A DNA stretch of 13,200 nt from Bacterioplanes sp. Its GTDB lineage: Bacteria > Pseudomonadota > Gammaproteobacteria > Pseudomonadales > Oceanobacteraceae. The notes under the pieces were generated by a model, which saw nothing but the letters and a program-made list of their open reading frames with translations, made no database searches and was not told where the DNA came from. The position numbers were made by a program, and so were the translations under genes. The stretch covers positions 1 to 13,200 of the forward strand of contig JACUUC010000046.1 in assembly GCA_014859445.1 (NCBI GenBank). The letters are read 5' to 3'. This document shows, piece by piece, positions 1 to 13,200 of the stretch (positions within the stretch are counted from its first letter, which is position 1; each line of letters opens with the position of its first letter).

Positions 1-45
1 AGGCTTCTTTCAGCCTGACGGGTTTGCCAGCTTCGCTGGGCAAAC

Positions 46-80
46 AAAAAAAGCCACGGCACGTATGCAGTGGCTTTTTC
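46..80 (-). terminator. Rho-independent (bidirectional-looking) terminator downstream of fadE
   Basis: Arms AAAAAGCCAC (48-57) and GTGGCTTTTT (70-79) are inverted repeats, with an inner GCA/TGC pairing. On the minus strand the GC stem GCCAC...GTGGC is followed by TTTTTTTGTTTG. It lies about 50 nt after the fadE stop codon (132-134). A further imperfect hairpin sits at 22-44 (GTTTGCCAG/CTGGGCAAAC). Confidence 0.8.
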
Positions 81-131
81 TGAGTGGCGTAGATGACCGA
101 TGTTTATTGAGACAGCGGCATCTTGGCTGCC

Positions 132-2579
132 CTAATCGTTGTGCAACACCACTTTGTCTTTGTGACGTGCAGGTTCATCAAAGGCAAAGTCATCCACAAT
201 CAACATATCCAACACTTCCGCTTCGAAGGTTTTCATAAAGGCGGCTTCGTCTGCACTGATCAAACCGGCTTCGGCTGATGCCGCAAATCGTTCCTCAGGA
301 TGCAATGCCGTCATTGGGATATCACCTTGCGCATACGCTTTGCTGGCTATGCGATAAATTGCTTCGGCTTTGTCGTAATCACGCAACAGCGCGTTGTAAC
401 GCGCCAGCGGATTTTCAACAGCACCGTCTTCTTGCGTGTCCCACGTGTCTTCAATCAAGTAGCTGCGCAAAGGCGTATCACTGGAGATGTCGTTGGCAAT
501 GGCCGACGTTAATTCATCTTCGGGCATCGGCCAGCAACGACCGAATGGCATCACAATGGCGCGTAGTTTGAACGCCACCAAACGATTGGGCAGGTTATCC
601 AGCACACCGCACACGGCATTTTCTAAGCGATGCAGTAAAAACGCCGCGCTATAGCGCATCAGAGCTTCTTCACCGGCCACTTTGTTGCCTTCATGCCAGT
701 GCTTTAACACCATCGAGAGCAAGTACAAGTTTGATAAAATATCACCCAAACGCCCAGACAACAGTTCGCGTTGCTTCAGTGTTGCGCCCAGCATAGTCAT
801 TGCCGCGTCGGACAATAGCCCCAAAACGGCACTGAAACGATTCACGGCTTTGGCATACGGAGCGGCGGCCGAATCAAATGGGTTATCGCCCGTGGGCACA
901 CCCAACGCGGCGGTGAAAGCACGTGCAGCGTTGCCCATGATCAAACCGACATGACCAAAGAAGGCGGTATCGAATGCATCAATGTCGTCGTTGTTCTTCG
1001 CTTCTAACTCCGCCAATACCCATGGATGGCAGCGAATAGCCCCTTGACCAAAAATCATCAAGCAGCGCGTCATGATGTTCGCACCCTCAACGGTTATGGC
1101 CACTGGCGTGGCGGAAAAGCCAATACCCAAATAGTTGCGAGGCCCCAGTGTCACCGCACGACCACCATGCACATCCATGGCGTCCATCATGATTTGACGC
1201 TGAAACTCCGTTAACTGGCTTTTCAAAATCGCCGATGGTACGGCCGGTTTTTCGCCGTTATCAATCATGTTAGCGGTTTGTGAAACCGTCGCTCGGGCGA
1301 TGTACGCCATCGACGCCATGCGCGCAAGCGGCTCTTGCACCCCTTCCATATTCGCCACCGAGGTATTGAACTGACGACGAATGCGGGTAAAGCCACCAGA
1401 CCAACCGACCGCATAGCGACCAGAGCCACTGGCACCCGACGGTAAGGTAATGCAGCGACCAACCGACAAACATTCCACCAGCATGCGCCAGCCTTGGCCA
1501 GCCATATCCACACCACCGATGATCCAATCCAAAGGAATGAAGACGTCCTTGCCTTTGATCGGGCCGTTCATAAACGGACTGCCAATGGGGTGGTGGCGAC
1601 GACCAATTTCCATGCCTTTGGTATCACGCGGAATCAAGGCGCAGGTAATGCCAATGTCTTTTTCCTCGCCCAACAGGCCATCAGGGTCAAACATGCGGAA
1701 CGCCAAACCAACCACGGTGGCAACCGGCGCCAAGGTAATCCAACGCTTTTCAAAGTTAAGACGAATGCCCAGAACCTCTTTGCCGTCAAATTCGCCTTTA
1801 CAAACAATGCCGGTATCCGGAATGGAAGTCGCGTCCGAACCGGCGCGAGGCCCAGTTAAACCGAAACAGGGAATTTCACGACCATCAGCCAAACGCGGTA
1901 AGTAATGATTTTTTTGCTCATCGGTGCCGTACTTAACTAATAACTCGCCGGGCCCTAATGAGTTCGGCACACCGACAGTGGACATCAAGGTTTCATTGGC
2001 GGCCAGTTTTTGTAATACCGCCGATTGTGCTTTGGCGGAAAAATGTAAGCCGCCATATTCGGTGGGAATGATCATGCCGAAGAATTTTTCTTTCTTCAAA
2101 AAATCCCACAATTCTTTCGGCATATCAGCGCGCTCAACGCCAATTTCCCAGGCATTGCACATGGAAACGGCTTTTGAACACTGATTGTCTAAAAACGCTT
2201 GTTCTTCGTCGGTTAACCCCGAATACCGATTATCCAGTAACTGATCCCAATTCGGACGCCCTGAAAACAACTGGCCATCCCAACCCACGGTACCGGCATC
2301 CAGCGCGACTTGTTCGGTCGGTGACACTTTAGGGGCGATTTTTTTGAACAAAGAGAAAATTTTCGGCGTCAACCACGTTTTGCGATACGCGGGCAAACCC
2401 GCCACGGCCGTTACACCGGCTCCTATCAAGAAAAGAATGGCCAACAACGGGCTACTGAAATAAAACCCGACAACCGCCAAGGCAATAAGAGCAGCAATGC
2501 TGGCAACAGCCCCTAACTCTCGTCGCAAAATCGTCAGCATGACGACTAGTGCAATACCAATAACCAACAAGTGATTCAT
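132..2579 (-). CDS. fadE: Acyl-CoA dehydrogenase, FadE type (membrane-anchored, about 815 aa)
   Basis: The track ORF starts at TTG 2597. I prefer ATG 2579 (MNHLLVIG...), which is preceded by AAGGAG at about 6 nt. The N-terminus has hydrophobic TM segments, followed by an acyl-CoA dehydrogenase core (..MIIPTEYGGLHFSAKAQSAVLQKLA.., ..CFGLTGPRAGSD..) and a long C-terminal extension. Length and layout match enterobacterial FadE (about 814 aa). Confidence 0.9.
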   Translation of the reverse strand: MNHLLVIGIALVVMLTILRRELGAVASIAALIALAVVGFYFSSPLLAILFLIGAGVTAVAGLPAYRKTWLTPKIFSLFKKIAPKVSPTEQVALDAGTVGWDGQLFSGRPNWDQLLDNRYSGLTDEEQAFLDNQCSKAVSMCNAWEIGVERADMPKELWDFLKKEKFFGMIIPTEYGGLHFSAKAQSAVLQKLAANETLMSTVGVPNSLGPGELLVKYGTDEQKNHYLPRLADGREIPCFGLTGPRAGSDATSIPDTGIVCKGEFDGKEVLGIRLNFEKRWITLAPVATVVGLAFRMFDPDGLLGEEKDIGITCALIPRDTKGMEIGRRHHPIGSPFMNGPIKGKDVFIPLDWIIGGVDMAGQGWRMLVECLSVGRCITLPSGASGSGRYAVGWSGGFTRIRRQFNTSVANMEGVQEPLARMASMAYIARATVSQTANMIDNGEKPAVPSAILKSQLTEFQRQIMMDAMDVHGGRAVTLGPRNYLGIGFSATPVAITVEGANIMTRCLMIFGQGAIRCHPWVLAELEAKNNDDIDAFDTAFFGHVGLIMGNAARAFTAALGVPTGDNPFDSAAAPYAKAVNRFSAVLGLLSDAAMTMLGATLKQRELLSGRLGDILSNLYLLSMVLKHWHEGNKVAGEEALMRYSAAFLLHRLENAVCGVLDNLPNRLVAFKLRAIVMPFGRCWPMPEDELTSAIANDISSDTPLRSYLIEDTWDTQEDGAVENPLARYNALLRDYDKAEAIYRIASKAYAQGDIPMTALHPEERFAASAEAGLISADEAAFMKTFEAEVLDMLIVDDFAFDEPARHKDKVVLHND

Positions 2580-2806
2580 AGTAACTCCTTTCAGCAATTG
2601 AACTGACTTGAATGAGCTTTGACACTAGCAGGAGATGAGAACAGATGCCAGCTGGCCTAATAAGAAAATACGCCAGAGCAAGTCAAGACACGTTATGTCC
2701 ATAGTCAGAAAATCAAGCCCCACCAATTTATGAGCTATACTGATAAAACTCGGGTTAATGAAATCATCATTCACCCACTGCACTACTCCATGGAGGATCG
2801 TCACGC
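2580..2806. promoter_or_regulatory. Divergent intergenic region between fadE and the small ValRS-C-like ORF (promoters not mapped)
   Basis: This is 227 bp of non-coding DNA between two divergent starts that both have good SD sequences. It contains TTGACA (about 2620) and TATACT (about 2737), but these are not at promoter spacing. I found no convincing FadR- or PsrA-type palindrome. Confidence 0.3.
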
Positions 2807-3028
2807 ATGAGCGCACCGTTAACCAAAACCGATGACATACATCACATCCAGACAAAAATTGAGCGCATCGAAAGCGACATTCAACGCATTACCAACAAAC
2901 TCAACAACGATGGCTTTATCGCCAGAGTGCCAGCGGCCATGATTGAAAATGAACAAAAGAAAATGGCTCAGTTTGAGCGGGAAAAACGCGAACTCGAAAT
3001 ACAAATGCGTTTAATCAGTAACGCTTAA
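2807..3028 (+). CDS. Small stand-alone protein resembling the C-terminal coiled-coil domain of valyl-tRNA synthetase
   Basis: ATG 2807 is preceded by GGAGGA (2792-2797, 9-nt spacer). The 73-aa product contains ..IERIESDIQRITNKLNNDGFIARVPAAMIENEQKKMAQFEREKRELEIQ... This follows the remembered ValRS C-terminal pattern (KL-N-x-GF-x-x-[KR]-AP-x-x-V/I-x-x-E-x-x-K, then a heptad coiled coil). No catalytic ValRS sequence lies upstream. Confidence 0.6.
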   Translation: MSAPLTKTDDIHHIQTKIERIESDIQRITNKLNNDGFIARVPAAMIENEQKKMAQFEREKRELEIQMRLISNA

Positions 3029-3085
3029 ATCCACAGACTATCCTCTAAAAAACATCAAACGAGTTTTACTAAGTCCGTCCGCTCG

Positions 3086-3979
3086 CTACTCCAAAAAGCG
3101 CTGCCGGATAGCCCCGCTGACTGCGGTCAGTGGCACGATGATGCTTAGCTCATAGGCCAAGCCAAAATCCTCATCCAAGGCGGCATCGTCGAACCAGATG
3201 CCGTTGCCCACACTTAAATACGACTGCAAAATGGGCGGCAGACGGCAGCCATAGAGCTTGAGCAGTTGCTGCAACTGCCGGATACGCCCGTCTGGGCTCA
3301 ACTCTGCCCAGCCACGGCACTCCAGCGTATGTGCTACCGCGTAATTCAGGCCGGTTTTTGCCATCATCATCGGCTGCGTCGGGGTATACAGCTGCTGGCA
3401 AAACTGCACCATGCAGGCAATGGCTTCTTGACCCAGACTTTGATAGAGCGAAACATTGCCAAAAAAGTACTGCAGCTGTGGGTGGATACGGGCTAAAGCT
3501 CCCAGCCCGGCCCATAACGCAAAGAAACCCAGGACACGGGCCTTAGCACTGGTATTGACCACCGAACGGCCCAGCTCAATGCCATAGGGCAACACCTGGC
3601 TGCAAAAAGCCTTGCTGTAATCAAACAGCTGGCTGGTACGTAACAAGGCATGGCCATGCTGTGCTGCTTGCCATCCTAACTGGTAGCGGTAAATAGCCAC
3701 CAACTCCAACCTAGCCGGATCCCACACCAGCAACTGGTAATAGGCATGTTCACCATAATCCAGTGCGTCCAGATCACGCGCCAGATTACGGCCGGCACCG
3801 GCACTGCGAAACATCAATTCGCGTAAACGGCCAATCTCCAGCATAGTCACTGGGATCCTATCTGCCTGAGCGCTGAATACCAGCAAACCACGAATGCTGG
3901 CAATGGGTTCAAGCTGTGCCAGCTCCTGTGCAATCAACTTAGTCGGCTCGGCGGCTGCAACTGGGCTTACCATCGGCAT
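3086..3979 (-). CDS. GNAT-family N-acyltransferase, OlsB/GlsB-like ('putative hemolysin' COG3176 type)
   Basis: ATG 3979 is preceded by AGGAGGA at 5 nt, inside the 3' end of the upstream gene (41-nt overlap). Motifs: IGRLRELMFRSAGAG..DLDALD..HAYYQLLVWD...LVAIYRY, and later ..IELGRSVV...LWAGLGAL...YFFGNVSLY. These are typical of N-acyl amino acid synthases that pair with a PlsC-like O-acyltransferase. Confidence 0.75.
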   Translation of the reverse strand: MPMVSPVAAAEPTKLIAQELAQLEPIASIRGLLVFSAQADRIPVTMLEIGRLRELMFRSAGAGRNLARDLDALDYGEHAYYQLLVWDPARLELVAIYRYQLGWQAAQHGHALLRTSQLFDYSKAFCSQVLPYGIELGRSVVNTSAKARVLGFFALWAGLGALARIHPQLQYFFGNVSLYQSLGQEAIACMVQFCQQLYTPTQPMMMAKTGLNYAVAHTLECRGWAELSPDGRIRQLQQLLKLYGCRLPPILQSYLSVGNGIWFDDAALDEDFGLAYELSIIVPLTAVSGAIRQRFLE

Positions 3980-5549
3980 CGGGTTCCTCCTGATAAATAG
4001 TGGGTAGTTGATAGCAACGGCGTTTCAACCAGGCGATACGCTGCCGATCGGTTTCGGCCAGAGCGTCCAGTTCGACGACATGCATCGGAATATCAACATA
4101 CAGTCGAGGTGTACGGTTGGCTGGCTTTAGCATTTCCCGTACCAGCAACAGCATTTCCAGATTGGCCTGAATACCCAGACTGGTTCGTAGCCAGGCCAAG
4201 GTATAGAACCAAGTCGAATTCTGACTTTGCAGATGCAACACGGTCAGACTGCGCTGCTGGCGCCTGGCCAATGTCACCGTCAACTTGGACCAATTGCCAT
4301 CGTCCAACTGACCTTTGTTGCTCTTTCTGGCCGTGCGACCAGCCGGAAAAATCAACAGAGGGGCGTCGCTGGCAAAAGCAGCCTGAACCATTGGCAGCGC
4401 ATCTTTAGGCTTGGCAAATACCGGGATCGACACAATGCGCCCAGCCAGCTGCTGCACTTCGGTCAGTACTTCGTTGGCCAGTACCTGCAAATTTGGATAA
4501 CGCTTTTGCAGTACACTGATCAGCAACAAGCCATCAATGCCACCGGTCGGATGGTTGCAGACAAACACCGGCCGGTCTGCAGCTGCCGGCCAGCGGCAGG
4601 CGATGACGTCCGGAGTTAACTGCAAATGCTGCAGGGCTACATCACAAAAGCGCTCAACCGGCAGCCGGTTGAGCCGCTCCAACCTCTGATTTAACGCCTT
4701 TTCCGCCAACAGCCAGCGCAGCAAATCCCACTGCCAGCCTTTTAGTTGGCTGGCTAGCGTTGGGTTATAGCGGCTAAGCAGGGCCTGCACATCCAACCGG
4801 CTGCTAAAATAGTCTTCGGATACTACAGGCTGTTTCAGCGGCAGTTCCAGGCAGTGGCTGGCATCCACCTGATGGGTGGACGGATGCCCATCCCAATACT
4901 GCATACTAATCTTGCCTGCTTCGATAGTCAGTTGTGTGATACTGACGGTCTGTACCTGGCTACGCTGCATGGCAATGCCGCTAAAGGCGCTGAATGGTCC
5001 GGGCCGGCGATGCAGTTGCTGCTGGGTTTGCAGTGACGGTGAGCGGGCCATAGCCCGCTGCCAATGCCAGGCTCTGAGCCTCGGGATCACCCTAGGTAAA
5101 ACACTGGAACTGGATAACGGCGAGTTTGGTGCCAGCTGCTGACGAAGCTGGCTGCCATCCCAATGCCACAGCAGCGGCTCCTGTTGTCCAACAAAGAGCA
5201 GCAAGCGAAAAGGGGCATAGCAGCGTAACTGCTCTGGTTGCAATGAAGCGTCCAGCATTTGCCAGTCCGAGCTATGCGCCAGTGCCCGTAGAAGCAGACC
5301 ACGACTGCGGCGGATAGCGGCATCCGGCTGATACGCGGCAGCATAATCGTTGAGCAGACAAAACACCCGGCCTTGCTCATTGGCCGCTACCCAGCTGCCA
5401 CCACCGTCTGGATCGATGGGGATGACGGCGTCCACACCGTTCTGACTAAAGCGCTGGGGCGCATGCGCCCGGGCGCGGATTTTTCGCTCATCCCGGTTGA
5501 ACAGGATATGCAGCTGTCCTTGCTGGTACCACCAGCTTAGGGTGCACAT
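3939..5549 (-). CDS. Fusion protein: N-terminal NRDE (TANGO2-like) domain plus C-terminal lysophospholipid/aminolipid O-acyltransferase (GlsA/OlsA-like)
   Basis: Continuous 536-aa ORF. Residues 1 to about 235 carry MC(2)TLSWW...ILFNRDER...DPDGGGSWVA...RSRGLL...YAPFRLLLF, the NRDE family signature with the N-terminal Cys. Residues about 245-520 carry ..WDLLRWLLAEKALNQRL.., CNHPTGGIDGLLL (acyltransferase His/Asp block) and LLIFPAGRTARK (FPxG(T/R) block). The start overlaps the DinB gene by 13 nt. Confidence 0.75.
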   Translation of the reverse strand: MCTLSWWYQQGQLHILFNRDERKIRARAHAPQRFSQNGVDAVIPIDPDGGGSWVAANEQGRVFCLLNDYAAAYQPDAAIRRSRGLLLRALAHSSDWQMLDASLQPEQLRCYAPFRLLLFVGQQEPLLWHWDGSQLRQQLAPNSPLSSSSVLPRVIPRLRAWHWQRAMARSPSLQTQQQLHRRPGPFSAFSGIAMQRSQVQTVSITQLTIEAGKISMQYWDGHPSTHQVDASHCLELPLKQPVVSEDYFSSRLDVQALLSRYNPTLASQLKGWQWDLLRWLLAEKALNQRLERLNRLPVERFCDVALQHLQLTPDVIACRWPAAADRPVFVCNHPTGGIDGLLLISVLQKRYPNLQVLANEVLTEVQQLAGRIVSIPVFAKPKDALPMVQAAFASDAPLLIFPAGRTARKSNKGQLDDGNWSKLTVTLARRQQRSLTVLHLQSQNSTWFYTLAWLRTSLGIQANLEMLLLVREMLKPANRTPRLYVDIPMHVVELDALAETDRQRIAWLKRRCYQLPTIYQEEPDADGKPSCSRRAD

Positions 5550-6028
5550 CGTTTGTGATACTCTTGGGTCGAGCTGTGCACACCGGCATCCTCTGGCCAG
5601 GGGTAGCCCCAGGGATCCAGCATGGCATGGATCAACGCCAGATGATGCACTGCATGGCTGGCAACAAAATCCAGCTCACGCTGCAGGCTGGTGTAGGTGG
5701 TGCCTTCGGCAAATTGATAGCTCAGCTGGGTATCCAGCTCATCGGTTTCCAAGCACTTCAGCCAGCTTTGCAAACGCTCTATCCAATGCAACGCTTTTTG
5801 CGGATCGCTTTGCACGCCTTCATCTCGCAACCGCAGCCGGTAGTCCAGCTGCTGACTGTTCGATGCCAGCCACAGCTGCTGGTAGTGATCCAACACATGA
5901 CGAATATGTTTGCCGACTGAAGGCTCACCGGGCCAGTCTTTGACCTGCCGGTAATGTTCAGGCTGCACCTGCCGTAGAATAAGACGGATAAAGTCCAACT
6001 GGTGCAGGTTTTGTTCAATCACCGTCAT
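5537..6028 (-). CDS. DinB-fold (DinB_2/YfiT-like) putative metal-dependent protein
   Basis: 163 aa. The N-terminal helix motif VGKHIRHVLDHYQQL and the C-terminal FVASHAVHHLALIHAML fit the His-triad pattern of the DinB superfamily. It overlaps the upstream gene by 14 nt and the downstream gene by 13 nt. Confidence 0.7.
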   Translation of the reverse strand: MTVIEQNLHQLDFIRLILRQVQPEHYRQVKDWPGEPSVGKHIRHVLDHYQQLWLASNSQQLDYRLRLRDEGVQSDPQKALHWIERLQSWLKCLETDELDTQLSYQFAEGTTYTSLQRELDFVASHAVHHLALIHAMLDPWGYPWPEDAGVHSSTQEYHKRCAP

Positions 6029-6263
6029 GCGATTCTGTCCTTTGAATGGTTAAATCGTTTAGCCGCTGTTTGGCGGCACTGTAACTGGCGACCGAGAAGG
6101 GCACCAAGTAATTCAGTAGGATCAGGCCAAAGCGCCAGGGTGCTTCACCGGCAATAGCTTCCCATTGATTGATTAGGTTCAGCAAAGTCCCCACCACAAG
6201 TGCCACCTTAATGGCATTGCTGAACACCTCGGGATGGCGTAATTGTTGCAAAAAGTCTTTCAT
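6015..6263 (-). CDS. Small two-TM membrane protein, NrtS-like (putative nitrate/nitrite transporter family)
   Basis: 82 aa. IKVALVVGTLLNLINQ...LILLNYLVPFSVASYSA resembles the remembered NrtS family signature. There is an ATGA start/stop overlap with the HD-GYP gene. The functional assignment is tentative. Confidence 0.5.
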   Translation of the reverse strand: MKDFLQQLRHPEVFSNAIKVALVVGTLLNLINQWEAIAGEAPWRFGLILLNYLVPFSVASYSAAKQRLNDLTIQRTESHDGD

Positions 6264-7183
6264 CCGCGAGCAAACCTGACCAGTTGTTCCAGCGGGATAT
6301 GCGACACCGACTCCTCAATCAACCGCTTAATTAATAGTTTATCTGCTTTAGGTTGCAGTTGCTGGGCCGAAACCTTGCGACCGGTTGGCTTGACCGTCCA
6401 TTGGTCGTGCTCAGCACACAACTCCATCTCGCTGTGACAGACACCACAAGCCAACAGATCACCCGGTTTGTCCTCGCTGTGTTGCAGTACCGTCGGACCA
6501 CAGTGCGGACAGGTGTGCAAGGGAATGCCATAATCACTGTGCCCCATAATGGCATCCACTTCACCTCGTTCAGCCAACGCCAGCAAATGGTTGCACCAGA
6601 ACTGGTTAAACTGTCGGCCGGACTCCTCACGCAGAATACCAAGCACTTTTTCCAATGGCATAGGTTTGCGGTAGGAGCGTAAACTGGTCATGGCATCAAA
6701 GGCATCACATACCCCGATGATGGCCGCATCGGTTGGGATCATGCTGGCAGTCAGGCCATGCGGATAGCCACGACCATCCGGCCGCTCGTGGTGCAACTCG
6801 ACCGCAGCGGCGACCAGATGCCCTAGCGGATGCCCTGCCAGCATGCGGCCACCAGCCTCCGGGTGCGTTTGGATCACAGCAAACTCACTGTCATTCAACT
6901 TGCCGGTCTTATTTAAAATTGCATCTGGGATGGCGACTTTGCCCAGATCATGCAAAAAACCGCCGAGCGTCACCCGGGCAATATCGGCCTCCGGCAAACC
7001 ACCGGCTCTGGACAATAAATTGGCATAACGCGACACCCGCCACAAATGTCCGCCGGTGTAGGGATCTTTGGCTTCCACAAACCAGGCCATCACCATCAGA
7101 CTGGCCAACAGATCTTTGCTTAACTGACCGGCATCCGCCGGTAACGCTTTTTCTGCTTGAAACTGTTGAAACCATCTGAGCAT
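6260..7183 (-). CDS. HD-GYP domain c-di-GMP phosphodiesterase with C-terminal CxxC...CxxC zinc-ribbon extension
   Basis: ATG 7183 is preceded by a GGGGG SD at 5 nt. Motifs: GGFLHDLGKVAIPDAILNKTGKL (HD), HHERPDGRGYPHGL (GYP), VCDAFDAMTSLRSYR. The C-terminal extension carries HTC225PHC228...AC246GVC249HSEMELC256. Confidence 0.85.
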   Translation of the reverse strand: MLRWFQQFQAEKALPADAGQLSKDLLASLMVMAWFVEAKDPYTGGHLWRVSRYANLLSRAGGLPEADIARVTLGGFLHDLGKVAIPDAILNKTGKLNDSEFAVIQTHPEAGGRMLAGHPLGHLVAAAVELHHERPDGRGYPHGLTASMIPTDAAIIGVCDAFDAMTSLRSYRKPMPLEKVLGILREESGRQFNQFWCNHLLALAERGEVDAIMGHSDYGIPLHTCPHCGPTVLQHSEDKPGDLLACGVCHSEMELCAEHDQWTVKPTGRKVSAQQLQPKADKLLIKRLIEESVSHIPLEQLVRFARG

Positions 7184-7210
7184 GATAGCCCCCTGTTAAG
7201 TTAACCCTGC

Positions 7211-7663
7211 TTATCTTTTTGCGTGAATCTTCAAAAGCTTAGCAAAAGACTCCCGCTTGACTGCATCGGCCAGATCATCTTTGCAAAAATACAGCACTGT
7301 ACCAGCCTGTCCGGGCTGGGCTGAACCAATCACCTGGCCAGCGGCAGCAATGGCTGCCGCTGCGTGATGCTGCTGCATCAGATGCAAAATAGTCTTTTGC
7401 ACCCGCTCCAATGGCAGCAAACTGGCAAACACCACCGGCAGGCTTGGCTTAAGCTGACGTATTGCCAACAGCATCTCTTCGGCCGACTGCGGCAGCGGCG
7501 ACGACAAAGCCAAAGAAATAACGGCAACATCGGCGTTGGCCAGTTCGTCATTCAGCGCATCCAGCTGTGACAGACGGTTAAAACTAAAACCCTGCTGCTG
7601 CAGAAAAGGAGCCATCTCACTAACAATAAAAGGATGGGGCCTGGCAAGTAAAATATGTGGCAT
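7211..7663 (-). CDS. Hypothetical protein (150 aa), first gene of the operon; possibly a receiver-like alpha/beta fold lacking the acidic pocket
   Basis: ATG 7661-7663 has TAGGAAAAA upstream, and the gene ends 27 nt before the HD-GYP gene. I recognised no family signature. The alternating hydrophobic strand/helix pattern (HILLARPHPFIV.., DVAVISLAL.., LPVVFASLL..) loosely resembles a CheY-like fold, with Ser where the phospho-Asp would be. Confidence 0.5.
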   Translation of the reverse strand: MPHILLARPHPFIVSEMAPFLQQQGFSFNRLSQLDALNDELANADVAVISLALSSPLPQSAEEMLLAIRQLKPSLPVVFASLLPLERVQKTILHLMQQHHAAAAIAAAGQVIGSAQPGQAGTVLYFCKDDLADAVKRESFAKLLKIHAKR

Positions 7664-7757
7664 GATTTTTCCTAAGGTTGAATTGTAGTTGCATTGTGCT
7701 GCAAACTGCTTAGGCTAAAGGATTCATTAATCTTAGGAAGTTCTGCTGCGTACCACA
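7664..7757. promoter_or_regulatory. Divergent promoter region between the six-gene operon and the AraC-family gene
   Basis: 94 bp between divergent ATGs. It contains a TACAAT -10-like hexamer on the minus strand (7687-7682) and the inverted repeat TTGCA-N6-TGCAA (7689-7704). There are three CTTAGG/CCTAAG copies (7671-7676 inverted, 7709-7714, 7732-7737). Confidence 0.4.
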
Positions 7758-7793
7758 ATGACCAAAACACCGGCCTTATCTACCGAAACACCA
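7753..7793 (+). promoter_or_regulatory. Direct-repeat pair of the ACCAAAACACCG motif overlapping the AraC start codon (candidate operator/activator site)
   Basis: CCACAATGACCAAAACACCG (7753-7772) matches 11898-11917 at 18/20 positions. A degenerate second copy, ACCGAAACACCA, lies at 7782-7793, exactly 21 bp downstream. This is the same spacing as copies 1 and 2 in the bufA/trx intergenic region. Confidence 0.55.
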
Positions 7794-8678
7794 GAAGCCT
7801 TAGAACAGTTATTAGCACAATTGGCTTTTGGCTCGGAGCTGCATTTTGAGTCTGGCTTTTGTGACCACTGGAACCTGCTCACCACCAAATCCAGCAAAGC
7901 AGCCCTTCATGTGGTGACGCAGGGCCAACTTTGGATGGCGATTCCTGGTCGGCTTCAGGAACAAGTGCTACTGGAAGCCGGCGATGCTATTTTTTTCAGC
8001 CACAGTTTCCGGCATTGGCTAAGCGACGAGCCAGTGGATGAACACACCAGCGAAGTCGACTTTGCCAACTTCTGTGTGCCCAATCATGTTGAACGTGGTC
8101 TGGTCTGCTACGACATTGCGGTCGAATCCCCTCTCACCGCCAATCTGTTTCAGGTGATGCCGGACTACATTCACCTGCCTGCCAACCAGCAGTCCGGACG
8201 GCTCAGTCCACTGGTGCAACTAATCCAGCAAGAAGCCAAATCCCGTCAGCCTGGTTATCAGGCGGCTATCAGTCGCTTGAGCGATGTGGTGGTGTTGCAC
8301 TTGTTGCGTCAGGTGCTCAGTGACGACAGCATGCAACAAGGCCTGCTGGCAGCACTAAAAGATCCGGCGCTACGCCGGGTGCTACTGGCCATTATGGATG
8401 AACCGGGCGCTAACTGGACGGTGGAAAGCATGGCCGCTCTGGCTTTTTTGTCCAAAAGCGCCTTTGCCGAGCGCTGCCATAAAGTGATGGCTATGACTGC
8501 AAAAGCCTTGTTGGATAAGCTTAGGCTACAACGCTGCCGTTATCTGCTTATCCATACAGAGCTGAGTCTAGAACTCATTGCCGAACAAATTGGCTATCAA
8601 TCAGCAACGGCATTTATCCGCTTTTTTAAGCAACAAGAAAGCTTATCGCCCGGCGAATTCAGAGCATTGCATAACTAA
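7758..8678 (+). CDS. AraC/XylS-family transcriptional regulator with N-terminal cupin (AraC-binding-like) domain
   Basis: 306 aa. The N-terminal part (ALHVVTQGQLWMAIPG...LLEAGDAIFFSHSFRHWLSD) is cupin-like. The C-terminal dual HTH includes ..WTVESMAALAFLSKSAFAERCHKVM.. and ..LIAEQIGYQSATAFIRFFKQQESLSPGEFR. It is divergent from the 7663 operon. Confidence 0.85.
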   Translation: MTKTPALSTETPEALEQLLAQLAFGSELHFESGFCDHWNLLTTKSSKAALHVVTQGQLWMAIPGRLQEQVLLEAGDAIFFSHSFRHWLSDEPVDEHTSEVDFANFCVPNHVERGLVCYDIAVESPLTANLFQVMPDYIHLPANQQSGRLSPLVQLIQQEAKSRQPGYQAAISRLSDVVVLHLLRQVLSDDSMQQGLLAALKDPALRRVLLAIMDEPGANWTVESMAALAFLSKSAFAERCHKVMAMTAKALLDKLRLQRCRYLLIHTELSLELIAEQIGYQSATAFIRFFKQQESLSPGEFRALHN

Positions 8679-9241
8679 TCGCTGCCAGCTCCTCCTGTAG
8701 CGCGCGCTTCAGACAGTGAAAAGGATTTAACACGCTCAAACGGCAAGTGATCTCCTTCATCGGTACCATAATACGCCATACTAATACGTCCATTGCGGTC
8801 GATAAGAAAATCTGCTGGCATAGTGGTCATGCGGCCTTTGATGCCCAGCGGCAGATAACCGCGCATCATAGCTCTAAGCAGAGTCGGCATGCGTAATAGC
8901 ATGCCCTTCACCACGCCCAGCAGTGAATACTCAATACCGTATTCCCAGTAGAATTGATTGCTCTCATCCGCCAGCACCGCAAAAGGCGCTTTATGACCGC
9001 TCGCATGATGCTGCAGATTATCCAGCGGCGAGTCAAATACCGCGACAATAGTGAAGTCGTCGGCAAATTCATTGAAGCGGGACACTAATTCATGCATGCG
9101 CAGATTGCAAAACGGACAACTGGCAAAGCGAAAGAAAGACAGCATAAAAGGTCGCCCCTCCAGACTTCTCGTGTCAAACAGCTGGCCATCAAGTGCTGGC
9201 AACATGACGTGCGTCAGCTTATCTCCGGGTTGACGTTTCAT
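8675..9241 (-). CDS. Peroxiredoxin-like / AhpC-TSA (redoxin) family protein, CPFC motif, no signal peptide
   Basis: ATG 9241 is preceded by AAGGAG at 7 nt. It has a thioredoxin-fold signature: RPFMLSFFRFASCPFCNLRMHEL...IVAVFDS...FAVLADE...PADFLIDRNG. It is the last gene of the DUF2282 operon. Its stop codon overlaps the stop codon of the convergent AraC gene. Confidence 0.75.
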   Translation of the reverse strand: MKRQPGDKLTHVMLPALDGQLFDTRSLEGRPFMLSFFRFASCPFCNLRMHELVSRFNEFADDFTIVAVFDSPLDNLQHHASGHKAPFAVLADESNQFYWEYGIEYSLLGVVKGMLLRMPTLLRAMMRGYLPLGIKGRMTTMPADFLIDRNGRISMAYYGTDEGDHLPFERVKSFSLSEARATGGAGSD

Positions 9242-9286
9242 GACATAACTCCTTTTAGTAATTTTTAGTTAACTGCAGCTGAAGCA

Positions 9287-9823
9287 TTACGACCGTTTTT
9301 CAAGCCCCAGCCAGCGATCCAGCGAAAACAATCCTGGGCCGCGCGCGAGCAACATCAATAATAATGCCGCCCACCAGGCCGCAGGATTCCAAAAATGTGT
9401 CCAATCCGGATAAACGGCAAATTGAATAAAAAGGGTCATGCCCAGTAAACCCAATGCAGCAAAACGGCTAAATAGTCCCAGGATTAATAGCAATGGCAGC
9501 AGCACTTCCACCACACCTGCAGTTATTGCCATCGTTTCAGCCAGCCATTGGCCGAAAGCGCCCTCAGAGTATTCCAGCGTATCGGCATCGCACAATAACA
9601 AAGCACCGGGCCGAACAGGGTCCGGACAGAAAAATTCGTACATAAAAAGTTCGTATTTATTAACGTCAAACTGTAAAAAGCCATCCCATTTTGACAGGCC
9701 AGATTGTAAGAAAACCCGGGCCACCAACAAGCGCAACGCCAGCAAAGCAAGTGGCTCCAGCCAGCGCTGTAAAAACTGAGCTAATTGGTAGTAACGTGTC
9801 TGAATAGAAGTAACGAAAGTCAT
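9287..9823 (-). CDS. DoxX-family membrane protein (BufD/HvfX/GigT-like component of DUF692 RiPP clusters)
   Basis: ATG 9823 is preceded by AAGGAG at 7 nt. 178 aa with multiple TM helices. LALRLLVARVFLQSGLSKW is a DoxX signature. It sits immediately downstream of the DUF2063 gene (20-nt gap). Confidence 0.8.
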   Translation of the reverse strand: MTFVTSIQTRYYQLAQFLQRWLEPLALLALRLLVARVFLQSGLSKWDGFLQFDVNKYELFMYEFFCPDPVRPGALLLCDADTLEYSEGAFGQWLAETMAITAGVVEVLLPLLLILGLFSRFAALGLLGMTLFIQFAVYPDWTHFWNPAAWWAALLLMLLARGPGLFSLDRWLGLEKRS

Positions 9824-9843
9824 CAGTGGACTCCTTTAAAGCG

Positions 9844-10620
9844 TTAACGTATGCACAGCAGACCATGCTGTAACAACCCGGCAAAGCTGCCGCTGACATC
9901 GAAATGCTCATCCACCCTGAGAGCTGCAGATACCGCATCATGCAGGCAACAAGACTGAGTATTTAAAGCTTGCAGAAAGTGCCATTCTGCGGCAGACAAT
10001 ACCCGATACTGCAATGTATGATCGGCTTGTCGCCATAGCGCCCGACGGTTATGCTCTAAAGCAACCGTCGCCTGCTGCTGATAGCTGGGATCATCACGTT
10101 GCTGTACCCACAATGTCCAAACATCAAAATGCGTTTCAAGCAGTTCAACGCTTGAACACAATCCTAGTTTGAGCTTTTCAATATTGGTTCCCGCGTTGGC
10201 CAAATGCGAGATATCCTCCGCCGAAACTGCTTTTTGATCCTCGGCCAGCAAGCAATTCAGCCAACAACGTTCTAGCCTAGCCAGATCGCTCAACCACGGG
10301 CACTGATGTCGGGGCAACTGCGTTTGCAACCAATCAGGAAATTGCTGACCATACCAGGCCAGCACGGCATGCTCAGGCCGATGAATAAAAACATAATCTC
10401 TGGCCAATTGGCGGAACTGCTCGTCTGCCAACACCGAGCCACTGACAGGAAAGTTGTCAGCTAAAGCCTGCACTGATGCCTTCATGCTGCTGTTGCGATA
10501 CACTTGCAATCGTCGCCAATCTTCAGGTTTAGCTTGTAACCAGTGAGCCAGCGTGGTCTCAGCTTCACCTTGCAAATATGCAATAAACTGCTGATAAAAA
10601 TGAGGCTTAGCCTGCTGCAT
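9844..10620 (-). CDS. DUF2063-family protein (BufC/HvfC-type partner of the MNIO enzyme)
   Basis: 258 aa. The start overlaps the DUF692 gene by 14 nt. The N-terminal QQFIAYL...RLQVYRNS...L.DNFP region is typical of DUF2063. Its position directly 3' of DUF692 is the canonical pairing. Confidence 0.75.
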   Translation of the reverse strand: MQQAKPHFYQQFIAYLQGEAETTLAHWLQAKPEDWRRLQVYRNSSMKASVQALADNFPVSGSVLADEQFRQLARDYVFIHRPEHAVLAWYGQQFPDWLQTQLPRHQCPWLSDLARLERCWLNCLLAEDQKAVSAEDISHLANAGTNIEKLKLGLCSSVELLETHFDVWTLWVQQRDDPSYQQQATVALEHNRRALWRQADHTLQYRVLSAAEWHFLQALNTQSCCLHDAVSAALRVDEHFDVSGSFAGLLQHGLLCIR

Positions 10621-11479
10621 CTGCTATCTCCAGATAAGGTCGCAACACGGCATGAAGCCGCTCTCGCTCATTCAGTAAATCATCCAGAGCAGGAATACGA
10701 TCATCCCACTCCAATAACACGGGCCTCGGACCAAATCGCTGTAAGGCATAATCCAGTAAATTCAGGATGTCTTCTTGTGGTGCGTGATCGTGGCTATCAA
10801 TCAACAAACGATTGCCTTCAACCGGATCGGCTGAAAAACCTGCCACATGCAGCTCACCGACTAAATGCGCAGGGATTTGATCCAAATATTGCTTAGCATC
10901 CACACCACAATTGGTTTGGCTCAGGTATAAATTGGTTATGTCCAGCAACAAACCACAGCCGGTCCGTTGTGTTAACTCCACCATAAAATCAGCTTCATGC
11001 ATTTCATGCTGAAGCCCAACATAGTGGGTGGGGTTCTCGAGCAAAATAGCTCTGCCAATCGCTTCCTGATACTGATGTACTCCGTCCGCTAATTGCTGCA
11101 AGGCTGCCCGAGTTCGTGGAAAAGGCAATAAATCTGCAAAATATGCGTGCTGCACTCCTGACCACACCGCATGCTCAGAAATCAACGTTGGCTGAATGTT
11201 ATCTACCAGTGCTTTAACCCAAGACAGGTACTGAGTGCTGAGGGGTTCCGGCCCACCAAGAGAAGCACCAACACCATGTAGGCTAAGCGGAAATCGTTCC
11301 GCCATCGCCTGCAGAGCTGCCAGCCTAATTCCGCCGATGCCACAATAGTTTTCCGTATGCACTTCATACCAGATCCCTTTTGAAGCAACATCCAGTACCT
11401 CTGGATAGTGCTGAAGCTTAAGGCTTATACCAGTACTAAGCACGGATCCTGGCAGGCTGTTTGCGTTAAAATCTGCCAT
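10607..11479 (-). CDS. DUF692 / MbnB-like multinuclear non-heme iron oxidase (MNIO) RiPP maturase
   Basis: 290 aa. Motifs: GISLKLQHY...WYEVHTENY...PLSLHGVGASLGG...ISEHAVW...DLLPFPRT...AILLENPTHY...GCGLLLDITNLY...GELHVAGF...LIDSHDH...PVLLEWDD. This is the TIM-barrel DUF692 signature. Its start codon shares one nucleotide with the precursor stop codon (TGATG). Confidence 0.9.
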   Translation of the reverse strand: MADFNANSLPGSVLSTGISLKLQHYPEVLDVASKGIWYEVHTENYCGIGGIRLAALQAMAERFPLSLHGVGASLGGPEPLSTQYLSWVKALVDNIQPTLISEHAVWSGVQHAYFADLLPFPRTRAALQQLADGVHQYQEAIGRAILLENPTHYVGLQHEMHEADFMVELTQRTGCGLLLDITNLYLSQTNCGVDAKQYLDQIPAHLVGELHVAGFSADPVEGNRLLIDSHDHAPQEDILNLLDYALQRFGPRPVLLEWDDRIPALDDLLNERERLHAVLRPYLEIADAAG

Positions 11480-11844
11480 CAGGAGTTGTTACGATCCAGT
11501 TCAGATTTCGATGCCTGACCGTGTGGGGTGATGACATACTCGCAAACCCCTCTTGGAGTGAAAGTCCAAGCGTTGCCTTGAAAATCAATAGTTGATGAAC
11601 CTTCACAGCTAGTGCCAGCTCCGGCCCGGCAATCGTTCTGCCCCGCCAGGGCAATGCCATAGCATTTGTCACGGCGGCCCCGTACTCGCTCGCCGGCCAT
11701 CCATGTTTCAAAGTTTTGTTGCACCGCCTCAGGCGCATTTTCTGCCAGGCTAAGTTGAGCATTCGGTCCAGCCTGTGCCACACCCACAGCACTAGCCATA
11801 GCTACACCTGCCAGCAATAATTTGGTTAAGTTAGGTTGTTTCAT
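11479..11844 (-). CDS. DUF2282 / BufA1-type secreted Cys-containing RiPP precursor (bufferin-like metallophore)
   Basis: ATG 11844 is preceded by AGGAGA at about 7 nt. It has a Sec signal peptide ([25 protein letters not shown]|G). The core [43 protein letters not shown] carries four Cys (residues 61, 72, 80, 101; codons at 11662-11664, 11629-11631, 11605-11607, 11542-11544). This matches the DUF2282 pattern. Confidence 0.85.
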
Positions 11845-11897
11845 GTGTATTTCTCCTGTTGTGAATACACTTAAAGTCTAGTCAAGTCGTGCAAGAG

Positions 11898-11938
11898 CCA
11901 CACTAACCAAAACACCGCAGCAATCGACCAAAACACTT
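11898..11938 (+). promoter_or_regulatory. Two direct copies of ACCAAAACAC(CG) spaced 21 bp, upstream of bufA1 (candidate regulator binding sites)
   Basis: Copy 1 is CCACACTAACCAAAACACCG (11898-11917). Copy 2 is ACCAAAACAC (11927-11936). The core starts at 11907 and 11928, so the spacing is 21 bp. The sites lie 54-94 bp upstream of the bufA1 ATG. Confidence 0.55.
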
Positions 11939-11961
11939 TAACTACCACTGAACAAAACGAA

Positions 11962-11974
11962 CCGGTGTTTTGGT
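11962..11974 (-). promoter_or_regulatory. Inverted third copy of the motif (ACCAAAACACCGG on the minus strand), upstream of trx-ccdA
   Basis: The plus strand CCGGTGTTTTGGT (11962-11974) is the reverse complement of ACCAAAACACCGG, an exact 13-mer match to 7761-7773. It is embedded in the imperfect palindrome AACAAAAC-N8-GTTTTGGT (11951-11974) and lies about 91 bp upstream of the trx ATG. Confidence 0.5.
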
Positions 11975-12064
11975 GGATTCAACGGGTGCGGTGGTTAATG
12001 ACGAAAATCCTTATCTCTCTCACACTGGTTGGCGAATCATCCACAACCTGAAGAGGACTTCTTT

Positions 12065-12496
12065 ATGAAAACCATGATTAATGTCGCGATTGCAGTCATC
12101 TCCCTGGCTGCAGCCGCTTTTTTCCTGCTGAGCCCGGCCAATGCTTCCACCGAGCATCTGCTCAAACACAAACAAGCCTTTACTGAAACCTCGTTTCGGC
12201 AAGCGCAAGCTGAAAACCGACTGATTTTGATCGATGTGTATGCGCCCTGGTGCCCGACCTGTCGCCGCCAGCACACCGTTTTAAATGATTATTTTGCCCA
12301 CAACCCCAACAGCGACATCCTGGTGCTGCAAGTGGATTTTGATAACCAGAAAGACTGGGTCACTTACTTCAAAGCGCCACGTCAGTCAACTCTGGTGTTG
12401 TATCGTGGTGAAGAGCAACTTTGGTTCAGTGTGGCCCAAACCCTTGAAAGTACCATCTTTGCCGAACTGAAAAAACACGACCAGGGCGCGGACTGA
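12065..12496 (+). CDS. Secreted/anchored thioredoxin-family protein (WCPTC active site)
   Basis: The track ORF begins at TTG 12029. I prefer ATG 12065, with AAGAGGA (12051-12057) 7 nt upstream. It has a signal peptide (MKTMINVAIAVISLAAAAFFLLSPANA|S) and a thioredoxin motif (LIDVYAPWCPTCRRQ). Confidence 0.8.
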   Translation: MKTMINVAIAVISLAAAAFFLLSPANASTEHLLKHKQAFTETSFRQAQAENRLILIDVYAPWCPTCRRQHTVLNDYFAHNPNSDILVLQVDFDNQKDWVTYFKAPRQSTLVLYRGEEQLWFSVAQTLESTIFAELKKHDQGAD

Positions 12497-12498
12497 TT

Positions 12499-13200
12499 AT
12501 GGAATTTACCGCCATCCCACTGGCACTGATAGCAGGCGTGCTGAGCCTGTTATCACCTTGCGTTCTGCCGATGATACCGGCGGTTACGGCATCGGCCATG
12601 CGGGCATCCAAAACCGGTGTCTGGTTTTTGGCTGCTGGCCTCGCCTTTACCTTTGCTCTGGGTGGCTCTTTGCTGACCTACCTGCTGCTCAGCGCCGGTT
12701 TATCGCCCGATATTATGCGTACCTTTGCCGCAGTCTTTATGCTGGTGATGGGGTTGGTGCTGGTGGTTGGCTGGCTGAATCAGCAATTTAGTCTGCTGTT
12801 GTCACGCCTGACTAGCCGGTTACCTGCTGGCGGCCAGTTGGCAGACTCCTCAGACCGCCCAGTCTTTCAGTTTGTGATCGGTGGCTCTTTGGGCCTGGTC
12901 TGGCTACCGTGCGTAGGACCCACGCTAGGTGCTGCCATTGCGCTGGCATCGACCGGGCAGAATATTCTGATGTCGTTTACCGTCATGCTTGCTTTTGGAC
13001 TTGGTACAGCGCTGCCTTTAGTTGGTATAGGCTATGCCGCAGGCACAAAACTCAGCACCCTTCGCACTTCAGGCAAAGTTGGCAGATTGCTGCTCGGCTA
13101 TGCGTTATTACTGATCGCACTAATGATATTTACCGGCTTTGACAAAGTGATGGAGACGTGGGCTATTAAGCATCTTCCAGACTGGGCAACGACCATATAA
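12499..13200 (+). CDS. ccdA: CcdA/DsbD-family transmembrane thiol-disulfide electron transporter
   Basis: 233 aa and polytopic. The two hallmark Cys-Pro motifs are LSLLSPCVLPMIP and WLPCVGPTLG. It starts 2 nt after the trx stop codon, and the complete ORF ends with TAA at 13198-13200. Confidence 0.85.
   Translation: MEFTAIPLALIAGVLSLLSPCVLPMIPAVTASAMRASKTGVWFLAAGLAFTFALGGSLLTYLLLSAGLSPDIMRTFAAVFMLVMGLVLVVGWLNQQFSLLLSRLTSRLPAGGQLADSSDRPVFQFVIGGSLGLVWLPCVGPTLGAAIALASTGQNILMSFTVMLAFGLGTALPLVGIGYAAGTKLSTLRTSGKVGRLLLGYALLLIALMIFTGFDKVMETWAIKHLPDWATTI

Follow-up and report, generated by a model that had tools for sequence, protein, structure and literature searches.

In the glycine-lipid (and flavolipin) pathway of Bacteroidota, two separate, adjacent genes encode GlsB, a GNAT N-acyltransferase (Acetyltransf_5), and GlsA, an O-acyltransferase (Acyltransf_2). 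The product expected from this chemistry is an N-(3-acyloxyacyl) amino acid (PMC12971839). OlsF, a bifunctional ornithine/lysine lipid synthase, carries the same two catalytic domains in one polypeptide. A pair likewise encoded by two separate, adjacent genes closes a cluster of six genes in the window, our term for the whole 13,200-nt stretch of DNA analyzed here. GlsB and GlsA are the top NCBIfam models for the two proteins (169.5 bits against a cut-off of 300 for gene 6; 160 bits against 260 for the acyltransferase domain of gene 5), and the corresponding halves of OlsF match at 151.9 and 111 bits, the full cut-off of 620 being far above. The GNAT and acyltransferase pair named in the initial annotation is thus of the GlsA/GlsB or OlsF type by score; since all of these scores lie below the equivalog cut-offs, they do not fix the head group or even the lipid class. 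Several features set the locus apart. Its relatives occur in Gammaproteobacteria, Balneolota and Spirochaetota of alkaline or saline habitats rather than in Bacteroidota. The O-acyltransferase has an N-terminal TANGO2/NRDE domain that GlsA lacks, whereas its fusion partner in OlsF is the GNAT, and a DinB-like protein forms a third member, one that four soda-lake fusion loci (L093-L096) lack.

The NRDE family of human TANGO2 and Shewanella HtpA shares with gene 5 the N-terminal Met-Cys and the NRDE, LxN and SRG motifs; in contrast, the gene 5 domain is part of a fusion with a lipid O-acyltransferase and apparently coupled in translation to the DinB-like protein. The NRDE motif is required for acyl-CoA binding, and no lysophospholipid acyltransferase activity was seen with purified human TANGO2 (PMC11867700). 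Bacterial HtpA has been reported as a heme-binding protein (PMC10470608). Our literature search found neither a TANGO2-acyltransferase fusion nor a link between TANGO2 and aminolipids.

Two further systems are relevant. RpfG-type c-di-GMP phosphodiesterases join a receiver fold to an HD-GYP catalytic domain, and both elements are present here, the latter with its motifs intact. In this case, however, the receiver is encoded as a polypeptide of its own and lacks the phospho-acceptor Asp pocket, the HD-GYP protein has a Cys-rich C-terminal tail, and a two-helix membrane protein of the NrtS family belongs to the unit. RclR, the AraC-family regulator of the reactive-chlorine response (rclABC) in E. 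coli, has the Cupin_6 and AraC architecture of the divergent regulator found here and is its top NCBIfam match, whereas rclABC is unrelated to the target genes at this locus.

Organization of the locus

The ORF listing and the sequence bear out the six same-strand ORFs, with the gap and overlaps, that had been described before. They span 7663-3086 and lie on the minus strand, which had been left unstated. Genes 1 and 2 are separated by 27 nt (7210-7184), and all later junctions overlap: by 4 nt (ATGA, 6263-6260), 14 nt (6028-6015), 13 nt (5549-5537, ATGTGCACCCTAA) and 41 nt (3979-3939). The 13-nt overlap is dual-coded, the DinB-like "...CAP*" lying over the NRDE "MCTL". An AGGAGGA Shine-Dalgarno sequence was read within the preceding coding sequence (3991-3985), as previously noted. 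These overlaps suggest that the genes are translationally coupled, but the stoichiometric co-expression that had been claimed from them does not follow. The transcription unit most likely ends at a terminator-like hairpin beyond gene 6, given this hairpin and a convergent 73-aa ORF with a Pfam match (2807-3028, plus strand). An internal promoter may lie within genes 2-3.

Table 1. Features of the locus, in window coordinates
Feature	Position	Strand	Basis and remarks
Terminator-like hairpin 3' of gene 6	3007-3024	-	Consensus scan; overlaps the end of the convergent 73-aa ORF
Gene 6, GlsB/OlsF-C-type GNAT N-acyltransferase, 297 aa	3086-3979	-	Pfam/NCBIfam
Gene 5 residues 246-536, linker and GlsA/OlsF-N-type O-acyltransferase domain	3939-4814	-	Pfam/NCBIfam
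AGGAGGA Shine-Dalgarno sequence of gene 6	3985-3991	-	Sequence reading; inside gene 5, 5 nt before the ATG at 3979
Gene 5 residues 1-~245, TANGO2/NRDE Cys-Ntn domain	4815-5549	-	Pfam TANGO2 and AF2
Gene 4, DinB-like protein, 163 aa, conserved NRDE-domain partner	5537-6028	-	Pfam DinB_2
Gene 3, NrtS-family small membrane protein, 82 aa	6015-6263	-	NCBIfam NF038050
Gene 2, HD-GYP phosphodiesterase, 307 aa, C-terminal CxxC...CxxC tail	6260-7183	-	Pfam
Gene 1, pseudo-receiver, CheY-like fold without phospho-acceptor pocket, 150 aa	7211-7663	-	AF2 and Foldseek
Intergenic regulatory region between regulator and operon, 94 nt	7664-7757		Sequence reading; putative operator role
AraC-family regulator, RclR-like (Cupin_6 and HTH_18)	7758-8678	+	Pfam; divergent from the cluster

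Two separable modules

Genes 1 to 3 form Module A, a predicted c-di-GMP phosphodiesterase unit. Gene 1 has no Pfam match; its AF2 model (pLDDT 93.7) retrieves only receiver domains in Foldseek, among them 3hv2, the receiver of an HD-domain protein. In place of the DD and D57 of CheY, the family carries invariant LLARPHPF and ISLALSS. This family is small, and its members adjoin NrtS with or without HD-GYP. The earlier HD-GYP assignment of gene 2 holds, as HD_5 scores 111.4 bits (HD, 63.9 bits) and the HD and HHExxDGxGYP motifs are intact (FLHDLGK and HHERPDGRGYP). Gene 3 scores 28.4 bits against NF038050 (cut-off 25), and NCBI names its homologues NrtS. Module B, the core, consists of the DinB-like gene, the TANGO2/NRDE-acyltransferase fusion and the GNAT, and was found in three phyla, mostly in soda-lake organisms.

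The initial annotation had proposed a synteny check, and the same six genes were found in the same order in Alkalimonas amylolytica (L081), Arsukibacterium ikkense (L082) and a metagenome contig (L097), at 69-97% protein identity, so they are not adjacent only here. Alishewanella longhuensis probably has the same order, judging from its locus-tag numbering. Junctions are nearly identical in the relatives, some of which differ in having 1 nt at the second or 44 nt at the last. The six-gene arrangement is more than chance.

The core is more widespread. Alkalimonas, Arsukibacterium, Alishewanella, Idiomarina, Salinispirillum, Cyclonatronaceae and metagenome contigs keep its order, with neighbouring genes overlapping by 4-44 nt or lying no more than 18 nt apart. 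ORF listing and tblastn added a Natronospirillum MAG with the same core and a Spirochaetaceae MAG with the DinB-like gene and the fusion, whose contig stops ahead of any GNAT. The GNAT lies 3' of the fusion gene in all loci with enough sequence except L089, where all three core genes are present and the GNAT is 1.5 kb upstream, and L096, where it was not found downstream. The Module A trio was not found at the core in L083-L089, and trio-less clusters occur in Alishewanella tabrizica, Idiomarina, Salinispirillum, Cyclonatronaceae, both MAGs and several metagenome contigs. Conversely, the trio stands alone in Aliidiomarina (L090), whose HD-GYP copy is 54% identical to gene 2, and L091 has a pseudo-receiver/NrtS pair without HD-GYP or core. 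The c-di-GMP genes are a lineage-specific addition to the cluster. The "six-gene operon" of the initial annotation is therefore coupled and conserved beyond this genome but is not one indivisible system. We consider it probable that two separable three-gene modules lie behind one divergent RclR-like AraC regulator, with the core making a predicted acyloxyacyl amino-acid lipid.

Instead, all six genes could belong to a single dedicated system with direct control between c-di-GMP hydrolysis and aminolipid synthesis, in one direction or the other; the NrtS-like membrane protein might, for instance, be a sensor of the lipid that gates the HD-GYP protein. The overlapping junctions, including the one joining both modules, and the retained six-gene order are consistent with this. 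So is an independent gene that follows the GNAT after 21 nt in Salinispirillum (L085) and encodes a GGDEF-EAL protein whose N-terminus is the NrtS-like domain seen in gene 3, and so are other c-di-GMP genes that L083 and L087 carry a few kb away at most. Nevertheless, the core lacks the trio in most lineages, the Aliidiomarina trio and the L091 pair occur without the core, and neither the core nor the window yielded a c-di-GMP-binding domain or riboswitch, which makes this reading unlikely. The association could be partly chance, as c-di-GMP genes are numerous in Gammaproteobacteria. The proposed coupling of c-di-GMP to lipid synthesis has thus gained a second link, in Salinispirillum, while most lineages with the core lack the trio; any causal connection would be conjectural.

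Similarly doubtful is the opposite view, that the modules are functionally unrelated neighbours whose order was merely inherited from a recent ancestor of closely related genera. The six-gene form is indeed restricted to the close relatives Alkalimonas, Arsukibacterium and some Alishewanella, and each module functions elsewhere alone. Yet the 14-nt overlap of genes 3 and 4 is retained at 69-94% protein identity, the distantly related Salinispirillum has a different c-di-GMP enzyme with an NrtS-like domain at the core, and an RclR-like regulator accompanies either module.

The TANGO2 fusion and the predicted product

Gene 5 encodes a 536-aa fusion protein (5549-3939, minus strand). Its N-terminal domain matches Pfam TANGO2 (PF05742; 36.8 bits, cut-off 22.6), starts with MCTLSW and carries N18-R19-D20-E21, N67 and S82-R83-G84. 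R159 is invariant, and Cys2, NRDE and Asn67 are conserved; these residues correspond to those put forward as catalytic in human TANGO2 (PMC13044924). The AF2 model (pLDDT 87.7, pTM 0.87) has human TANGO2 as its top Foldseek match (8sv7/9bwa, E 4e-9), followed by acyl-CoA:isopenicillin N acyltransferase, penicillin V acylase and bile salt hydrolases. The domain shares approximately 15% sequence identity with human TANGO2. The human oxyanion residue Asn157 is apparently Ser in the gene 5 family, and Lys166 is replaced by Arg, as in classical Cys-Ntn hydrolases. The C-terminal domain matches Acyltransf_2 (104.7 bits, residues 257-515) and, in structure, squash GPAT (1k30). Its motifs NHPxGxxDG (N332-H333-P334...D339-G340) and FPAGxT (F401-P402-A403-G404-x-T406) are invariant or nearly so. 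The earlier "PlsC-like" label was therefore right about the acyltransferase but missed the fused TANGO2/NRDE domain. This fusion and the DinB-like partnership, both overlooked at that stage, are the features that reveal most about the locus. Gene 6 matches Acetyltransf_5 at 33 bits.

The DinB-fold assignment of gene 4 stands, with DinB_2 at 31.9 bits (gathering cut-off 24.8). Gene 4 is homologous in 10/10 aligned loci, and H41, R43, H44, H125, H128 and H129 are invariant. Of 60 testable, de-duplicated metagenome loci with stand-alone NRDE genes, 35 have a gene 4 homologue immediately before NRDE, at spacings of -10 to +47 nt, and in 25 no DinB-like gene was detected in this position. NRDE genes were also found beside OlsF-like genes: in L141 and L160/L161 a stand-alone NRDE gene immediately precedes the gene for a 601-aa OlsF-like AT+GNAT protein, and in L134 and L156 a DinB-like/NRDE pair is convergent with OlsF-like genes.

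Based on these comparisons, the most likely product of the core is a predicted acyloxyacyl amino-acid lipid. The core would follow GlsB/GlsA (OlsF) logic, in which the acyltransferase domain links a second fatty acid to the 3-hydroxyl as an ester. The fused TANGO2-type Cys-Ntn domain and the DinB-like metalloprotein partner may handle an acyl group. The former could capture or deliver an acyl-thioester donor, via an acyl-Cys2 intermediate or acyl-CoA binding, or could edit or exchange an N-acyl amide.

The core might alternatively serve catabolism or remodelling and not biosynthesis, or its product might be a soluble or signalling N-acyl amino acid and not a bulk membrane lipid; the TANGO2 domain would then be a Cys-Ntn amidase or transamidase, removing the N-acyl amino-acid head group or exchanging it, much as a bile salt hydrolase/transferase does. 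The structural neighbours of the domain are N-acyl amidases and acyl-CoA:amine N-acyltransferases, catalytic Cys2, Asp20 and Arg159 are conserved, and known Ntn enzymes all act on amide bonds, bile salt hydrolase conjugating amines as well (PMC13044924). Commendamide and other products of GlsB are lyso-lipids with a signalling function (PMC12971839). Against this, the O-acyltransferase fusion and the strict pairing with an N-acyltransferase best fit synthesis of the diacylated form, and the core has no conserved transporter or secretion gene; we regard this alternative as improbable. Very improbable indeed is that the NRDE domain binds or traffics heme like Shewanella HtpA, the fusion reflecting heme or redox regulation and not acyl chemistry. 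In its favour, HtpA both binds heme and promotes the maturation of cytochrome c (PMC10470608), a thioredoxin and CcdA/DsbD_TM pair of the kind used in that process adjoins the regulator in L083 and L084 and is also present in this neighbourhood, and Y111 is nearly invariant. On the other side, the human TANGO2 crystal study found nonspecific heme binding (PMC13044924), the recurrent partners of NRDE are acyltransferases in three architectures rather than heme enzymes, and the neighbouring bufferin-type operon and the redox-type regulator offer another explanation for the Trx/DsbD pair.

The divergent regulator and biological meaning

The regulator scores 113 bits for Cupin_6 and 63.8 bits for HTH_18 and is divergent from the cluster in L081-L084 as well. 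It was rejected as an RclR orthologue, the NCBIfam RclR model giving 95.8 bits against a cut-off of 400; identity to E. coli RclR is 28%. In the alignment, the equivalent of RclR Cys89 is invariant and that of Cys86 is present everywhere except L090 (C117 and C106 in the window), whereas no Cys aligns with Cys21. In the intergenic region CCTAAG occurs twice as a direct repeat (at 7737-7732 and at 7714-7709), together with a -10-like hexamer, TACAAT; no consensus sigma-70 promoter within its 94 nt reached the scan threshold. Its regulator-proximal part is conserved in six-gene genomes and partly in core-only Alishewanella. Thioredoxin, DsbD, peroxiredoxin-like and copper-RiPP genes are abundant near this locus, a further point of likeness to the RclR/rclABC response. 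The stimulus may be oxidative, copper or alkaline envelope stress.

Under the two-module reading, an insertion in the Alkalimonas/Arsukibacterium/Alishewanella lineage would have placed Module A behind the promoter and ahead of the core, and lowering of c-di-GMP and lipid synthesis would therefore be co-induced there. The human disease protein TANGO2 has here a bacterial relative fused to a lipid acyltransferase, in an alkaliphilic host, and this fusion offers natural evidence for TANGO2-type proteins acting in lipid acylation.

Organization of the six-gene unit and its surroundings

Our analysis has shown that genes 1-6, all on the same strand, are separated in order by a 27-nt gap and then by overlaps of 4 (ATGA), 14, 13 and 41 nt. 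The ORF listing and the sequence agree exactly on this with the initial annotation, and the strong Shine-Dalgarno sequence it reported for the last gene lies 5 bases ahead of the gene 6 start codon. A consensus scan of the unit detected no minus-strand promoter-like site inside genes 1-6. It did detect a single perfect 10-bp hairpin with a weak T tail in the linker of the fusion gene (GCTCAACCGG CTG CCGGTTGAGC, then GCTTTTG). This hairpin was ruled out as a terminator: it codes for LNRLPVE, and since the Arsukibacterium protein differs there (LNRLPAD), it has probably arisen by chance. A terminator-like hairpin found by the consensus scan immediately 3′ of gene 6 and a small convergent ORF with a Pfam match probably close the unit.

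Coordinates of features in the window
Feature	Coordinates	Strand	Description
Gene 1	7663-7211	minus	150 aa, no Pfam/NCBIfam family match; pseudo-receiver
Gene 2	7183-6260	minus	307 aa, HD_5/HD, C-terminal CxxC...CxxC tail
Gene 3	6263-6015	minus	82 aa, NrtS small membrane protein family
Gene 4	6028-5537	minus	163 aa, DinB_2
Gene 5 (fusion)	5549-3939	minus	536 aa, TANGO2/NRDE + Acyltransf_2
Gene 6	3979-3086	minus	297 aa, Acetyltransf_5 GNAT
Gene 4/gene 5 overlap	5537-5549		13 nt
Hairpin inside gene 5	4674-4652	minus	perfect 10-bp stem
Shine-Dalgarno of gene 6	3991-3985	minus	AGGAGGA
Terminator-like hairpin	3024-3007		immediately 3′ of gene 6
Convergent ORF	2807-3028	plus	73 aa, Val_tRNA-synt_C (45.7 bits)
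Overlapping ORF	2625-2855	minus	no family match
FadE-type gene	132-2597	minus	821-aa acyl-CoA dehydrogenase
Divergent regulator	7758-8678	opposite to operon	Cupin_6 + AraC, best NCBIfam model RclR
Redox gene	8675-9241	minus	188-aa AhpC/TSA-fold, SelL-related
Bufferin-type operon	9287-11844	minus	copper RiPP genes

The Pfam family of the convergent ORF represents the coiled-coil tRNA-binding arm of valyl-tRNA synthetase. The surrounding region, where a minus-strand ORF overlaps it, is AT-rich (GC 0.44) and is not the same as the downstream context in Alkalimonas amylolytica. Further downstream and on the same strand as the operon lies a FadE-type gene, which is parted from it by the convergent ORF and a 490-nt AT-rich region. 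Since this gene is not syntenic in relatives, it was left out of the unit.

Upstream, the unit faces a divergent AraC-type regulator. Its assignment as RclR was rejected, as it scores 95.8 bits against an equivalog cut-off of 400 and, in the alignment with E. coli RclR, has Ser at the C21 position with a Cys three residues off. The equivalent of Cys89 is invariant in this alignment and that of Cys86 is present in all but one sequence. The intergenic region between the regulator and gene 1 carries two CCTAAG direct repeats and a TACAAT hexamer.

Beyond the regulator, the redox gene is convergent with it and overlaps its stop codon by 4 nt; none of the thirteen related loci examined, not even the otherwise syntenic one of A. 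amylolytica, has a counterpart. A bufferin-type operon, encoding a DUF2282/BufA1 precursor (121 aa), an MbnB/TglH/ChrH enzyme (284 bits), DUF2063/HvfC and DoxX, lies between the regulator and a thioredoxin and DsbD_TM pair. Alishewanella and Idiomarina have no such operon, and their thioredoxin-DsbD genes directly follow the regulator. From the type of regulator and the nearby thioredoxin/DsbD_TM, peroxiredoxin-like and bufferin-type copper RiPP genes, we infer that the inducing condition would be envelope redox, copper or alkaline stress.

The acyltransferase pair, the TANGO2/NRDE domain and the DinB-like partner

The C-terminal domain of gene 5 and the product of gene 6 are best matched in NCBIfam by GlsA and GlsB, followed by the N- and C-halves of OlsF. 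Gene 5 scores 160 bits against the GlsA equivalog NF053697 over residues 252-515 (cut-off 260) and gene 6 scores 169.5 bits against the GlsB equivalog NF053696 (cut-off 300), making it a homologue rather than an equivalog. The OlsF model, with a cut-off of 620, gives 111.4 bits for its N-half in gene 5 and 151.9 bits for its C-half in gene 6. OlsF carries both activities on one chain, O-acyltransferase first and N-acyltransferase second, whereas in the window the two domains are on two ORFs. With every score below its equivalog cut-off, identification of the pair as GlsBA or OlsF was ruled out, and it is therefore a relative of the known aminolipid synthases and an orthologue of neither. The two genes lie side by side in the same orientation, and their counterparts in nine related loci overlap by 4-44 nt. 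The conserved SCSRR tail of the fusion protein falls in the 41-nt overlap with the GNAT start.

Gene 5 had been described as PlsC-like. This holds for its acyltransferase domain, where Acyltransf_2 matches residues 257-515 at 104.7 bits (Pfam gathering score 27), the motifs N332-H333-P334, G336, G340, F401, A403-G404 and T406 are invariant in 16 fusion proteins, and a Foldseek search of the PDB matched squash glycerol-3-phosphate acyltransferase. The description missed an N-terminal TANGO2/NRDE domain (PF05742, 36.8 bits over residues 1-142, gathering cut-off 22.6). The protein begins with MCTLSW, and MCT(L/V)SW is found across the 16 aligned fusion proteins, as are invariant N67, S82-R83-G84 and R159. 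Asn18-Arg19-Asp20-Glu21 form the NRDE motif; every full-length family member in the alignment has Cys2, and R19, D20 and E21 vary little or not at all.

A profile search of PDB sequences gave only a marginal TANGO2 match (E 0.06), so a fold comparison was needed. The AlphaFold model of the fusion (pLDDT 87.7, pTM 0.87) is confident over both domains. Human TANGO2 structures 9bwa and 8sv7 were the top PDB matches to its N-domain (E 4e-9, probability 1.0). The next-ranked structures were acyl-CoA:isopenicillin N acyltransferase, CV2077, penicillin V acylase and numerous bile salt hydrolases. The model thus presents the N-domain as having the four-layer alpha-beta-beta-alpha Ntn fold. [quoted passage not shown] Profile alignment to 8sv7 and motif correspondence place Cys2, N18/R19/D20 and N67 of the fusion at equivalent positions, with a Ser in an SSSS stretch in place of Asn157 and R159 in place of Lys166; classical Cys-Ntn hydrolases, in contrast to the human protein, also have Arg at this last position.

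The function of TANGO2 is disputed: the protein has been proposed to act as a chaperone for heme, to bind acyl-CoA or to be a Cys-Ntn hydrolase (PMC10470608, PMC11867700, PMC13044924). Purified human TANGO2 binds acyl-CoA via its NRDE motif, and its loss leads to accumulation of lysophospholipids, although the protein itself has no lysophospholipid acyltransferase activity (PMC11867700). The only bacterial homologue studied, Shewanella HtpA, has been described as a heme-trafficking protein (PMC10470608). No exact match to the window’s fusion protein is on record, and a TANGO2-acyltransferase fusion is absent from the TANGO2 literature found on bacteria, acyl-CoA and Shewanella/heme. A literature search found no paper linking TANGO2 with ornithine lipid, OlsF, aminolipid or N-acyl amino acid, and TANGO2, NRDE, DinB and c-di-GMP all go unmentioned in a 2026 review of acyloxyacyl aminolipids.

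The DinB fold assigned to gene 4 in the initial annotation was borne out (DinB_2, 31.9 bits, gathering cut-off 24.8). The DinB-like proteins are homologous throughout, and H41, R43, H44, H125, H128 and H129 are invariant in 10 orthologues; these histidines form a putative metal-binding set. In the overlap with gene 5, ATGTGCACCCTAA codes for both the DinB-like CAP* end and the MCTL start of the NRDE domain, and the CAP* C-terminus is conserved from Alkalimonas to Salinispirillum, which points to an old pairing of the two genes. Conservation of the CAP* and SCSRR tails may reflect overlap constraint rather than protein function.

The NRDE domain also occurs outside the fusion. A HMMER full-library search with residues 1-245 returned 3554 representatives at E ≤ 0.001. 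Among the best 150 of these, about 18 are 520-560-aa fusions and most others are stand-alone proteins of about 240-260 aa, matched from residue 1 in nearly all cases. Invariant Cys2, RDE, N67, RG and R158 are common to the library proteins aligned. A metagenome scan with eight stand-alone NRDE sequences as queries yielded 80 loci, the best from soda-lake samples. Their neighbors were identified by tblastn with the window proteins and divergent orthologues, with de-duplication at 90% identity. Of the 60 NRDE clusters whose upstream sequence was long enough, 35 have a DinB-like gene immediately before NRDE on the same strand (gaps of -10 to +47 nt), and 7 of the 25 clusters having at least 2.5 kb downstream have an Acyltransf_2-type gene there. 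By a rough estimate, not a computed statistic, a once-per-genome gene would be expected by chance in a 12-kb flank in about 0.3% of cases.

In two sets of contigs (L141 and L160/L161), the gene right after a stand-alone NRDE gene encodes a 601-aa protein matching OlsF end to end (267 bits). In two others (L134 and L156), DinB-like and NRDE genes and a VTT-domain + ATP-grasp fusion precede a convergent OlsF-like gene (345-371 bits). NRDE is thus linked with aminolipid synthase domains in three gene arrangements: it is joined to the O-acyltransferase in one protein, lies beside an acyltransferase-GNAT fusion, or is convergent with one. The VTT (DedA/VMP1-like) membrane + ATP-grasp proteins, 538-596 aa in length and directly after DinB-like/NRDE (L134 6693-8309, L156 6462-8252), may combine a ligase that extends the head group with a lipid scramblase-type domain. 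Four other NRDE-acyltransferase fusions were seen on soda-lake sediment contigs (L093-L096), with N-domains about 46% identical to P0072; no DinB-like gene was detectable upstream of them, and the 1.7 kb downstream of the L096 fusion contains no GNAT gene.

Distribution of the lipid core and the c-di-GMP module

Synteny was assessed from loci around fusion-protein homologues and a tblastn table over all loci. The closest relatives of the fusion are those of A. amylolytica (92% identical) and A. delamerensis (85%). The initial annotation had read all six genes as one system. Their full order, with the divergent regulator, is not unique to this genome, as it recurs in A. amylolytica, Arsukibacterium ikkense and a metagenome contig (L081, L082 and L097); locus-tag spacing suggests that Alishewanella longhuensis has it as well. 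The reading as one indivisible system is not supported by the comparison. Genes 4-6 (DinB-like, fusion and GNAT; the core) stand without genes 1-3 in seven loci (L083-L089). The core is compact, its genes overlapping by 4-44 nt or lying no more than 18 nt apart, in Alishewanella tabrizica (L083), Idiomarina (L084), Salinispirillum (L085), a Cyclonatronaceae MAG of the Balneolota (L086) and two metagenome contigs (L087, L088), and likewise in Natronospirillum (L002), where it was identified by ORF listing and tblastn. Locus L089 has all three core genes, with the GNAT 1.5 kb upstream of the DinB-like gene. A Spirochaetaceae soda-lake MAG (L001) has the DinB-like and fusion genes, and its contig end precedes any possible GNAT. 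L001 and L002 were the informative loci from a genome contig scan patterned on acyltransferase motifs, in which the matches listed were mostly Bacteroidota GlsA genes.

Conversely, homologues of gene 1 led to an Aliidiomarina locus (L090) in which pseudo-receiver, HD-GYP and NrtS genes occur alone, two genes away from an orthologous regulator (48% identical), and to locus L091, where an NrtS gene comes after the pseudo-receiver, no HD-GYP is present and the neighbors include thioredoxin, DsbD and copper genes. The core-only loci and the stand-alone trio thus show that the cluster is composite: genes 1-3 make up module A and genes 4-6 module B. Module A of the six-gene lineage lies between the regulator-proximal promoter region and module B, and the regulator-proximal part of the intergenic region is partly conserved in core-only Alishewanella. 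This suggests that one regulator may drive whichever genes come next.

Hosts of the fusion include Alkalimonas, Arsukibacterium, Alishewanella, Idiomarina, Aliidiomarina, Salinispirillum, Natronospirillum, Cyclonatronaceae and the Spirochaetaceae MAG B1Sed10, which we take to be largely alkaliphilic or haloalkaliphilic taxa. The best metagenome matches bear soda-lake sample names (SL_*KL), presumably from Kulunda soda lakes. An informed reading of these host and sample names is that the locus has a soda-lake or alkaline distribution. In Cyclonatronaceae, FGE-sulfatase and Methyltransf_33 genes (EgtB/EgtD-like, ergothioneine-type; L086 447-2556) and a thioredoxin are found no more than 6 kb from the core, and YceI-like genes are close to the core or NRDE in L086 and L141.

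The proteins of module A are consistent with c-di-GMP signaling. The AlphaFold model of gene 1 (pLDDT 93.7) has a CheY-like receiver fold, and the top 50 Foldseek matches listed are receiver domains, one of them a receiver-domain fusion construct (TM up to 0.73 on the target). At the receiver acidic-pocket and phospho-acceptor sites, the family has invariant LLARPHPF (ARPHP after strand 1) and ISLALSS (strand 3). Because the alignment contains no conserved Asp at either site, gene 1 is classed as a pseudo-receiver. Gene 2 was correctly recognized from the outset as HD-GYP: HD_5 scores 111.4 bits, and FLHDLGK and HHERPDGRGYP, containing the HD and HHExxDGxGYP motifs, are present in its translation. 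It is a predicted c-di-GMP phosphodiesterase; some HD-GYPs prefer cGAMP. Gene 3 matches NrtS (NF038050) at 28.4 bits (cut-off 25), and the best 120 of its 182 homologue matches are all short stand-alone NrtS proteins.

The proposed joining of c-di-GMP to the lipid genes fails as a defining property, given the core loci that lack the trio, and gains partial support from Salinispirillum marinum. There, tblastn on the compared loci, and only this search, revealed a 603-aa GGDEF-EAL gene (L085 10582-12393) on the same strand, 21 nt downstream of the GNAT. Its first ~60 residues, an N-terminal NrtS-family two-helix membrane domain, share 45% identity with gene 3 and score 30.6 bits against the NrtS model, above its cut-off. 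Therefore, in a distant lineage, a different c-di-GMP enzyme with the same small membrane domain is joined to the core’s other end. Together with the HD-GYP and NrtS genes of module A, this suggests that NrtS-like two-helix proteins and domains may serve HD-GYP and GGDEF-EAL enzymes as input or anchor modules in the membrane. L083 and L087 also have a GGDEF gene and a dCache-GAF-HD_5 gene a few kb away at most, but bacteria of these groups commonly carry genes of both types. Rfam, at its gathering thresholds, detected neither a c-di-GMP riboswitch nor any other RNA in the window, and Pfam revealed no c-di-GMP receptor domain. We regard the c-di-GMP part as an add-on that has gained some independent support, and a lineage-limited functional connection to the lipid genes is plausible.

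Predicted function and its meaning

Based on these observations, we predict that module B would produce an acyloxyacyl amino-acid lipid. The GNAT would form an N-(3-hydroxyacyl) amino acid, to which the acyltransferase domain would attach an ester-linked fatty acid, steps that are known for OlsB/OlsA, OlsF and GlsB/GlsA (PMC12971839). Glycine or another small amino acid is a weak favorite for the head group, since the GlsB model scores best. By analogy to TANGO2, which binds acyl-CoA, and to isopenicillin N acyltransferase with its acyl-enzyme chemistry, the TANGO2 domain and its DinB-like partner would most likely capture or present the acyl-thioester donor. Alternatively, the domain may edit or exchange the N-acyl amide, like bile salt hydrolase/transferase.

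Taken as a whole, our main explanation, that two modules stand behind an AraC-type regulator, with the core making an acyloxyacyl aminolipid and a c-di-GMP module attached, is one we hold with moderate confidence. The catalytic pair is of a known kind; what is new is the fusion, the DinB-like partner, the host range and the attached module. The initial annotation was accurate in what it observed; its interpretation stands in part, with two modules in place of a six-gene system and with the TANGO2 fusion, which it overlooked, added. This fusion, within a widespread DinB-like/NRDE pairing that repeatedly neighbors aminolipid synthases, is the feature of widest interest.

We can also speculate, tentatively and against the greater likelihood, that bacterial TANGO2/NRDE and DinB-like proteins are dedicated parts of acyloxyacyl aminolipid metabolism, and that the ancestral job of the TANGO2 fold, as revealed by the natural fusion, was Cys-Ntn acyl transfer to a lyso-lipid acyltransferase, with a thioester or N-acyl amide as acyl source. 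If true, this would offer a mechanistic reason for the build-up of lysophospholipids on loss of human TANGO2, and would define a new aminolipid class, possibly alkaline-adaptive, whose synthesis is wired to c-di-GMP turnover in some lineages.

The locus represents a third aminolipid gene architecture beside OlsBA/GlsBA and OlsF, with a DinB-like partner. TANGO2 deficiency is a severe human disease, and gene fusions and conserved neighborhoods are among the few unbiased clues to function. A TANGO2 fold fused to a lyso-lipid O-acyltransferase, with stand-alone copies beside OlsF-like synthases, points to acyl-lipid chemistry and makes this locus a tractable bacterial system that bears on the disputed function of a human disease protein.

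Follow-up and report, generated by a model that had tools for sequence, protein, structure and literature searches.

Among the described systems closest to the locus studied here are two of aminolipid synthesis: the glycine-lipid pathway of Bacteroides, in which an N-acyltransferase (GlsB) and then an O-acyltransferase (GlsA) act and are encoded by adjacent genes (Lynch et al. 2019, as outlined in PMC12971839), and OlsF, a bifunctional ornithine/lysine lipid synthase (Vences-Guzman et al. 2015, as outlined in the same source). A further point of reference is human TANGO2, in which Cys2, Arg26, Asp27, Arg32 and Arg88 are assigned to the putative active site and to the sulfate-binding site (PMC13044924). 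In purified form the human protein binds C16:0- and C18:1-CoA, which depends on the NRDE motif, and by itself lacks LPLAT activity (PMC11867700); when TANGO2 is lost, LPA rises and PA falls (the AGPAT step), which has been read as a shortage of available acyl-CoA (PMC10042531). Among bacteria, HtpA (SO0126) of Shewanella oneidensis, a standalone cytoplasmic TANGO2 homologue, has been assigned to heme trafficking in a paper that mentions neither an acyltransferase nor a DinB context (PMC10470608).

The window analysed here, a stretch of 13,200 nt from Bacterioplanes sp., contains a conserved cassette of a DinB/YfiT-like gene, an NRDE-acyltransferase fusion gene in the middle, and a GlsB/OlsB-type N-acyltransferase gene. 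As judged from the homology of its enzymes, the cassette most likely makes an acyloxyacyl ('piggy-back') amino-acid lipid. The aminolipid pathway as such is already known and the NRDE-carrying form is a new version of it; a paper describing an NRDE-acyltransferase fusion was not found in the literature. The fusion carries a relative of the human disease protein TANGO2, in which the catalytic residues are preserved, on a probable aminolipid enzyme, so that bacteria could serve to test TANGO2-type function.

Genes of the probable aminolipid cassette

The fusion ORF (3939..5549; 536 aa, NRDE/TANGO2 plus Acyltransf_2) had been described in an earlier note on this DNA as one uninterrupted reading frame. 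Its continuity stands, but the frame belongs to the minus strand: translation of 3939..5549 on the plus strand meets stops throughout. Because there is no alternative in-frame start upstream, the protein begins with Met1-Cys2; its stop codon lies at 3939..3941 (minus strand). Every motif quoted earlier is found in the translation (MC at residues 1-2, FNRDER at 17-22, GGSW at 50-53, SRG at 82-84, NHPTGGIDG at 332-340 and FPAGRT at 401-406). Two shorter database entries (P0014, P0016) begin at Met194 and look like truncated gene calls. The closest relative, 92% identical, is an 'NRDE family protein' of Alkalimonas amylolytica. The earlier note had asked for a survey of domain architectures and had named a frameshift as a danger: the joined architecture is genuine, since it recurs in approximately 35 protein clusters (at 50% identity) from independent genomes and metagenomes of three phyla, being found in Gammaproteobacteria, Balneolota and Spirochaetota. 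The linker between the two domains is alignable among relatives and is modelled by AlphaFold2 at a pLDDT of 78-91.

The C-terminal part of the fusion (residues 257-515; 4005..4781, minus strand) is an Acyltransf_2 domain, which PF19576, NCBIfam and Foldseek comparisons place among O-acyltransferases akin to GlsA and the N-terminal half of OlsF. It scores 104.7 bits against Pfam PF19576 (cut-off 27, E 5e-30) and carries both the HX4D catalytic motif from H333 to D339 (NHPTGGIDG; 4533..4553, minus strand) and the FPxGxT block (FPAGRT, residues 401-406; 4332..4349, minus strand) of the PF19576/PlsC-AGPAT group. H333 is invariant in 69 of 69 sequences, those with decayed N-terminal domains included, and position 339 is Asp in 64 of them and Glu in five; G404 and R408 are likewise invariant in the 69 relatives, with conservative differences at F401 and T406 in a few. 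Foldseek also matches this part to the glycerol-3-phosphate acyltransferase 1k30. The NCBIfam equivalog models are not reached, neither that of GlsA (NF053697, 160 bits vs a cut-off of 260) nor that of OlsF (NF052615, 111 bits for the N-terminal half vs 620), and by these profile scores the acyltransferase is related to GlsA but is not a GlsA equivalog. Of the earlier label 'lysophospholipid-type acyltransferase' the second word is retained, but a strict lysophospholipid enzyme is contradicted by the score against PF01553 (20 bits, below the cut-off of 23); an enzyme of the GlsA/OlsF-N-half type would act on a lyso-aminolipid.

Downstream, and overlapping the 3' end of the fusion gene by 41 nt, lies the gene of a GlsB/OlsB-type N-acyltransferase of 297 aa (3086..3979, minus strand; Pfam Acetyltransf_5), so that the N-acyl amino acid synthase proposed earlier for this operon is confirmed as a GlsB-like protein. 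Its scores against GlsB (169.5 bits, cut-off 300) and the C-terminal half of OlsF (151.9 bits, cut-off 620) both remain below the cut-offs. The fusion thus shows the adjacency of a GlsA-type enzyme to a matching N-acyltransferase gene, and the same gene is directly downstream of fusions in seven loci (L002, L081, L082, L084, L089, L091 and L097). The locus resembles GlsB/GlsA in having Acetyltransf_5 and PF19576 enzymes in adjacent genes, and GlsB and GlsA are the best NCBIfam matches of the two window proteins. It differs in that both proteins fall well under the equivalog cut-offs (160 vs 260 and 169.5 vs 300), in its gene order (O-acyltransferase then N-acyltransferase) and in the 245-aa NRDE domain and the coupled upstream DinB-like gene that accompany the O-acyltransferase. 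OlsF can be aligned with both proteins, the C-terminal half of the fusion matching residues 3-266 and the downstream protein residues 277-569, and by homology the chemistry would be the same; in contrast to OlsF, which has no NRDE domain, the window has the two activities on separate polypeptides. [quoted passage not shown]

Upstream of the fusion, the cassette has a DinB/YfiT-like metalloprotein gene (5537..6028, minus strand; 163 aa), which had not featured in the earlier note. Its stop overlaps the fusion start by 13 nt (ATGTGCACCCTAA, 5537..5549, minus strand), which implies translational coupling and explains the 'CAP' C-terminus shared by the DinB-like proteins of the window, Salinispirillum and Alishewanella. 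The protein scores 31.9 bits against Pfam DinB_2 (cut-off 24.8), and its AlphaFold2 model (pLDDT 88.6), a predicted four-helix bundle, matches YjoA, YfiT and BstA (3dka, 1rxq, 3gor, 5wk0) with a TM-score of up to 0.77. The residues invariant in the DinB-like partners are H41, R43, H44, Y63, R66, R68, R117, E118, H125, H128, H129 and T154: H41...H125-x3-H129 fits the canonical metal triad of the DinB/YfiT superfamily (YfiT, YjoA, BstA, mycothiol S-transferase), whereas the additional R43, H44, Y63, R66, R68, R117, E118 and H128 set the partner apart as a distinct subfamily. Genes for thiol cofactors were not found near it. DinB-like homologues lie directly upstream of fusions (L001, L002, L081-L084, L091, L097) and also upstream of standalone NRDE genes, and overall are present with almost every fusion and with about 80% of the related standalone NRDE genes. 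Moreover, in two proteins without an NRDE domain (P0188, P0189) the DinB-like domain is joined directly to the same acyltransferase, and an N-acyltransferase gene follows that of P0188. The DinB-like partner is a more constant companion of the acyltransferase than the NRDE domain is. To our knowledge, neither a coupling of DinB-like genes to NRDE genes nor their fusion to acyltransferases has been described.

The N-terminal NRDE/TANGO2 domain

The first 245 residues of the fusion (4815..5549, minus strand) were assigned to the NRDE/TANGO2 family on the basis of Pfam PF05742, standalone relatives, AlphaFold2 and Foldseek. Both Pfam assignments, of this domain and of the Acyltransf_2 domain, greatly exceed what chance would give. 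The family membership claimed earlier is borne out by a Pfam score of 36.8 bits (cut-off 22.6, E 6e-9, residues 1-142) and by the conservation of Cys2, R19, D20, R25 and R83, with the restriction that the match spans only profile positions 1-149 of 257 (the first 60%). Nevertheless, 119 standalone NRDE proteins, each around 242 aa long, cover 90-100% of residues 1-245; the NRDE/TANGO2 domain here is short but complete, and its predicted fold is of the Cys-Ntn type.

A structure prediction of the whole protein, which the earlier note had recommended, has a pLDDT of 91.1 and a pTM of 0.89, with human TANGO2 and Cys-Ntn hydrolases as best matches. In the model the N-terminal domain consists of beta-strand and helical segments in alternation, and the four-layer alpha-beta-beta-alpha fold of TANGO2 is present in this predicted, not solved, structure. 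Foldseek retrieves human TANGO2 (9bwa, 8sv7) at E ~1e-8 with a probability of 1.00 and a TM-score per target of 0.54-0.58, and isopenicillin N acyltransferase likewise at E ~1e-8; penicillin V acylase, bile-salt hydrolases and NAAA are the other top matches.

Conservation was counted in the intact fusions and the 119 standalone relatives, which are 28-41% identical. The start Met1-Cys2-Thr3 is invariant in 119 of 119 standalones and in all intact fusions; C2, R19, D20, E21, R25, W53, N67, S82-R83-G84, R159, R196, T201 and S203 are all kept in the same two sets, in which N18 of the NRDE motif (N18-R19-D20-E21; 5487..5498, minus strand; identified by motif and alignment with human TANGO2) varies between N, S and T. 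The Cys2 codon (5544..5546, minus strand) would specify the N-terminal nucleophile after removal of Met1, as presumed from the sequence and its conservation. C2, R19, D20, R25 and R83 align with Cys2, Arg26, Asp27, Arg32 and Arg88 of human TANGO2, with which the domain shares the Pfam family, the predicted fold, the Met-Cys start and the NRDE motif. In contrast to human TANGO2, however, it is about 30 residues shorter, with an identity of only about 14-15%; Lys56 aligns with D48, and the fusion to an acyltransferase and the pairing with a DinB-like gene are features of the window and not of the eukaryotic protein.

The active site of Cys-Ntn enzymes is partly recognisable. R19, D20 and R159 correspond to the Arg/Asp pair after the nucleophile and to the Arg that completes the site, the invariant R159 being the likely equivalent of TANGO2 Lys166/Arg, although the alignment there requires a two-residue indel. 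The active-site Asn (TANGO2 Asn157) is replaced by a conserved Ser-Ser/Thr motif (146-149), in a stretch in which the profile alignment is unreliable. With the classical Cys-Ntn enzymes (isopenicillin N acyltransferase 2x1d/2x1e, penicillin V acylase, bile-salt hydrolase, NAAA and acid ceramidase), which act on N-acyl amides of hydrophobic acyl groups (bile salts being N-acyl amino acids), the domain shares the predicted fold (Foldseek E 1e-8 to 1e-4) and an Arg/Asp pair soon after the Cys, which as residue 2 would come first in the mature chain. It departs from them in the Asn, which is not conserved, and in having no propeptide, as simple removal of Met would expose the Cys. Sequence similarity to these enzymes is undetectable: a PDB profile search with the window protein returned TANGO2 only. 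The NRDE domain is always N-terminal in its fusions, both with acyltransferases and with ATP-grasp enzymes, which would fit a need for a free N-terminal Cys.

The cassette has the same gene order in Salinispirillum, Cyclonatronaceae (Balneolota), Alishewanella, Natronospirillum and metagenome contigs from soda lakes; a Spirochaetaceae contig has the DinB-like gene and then the fusion, and ends before any downstream gene. Split forms occur as well: four loci (L088, L110, L114, L155), one of Vibrio rumoiensis and three metagenomic, have a DinB-NRDE pair at a distance of 1-3 kb from an OlsF-like synthase, and these lend independent support to a link of NRDE with N-acyl amino-acid lipid synthesis. 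At Bacteroidota-type GlsA loci, an NRDE or DinB-like gene was found within 8 kb in none of 78. In the window lineage, and in the majority of fusion clusters (which are 30-92% identical to the window protein), all residues of the catalytic set are strictly conserved. On the other side, Cys2 and the NRDE motif are lost and the acyltransferase motifs retained in nine fusion lineages (P0023, P0180, P0181, P0183, P0185, P0187, P0191, P0192 and P0193). Together with P0188 and P0189, these lineages imply that any catalysis by the N-terminal domain is dispensable for the lipid pathway; the domain is an accessory layer that is not required for acyl transfer.

Possible roles of the N-terminal domain

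We infer that the domain performs acyl-amide or acyl-thioester chemistry at Cys2, or binds acyl-CoA. Methionine aminopeptidase removes an initial Met before small residues such as Cys. Its action would here leave Cys2 as a free N-terminal nucleophile, to which a fatty acyl group could become bound in a thioester. This group might come from the amide of the N-acyl amino-acid intermediate, in an editing, remodelling or transacylation reaction like those of bile-salt hydrolase, NAAA and acid ceramidase, or from an acyl-CoA or acyl-ACP donor, as in acyl-CoA:isopenicillin N acyltransferase; the domain would act in cis with the O-acyltransferase and jointly with the DinB-like partner. An aminolipid cassette with an acyl-accepting Cys-Ntn domain as an accessory is the reading that we favour, tentatively and with slightly less than even confidence. 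For human TANGO2 itself, we know of no demonstrated hydrolase activity. A wider proposal, which we regard as doubtful, is that the short bacterial NRDE protein and its near-obligate DinB/YfiT-like partner constitute a hitherto unrecognised two-component enzyme system. Its targets would be amide or thioester bonds of fatty acyl groups in the amino-acid lipids of membranes, and it would plug into PlsC/AGPAT-type acyltransferases (by fusion, or beside OlsF) or into membrane-anchored RimK/TTL-like ATP-grasp ligases that would extend the head group. If this wider proposal is true, members of the TANGO2 family would be genuine Cys-Ntn acyl-transfer or amidase enzymes serving AGPAT-type acyltransferases, the LPA/PA phenotype seen in humans deficient in TANGO2 would be explained and a bacterial assay for it would be gained.

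Other roles of the domain can be envisaged. It might be a non-covalent binding module that passes acyl-CoA or acyl-ACP at the membrane to the fused O-acyltransferase, without any hydrolase or transacylase chemistry, which is the role proposed for human TANGO2. Such a module would agree with the NRDE-dependent acyl-CoA binding of the human protein (PMC11867700), with the LPA-to-PA defect that follows its loss (PMC10042531) and with the attachment of the domain to an enzyme of the AGPAT superfamily here; the conserved R19, R25, R83, R159 and R196 could hold the phosphates of CoA, and retention of the acyltransferase where the N-terminal domain has decayed is to be expected if the domain merely improves donor supply. 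We nevertheless consider it unlikely: the invariant Met1-Cys2-Thr3 and the strictly N-terminal position are predicted by a nucleophile and needless for binding alone, covalent catalysis is the mechanism of all its nearest structural relatives, and the near-obligate DinB-like metalloprotein is left unexplained. Alternatively, the domain may mainly have a scaffolding role, structural or regulatory, such as docking at the membrane or assembly of a complex of the DinB-like protein and the acyltransferase, and its conserved residues would then reflect an ancestral function that the fusion has given up. The nine lineages that hold a domain of similar length with decayed catalytic residues, the DinB-like domain that can take the place of NRDE at the N-terminus of the acyltransferase and the rigid packing against the acyltransferase implied by a pTM of 0.89 are all compatible with this; it is made quite improbable by the strict conservation of the catalytic set in the window lineage and most clusters, which points to ongoing selection on these residues.

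A heme-binding or heme-trafficking module like HtpA, in a fusion unrelated to lipid chemistry, is highly improbable. HtpA is a bacterial member of the same family, and bacterial TANGO2 homologues have been reported in heme trafficking (PMC10470608), but a crystallographic study found heme binding by TANGO2 to be non-specific (PMC13044924). Heme or cytochrome-maturation genes are absent from all cassettes examined, and the partners that do recur are enzymes which form lipids or amides. That a frameshift or a lost stop codon has joined two genes in assembly or sequencing found no support here and is effectively refuted by the same continuous architecture in approximately 35 clusters of three phyla and by the aligned linker with its pLDDT of 78-91.

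Flanking genes in the window

Upstream of the DinB-like gene, three more genes of the same (minus) strand, overlapping or nearly abutting, occupy 6015..7663 according to the ORF list and profile searches: an 82-aa NrtS-like gene (6015..6263), an HD-GYP gene (6260..7183) and a 150-aa gene with no assigned function (7211..7663). They may extend the operon in the window genome. The trio is not conserved with the cassette elsewhere, being absent from L081, L082 and L084. Divergent from these genes, an AraC-type regulator with Cupin_6 and HTH_18 domains (7758..8678, plus strand) is a candidate regulator of the cassette; in the Alishewanella locus L084, the same type of AraC gene is directly divergent from the DinB-like gene.

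The fusion protein and its distribution

What TANGO2 does at the molecular level is a matter of dispute: proposals include a heme carrier, an acyl-CoA binder and a Cys-Ntn hydrolase, and mutations of TANGO2 lead to severe metabolic disease in humans. The main value of the present locus is that of a tractable test system for this function: it encodes a catalytically intact-looking TANGO2 relative fused to an acyltransferase of the AGPAT superfamily, in a three-gene operon whose remaining reactions, the N-acylation of an amino acid followed by O-acylation, are well understood and easily reconstituted in E. coli. The fusion turns a puzzle of cell biology into a problem of bacterial lipidomics and enzymology.

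The single uninterrupted ORF of 536 aa described in the earlier note is borne out at 3939..5549 on the (-) strand; a plus-strand reading of the same interval was rejected, as its translation is full of stops. The protein begins with Met-Cys, which we take as its start because no alternative in-frame start lies further upstream. All motifs reported from the sequence were recovered, namely FNRDER (residues 17-22), GGSW (50-53), SRG (82-84), NHPTGGIDG (332-340) and FPAGRT (401-406), and the assignment of the N-terminal half to the NRDE family held in the HMM check (TANGO2/NRDE PF05742, residues 1-142, 36.8 bits, cut-off 22.6). In Pfam, residues 257-515 belong to Acyltransf_2 (PF19576, 104.7 bits, E 5e-30), and the generic PlsC family PF01553 gives only 20 bits, under its cut-off of 23. 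For the C-terminal half, the best NCBIfam matches are GlsA, the lyso-glycine-lipid O-acyltransferase (160 bits against a cut-off of 260), and OlsF in its N-terminal half. Alkalimonas amylolytica has the closest relative, likewise 536 aa long, 92% identical and annotated as an 'NRDE family protein'.

The two-domain architecture is found in Alkalimonas, Arsukibacterium, Alishewanella, Idiomarina, Salinispirillum, Saccharospirillum and Natronospirillum, and also in one MAG each of Cyclonatronaceae (Balneolota) and Spirochaetaceae; in databases these proteins go by 'phospholipid/glycerol acyltransferase' or simply by 'NRDE family protein'. Among 1.84 billion cluster representatives, searched exhaustively with a profile, about 35 clusters from three phyla showed the full architecture, below which ranked thousands of standalone acyltransferases (~270-300 aa) and standalone NRDE proteins (~240-260 aa). 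Judged from these sequences the fusion is rare but old. A search of genome contigs with the full-length fusion profile yielded mostly GlsA genes of Bacteroidota, and at least two fusion loci (L001, L002). A sequencing frameshift, named earlier as a possible refutation, is rejected because the same continuous architecture recurs in these independent relatives.

The fusion hosts, as sampled by loci L001, L002, L091-L095 and L097 and by the protein relatives, are mostly alkaline or saline in origin (Alkalimonas, Arsukibacterium ikkense, Natronospirillum, Cyclonatronaceae, and contigs from soda-lake sediment or soil; 'SL_3KL_010_SED' and 'B1Sed10' are, by their names, presumably soda-lake samples). 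Going by organism and sample names, the cassette variant appears to be concentrated in alkaline and saline habitats.

The NRDE domain and human TANGO2

The profile of the N-terminal domain retrieves more than 7,000 NRDE proteins, and the Pfam model matches just the first 60% of the domain. The best matches are standalone proteins of ~242 aa with 28-41% identity, and because they cover 90-100% of residues 1-245, the N-terminal half represents a complete short bacterial NRDE domain. The AlphaFold2 model of the whole fusion (19-sequence alignment) reached a pLDDT of 91.1 and a pTM of 0.89, the latter suggesting that the two predicted domains are packed in a fixed orientation. Among PDB structures, Foldseek ranked human TANGO2 highest (9bwa and 8sv7, E ~1e-8), followed by acyl-CoA:isopenicillin N acyltransferase (2x1d/2x1e) and the bacterial protein CV2077 (3gvz), and, further down, by penicillin V acylases, bile-salt hydrolases and NAAA; the C-terminal half matched glycerol-3-phosphate acyltransferase. 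Sequence searches of the PDB with the N-domain returned only chance matches from the single sequence, and TANGO2 only, at E 0.03, from the profile.

Aligned with the human TANGO2 sequence, which was checked against 8sv7, residues C2, R19, D20, R25 and R83 of the fusion correspond to human Cys2, Arg26, Asp27, Arg32 and Arg88, respectively. The human counterparts comprise the putative nucleophile, catalytic residues and part of an anion-binding site in the 2026 crystal structure (PMC13044924). Human Lys56, in contrast, is not kept, and a conserved Ser-Ser/Thr motif (146-149) stands in place of Asn157, an active-site residue in the TANGO2 comparison of the same paper, in a stretch where the alignment is unreliable. 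The hhalign alignment to human TANGO2 is unreliable through the middle of the domain, and Asn157 and Lys166 were placed by manual anchors only; the invariant R159 is the likely counterpart of Lys166, within this same unreliable stretch.

Among standalone relatives, M1-C2-T3, R19, D20, E21, R25, D46, G51, W53, N67, S82-R83-G84, W130, R159, R196, T201 and S203 are invariant (119/119), and all intact fusions keep the same set. The NRDE domain is the N-terminal one in every fusion seen, as a mechanism with a free N-terminal Cys predicts. In one ORF (L095) of a soda-lake fusion lineage (L092-L095), whose N-domain is ~38% identical and which has no DinB-like gene upstream, 11 extra codons stand ahead of the putative Met-Cys start.

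The cassette and its DinB/YfiT-like partner

An operon partner for the fusion had likewise been proposed in the earlier note, and an Acetyltransf_5 N-acyltransferase does lie directly downstream (3086..3979, (-)), overlapping the fusion gene by 41 nt; it scores 169.5 bits against GlsB (cut-off 300), and the C-terminal half of OlsF is also a best match. Directly upstream, a DinB_2 protein of 163 aa is encoded at 5537..6028 (-), its stop sharing 13 nt, ATGTGCACCCTAA, with the fusion start. The order DinB-like gene, NRDE-acyltransferase, N-acyltransferase is repeated in Salinispirillum, Cyclonatronaceae, Alishewanella, Natronospirillum and soda-lake contigs, and the Spirochaetaceae contig shows the first two genes before it ends. 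The cassette adds two components to a pathway of the GlsBA/OlsF type and is, as such, an undescribed variant. In the literature searched on TANGO2 (acyltransferase, Shewanella, AGPAT) and on NRDE/DinB, neither the fusion nor the DinB pairing is described: the NRDE/DinB matches concern the nrdE and dinB genes only, the TANGO2 papers mention neither a bacterial acyltransferase fusion nor a DinB partner, and two aminolipid reviews (PMC12971839, PMC11631085) mention neither NRDE, TANGO2 nor DinB. The DinB/YfiT-like protein is likewise unmentioned there as a candidate NRDE partner.

The DinB-like proteins form a distinct subfamily with invariant H41, R43, H44, Y63, R66, R68, R117, E118, H125, H128, H129 and T154. 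A model based on the 12 close relatives found in a homologue search (pLDDT 88.6) matches YjoA, YfiT, the bacillithiol transferase BstA and mycothiol S-transferase. In the closest standalone NRDE genes, the DinB-like gene abuts the start. A scan with the NRDE profile gave 80 metagenome loci, 68 of them with enough upstream sequence; a DinB-like ORF is directly adjacent in 48 of the 68 (gap -15 to +106 nt) and lies ~0.6-1.8 kb upstream in 8 (all within 2.5 kb), so that ~80% of the sampled standalone NRDE relatives come with this partner. The remaining 12, one soda-lake fusion lineage included, have no such ORF. From loci L085, L087, L088 and L096-L171 together with the window, the DinB-like and NRDE genes look like a widespread two-gene module.

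In two proteins (P0188, P0189) the DinB-like domain is fused to the same acyltransferase in place of the N-terminal NRDE domain, and the P0188 gene (L089, 208-2606) is followed by an N-acyltransferase gene. In four loci, three of them metagenomic and the fourth from Vibrio rumoiensis, an OlsF-like bifunctional aminolipid synthase lies at a distance of 1-3 kb from a DinB-NRDE pair; in Vibrio the synthase closes a cluster of seven same-strand genes (L088, 2626-8578). Three independent lines of evidence thus connect the components: the acyltransferase is fused to NRDE in some proteins and to the DinB-like domain in others, and adjacent DinB-like and NRDE genes occur next to OlsF-like synthases. 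The Vibrio cluster reads VTT-domain protein, ATP-grasp, DinB-like, NRDE, YHS-domain protein, 178-aa protein of unassigned function and OlsF-like synthase, the last with 434 bits, under the cut-off of 620.

An ATP-grasp gene recurs in these surroundings. At L161, where the DinB-like gene lies 1.7 kb away, the intervening gene (3345-4997) combines a VTT/DedA-like membrane domain with an ATP-grasp domain of the RimK/TTL/cyanophycin-synthetase type. Of the 80 loci, 32 (within L092-L171) have a homologous ATP-grasp gene beside NRDE, and in P0031, P0037 and P0039 the domain is fused C-terminally to NRDE. Wherever examined (L161; L088, 2626-4348; P0031), the ATP-grasp protein carries or is preceded by a VTT/DedA-like membrane segment. 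Speculatively, ATP-grasp might serve as a module for extension of the aminolipid head group, e.g. towards dipeptide lipids.

A general neighbourhood of NRDE and GlsA in Bacteroidota is rejected, given that neither an NRDE nor a DinB-like gene lies within 8 kb in any of the 78 GlsA loci of Bacteroidota type. Furthermore, nine fusion lineages (P0023, P0180, P0181, P0183, P0185, P0187, P0191, P0192, P0193) have lost Cys2, the NRDE motif, SRG and most other conserved residues of the N-domain, and two more (P0165, P0173) are partly decayed. The acyltransferase motifs stay conserved in all nine, and NRDE activity is therefore accessory to the acyltransferase and not required. One of the nine (L091) keeps the DinB-like gene upstream; the DinB-like protein is a more constant companion of the acyltransferase than NRDE activity.

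Proposed pathway and neighbouring genes

That the cassette makes an acyloxyacyl amino-acid lipid is well supported by homology. The N-acyltransferase would form an N-(3-hydroxyacyl) amino acid, which the C-domain of the fusion (HX4D at H333/D339) would then esterify; both equivalog cut-offs are missed, and the lipid head group is therefore left unspecified. As to the N-domain, the activity that we infer from sequence, predicted structure and gene context would begin with removal of Met1, after which Cys2 would act as an N-terminal nucleophile and form an acyl-thioester.

We give about equal weight to two versions of this Cys2 chemistry. On the one hand, the domain may be an amidase or transacylase whose substrate is the N-acyl amino-acid intermediate or product, with BSH, NAAA, ceramidase and penicillin acylases as the chemical precedent; bile salts, too, belong to the N-acyl amino acids, and the carboxylate could be bound in the Arg-rich pocket. 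On the other hand, it may take an acyl donor from acyl-CoA or acyl-ACP and hand it to the acyltransferase, in line with isopenicillin N acyltransferase and with human TANGO2, which uses its NRDE motif to bind acyl-CoA (PMC11867700) and without which the LPA-to-PA step is blocked (PMC10042531). Of the alternatives to a catalytic Cys2, a non-catalytic binding role for the N-domain is the main one. A purely structural role is less likely than binding, heme trafficking less likely still, and an artefactual fusion the least likely of these alternatives.

Ahead of the cassette in Alkalimonas, the same-strand genes at 6015..7663 (-) encode a 150-aa protein of unassigned function, an HD-GYP protein and an NrtS-like protein, with an AraC-type regulator divergent from them; of these extra genes the regulator alone is shared with Alishewanella. 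The HD-GYP gene overlaps its same-strand neighbours and may thus be co-transcribed with the cassette. Genes of c-di-GMP turnover also lie beside the cassette in Salinispirillum (GGDEF-EAL; L081, 8582-10393) and Alishewanella (GGDEF; L084, 7539-8744). A FadE-type acyl-CoA dehydrogenase (132..2597, (-); NF007000, 1005 bits) follows the cassette on the same strand after 489 nt, and was rejected as a member of the system because the adjacency is absent in L081, L082 and L084.

The window also holds a bufferin-type RiPP cluster (9287..11844, (-)), consisting of a 121-aa precursor with a signal peptide and several Cys (11479..11844, (-)), the MNIO maturase BufB (10607..11479, (-); 312.9 bits, cut-off 310), a DUF2063/HvfC-like protein (9844..10620, (-)) and a DoxX protein (9287..9823, (-)). 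Redox genes flank this region: an AhpC/TSA-family peroxiredoxin-like protein is encoded on one side (8675..9241, (-)), and the two ORFs on the other (12029..12496 and 12499..13200, both (+)) are a putative thioredoxin-DsbD_TM pair, agreeing in position and sizes with the pair beside the AraC gene of Alishewanella (L084).

Follow-up and report, generated by a model that had tools for sequence, protein, structure and literature searches.

The closest described counterparts of the element reported here are the araI1-araI2 half-sites in front of E. coli araBAD and the sites of XylS at Pm. The half-sites of AraC are 17 bp long and lie as direct repeats 4 bp apart, and araI2 overlaps a poor -35 element (PMC2241862, PMC11983282). 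Another member of the family, RclR, a reactive-chlorine-specific activator in E. coli and P. aeruginosa, is activated by a disulfide between C21 and C89, and the RclR of P. aeruginosa induces a peroxiredoxin (PMC7464077). Rns is reported to autoregulate via sites downstream of its own transcription start (Munson and Scott 2000, cited in PMC2579436). Bufferin clusters have been linked to copper and metal stress (PMC11626156). In the bufferin literature searched, the only control reported is by SigF/NrsF, an ECF sigma factor pair, and by BvgAS.

The window, i.e. the whole stretch of 13,200 nt analysed here, carries a 17-bp unit that occurs in direct-repeat pairs in front of three operons around a gene for an AraC-family regulator. 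Every pair has the araI1-araI2 dimensions, two 17-bp half-sites with a 4-bp gap and a period of 21 bp (17+4+17 at every pair in 20 loci; these loci are phylogenetically related and their counts overstate independence). As at araBAD, the promoter-proximal half-site would reach the -35 region of a predicted promoter with a poor -35, and, as for AraC, one of the putative target operons is transcribed divergently from the gene of the regulator. The half-site sequence, on the other hand, is unrelated to that of AraC, and there is no sign in this locus of a distant O2-type looping site or of a CRP site. Further differences are that the sensor domain is Cupin_6 and not the arabinose-binding AraC_binding domain, that the operator of the divergent operon lies within the regulator coding sequence and not in a long intergenic region, and that the regulator would serve three promoters in the locus. 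The element is thus best described as an AraC-type direct-repeat operator, a kind already known, and downstream sites of AraC-family proteins have a reported precedent in Rns. The points of interest are that an operator is embedded in, and shapes, the N-terminal coding sequence of the regulator itself, and that a bufferin cluster belongs to the putative regulon.

Gene content of the window

The AraC-family regulator, a protein of 306 residues, is encoded at 7758-8678 on the plus strand. The divergent operon (3086-7663, minus strand) has six genes in the order orf150, HD-GYP, NrtS-like orf82, DinB, O-acyltransferase fusion and N-acyltransferase. The O-acyltransferase is GlsA/OlsF-like and carries a fused TANGO2/NRDE domain; the last gene encodes a GlsB/OlsF-like N-acyltransferase. 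No family was assigned to orf150, and its single-sequence structure prediction (mean pLDDT 46.5) was too poor for a fold search.

The bufferin operon (8675-11844, minus strand) is convergent with the regulator gene and encodes bufA (DUF2282), bufB (MNIO), bufC (DUF2063), a DoxX protein and an AhpC/SelL-like redox protein. It has all components of a Buf1 cluster as defined in PMC11626156 and PMC12452194, namely a DUF2282 precursor (PF10048), an MNIO of the DUF692 type (PF05114), a DUF2063 protein (PF09836) and DoxX (PF07681). The DUF2282 precursor has a signal peptide and a Cys-containing core. The cluster thus shares the four genes bufA-bufB-bufC-DoxX with known bufferin operons; it differs from them in that no sigma/anti-sigma gene accompanies it and that its promoter bears an AraC-type pair. 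The bufferin literature searched does not mention AraC, thioredoxin or DsbD, and we found no paper that connects bufferins with them.

Divergent from bufA, the trx-dsbD operon (12065-13200, plus strand) encodes an exported thioredoxin and a DsbD/CcdA-type membrane electron transporter, and continues past the window end. The gene annotation of the window revealed no ECF sigma factor, sigma/anti-sigma or two-component genes, and no rclABC homologue.

The AraC-family regulator

The regulator consists of a Cupin_6 N-terminal domain and a C-terminal DNA-binding domain with two helix-turn-helix motifs (PF12833/PF00165), the feature that places it in the AraC/XylS family; the Pfam matches of the latter are HTH_18 (1.8e-17) and HTH_AraC (3.1e-11). 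A fold search with its model matched full-length ToxT, Rns and CsvR, as well as isolated AraC-type DNA-binding domains. The AlphaFold model has a mean pLDDT of 85, with values below 50 for residues 1-11 and the first helix starting at residue 14. The first 11-13 residues, which are those encoded by the operator described below, are thus predicted to form a disordered tail.

The best NCBIfam match is RclR (NF040475), at 95.8 bits against a cut-off of 400, and the identity to E. coli RclR is 28% over 256 residues. The regulator is therefore not an RclR orthologue, and the analogy drawn from these values is weak. It should be noted that several features are nevertheless alike. The domain architecture is the same and the gene arrangement is likewise divergent (rclR from rclABC in E. 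coli). Regulator C117, which does not vary among 38 homologues, is aligned with RclR C89, and C106 with RclR C86. No cysteine aligns exactly with RclR C21; C35, three columns off, is kept in the clade, which gives a second conserved cysteine near C21. The putative targets also have redox or copper-linked envelope functions, and the AhpC-like gene at the end of the buf operon recalls the induction of the peroxiredoxin rclX by RclR in P. aeruginosa. The target genes themselves are different, RclR has no N-terminal tail, and the intergenic region in front of rclR is 225 bp long. Nothing like the unit occurs in the E. coli rclR-rclA intergenic region, where the repeat present has a period of 20 bp and is unrelated, so the operator sequence is not common to RclR and the regulator of the window. 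We found no base-level binding site for Cupin_6/RclR-like regulators in the literature searched.

The regulator gene can start only at the ATG at 7758: the open reading frame has no earlier start codon, the Cupin_6 profile matches from residue 14 on, and none of codons 2-13 is a start codon. A candidate regulator promoter, TTGCAT-N16-TAGGCT (7689-7716, plus strand), was read from alignments and faces the predicted divergent promoter. In most orthologues it reads TTGCAA-N16-TAGACT, and it falls below the threshold of the consensus scanner.

A repeated motif at three predicted promoters

An earlier note on this DNA had described a 13-bp motif repeated at the 5' end of the regulator gene and between bufA and trx. 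The exact match that it gave was recovered, with ACCAAAACACCGG at 7761-7773 on the plus strand and at 11962-11974 in minus-strand reading, as was the identity of the 20-mers 7753-7772 and 11898-11917 at 18 of 20 positions. A blind repeat search of the window extended the latter to a 39-nt direct repeat (7753-7791 and 11898-11936, 77% identical), and the longest inverted repeat of the window is formed by the buf and trx copies (11901-11936 and 11965-12000). The second copy near the regulator start, ACCGAAACACC at 7782-7792, does lie 21 bp from the first, as do the buf copies at 11906 and 11927 from each other. The 7753-7793 set and the buf set both read ACCAAAACAC on the plus strand and both are upstream of minus-strand operons, so their common orientation had been given correctly.

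With at most one mismatch, ACCAAAACAC has five copies in the window, all within the two regions that had been named. Likewise, GGTGTTTYGGT at up to one mismatch gives five matches where 0.41 are expected, and none of 200 dinucleotide shuffles reaches five. As a query less circular than a position weight matrix (PWM) we used the 17-mer CCGGTGTTTTGGTTGAT, which is literally the distal trx unit of eight other genomes. At up to three mismatches it has four matches in the window against 0.04 expected, and no shuffle out of 200 reaches four. The matches of both queries are confined to the same two regions. The repeated motif is genuine and far beyond chance.

The earlier description needs amendment in three respects. 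Promoter alignments of orthologous loci show the real unit to be 17 bp, not 13 bp. All copies that had been listed were confirmed, whereas the list lacked a degenerate second unit on the trx side (11983-11999). Finally, the ATG of the regulator gene (7758-7760) is itself part of the proximal unit (7757-7773).

Putative operators and predicted promoters

In the aligned promoter regions of orthologous loci, the motif makes up the core of a unit of 17 bp whose consensus, read towards the regulated gene, is CCGGTGTTTTGGTTGAT. Units are always paired as direct repeats with 21-bp periodicity, and the pair points at the regulated gene. All three pairs in the window have the same layout, i.e. a unit, 4 bp, a unit, 21 nt and a -10-like hexamer.

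The pair of the operon starting at 7663 extends from 7794 to 7757 on the minus strand. Its distal unit (7778-7794, CTGGTGTTTCGGTAGAT) covers regulator codons 7-13 and is kept in 18 of the 20 orthologous loci, and its proximal unit (7757-7773, CCGGTGTTTTGGTCATT) contains the regulator ATG and codons 2-6. The predicted -10, TAAGAT, lies at 7730-7735 on the same strand, 21 nt past the proximal unit. The bufA pair (11939 to 11902, minus strand) is made up of a distal unit at 11923-11939 (AAAGTGTTTTGGTCGAT) and a proximal unit at 11902-11918 (GCGGTGTTTTGGTTAGT), and is followed after 21 nt by the predicted -10 TAGACT (11875-11880). In front of trx-dsbD the pair is on the plus strand (11962-11999). 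Its distal unit (11962-11978, CCGGTGTTTTGGTGGAT) is the best conserved across genomes; its proximal unit (11983-11999, CGGGTGCGGTGGTTAAT) is degenerate and reads CCGTTGyTyTGGCTGAT in most orthologues. The predicted -10 of this promoter, again 21 nt past the proximal unit, is CACACT (12021-12026), and TACACT in most orthologues.

The -10-like hexamers that follow the pairs in orthologous loci are TACACT, TAGACT, TAAGCT, TATGGT and similar. TAnnnT stands at offset 21 in 35 of 41 pairs from 19 related loci, against six or fewer at each of the other offsets from 0 to 59. The -10 elements and start sites are predictions from these conserved hexamers. A scan for consensus promoters found no full sigma-70 promoter in either motif region of the window, so that the -10 assignments depend on conservation; the lack of a full consensus is what would be expected of activator-dependent promoters. 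As the pair ends 21 nt upstream of the -10-like hexamer, the proximal unit would abut a weak -35 region, and given a hexamer spacer of 17-18 nt it would overlap the -35 hexamer by 2-3 bp.

A PWM of paired units found strong pairs solely at these promoters in 229 kb (the window and the loci); because the matrix was built from the same sites, the scan is partly circular and speaks for specificity rather than discovery. A single terminator-like match at 7786-7770 in the consensus promoter scan was discounted, as it is the unit pair itself. A scan against Rfam gave no family match, and we rejected a known RNA element.

The putative operator in the regulator coding sequence

The intergenic space between the regulator gene and the divergent gene is only 94 bp, and the pair of the divergent promoter therefore sits within the regulator gene, where it covers the ATG and codons 2-13. 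The peptide encoded by it is M-TKTP-ALS-TETP. Two units 21 bp apart, once translated, give a peptide repeat with a spacing of 7 residues, T-[KEQ]-T-[PT] ... T-[KEQ]-T-[PT]. It is present in relatives down to about 45% identity; a TKTP-type N-terminal peptide is absent from E. coli RclR and from the distant homologues P0038-P0041.

The earlier note had stated that its proposal would fall if the match merely reflected a conserved N-terminal T-K-T-P coding sequence. This objection fails, since third codon positions are the most conserved here while the amino acids are average, and since one related locus lacks the units. Of the 294 windows of 13 codons compared among 13 close orthologues, the one with codons 1-13 shows the lowest entropy at third positions (0.48, where the mean of the gene is 1.04); in amino-acid variability the same window ranks 149 of 294. 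Codon 7 encodes L, Q or P yet always ends in A, and it is with this A that the distal unit ends. In the coding pair, the bases that vary are those of the 4-nt spacer and of unit positions 2 and 14, as in the non-coding trx pair. Over 38 positions, the variability of the coding pair correlates with that of the trx pair (Spearman 0.50, p = 0.0015), and the two distal units correlate with a coefficient of 0.62. On this comparative evidence, the pair in the regulator coding sequence is under selection at the DNA level.

A natural control is provided by locus L086, whose regulator is 49% identical. Here, a GGDEF gene on the same strand ends 15 bp before the regulator gene, so that there is no divergent gene. 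Its regulator N-terminal coding sequence (VKQKKLDNDEATL) has no units. The trx promoter of the same locus retains its pair, 21 nt upstream of TAAAAT.

The nearest parallel to this position is Rns/CfaD of enterotoxigenic E. coli, likewise an AraC-family protein with reported sites downstream of its own promoter, and one whose fold (Rns/ToxT) is matched by the regulator. Rns uses the downstream sites for positive autoregulation, and they are not known to be tandem 21-bp pairs that also act as class II site for a divergent promoter, which sets them apart from the sites in the window. We know of no description of a dual-coding constraint on the N-terminal peptide of Rns.

Conservation of the putative operators in related genomes

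A genome scan with the regulator protein gave 12 orthologous loci, 75-95% identical, from Alkalimonas, Arsukibacterium, Alishewanella and Rheinheimera. A protein search reached Idiomarina and its allies, with identities as low as 45%, and six loci of these relatives were compared (L052, L053, L054, L086, L087 and L088). The operator layout recurs in 19 further loci with regulator orthologues (45-95% identity). In the 12 orthologous genomes the arrangement unit-4-unit-21-TAnnnT is identical to that at the three promoters of the window.

The earlier note had suggested looking for co-occurrence of the motif with these operons, and the motif does accompany them. The tandem pair lies over the regulator start codon in 18 of 20 related loci, the exceptions being L054, where it is degenerate, and L086, where there is none. 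Scored by PWM, a pair is present upstream of trx in all 16 loci that contain trx, and all six loci with a buf operon have one upstream of bufA.

The order divergent gene, regulator, trx-dsbD is retained in L052 (63%) and L088 (59%), and each of the two promoters has its pair. In L053 (54%), the orf150-orf82-DinB-aminolipid genes lie to one side of the regulator, and HD-GYP followed by trx-dsbD to the other. One pair of this locus is in the regulator coding sequence and one precedes HD-GYP; a third, identified by eye, lies before trx, 21 nt upstream of TACGAT. In L087 (46%) orf150 is next to the regulator, and the buf operon has its own pair 21 nt upstream of TAATCT. A pair downstream of the regulator gene in L054 faces away from the next gene and is unexplained by a simple class II model.

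The regulator, trx-dsbD and the divergent genes remain together at 46-95% identity while accessory genes are shuffled, and accessory promoters have pairs of their own (buf in six of six loci, HD-GYP in L053). The proposal of one regulon is supported by this shared pair layout at the three promoters across orthologous loci, and its membership can be refined. The core consists of trx-dsbD and a divergent set (orf150 and/or the DinB-aminolipid genes); the buf operon, HD-GYP, orf82 and AhpC-like genes are accessory, and are gained or lost among loci.

Within a genome, the units drift at several promoters together, from TTTTGGT to TTTTAGT in Idiomarina and to yTGT in L053. Such coordinated drift is as one cognate protein would produce, with the clades being too few for proof. 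Alignments of the recognition helices, inspected by eye for covariation with the unit drift, allowed no claim beyond the drift within genomes, the independent clades again being too few.

A metagenome scan with the tandem core GTGTTTYGGT-N3-T-N6-GGTGTTTYGGT as query returned 30 loci, of which one is a relative (L083, an Alkalimonas-like contig with the same three promoters as the window). We rejected the other 29 as regulon members, as these are satellites or coding repeats of 21-nt period in unrelated loci without homologous genes. The 30 loci thus gave no new regulon targets.

Proposed regulation

Judging from the comparison of sequences, we consider it likely that the adjacent Cupin_6 AraC-family regulator has its operator in this motif. 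As the earlier note had supposed, the AraC-family protein is the likely binder, given the 17+4+17 direct-repeat geometry and its being the only DNA-binding protein conserved beside all three promoters; its identity as the binder is a matter of colocalisation and geometry. A regulator dimer would occupy the two units, with one monomer, and hence two HTH motifs, per unit. By analogy with AraC at araI1-araI2, the bound dimer may recruit RNA polymerase; on this geometry, the adjacent regulator would act as a class II activator at each of the three promoters.

At the divergent promoter, binding would have a further consequence. A regulator transcript from the candidate promoter at 7689-7716 would start at about 7723, the same position as the divergent start in the opposite direction, and if so the two promoters would be mutually exclusive. 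In that case, regulator protein sitting at +35 to +71 relative to this start would also stand in the way of transcription of its own gene. Occupancy of the coding pair, together with polymerase at the facing promoter, could in this way lower regulator transcription and amount to negative autoregulation, with both promoters being placed from hexamers only.

Shared cis-elements prove only co-regulation, and the sites could be genuine and shared and still be bound by another transcription factor encoded elsewhere, the AraC-family gene being a neighbour and possibly a target. We regard this as unlikely. No other DNA-binding gene stays beside these promoters in the 20 loci (46-95% identity), a pair of 17-bp direct repeats with a 4-bp gap at the -35 is the signature of an AraC-type dimer, and the conserved GGT blocks are spaced by 8 bp within and 13 bp between units, unlike the regular period of 10-11 bp in tandem sites of the OmpR/PhoB type; also, the locus has no ECF sigma factor or two-component genes. 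That the adjacent regulator acts mainly as a repressor, which occludes polymerase, blocks its own transcript and is released by a signal, appears to us improbable, a little more so than a foreign factor. The position of the pair within the transcribed region of the regulator gene is a repressive one, and dual regulators exist among AraC-family proteins. RclR, the closest characterised relative, is an activator, however (PMC7464077), a full -35/-10 pair cannot be recognised at any of the three promoters, which should hence need an activator, and the proximal unit stops at the -35 and does not cover the -10 or the start site.

Two readings deny the sites a role as operators altogether. The copy at 7753-7793 might merely encode a conserved N-terminus, or serve translation initiation as a feature of the mRNA, its likeness to the buf and trx copies being coincidental. 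The motif is indeed within codons 2-12, synonymous change is often reduced in 5' coding regions, and the regulator gene has no Shine-Dalgarno sequence, so that an A-rich, unstructured start might matter. We find this reading very improbable, given that the amino acids vary where the DNA is constant (codon 7), that the variability profile tracks the non-coding trx pair, and that register, 21-bp spacing and a -10 at offset 21 are common to the non-coding pairs. The units are also gone in L086, where there is no divergent gene, the number of unit matches is far above the chance expectation (4 against 0.04), and Rfam has no match. The repeats would be small mobile or REP-like intergenic copies, without promoter function, only in what we see as an extremely remote case, even though several similar copies occur within one 13-kb window and the core can form 21-nt satellites elsewhere, as the metagenome scan showed. 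Those satellites are in unrelated loci without homologous genes, whereas the copies described here come solely as oriented pairs, set at a constant distance from the -10-like hexamers of particular genes, are direct repeats and not hairpin-forming palindromes, and include one pair in a coding sequence with an intact reading frame.

Under activation by the adjacent regulator, the signal may be oxidative, thiol or copper-linked stress, sensed in an RclR-like manner via the conserved cysteines. An oxidant, thiol or copper-linked envelope stress response is plausible from the putative targets, i.e. the exported thioredoxin and DsbD-type conduit, the copper-binding bufferin, the AhpC-like protein, DinB and aminolipid synthesis.

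We speculate that this RclR-like regulator clade wrote its own operator into the first 13 codons of the regulator gene and uses it as one switch for the whole gene set, a tentative reading to which we give clearly less than an even chance. If it is true, one segment of DNA serves as start codon, N-terminal tail, class II site of the facing promoter and brake on the synthesis of the regulator. A bufferin RiPP that chelates copper, the thioredoxin/DsbD reducing system, aminolipid synthesis and a c-di-GMP phosphodiesterase would then be under a single thiol/oxidant switch, and bufferins would have a control input absent from the bufferin literature searched.

Significance of the locus

We propose a precise operator (sequence, spacing and three promoters) for the Cupin_6/RclR-like regulator family, and an AraC-type control input for bufferin operons. 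The genes trx-dsbD, DinB-aminolipid, orf150, HD-GYP and buf form a compact, shuffling set that probably serves one envelope stress response. The regulator gene is also a natural example of a coding sequence constrained by a putative transcription factor site, in which the operator dictates a predicted disordered N-terminal peptide, and it illustrates how regulatory DNA can present itself as a conserved N-terminal 'motif' or as synonymous constraint.

Close to the regulator gene, and as a further likeness to RclR, loci L054 and L087 also encode a flavoprotein disulfide reductase fusion, made up of a VTT domain and a pyridine-nucleotide-disulfide reductase.

The start of the regulator gene

The gene of the AraC-family regulator has a conserved candidate promoter, TTGCAT-N16-TAGGCT, within 7689-7735 of the window, and its orthologues carry TTGCAA-N16-TAGACT. 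This candidate faces the predicted -10 element of the divergent promoter, TAAGAT (7735..7730). Because the predicted starts of both promoters lie near 7723, the two should exclude each other. No Shine-Dalgarno sequence was found 5-12 nt from the regulator ATG (window 7740-7760), the closest AGGAAG being 18 nt upstream. In the loci of the orthologues L002, L005 and L006 a Shine-Dalgarno sequence is wholly absent ahead of the regulator gene.

Genes of the divergent operon

The recurring divergent partner of the regulator is orf150 (7211-7663, negative strand), which had no match in Pfam or NCBIfam and keeps this place even in the Idiomarina loci L054 and L087, where the regulator is at 46% identity. 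Its AlphaFold model, built from the single sequence, is poor (pLDDT about 46), with a visible beta-alpha-beta-alpha pattern similar to that of a receiver or flavodoxin fold. In both Idiomarina genomes (L054, 983-5440; L087, 342-5416) the orf150 homologue precedes a TonB-dependent receptor and a protein in which a DedA/VTT domain is fused to a pyridine-nucleotide-disulfide reductase; the reductase part recalls RclA. We also observed in L054 a unit pair, the direct repeat of the putative operator half-site, right after the regulator stop codon (6937-6974); it is oriented back to the regulator gene and away from the downstream gene, an orientation that a simple activator model does not explain.

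The position of the HD-GYP gene differs among genomes (L053, 6934-6971 and 7031-7969; L087, 11148-12056). In the window it is a member of the divergent operon; in L053 it is located between regulator and trx and has a unit pair of its own; in L087 it is divergent from bufA.

Further along the negative strand of the window (3939-5549), a fusion of a TANGO2/NRDE domain and a GlsA/OlsF-like lyso-aminolipid O-acyltransferase is followed by a GlsB-like N-acyltransferase. Together they make up an aminolipid synthase pair in which the N-terminal domain is unusual. The pair adjoins DinB in most loci, an arrangement that is conserved.

The buf operon

Only 6 of the 20 loci compared have the buf operon. 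In each of these it has its own unit pair and is flanked by the regulator gene on one side and by trx or HD-GYP on the other. An AhpC/SelL-related redox gene (8675-9241, negative strand) is added onto the operon in the window and L003 only; this gene overlaps the regulator stop codon by 4 nt.

Repeats in other genomes

In the rclR-rclA intergenic region of E. coli K-12 (L055, 5079-5115) the sequence CGyyTGATATTTT is directly repeated every 20 bp. This repeat lies upstream of rclA, at a distance of about 80-115 bp; it is unrelated in sequence to the units of the window and may be the RclR site. Long tandem arrays that repeat about every 21 nt (GGTGTTTTGGTAAnTGTGTGG) occur on eight metagenome contigs (L057, L061, L065, L070, L072-L074 and L085), several of which appear to come from the same few series of samples. 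No homologous genes were found on these contigs, and the motif core is shared by chance.

A hairpin at the window start

Directly downstream of the acyl-CoA dehydrogenase gene, there is a 17-bp hairpin with a run of A on one side and a run of T on the other (45-82; CAAAAAAAGCCACGGCA / TGCAGTGGCTTTTTCTG). It looks like a bidirectional terminator.

Follow-up and report, generated by a model that had tools for sequence, protein, structure and literature searches.

In the bufferin-1 system of Caulobacter, the product is 10 Da lighter and contains two thiooxazoles and one disulfide, and BufB together with BufC is sufficient for the modification both in vitro and in E. coli (PMC11626156). As given alongside this chemistry, the modifications proceed without DoxX, which is dispensable. 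The gig operons of Cupriavidus metallidurans and Legionella pneumophila, which are homologous DUF2282-DUF692-DUF2063-DoxX units, are metal-induced (PMC10304878, PMC5413113). The EGKCG-type captophorin clusters, which comprise the H. influenzae hvf/RpoE2 regulon, the Neisseria gonophorin cluster, and fontiphorin, likewise combine an MNIO, a DUF2063 protein and DoxX with a signal-peptide precursor, and are inducible by the oxidant HOCl (PMC7907618, PMC13097082).

The window (the whole 13,200-nucleotide stretch of Bacterioplanes DNA analyzed here) shares with the buf1 operon of Caulobacter vibrioides (bufA1B1C1D1, CCNA_03363-03366; PMC11626156) the four gene families in identical order, a Sec signal peptide and four conserved Cys residues in the precursor, and an MNIO that fits the BufB equivalog model. 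In contrast to buf1, the window contains a redoxin gene after doxX, an AraC/Cupin_6 regulator with shared putative operator repeats instead of the SigF/NrsF pair, a divergent periplasmic Trx-DsbD pair, and a precursor whose DUF2282 domain is set off from the signal peptide by an additional linker of ~35 aa. A redoxin gene is not reported for the gig operons, whose regulation also differs from that of the window. The EGKCG-type clusters differ in that their precursors carry EGKCG repeats and not DUF2282, in their control by ECF sigma factors, and in their MNIO, which is just 31–35% identical to that of the window; in two metagenomic clusters of this type (L161 and L110), DoxX is adjoined by a member of the window's redoxin family.

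An intact bufferin-1 core cluster

Five ORFs on the minus strand encode BufA1/DUF2282, an MNIO (BufB), a DUF2063 protein, DoxX, and an AhpC/TSA-type redoxin, and all five proteins gave significant Pfam profile matches (Table 1). The junctions are a 1-nt overlap (TGATG) between bufA1 and bufB, a 14-nt overlap between bufB and bufC, and gaps of 20 nt before doxX and 45 nt before the redoxin gene; both doxX and the redoxin gene have AAGGAG 7–8 nt 5' of their ATG. This layout of co-directional genes agrees exactly with the original prediction in coordinates, junctions, and SD sites.

Table 1 Features of the window, with strand and supporting profile matches.
Feature	Position	Strand	Description
Tandem ACCAAAACACC pair	7761..7792	+	7761-7771 and 7782-7792; 21-bp spacing; annotated AraC 5' end
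AraC-family regulator	7758..8678	+	Convergent; Cupin_6 + HTH_18, RclR-like (Pfam)
Recombination patch	8400..9600	.	AraC 3' end, redoxin, 3' half of doxX; from sliding-window identity and junction alignment
Redoxin	8675..9241	-	188 aa; cytoplasmic peroxiredoxin-like (Prx-like2-type) CxxC; Pfam AhpC-TSA 3e-16, Redoxin 2.9e-12, AhpC-TSA_2 5.2e-06
doxX-redoxin spacer	9242..9286	-	45 nt; carries AAGGAG
bufD/doxX	9287..9823	-	178 aa; DoxX-family membrane protein; Pfam DoxX 3.7e-13, DoxD 7.4e-05
bufC	9844..10620	-	258 aa; DUF2063 (PME1/HvfC-type) partner; Pfam DUF2063 2.8e-19
bufB	10607..11479	-	290 aa; MNIO (DUF692) maturase; Pfam MbnB_TglH_ChrH 1.3e-84
bufA1	11479..11844	-	121 aa; bufferin-1 precursor; Pfam DUF2282/BufA1 1.3e-19
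Putative operator, ACCAAAACACC x3	11906..11974	.	bufA/trx divergent intergenic region; 11906-11916(+) and 11927-11937(+) in tandem with 21-bp spacing, 11964-11974(-)
Periplasmic thioredoxin	12029..12496	+	Divergent; WCPTC motif, signal peptide; Pfam Thioredoxin 1.9e-10
DsbD/CcdA-type membrane thiol-electron transporter	12499..13200	+	Pfam DsbD_2 3e-10, DsbD_TM 5.5e-10

As read from its sequence, BufA1 starts with a Sec-type signal peptide of 25 residues followed by GP, and the four Cys of its DUF2282 domain (C61, C72, C80, and C101) are invariant in 83 of 83 homologues. BufB scored 312.9 bits against the NCBIfam MNIO_BufB equivalog (cutoff 310), its His/Glu/Asp/Asn columns are invariant in an alignment of 17 sequences, and it is 100% identical to a DUF692 protein named 'MAG: Bacterioplanes sp.'. 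The NCBIfam HvfC score of BufC (59.5 bits) is under the cutoff of 142. The locus is almost certainly an intact bufferin-1 (captophorin) biosynthetic cluster of the known type, as had been proposed, and the profile searches matched DUF2282, MbnB_TglH_ChrH, DUF2063, DoxX, and AhpC-TSA. By analogy to the Caulobacter homologues, for which these steps are established, BufA1 would be synthesized with its Sec signal peptide, BufB and BufC would oxidize two of its four invariant Cys to 5-thiooxazoles in the cytoplasm, and the modified BufA1 would then be exported, form one disulfide, and buffer periplasmic copper.

The redoxin gene and its probable recombinational origin

The redoxin carries the motif SCPFC (within RFASCPFCN), its N-terminus (MKRQPGDKLTHV...) lacks a hydrophobic signal segment, and it contains a helical insertion of ~30 aa. 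Its AF2 model has a pLDDT of 88, and among solved structures, Bcp4, AhpE, and DsbE/ResA have the closest folds (13–21% identity). We presume that it also resembles the CDD PRX_like2 family. With the Prx-like2/SelL-related CxxC proteins (NF040769) it shares the AhpC-TSA_2 signature, the insertion after the central strands, and a CxxC motif whose second Cys is in the peroxidatic position. Unlike them, it reached only 64.8 bits with its best NCBIfam match, the SelL-related redox protein model (cutoff 120), and belongs to a tightly conserved family of its own (938 homologues; 60–74% identity across phyla).

A redoxin homologue was found within 6 kb in only one of 80 species-representative bufferin-1 loci, that of Arsukibacterium. 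As first suggested, the window's redoxin is cytoplasmic, has a CPFC motif, and does not belong to the core gene set. Among the co-directional ORFs located 3' of DoxX in bufferin-1 loci, the redoxin accounts for one of 32, and every other family was seen three times at most. In the syntenic relatives L009, L010, L012, and L016, DoxX directly abuts the convergent AraC gene (4-nt overlap to 9-nt gap) and no redoxin gene is present. Close relatives apparently do without the redoxin gene at this locus.

The recombination patch is 86–97% identical to Arsukibacterium at the nucleotide level against a background of 60–80%, which indicates recent recombination; across the doxX-redoxin junction, 109 of 111 nt match. 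The flanks of the patch, in contrast, have their closest match in L010 (78–92%), which lacks the redoxin. Very probably, the redoxin is a lineage-specific accessory that has spread through recombination: it would have been inserted at the doxX/araC junction in an Arsukibacterium-like lineage, and the patch would then have brought it into the lineage of the Bacterioplanes window.

In line with the co-transcription originally proposed, no sigma-70-like promoter or intrinsic-terminator-like site separating the redoxin from doxX was found by scanning the spacer and its vicinity, and the RNA fold of the spacer region was no more stable than that of shuffled sequence (z = 0.02). A simple sigma-70 scan could miss a promoter inside doxX. 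Co-transcription of the redoxin with doxX is likely, and because of the 45-nt gap, the SD, and the lack of promoter- or terminator-like sites in the scan, the redoxin gene most probably closes the operon and would be transcribed from the buf promoter.

A putative AraC regulon and the divergent Trx-DsbD pair

The AraC gene, whose stop codon overlaps that of the redoxin by 4 nt, is syntenic across all relatives; its product scored 95.8 bits against NCBIfam RclR, under the cutoff of 400. The window contains five ACCAAAACACC sites versus 0.33 expected, a number reached by none of 200 shuffles. In the alignment of the bufA/trx intergenic region, the three copies located there are the only long invariant blocks, and four further lineages share the layout: the three-copy arrangement between bufA and trx recurs in L001, L010, and L016, and the pair at the AraC end, 98–129 nt upstream of a divergent 150-aa gene, is kept in L001, L009, L010, and L016. 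The sites at the AraC 5' end are inside the annotated ORF of this gene, and their conservation could partly reflect coding constraint.

Present both in the bufA/trx promoter region and at the AraC 5' end, the conserved 11-mer suggests an RclR-like regulon without an ECF sigma factor. With modest confidence, we propose that this regulon includes the buf operon, the divergently oriented trx and dsbD genes, and the gene of the regulator, so that the adjacent RclR-like AraC-family protein, and not an ECF sigma factor as in other bufferin clusters, would control the operon. The AraC protein is the presumed binder of the ACCAAAACACC sites by its adjacency and the 21-bp direct-repeat geometry. The thioredoxin likely starts at the ATG at 12065 (its homologues have 143 aa), and the DsbD/CcdA-type gene, which is co-transcribed with it, is syntenic in L002, L010, L012, and L016. 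The probable AraC regulator, the Trx-DsbD pair, and the likely acquisition of the redoxin gene by recombination had not been part of the original prediction.

Contexts of the redoxin family and the role of the fifth gene

Although rare when surveyed from the MNIO side, the conserved SCPFC redoxin family proved to be a recurrent neighbor of DoxX in a survey of 67 metagenomic redoxin loci. DoxX was located immediately upstream of the redoxin in six of ~48 informative loci (L096, L098, L104, L109, L110, and L111). These links represent no fewer than four separate lineages (three metagenomic recruitments and the window's own) and three DoxX subtypes, which share just 25–40% identity with each other. 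The DoxX-linked redoxins are as near to unlinked redoxins as to one another and form no closer group, which points to repeated recruitment; gaps of ~3–29 nt in several loci suggest translational coupling. L154 and L155 contain a DoxX-redoxin deletion chimera. In L161, the order is ECF sigma, anti-sigma, EGKCG precursor, MNIO, HvfC, DoxX, and redoxin, with a DoxX-redoxin gap of 247 nt that leaves room for a separate promoter.

Based on sequence, we consider it most likely that the fifth gene encodes a stress-regulated accessory redoxin working with DoxX and not with the maturase, an explanation that we favor slightly as a whole; its DoxX-coupled function taken alone is tentative. The redoxin and DoxX would carry out thiol or hydroperoxide redox chemistry at the cytoplasmic membrane face, with DoxX as redox partner or electron donor, a part that may be taken elsewhere by an AhpD-like CMD protein. 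Both would be members of a regulon for copper/oxidant stress, and the redoxin would have no role in peptide maturation. In the window's DoxX, both Cys are in a probably periplasmic loop, and no conserved cytoplasmic Cys suggesting a thiol relay was seen in its sequence; therefore, any coupling would need a quinone or complex formation. A model for this putative partnership is the membrane oxidoreductase complex DoxX-SseA-SodA of Mycobacterium tuberculosis (Nambi et al. 2015, as cited in PMC7907618), in which a membrane DoxX is combined with soluble antioxidant/thiol-handling enzymes; there, the partners are a sulfurtransferase and a superoxide dismutase, the DoxX is distantly related, and no RiPP cluster is involved.

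The original prediction suggested that the redoxin could serve or protect the MNIO maturase; re-reduction of its iron cofactor, upkeep of reduced precursor Cys thiols before modification, or removal of peroxide released by the O2-dependent enzyme could be envisaged. We now regard this as improbable, although the redoxin shares the operon and the cytoplasmic location with BufB and BufC, Cys thiols are the MNIO substrates, the title of a 2026 preprint presents the MNIO cofactor as necessarily mixed-valent, and MNIO genes occur within 6 kb of the redoxin in L098, L110, L111, L150, and L153, far more often than chance would give if a genome has one or two MNIO genes. Against such a role, 79 of the 80 bufferin-1 loci lack the redoxin, as do the closest syntenic relatives, and according to PMC11626156 BufB and BufC suffice in E. 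coli as well as in vitro. Near MNIO clusters the redoxin travels with DoxX, in L110 as a separate pair ~3 nt apart and divergent from the ECF/EGKCG/MNIO operon, and in L150 and L153 it is part of a TetR/CMD unit outside the MNIO operon. Most members of the family are adjacent to neither DoxX nor MNIO genes, and the family clearly works without such neighbors.

The commonest gene upstream of the redoxin was an AhpD-like CMD (10 of 51 loci by Pfam, 15 loci by tblastn), and the commonest contexts were CMD-redoxin, TetR-CMD-redoxin, YHS-redoxin, and HD/AraC-CMD-redoxin, with AraC/Cupin_6 and HD_5 homologues adjoining CMD-redoxin in L126, L127, L134, and L113. These loci resemble AhpD/AhpC-type pairs (CMD plus peroxiredoxin), but the window has DoxX in the place of the CMD, for which it has no gene, and its redoxin is of the CxxC and not the canonical PxxxTxxC type. 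The redoxin could be a passenger or a merely co-regulated general antioxidant (a thiol peroxidase or thiol-disulfide reductase) that is normally CMD-paired, was placed by recombination beside its usual AraC/HD neighbors, and is tied to DoxX and bufferin solely by shared stress induction. Its arrival on a patch containing the AraC 3' end and its absence from close relatives fit this possibility, as do L006–L008, where a 69%-identical redoxin lies near homologues of the window's 150-aa, 82-aa, HD, and Trx genes and no buf genes were found within the 6 kb fetched on each side. This possibility is rather unlikely, as the DoxX adjacency in several lineages and with three DoxX subtypes, partly with closely spaced genes, is hard to account for without a functional tie to DoxX.

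The bufferin-1 cluster itself was already known, and the locus adds a lineage variation, a fifth gene for a CxxC peroxiredoxin-like protein. The working of this redoxin with DoxX would be in keeping with the occurrence of its family beside DoxX in unrelated bacteria, which is a modest clue to the function of DoxX.

Gene content of the bufferin-1 cluster

The predicted operon consists of five consecutive co-directional ORFs on the minus strand, and the gene assignments of the original prediction held throughout, as the DUF2282, DUF692, DUF2063, DoxX and AhpC/TSA profile models were all matched by the respective proteins. The junctions are as first described, with a 1-nt overlap (TGATG), a 14-nt overlap and gaps of 20 and 45 nt, and AAGGAG is present upstream of both doxX and the redoxin gene.

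Features of the window and sliding-window nucleotide identities to related loci (L010, redoxin-less metagenomic locus)
Feature	Position	Strand	Length	Match or description
bufA1	11844-11479	-	121 aa	Pfam DUF2282/BufA1, 1.3e-19
MNIO gene bufB	11479-10607	-	290 aa	Pfam MbnB_TglH_ChrH, 1.3e-84
bufC	10620-9844	-	258 aa	Pfam DUF2063, 2.8e-19
doxX	9823-9287	-	178 aa	Pfam DoxX, 3.7e-13
Redoxin gene	9241-8675	-	188 aa	AhpC-TSA 3e-16; Redoxin 2.9e-12; AhpC-TSA_2 5.2e-06
Trx-DsbD pair	12029-13200	+		Periplasmic Trx (WCPTC, signal peptide) and DsbD/CcdA-type membrane electron transporter; divergent from bufA1
ACCAAAACACC, tandem copies	11906-11916 and 11927-11937			21-bp spacing; bufA/trx region
ACCAAAACACC, inverted copy	11964-11974			bufA/trx region
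ACCAAAACACC, second tandem pair	7761-7771 and 7782-7792			21-bp spacing; annotated 5' end of AraC gene
Flanks vs L010	4000-8600 and 11600-13000			78-92% nt identity
doxX-bufC-bufB vs L010				54-71% nt identity
Background vs Arsukibacterium				60-80% nt identity
AraC 3' end, redoxin gene and 3' half of doxX vs Arsukibacterium	about 8400-9600			86-97% nt identity

The precursor BufA1 scored 70.3 bits against Pfam PF10048 (cutoff 22.4) and had no match in NCBIfam. Its cysteines C61, C72, C80 and C101 are invariant in all 83 aligned homologues, and its N-terminus reads as a Sec signal peptide with a basic n-region, a hydrophobic stretch and the cleavage motif AQA↓G. Between the signal peptide and the DUF2282 domain, gammaproteobacterial BufA1 proteins keep a segment of ~35 residues (PNAQL..AENAPE.V...F..W..GE...GR.DKC; residues 26-60 in the window, about 11665-11769), which is not discussed in the bufferin literature examined. 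The MNIO scored 312.9 bits against the NCBIfam MNIO_BufB equivalog (cutoff 310), and its His, Glu, Asp and Asn columns are invariant in the alignment. In BufC, the DUF2063 domain is N-terminal; the protein reached 59.5 bits against NCBIfam HvfC, which is under the cutoff of 142, and did not match the NGO1945_C/HvfC_C model of the RRE-like C-terminal domain.

In Caulobacter, BufB and BufC together turn two cysteines of the precursor into 5-thiooxazoles, and the bufferin is exported by Sec, contains one disulfide and binds Cu(I) and Cu(II) in the periplasm, while DoxX is dispensable both for the modifications and for copper tolerance (PMC11626156). By analogy, the same chemistry would apply to BufA1, BufB and BufC of the window; the 5-thiooxazoles and the copper binding are known from homologues and would be carried over to the product on that basis. 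The cluster proper is a further bufferin-1 cluster of known type.

A redoxin gene at the doxX/AraC junction

The fifth gene product carries the predicted CPFC motif (as SCPFC), and its N-terminus has no hydrophobic stretch, in line with the proposed lack of a signal peptide. Its 938 homologues include proteins that are 60-74% identical across Gammaproteobacteria, Nitrospirota, Thermodesulfobacteriota and Bacteroidota, and the blocks RFASCPFCN.R, FDSP..NL, MPADFL.D and G.DEGDHL are invariant. A thioredoxin/peroxiredoxin fold is predicted by the AhpC-TSA match, the AF2 model (pLDDT 88; two-helix insertion at about residues 107-126) and Foldseek, whose best matches to the model were Bcp4, AhpE and BcpB (TM 0.65-0.72). 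The nearest solved folds (Bcp4, AhpE and DsbE/ResA-type) are 13-21% identical, and a sequence search of the PDB returned only two weak thioredoxin-family matches. Canonical peroxiredoxins possess the active-site motif PxxxT/SxxC with the peroxidatic Cys. The redoxin instead reads R38-F-A-S-C42-P-F-C45, with Arg for Pro and Cys for Thr/Ser, and this R38...C45 motif is invariant in 45 family members, as is R117, which sits in the family-specific helical insertion. RxxxCxxC takes the place of PxxxTxxC, and the protein is probably of the Prx-like2 CxxC type rather than a standard peroxidase. The nearest NCBIfam model, NF040769 (SelL-related), gave 64.8 bits with a cutoff of 120, and by this score the redoxin is a relative and not a member of that family.

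The original prediction placed the redoxin gene in the same transcript as doxX. A scan of positions 8400-12200 for sigma-70 promoters and intrinsic terminators found none in or beside the 45-nt spacer, so that the gene is not predicted to be isolated from doxX, and RNA folding of the spacer gave no structure beyond shuffled controls.

How often a redoxin follows doxX was assessed in the best 80 loci from a scan with an MNIO alignment, in which each species was represented by a single genome; all 80 contain a BufA1 precursor. According to tblastn with the window proteins, BufA1 adjoins the MNIO in 80/80 of these loci, DUF2063 comes next in 78/80 and DoxX lies downstream in 74/80. A redoxin homologue within 6 kb was found in only one of the best 80 loci, that of Arsukibacterium; among 32 co-directional ORFs after DoxX that were examined with Pfam, one was a redoxin and any other family was seen three times at most. 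The redoxin is therefore a rare fifth gene, and these counts (1/80 loci, 1/32 ORFs) rule it out as a general one. This rarity agrees with the report that bufferin clusters very rarely include further conserved genes (PMC12452194). That survey took unrelated genes only within 10 bp, and a redoxin gene 45 nt away would thus have been left out. No mention of a redoxin occurs in the accessible parts of the text and supplements of PMC12452194 or of the supplement of PMC13097082, and AhpC, Redoxin, Thioredoxin and DsbD likewise do not occur in the accessible portions of the two MNIO/captophorin surveys and their supplements. The combination of a redoxin, AraC-type control and a divergent Trx-DsbD pair is a variant architecture undescribed in the bufferin/captophorin surveys examined.

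The nearest named relatives of the locus are from Arsukibacterium sp. (L001, L002, L014), a MAG labelled Aliidiomarina sp. (L009) and Alishewanella longhuensis (L016), to which the metagenomic locus L010 can be added. All of them share a syntenic block in which DsbD/CcdA and periplasmic Trx genes are divergent from bufA1-bufB-bufC-doxX, followed by the convergent AraC/Cupin_6 gene and, past it, by the 150-aa gene, HD_5, the 82-aa gene, DinB_2, the TANGO2-acyltransferase and the GNAT acyltransferase. In L009, L010, L016 and the Alishewanella-like metagenomic loci L012/L013, DoxX directly meets the convergent AraC gene (4-nt overlap to 9-nt gap), which indicates that the redoxin gene is an insertion at this junction; among the syntenic relatives compared, it occupies the junction only in the window and in Arsukibacterium. 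Sliding-window comparisons revealed a mosaic. The flanks closely resemble redoxin-less L010, and the segment around the redoxin gene stands out above the background similarity to Arsukibacterium, with 109 of 111 nt identical at the doxX-redoxin junction. The simplest reading of these identities would be one gain of the gene, followed by a recent patch transfer in which doxX and araC served as the arms for homologous recombination.

Across 8400-11600, bufB and bufC diverge from both L001 and L010 (54-77% nt identity); judged from these alignments, sequence evolution or recombination is much faster in the maturase genes than in the genes around them. In one Alishewanella-like lineage (L012/L013, 2016-4154), the Trx-DsbD/buf island adjoins a Tn3-family transposase fragment and a KfrA-like gene, which suggests that mobile DNA can carry or neighbour it. 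When positions 7700-13200 were compared with a plasmid database, only ~100 nt of the DUF2282 core showed similarity, which gives no evidence for a plasmid-borne island.

Shared repeats, the AraC regulator and the Trx-DsbD pair

The promoter scan (8400-12200) gave no convincing sigma-70 promoter upstream of bufA. An alignment of the bufA/trx intergenic region from five lineages contained only three long invariant blocks, all of them copies of ACCAAAACACC. With one mismatch allowed, this 11-mer occurs five times in the window (0.33 expected; 0/200 shuffles reached five). The pair outside the intergenic region (7761-7792) faces the divergent 150-aa/HD operon and lies inside the annotated AraC ORF, where the repeats encode TKTP and TETP; this may reflect an alternative true start codon or an autoregulatory roadblock. 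The same layout is present in Arsukibacterium, L010 and Alishewanella, and L009 shows its AraC side only. AraC-family regulators typically have direct repeats spaced by two helical turns, together with a site at their own gene. We infer that the adjacent RclR-like AraC protein controls bufABCD-redoxin, trx-dsbD and itself. Its likeness to RclR is confined to the Cupin_6 + HTH_18 architecture (95.8 bits against NCBIfam RclR, cutoff 400), and a parallel in which E. coli RclC would be a DoxX protein was dropped, as the literature examined did not support it.

In Caulobacter, Haemophilus and Neisseria, bufferin-type clusters are regulated by ECF sigma/anti-sigma pairs (PMC7907618, PMC11626156). 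The window locus contains no such pair; here the RclR-like AraC protein and the shared putative operator repeats would stand in place of the ECF sigma factor. An oxidant-responsive regulator would fit with the HOCl-inducibility of the Haemophilus DoxX operon (PMC7907618). In Saccharospirillum (L034/L038, 4533-5334), an AraC-family homologue, 29-30% identical to the window regulator, is located directly upstream of and co-directional with bufA1, and bufferin-1 operons outside the Arsukibacterium/Alishewanella clade may thus also be under AraC-type control.

The Trx-DsbD pair shares the repeat-bearing intergenic region with bufA1. It is syntenic in Arsukibacterium, L010, L012 and Alishewanella and absent from the other 78 bufferin-1 loci. 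The pair, which we take to resemble the copper-related Scs system, might keep the thiols of the exported peptide, be it Cys or thiooxazole thiolates, reduced.

Redoxin neighbourhoods and a possible partner for DoxX

A second survey used the window redoxin and found 67 metagenomic loci. The commonest co-directional upstream neighbour was an AhpD-like protein of the CMD family (10/51 by Pfam; 15 loci by tblastn), followed by DoxX (6/51). DoxX-redoxin pairs with gaps of 22-29 nt occur in L096 and L104, and in L109, L110 and L111 DoxX and redoxin are followed by a 144-aa gene at gaps of about 3-30 nt. This 144-aa protein of marine loci was considered as a relative of the window 150-aa protein and rejected, as they have no similarity. 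In L110/L111 the three-gene unit is divergent from an operon of ECF sigma, anti-sigma, DinB, small TANGO2, JmjC, an EGKCG precursor (another class in captophorin clusters), MNIO and DUF2063, and in L109 only DinB and TANGO2 homologues were seen on the opposite strand. L161 (identical to L098) has the order ECF sigma, anti-sigma, EGKCG precursor, MNIO, HvfC, DoxX and, after a 247-nt gap, redoxin. Two samples contained an in-frame chimera of the DoxX middle and the C-terminal half of the redoxin with loss of the CxxC (L154, 5665-6243; L155, 297-875), which seems to have arisen from a DoxX-redoxin pair by deletion. The redoxin-linked DoxX proteins fall into three subtypes that are 25-40% identical to each other, and the DoxX-linked redoxins are no closer to each other than to unlinked ones, which indicates that the pairing arose repeatedly.

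Other neighbourhoods were varied. In L150/L153, an ECF/EGKCG/MNIO cluster has a TetR/CMD-redoxin unit next to it. HD_5 homologues occur near the redoxin in seven loci (37-53% identical to the window HD protein, 49-53% in six of the seven) and AraC/Cupin_6 homologues in five, with the order HD, AraC and then divergent CMD-redoxin in L126, L127 and L134. In L006-L008, the redoxin occurs together with homologues of the window 150-aa, 82-aa, Trx and HD genes, and no buf genes were found within 6 kb on either side. Further family members are located beside a YHS-domain gene or in unrelated contexts. These non-MNIO neighbourhoods rule out a family dedicated to MNIO clusters; it is a general redox/antioxidant enzyme family, drawn repeatedly to DoxX and to an AraC/HD stress neighbourhood.

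The minus-strand region 3086-7663 of the window encodes the 150-aa protein, an HD_5 protein with a C-terminal CxxC...CxxC ribbon, the 82-aa membrane protein, DinB_2, a TANGO2-acyltransferase fusion and a GNAT (OlsB-like) acyltransferase, and DinB and TANGO2 homologues lie inside the ECF/EGKCG/MNIO operon of L110. Together with the L006-L008 neighbourhoods, this hints that these window genes are part of a wider functional neighbourhood. Between an acyl-CoA dehydrogenase gene and acyltransferase genes, a free-standing 73-aa ORF (2807-3028, plus strand) has a Pfam match confined to the valyl-tRNA synthetase C-terminal tRNA-binding coiled-coil arm (8.1e-12).

The comparative pattern does not favour the original suggestion that the redoxin serves or protects the maturase. 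It would rather favour a redoxin that is a partner of DoxX or simply a co-regulated member of a stress regulon. To judge from the CMD-redoxin pairs, the gene upstream may encode the redox partner of the redoxin. On this model DoxX would replace the AhpD-like CMD, and DoxX and the Prx-like2 CxxC redoxin would form a dedicated two-component membrane redox module, recruited repeatedly to bufferin/captophorin clusters of two precursor classes, a proposal that we regard as rather doubtful at present. Such a module might, for example, connect the reduction of cytoplasmic thiols or lipid hydroperoxides with the quinone pool. As DoxX has no conserved cytoplasmic Cys, the two proteins are unlikely to be joined by a direct thiol relay. 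A precedent for DoxX acting with soluble antioxidant enzymes is the DoxX-SseA-SodA complex of M. tuberculosis, as summarised in PMC7907618.

Bufferins and captophorins make up a very large family of modified peptides that bind copper, and the family has been recognised only recently. If true, the DoxX-redoxin module would be the first mechanistic handle on why these clusters encode a DoxX that is dispensable for modification. Should the DoxX-partner, regulatory and Trx-DsbD readings all fail, the locus would be one more bufferin-1 cluster. Its main value is that one cytoplasmic CxxC redoxin family, found directly behind three DoxX subtypes and by both DUF2282- and EGKCG-type clusters, offers a testable partner for the enigmatic DoxX.

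Follow-up and report, generated by a model that had tools for sequence, protein, structure and literature searches.

What controls the region between the divergently transcribed bufA and trx-ccdA genes in the 13,200-nucleotide stretch of DNA analysed here (the window)? A sequence-only reading of this stretch had described three copies of a motif, ACCAAAACACCG, in that region, two in tandem and one inverted, and had proposed that through them one transcription factor co-regulates a RiPP operon and a periplasmic thiol-reductant pair, with the AraC-family protein encoded at 7758-8678 as the candidate. We followed the motif through the window and through related genomes, and find that its copies are, with good confidence, operators of that adjacent AraC-family protein, as judged from their geometry and genomic context.

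Motif copies and their tandem pairing

The three copies lie where they had been reported (Table 1). The 9-mer CCAAAACAC occurs four times in the window against 0.30 expected, a count reached in 0 of 200 dinucleotide shuffles, and six occurrences of the 12-mer are found when up to two mismatches are allowed (1.35 expected; matched by 1 of 200 shuffles). The repeated motif is real and conserved. A fourth exact 12-mer, absent from the sequence-only reading, is located at 7761-7772, directly after the ATG of the AraC-family open reading frame, and has a partner with two mismatches at 7782-7793, again at a 21-bp period and within the first 12 codons of the gene. The inverted copy likewise has a degenerate partner that had escaped notice, 21 bp away at 11984-11999.

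The three reported copies are parts of two back-to-back operators, P_buf and P_trx, with 24 bp between them. The proposal of shared control is supported as far as co-regulation goes, but the copies do not form a single unit: each promoter has a tandem pair of its own, independent of the other, so that co-regulation would proceed through two separate operators and not through one in common. The imperfect palindrome AACAAAAC-N8-GTTTTGGT, described earlier around the inverted copy, does exist in the window (11951-11958 and 11967-11974), but we dropped it as a conserved element because its left arm is not conserved in two loci that carry the buf operon (L003, L009) or in any buf-less locus.

Table 1. 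Motif copies, predicted operator and promoter parts, candidate regulator and predicted target operons in the window
Feature	Position	Strand	Basis or remark
Copy 1, ACCAAAACACCG	11906-11917	+	sequence match
Copy 2, ACCAAAACACtt	11927-11938	+	exactly 21 bp after copy 1
Inverted copy, CGGTGTTTTGGT	11963-11974		exact 12-mer reverse complement
P_buf operator (predicted)	11938->11902	-	
P_buf distal half-site, AAGTGTTTTGGTCGAT	11923-11938	-	includes copy 2; kept in 4/4 buf+ loci
P_buf proximal half-site, CGGTGTTTTGGTTAGT	11902-11917	-	includes copy 1; block identity 0.90
P_buf predicted -10 hexamer, TAGACT	11875-11880	-	21 nt past proximal half-site
P_trx operator (predicted)	11963-11999	+	
P_trx distal half-site, CGGTGTTTTGGTGGAT	11963-11978	+	includes inverted copy; block identity 0.91, 14 loci
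P_trx proximal half-site, GGGTGCGGTGGTTAAT	11984-11999	+	degenerate; block identity 0.72 vs spacers 0.35-0.45
P_trx predicted -10 hexamer, CACACT	12021-12026	+	block identity 0.85
P_div operator (predicted)	7793->7757	-	faces divergent orf150-HD-DinB-GlsA/GlsB-like operon
P_div distal half-site, TGGTGTTTCGGTAGAT	7778-7793	-	araC codons 7-12; found in 15/15 loci
P_div proximal half-site, CGGTGTTTTGGTCATT	7757-7772	-	spans araC ATG (as CAT) and codons 2-5; block identity 0.91
P_div predicted -10 hexamer, TAAGAT	7730-7735	-	21 nt past proximal half-site
Candidate regulator, AraC family, Cupin_6 + HTH_18, RclR-like	7758-8678	+	Pfam
Predicted target operon 1 (buf)	8675-11844	-	Pfam, NCBIfam
bufA (DUF2282)	11479-11844	-	
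MNIO	10607-11479	-	
DUF2063	9844-10620	-	
DoxX	9287-9823	-	
Peroxiredoxin-like	8675-9241	-	
Predicted target operon 2 (trx-ccdA)	12065-13200	+	Pfam, translation
Exported thioredoxin, WCPTC motif	12065-12496	+	ATG at 12065
CcdA/DsbD_TM	12499 to beyond window end	+	
Predicted target operon 3 (divergent)	3086-7663	-	Pfam, NCBIfam; ORFs overlapping or tightly spaced

A common promoter layout

Read toward the operon, the sites follow one layout: a 16-mer nGGTGTTTyGGTnGAT, 5 nt, a second such 16-mer, 21 nt and a hexamer TAnnnT. This layout occurs at three promoters in the window, P_buf, P_trx and P_div. The predicted -10 is recognisable at the promoters and a consensus -35 is absent; a sigma-70 promoter scan of both control regions returned no convincing full promoter. 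The missing good -35 fits dependence on an activator.

We propose that a dimer of the regulator would bind the two direct-repeat 16-bp half-sites, 21 bp apart, with the proximal half-site abutting the place of the -35 at promoters with a recognisable -10 but without a consensus -35, an arrangement that would correspond to classical class II AraC/XylS activation. From these sites, P_buf would drive the RiPP operon for bufferin, P_trx the genes for the exported thioredoxin and CcdA, and P_div the operon for DinB and aminolipid synthesis.

In the I1-I2 site of AraC, a direct repeat with a 21-bp period overlaps the -35. When the hexamer is taken as -12 to -7, the half-sites predicted here fall at -70/-55 and -49/-34. 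The XylS repeats at Pm lie at -70/-56 and -49/-35 and those of FoxR at -62/-56 and -41/-35 (PMC9804782), while the site of Btr is a direct repeat abutting a weak -35 (PMC3333878). Like XylS at Pm, AraC at araI1-araI2, FoxR and Btr, our operators consist of two imperfect direct-repeat half-sites with a 21-bp period, and, as in the class II sites of these activators, the proximal half-site would abut or overlap the -35 of a promoter with no good -35 sequence; 16-mer direct repeats of this period are present at the three window promoters and in 33 instances overall. The predicted operators differ from all four systems in the half-site sequence, in the clustering of three promoters round the regulator gene and in the placing of one operator inside the regulator's own first 12 codons.

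It is unlikely that the same protein, bound at these sites, works chiefly by repression, or in a dual role as AraC and E. coli RclR do, and not as a simple activator. The P_div operator does cover the regulator's start codon, where binding should repress araC, members of the AraC family are capable of either mode, and reduced E. coli RclR is reported to repress; against this, the sites stand upstream of a -10-like hexamer, in the place of a -35 whose consensus is absent, and their geometry is that of the activators XylS, FoxR and Btr. Binding, and activation rather than repression, are what we infer from this arrangement, as we do autoregulation and the signal discussed below.

Several other features of the control regions were considered. 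We rejected an ECF-sigma promoter reading, given that each promoter has two copies of the element at a 21-bp period and that no sigma gene was found among the window ORFs scanned. A leader hairpin of orf150 (CCTAAG...CTTAGG, 7664-7716, minus strand) over the ribosome-binding site was also set aside, its fold being no better than that of shuffled sequences (z = -0.75), and Rfam gave no known RNA family in the window. Upstream of araC, a conserved TTGCAT-16-TAGGCT is located at 7689-7716 on the plus strand, with the version TTGCAA-16-TAGACT in L012. It could be araC's own promoter, face to face with P_div, a speculative assignment since each hexamer matches the consensus at just 3 of 6 positions.

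P_trx is degenerate in the window (11984-12026) and in the Alkalimonas amylolytica locus L001 (13628-13670) when compared with the other loci. The proximal half-site reads GGGTGCGGTGGTTAAT in the window, GGGTGCGGTGGTTGAT in L001 and CGTTGyTnTGGCTGAT in most other loci, with CGTTGynnnGGCTGAT as its form in other genera; the -10 is CACACT in the window and L001 versus TACACT or TAGACT elsewhere, and TAAAAT in L055.

Conservation across related genomes

A scan of a genome collection with the regulator protein gave 12 orthologous loci (75-95% identity) from Alkalimonas, Arsukibacterium, Alishewanella and Rheinheimera. Over 12-15 related genomes, identity is 0.7-0.9 in the half-sites and the -10 and 0.3-0.5 in spacers and flanks. 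Block identities were taken from site-anchored, ungapped alignments of 14 loci for P_trx and 4 loci for P_buf. For P_trx, they are 0.29 in the 5' flank, 0.91 in the distal 16-mer, 0.45 in the 5-nt spacer, 0.72 in the proximal 16-mer, 0.35 in the 21-nt spacer, 0.85 in the -10 and 0.40 in the next 20 nt; the corresponding values for P_buf are 0.35, 0.83, 0.53, 0.90, 0.37, 0.69 and 0.51. Phylogenetic footprinting, which had been suggested as a check, finds half-sites that are conserved between flanks free to vary.

The distal 12-mer core of P_trx, CGGTGTTTTGGT, is exact in 12 of 12 window-clade loci with trx, eight of which have no buf operon; the 14-locus set adds two more distant loci with a differing core. 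The plus-strand motif pair is found only beside bufA. We first counted the shared layout in 29 promoter instances from 13 loci, a set then extended to 33. TAnnnT stands at the exact +21 offset in 31 of these 33 promoters (in 4/4 buf+ loci at P_buf and 15/15 loci at P_div) against a background of 0.0117 per position, orthologous promoters being non-independent samples.

A tandem-pair weight matrix run over ~229 kb of related loci recovered only these promoters and two weak extra pairs; as controls, 4.6 Mb of shuffled sequence yielded 6 pairs and 0.75 Mb of unrelated loci yielded 1. The recovered sites were themselves the source of the matrix, so the scan shows specificity and is not an independent discovery. 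Within these ~229 kb the motif is not dispersed, which goes against its being a repeat unrelated to promoters. Unlinked members of the regulon were sought in metagenomes with the pattern GGTGTTTYGGT-N10-GGTGTTTYGGT, which matched 88 stretches. Most matches were perfect 21-bp satellite repeats or internal to open reading frames, a homolog of any window protein was found in 0 of the 80 loci examined, and the two most site-like contexts, L134 and L100, had uninformative ORF layouts.

The motif adjoins the regulator gene in every genome examined, buf-less ones included. In Idiomarinaceae it accompanies regulators of 46-63% identity, amid partly different neighbour genes. The layout, with its -10 offset, is kept in L053 (63% identity; P_trx and P_div), L055 (49%; P_trx) and L056 (82%; P_div). 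L052 (46%) has a 34-nt repeat with two cores at a 21-bp period, both in the araC 5' coding end and just past the stop codon, and in L054 (54%) the half-sites have drifted and the +21 hexamers are not -10-like. We note that the second pair of L052 (Idiomarina seosinensis, 8937-8973) is on the minus strand past the regulator stop, points into the regulator 3' end instead of toward the gene that follows, and lacks a -10-like hexamer at +21. The direct observations are the motif itself, its geometry and conservation, and the linkage between it and the regulator gene.

The candidate regulator

The 7758-8678 open reading frame carries HTH_18 and HTH_AraC domains and is the only transcription factor found in a Pfam scan of the window ORFs, and every locus examined shows its gene linked to the sites. 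The footprint, the 21-bp geometry and this linkage support the earlier proposal that an AraC-type factor encoded there would co-regulate the RiPP operon and trx-ccdA.

It is rather improbable that these are real operators but belong to another transcription factor, one whose gene lies elsewhere in the genome. Linkage to a regulator gene is circumstantial evidence; however, the sites flank the AraC-family gene on its 5' and 3' sides in every genome and have stayed there while the target genes were rearranged several times, they persist beside regulator homologs of 46-63% identity, a tandem direct repeat of 21-bp period is the typical site of an AraC/XylS dimer, and no other transcription factor was found among the window ORFs scanned.

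Assignment of the sites to the AraC-family protein raises the matter of its kinship. Its best NCBIfam match is RclR (NF040475; residues 47-302 against profile positions 38-276 of 284), at 95.8 bits (E = 2.8e-27) against an equivalog cutoff of 400 bits, so that we do not file it as RclR. BLASTP against E. coli RclR gave 28% identity over 256 residues (E = 1e-26), and the clade of homologs is narrow: 75-95% identity in Alkalimonas, Arsukibacterium, Alishewanella and Rheinheimera, 45-63% in Idiomarinaceae, then ~30%. Judged by these comparisons, RclR is the closest named relative of the regulator, and the regulator is no RclR ortholog.

RclR (E. coli YkgD) is an AraC-family activator that senses reactive chlorine and HOSCN, and is activated by oxidation of Cys21 and Cys89 (PMC7464077). 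The regulator has three invariant cysteines, C35, C106 and C117. Cys89 of RclR aligns with C117 and Cys86 with C106, while Cys21 is not column-aligned, lying 3 alignment columns from C35. The two proteins share the Cupin_6 + HTH_18 architecture, and their 28% identity is comparable to the 30% between the E. coli protein and P. aeruginosa RclR (PA14_07340), whose target is an adjacent peroxiredoxin gene (PMC7950407). Control of adjacent redox and copper-defence genes is likewise predicted here; E. coli RclA is a Cu(II) reductase (PMC7527725). Unlike RclR, the regulator stays at 95.8 bits against the 400-bit cutoff, has its C35 out of register with Cys21, and starts with an extension of 11-12 residues; its predicted targets are bufferin, Trx-CcdA and DinB/aminolipid genes, not rclABC or rclX, and no homolog of RclA, RclB or RclC is annotated among the window ORFs scanned. 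Since the regulator resembles a thiol-switch oxidant sensor, its inducing signal is likely an oxidant or thiol-reactive stress.

No published RclR operator or binding motif was found in the searchable literature. In the E. coli K-12 rclA-rclR intergenic region (L057, 4583-4612) we observe a direct repeat, TGATATTTTG-N10-TGATATTTTC, with a 20-bp period, which resembles the GGTGTTTTGG core. It could be an RclR operator.

A predicted operator within the araC coding end

Codons 2-12 of araC have a third-position identity of 0.774, versus 0.531 +/- 0.082 gene-wide (rank 2 of 290 windows), and an amino-acid identity of 0.82, under the gene mean of 0.844. Such high third-position with below-average amino-acid identity points to constraint at the DNA level. 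In the alignment, E. coli RclR and the homologs of ~30% identity start at the position of residue 12-13, so that MTKTPALSTETP would be an N-terminal extension of 11-12 residues, and it is encoded (7758-7793) by exactly the two half-sites. The TKTP/TETP repeat of this peptide mirrors the two DNA half-sites that encode it. There is no alternative in-frame araC start before codon 22.

The orientation of the araC-internal pair and the hexamer at +21 indicate that it serves the divergent promoter. Lying within the first 12 codons and over the start codon, the P_div operator, once occupied, would probably also dampen expression of the regulator itself.

Conservation of this pair (7757-7793) only for the peptide TKTP...TETP, with a coincidental likeness to the intergenic motif, is very improbable. 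The pair does lie in a coding region and orthologs retain similar residues, but the exact 12-mer has a chance expectation of ~0.002 in the window and is paired with a second site at the same 21-bp period, third-codon positions are unusually well conserved in a stretch whose amino-acid identity falls short of the gene average, neither RclR nor the distant homologs have the extension, and TAnnnT occupies the same +21 offset in all 15 loci.

Predicted target operons and the buf cassette

The first predicted target operon encodes the parts of a buf1-type gene cluster, namely a DUF2282 precursor with signal peptide and cysteines (four in the BufA translation), MNIO, DUF2063 and DoxX. In this it is like the bufferin operons controlled by SigF/NrsF or BvgAS, which are of the same cluster type (PMC11626156). 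SigF/NrsF, an ECF sigma system, and BvgAS are the regulators that the bufferin literature names for bufferin (buf1/gig) operons, and genes for ECF sigma and NrsF anti-sigma factors are frequent but not obligatory in Buf1 clusters (PMC12452194). Unlike these, the buf operon described here is predicted to be under an AraC/RclR-like activator; no Sigma70_r2, Sigma70_r4 or NrsF match was found with Pfam among the window ORFs scanned, and the terms 'AraC', 'thioredoxin' and 'CcdA' are absent from the main texts of the two bufferin papers searched.

The third predicted operon comprises orf150, HD_5, orf82, DinB_2 and genes for a GlsA-like acyltransferase (6e-47) and a GlsB-like N-acyltransferase (9e-50), both matches being to aminolipid acyltransferases. 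Two of its ORFs have no Pfam match, and the 82-aa one is NrtS-like by NCBIfam. Between genomes, orf150, HD and orf82 are present or absent, and the operator-to-gene spacing is kept.

Gene mapping places the buf operon between araC and trx in the window, in L001, in L003 and in L009, but in none of eight further loci, where trx-ccdA follows araC directly. Together with its own operator pair (8675-11938), it is a presence/absence polymorphism situated exactly between the araC stop codon and the P_trx distal half-site. The cassette is present in L001, L003, L009 and L056 and absent from L002, L004-L008, L011 and L012, and its presence varies even within Alkalimonas. The peroxiredoxin-like gene occurs in the window and L003 only. 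In L004, an Arsukibacterium metagenome-assembled genome that is buf-less at this locus, a distant MNIO homolog (30% identity) is encoded at 12739-13548, ~3 kb downstream of ccdA, and has no tandem operator pair beside it.

The exact placing of this polymorphism might suggest that the copies are a scar or repeat left by a mobile or recombination event, such as the ends of an inserted buf cassette, but this is extremely unlikely, as buf-less genomes have the identical P_trx pair, the araC-proximal cassette junction has no copy, a third pair lies 4 kb away at the araC 5' end, and every pair keeps a fixed 21-nt distance to a -10-like hexamer.

Discussion

The regulator appears to switch on three adjacent stress operons, for a copper-binding peptide, a periplasmic thioredoxin pair and lipid remodelling. 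The regulatory arrangement is solid but conventional: as the mechanism would be textbook class II activation of the AraC/XylS type, conceptual novelty is modest. What is new are the operator of this regulator subfamily, the composition of its predicted regulon, the operator in the regulator's coding sequence, and the cassette-like gain and loss of buf with its operator.

The analysis provides, at base-pair level, a model of operator and promoter for a regulator subfamily that is RclR-like and uncharacterised, and predicts AraC/RclR-type control for a bufferin cluster, bufferin operons having so far been tied to SigF/NrsF or BvgAS. It would place bufferin, Trx-CcdA thiol reduction, a peroxiredoxin-like protein and aminolipid synthesis in one predicted stress regulon, which echoes the connection between HOCl and copper of E. 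coli RclR and RclA. The presence or absence of the buf cassette with its own operator copy illustrates how an existing regulon can take up a RiPP cluster.

A more far-reaching reading, which we put forward tentatively and hold as a whole to be doubtful, is that an RclR-like thiol-switch regulator restricted to Alkalimonas, Alishewanella, Rheinheimera and Idiomarina runs a compact envelope-defence regulon enclosing its own gene. This regulon would include the reductant supply of periplasmic thioredoxin and CcdA, the aminolipid/DinB operon and, where the cassette is present, the copper-chelating bufferin, and a single stretch of 37 bp would serve at once as operator, as start codon and as code for the peptide, so that negative feedback would be built in. 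If this were true, bufferin production would here be a response to oxidant or chlorine stress and not an ECF-sigma metal response, and the RiPP cassette would have been plugged into a pre-existing regulon by means of its own operator copy.
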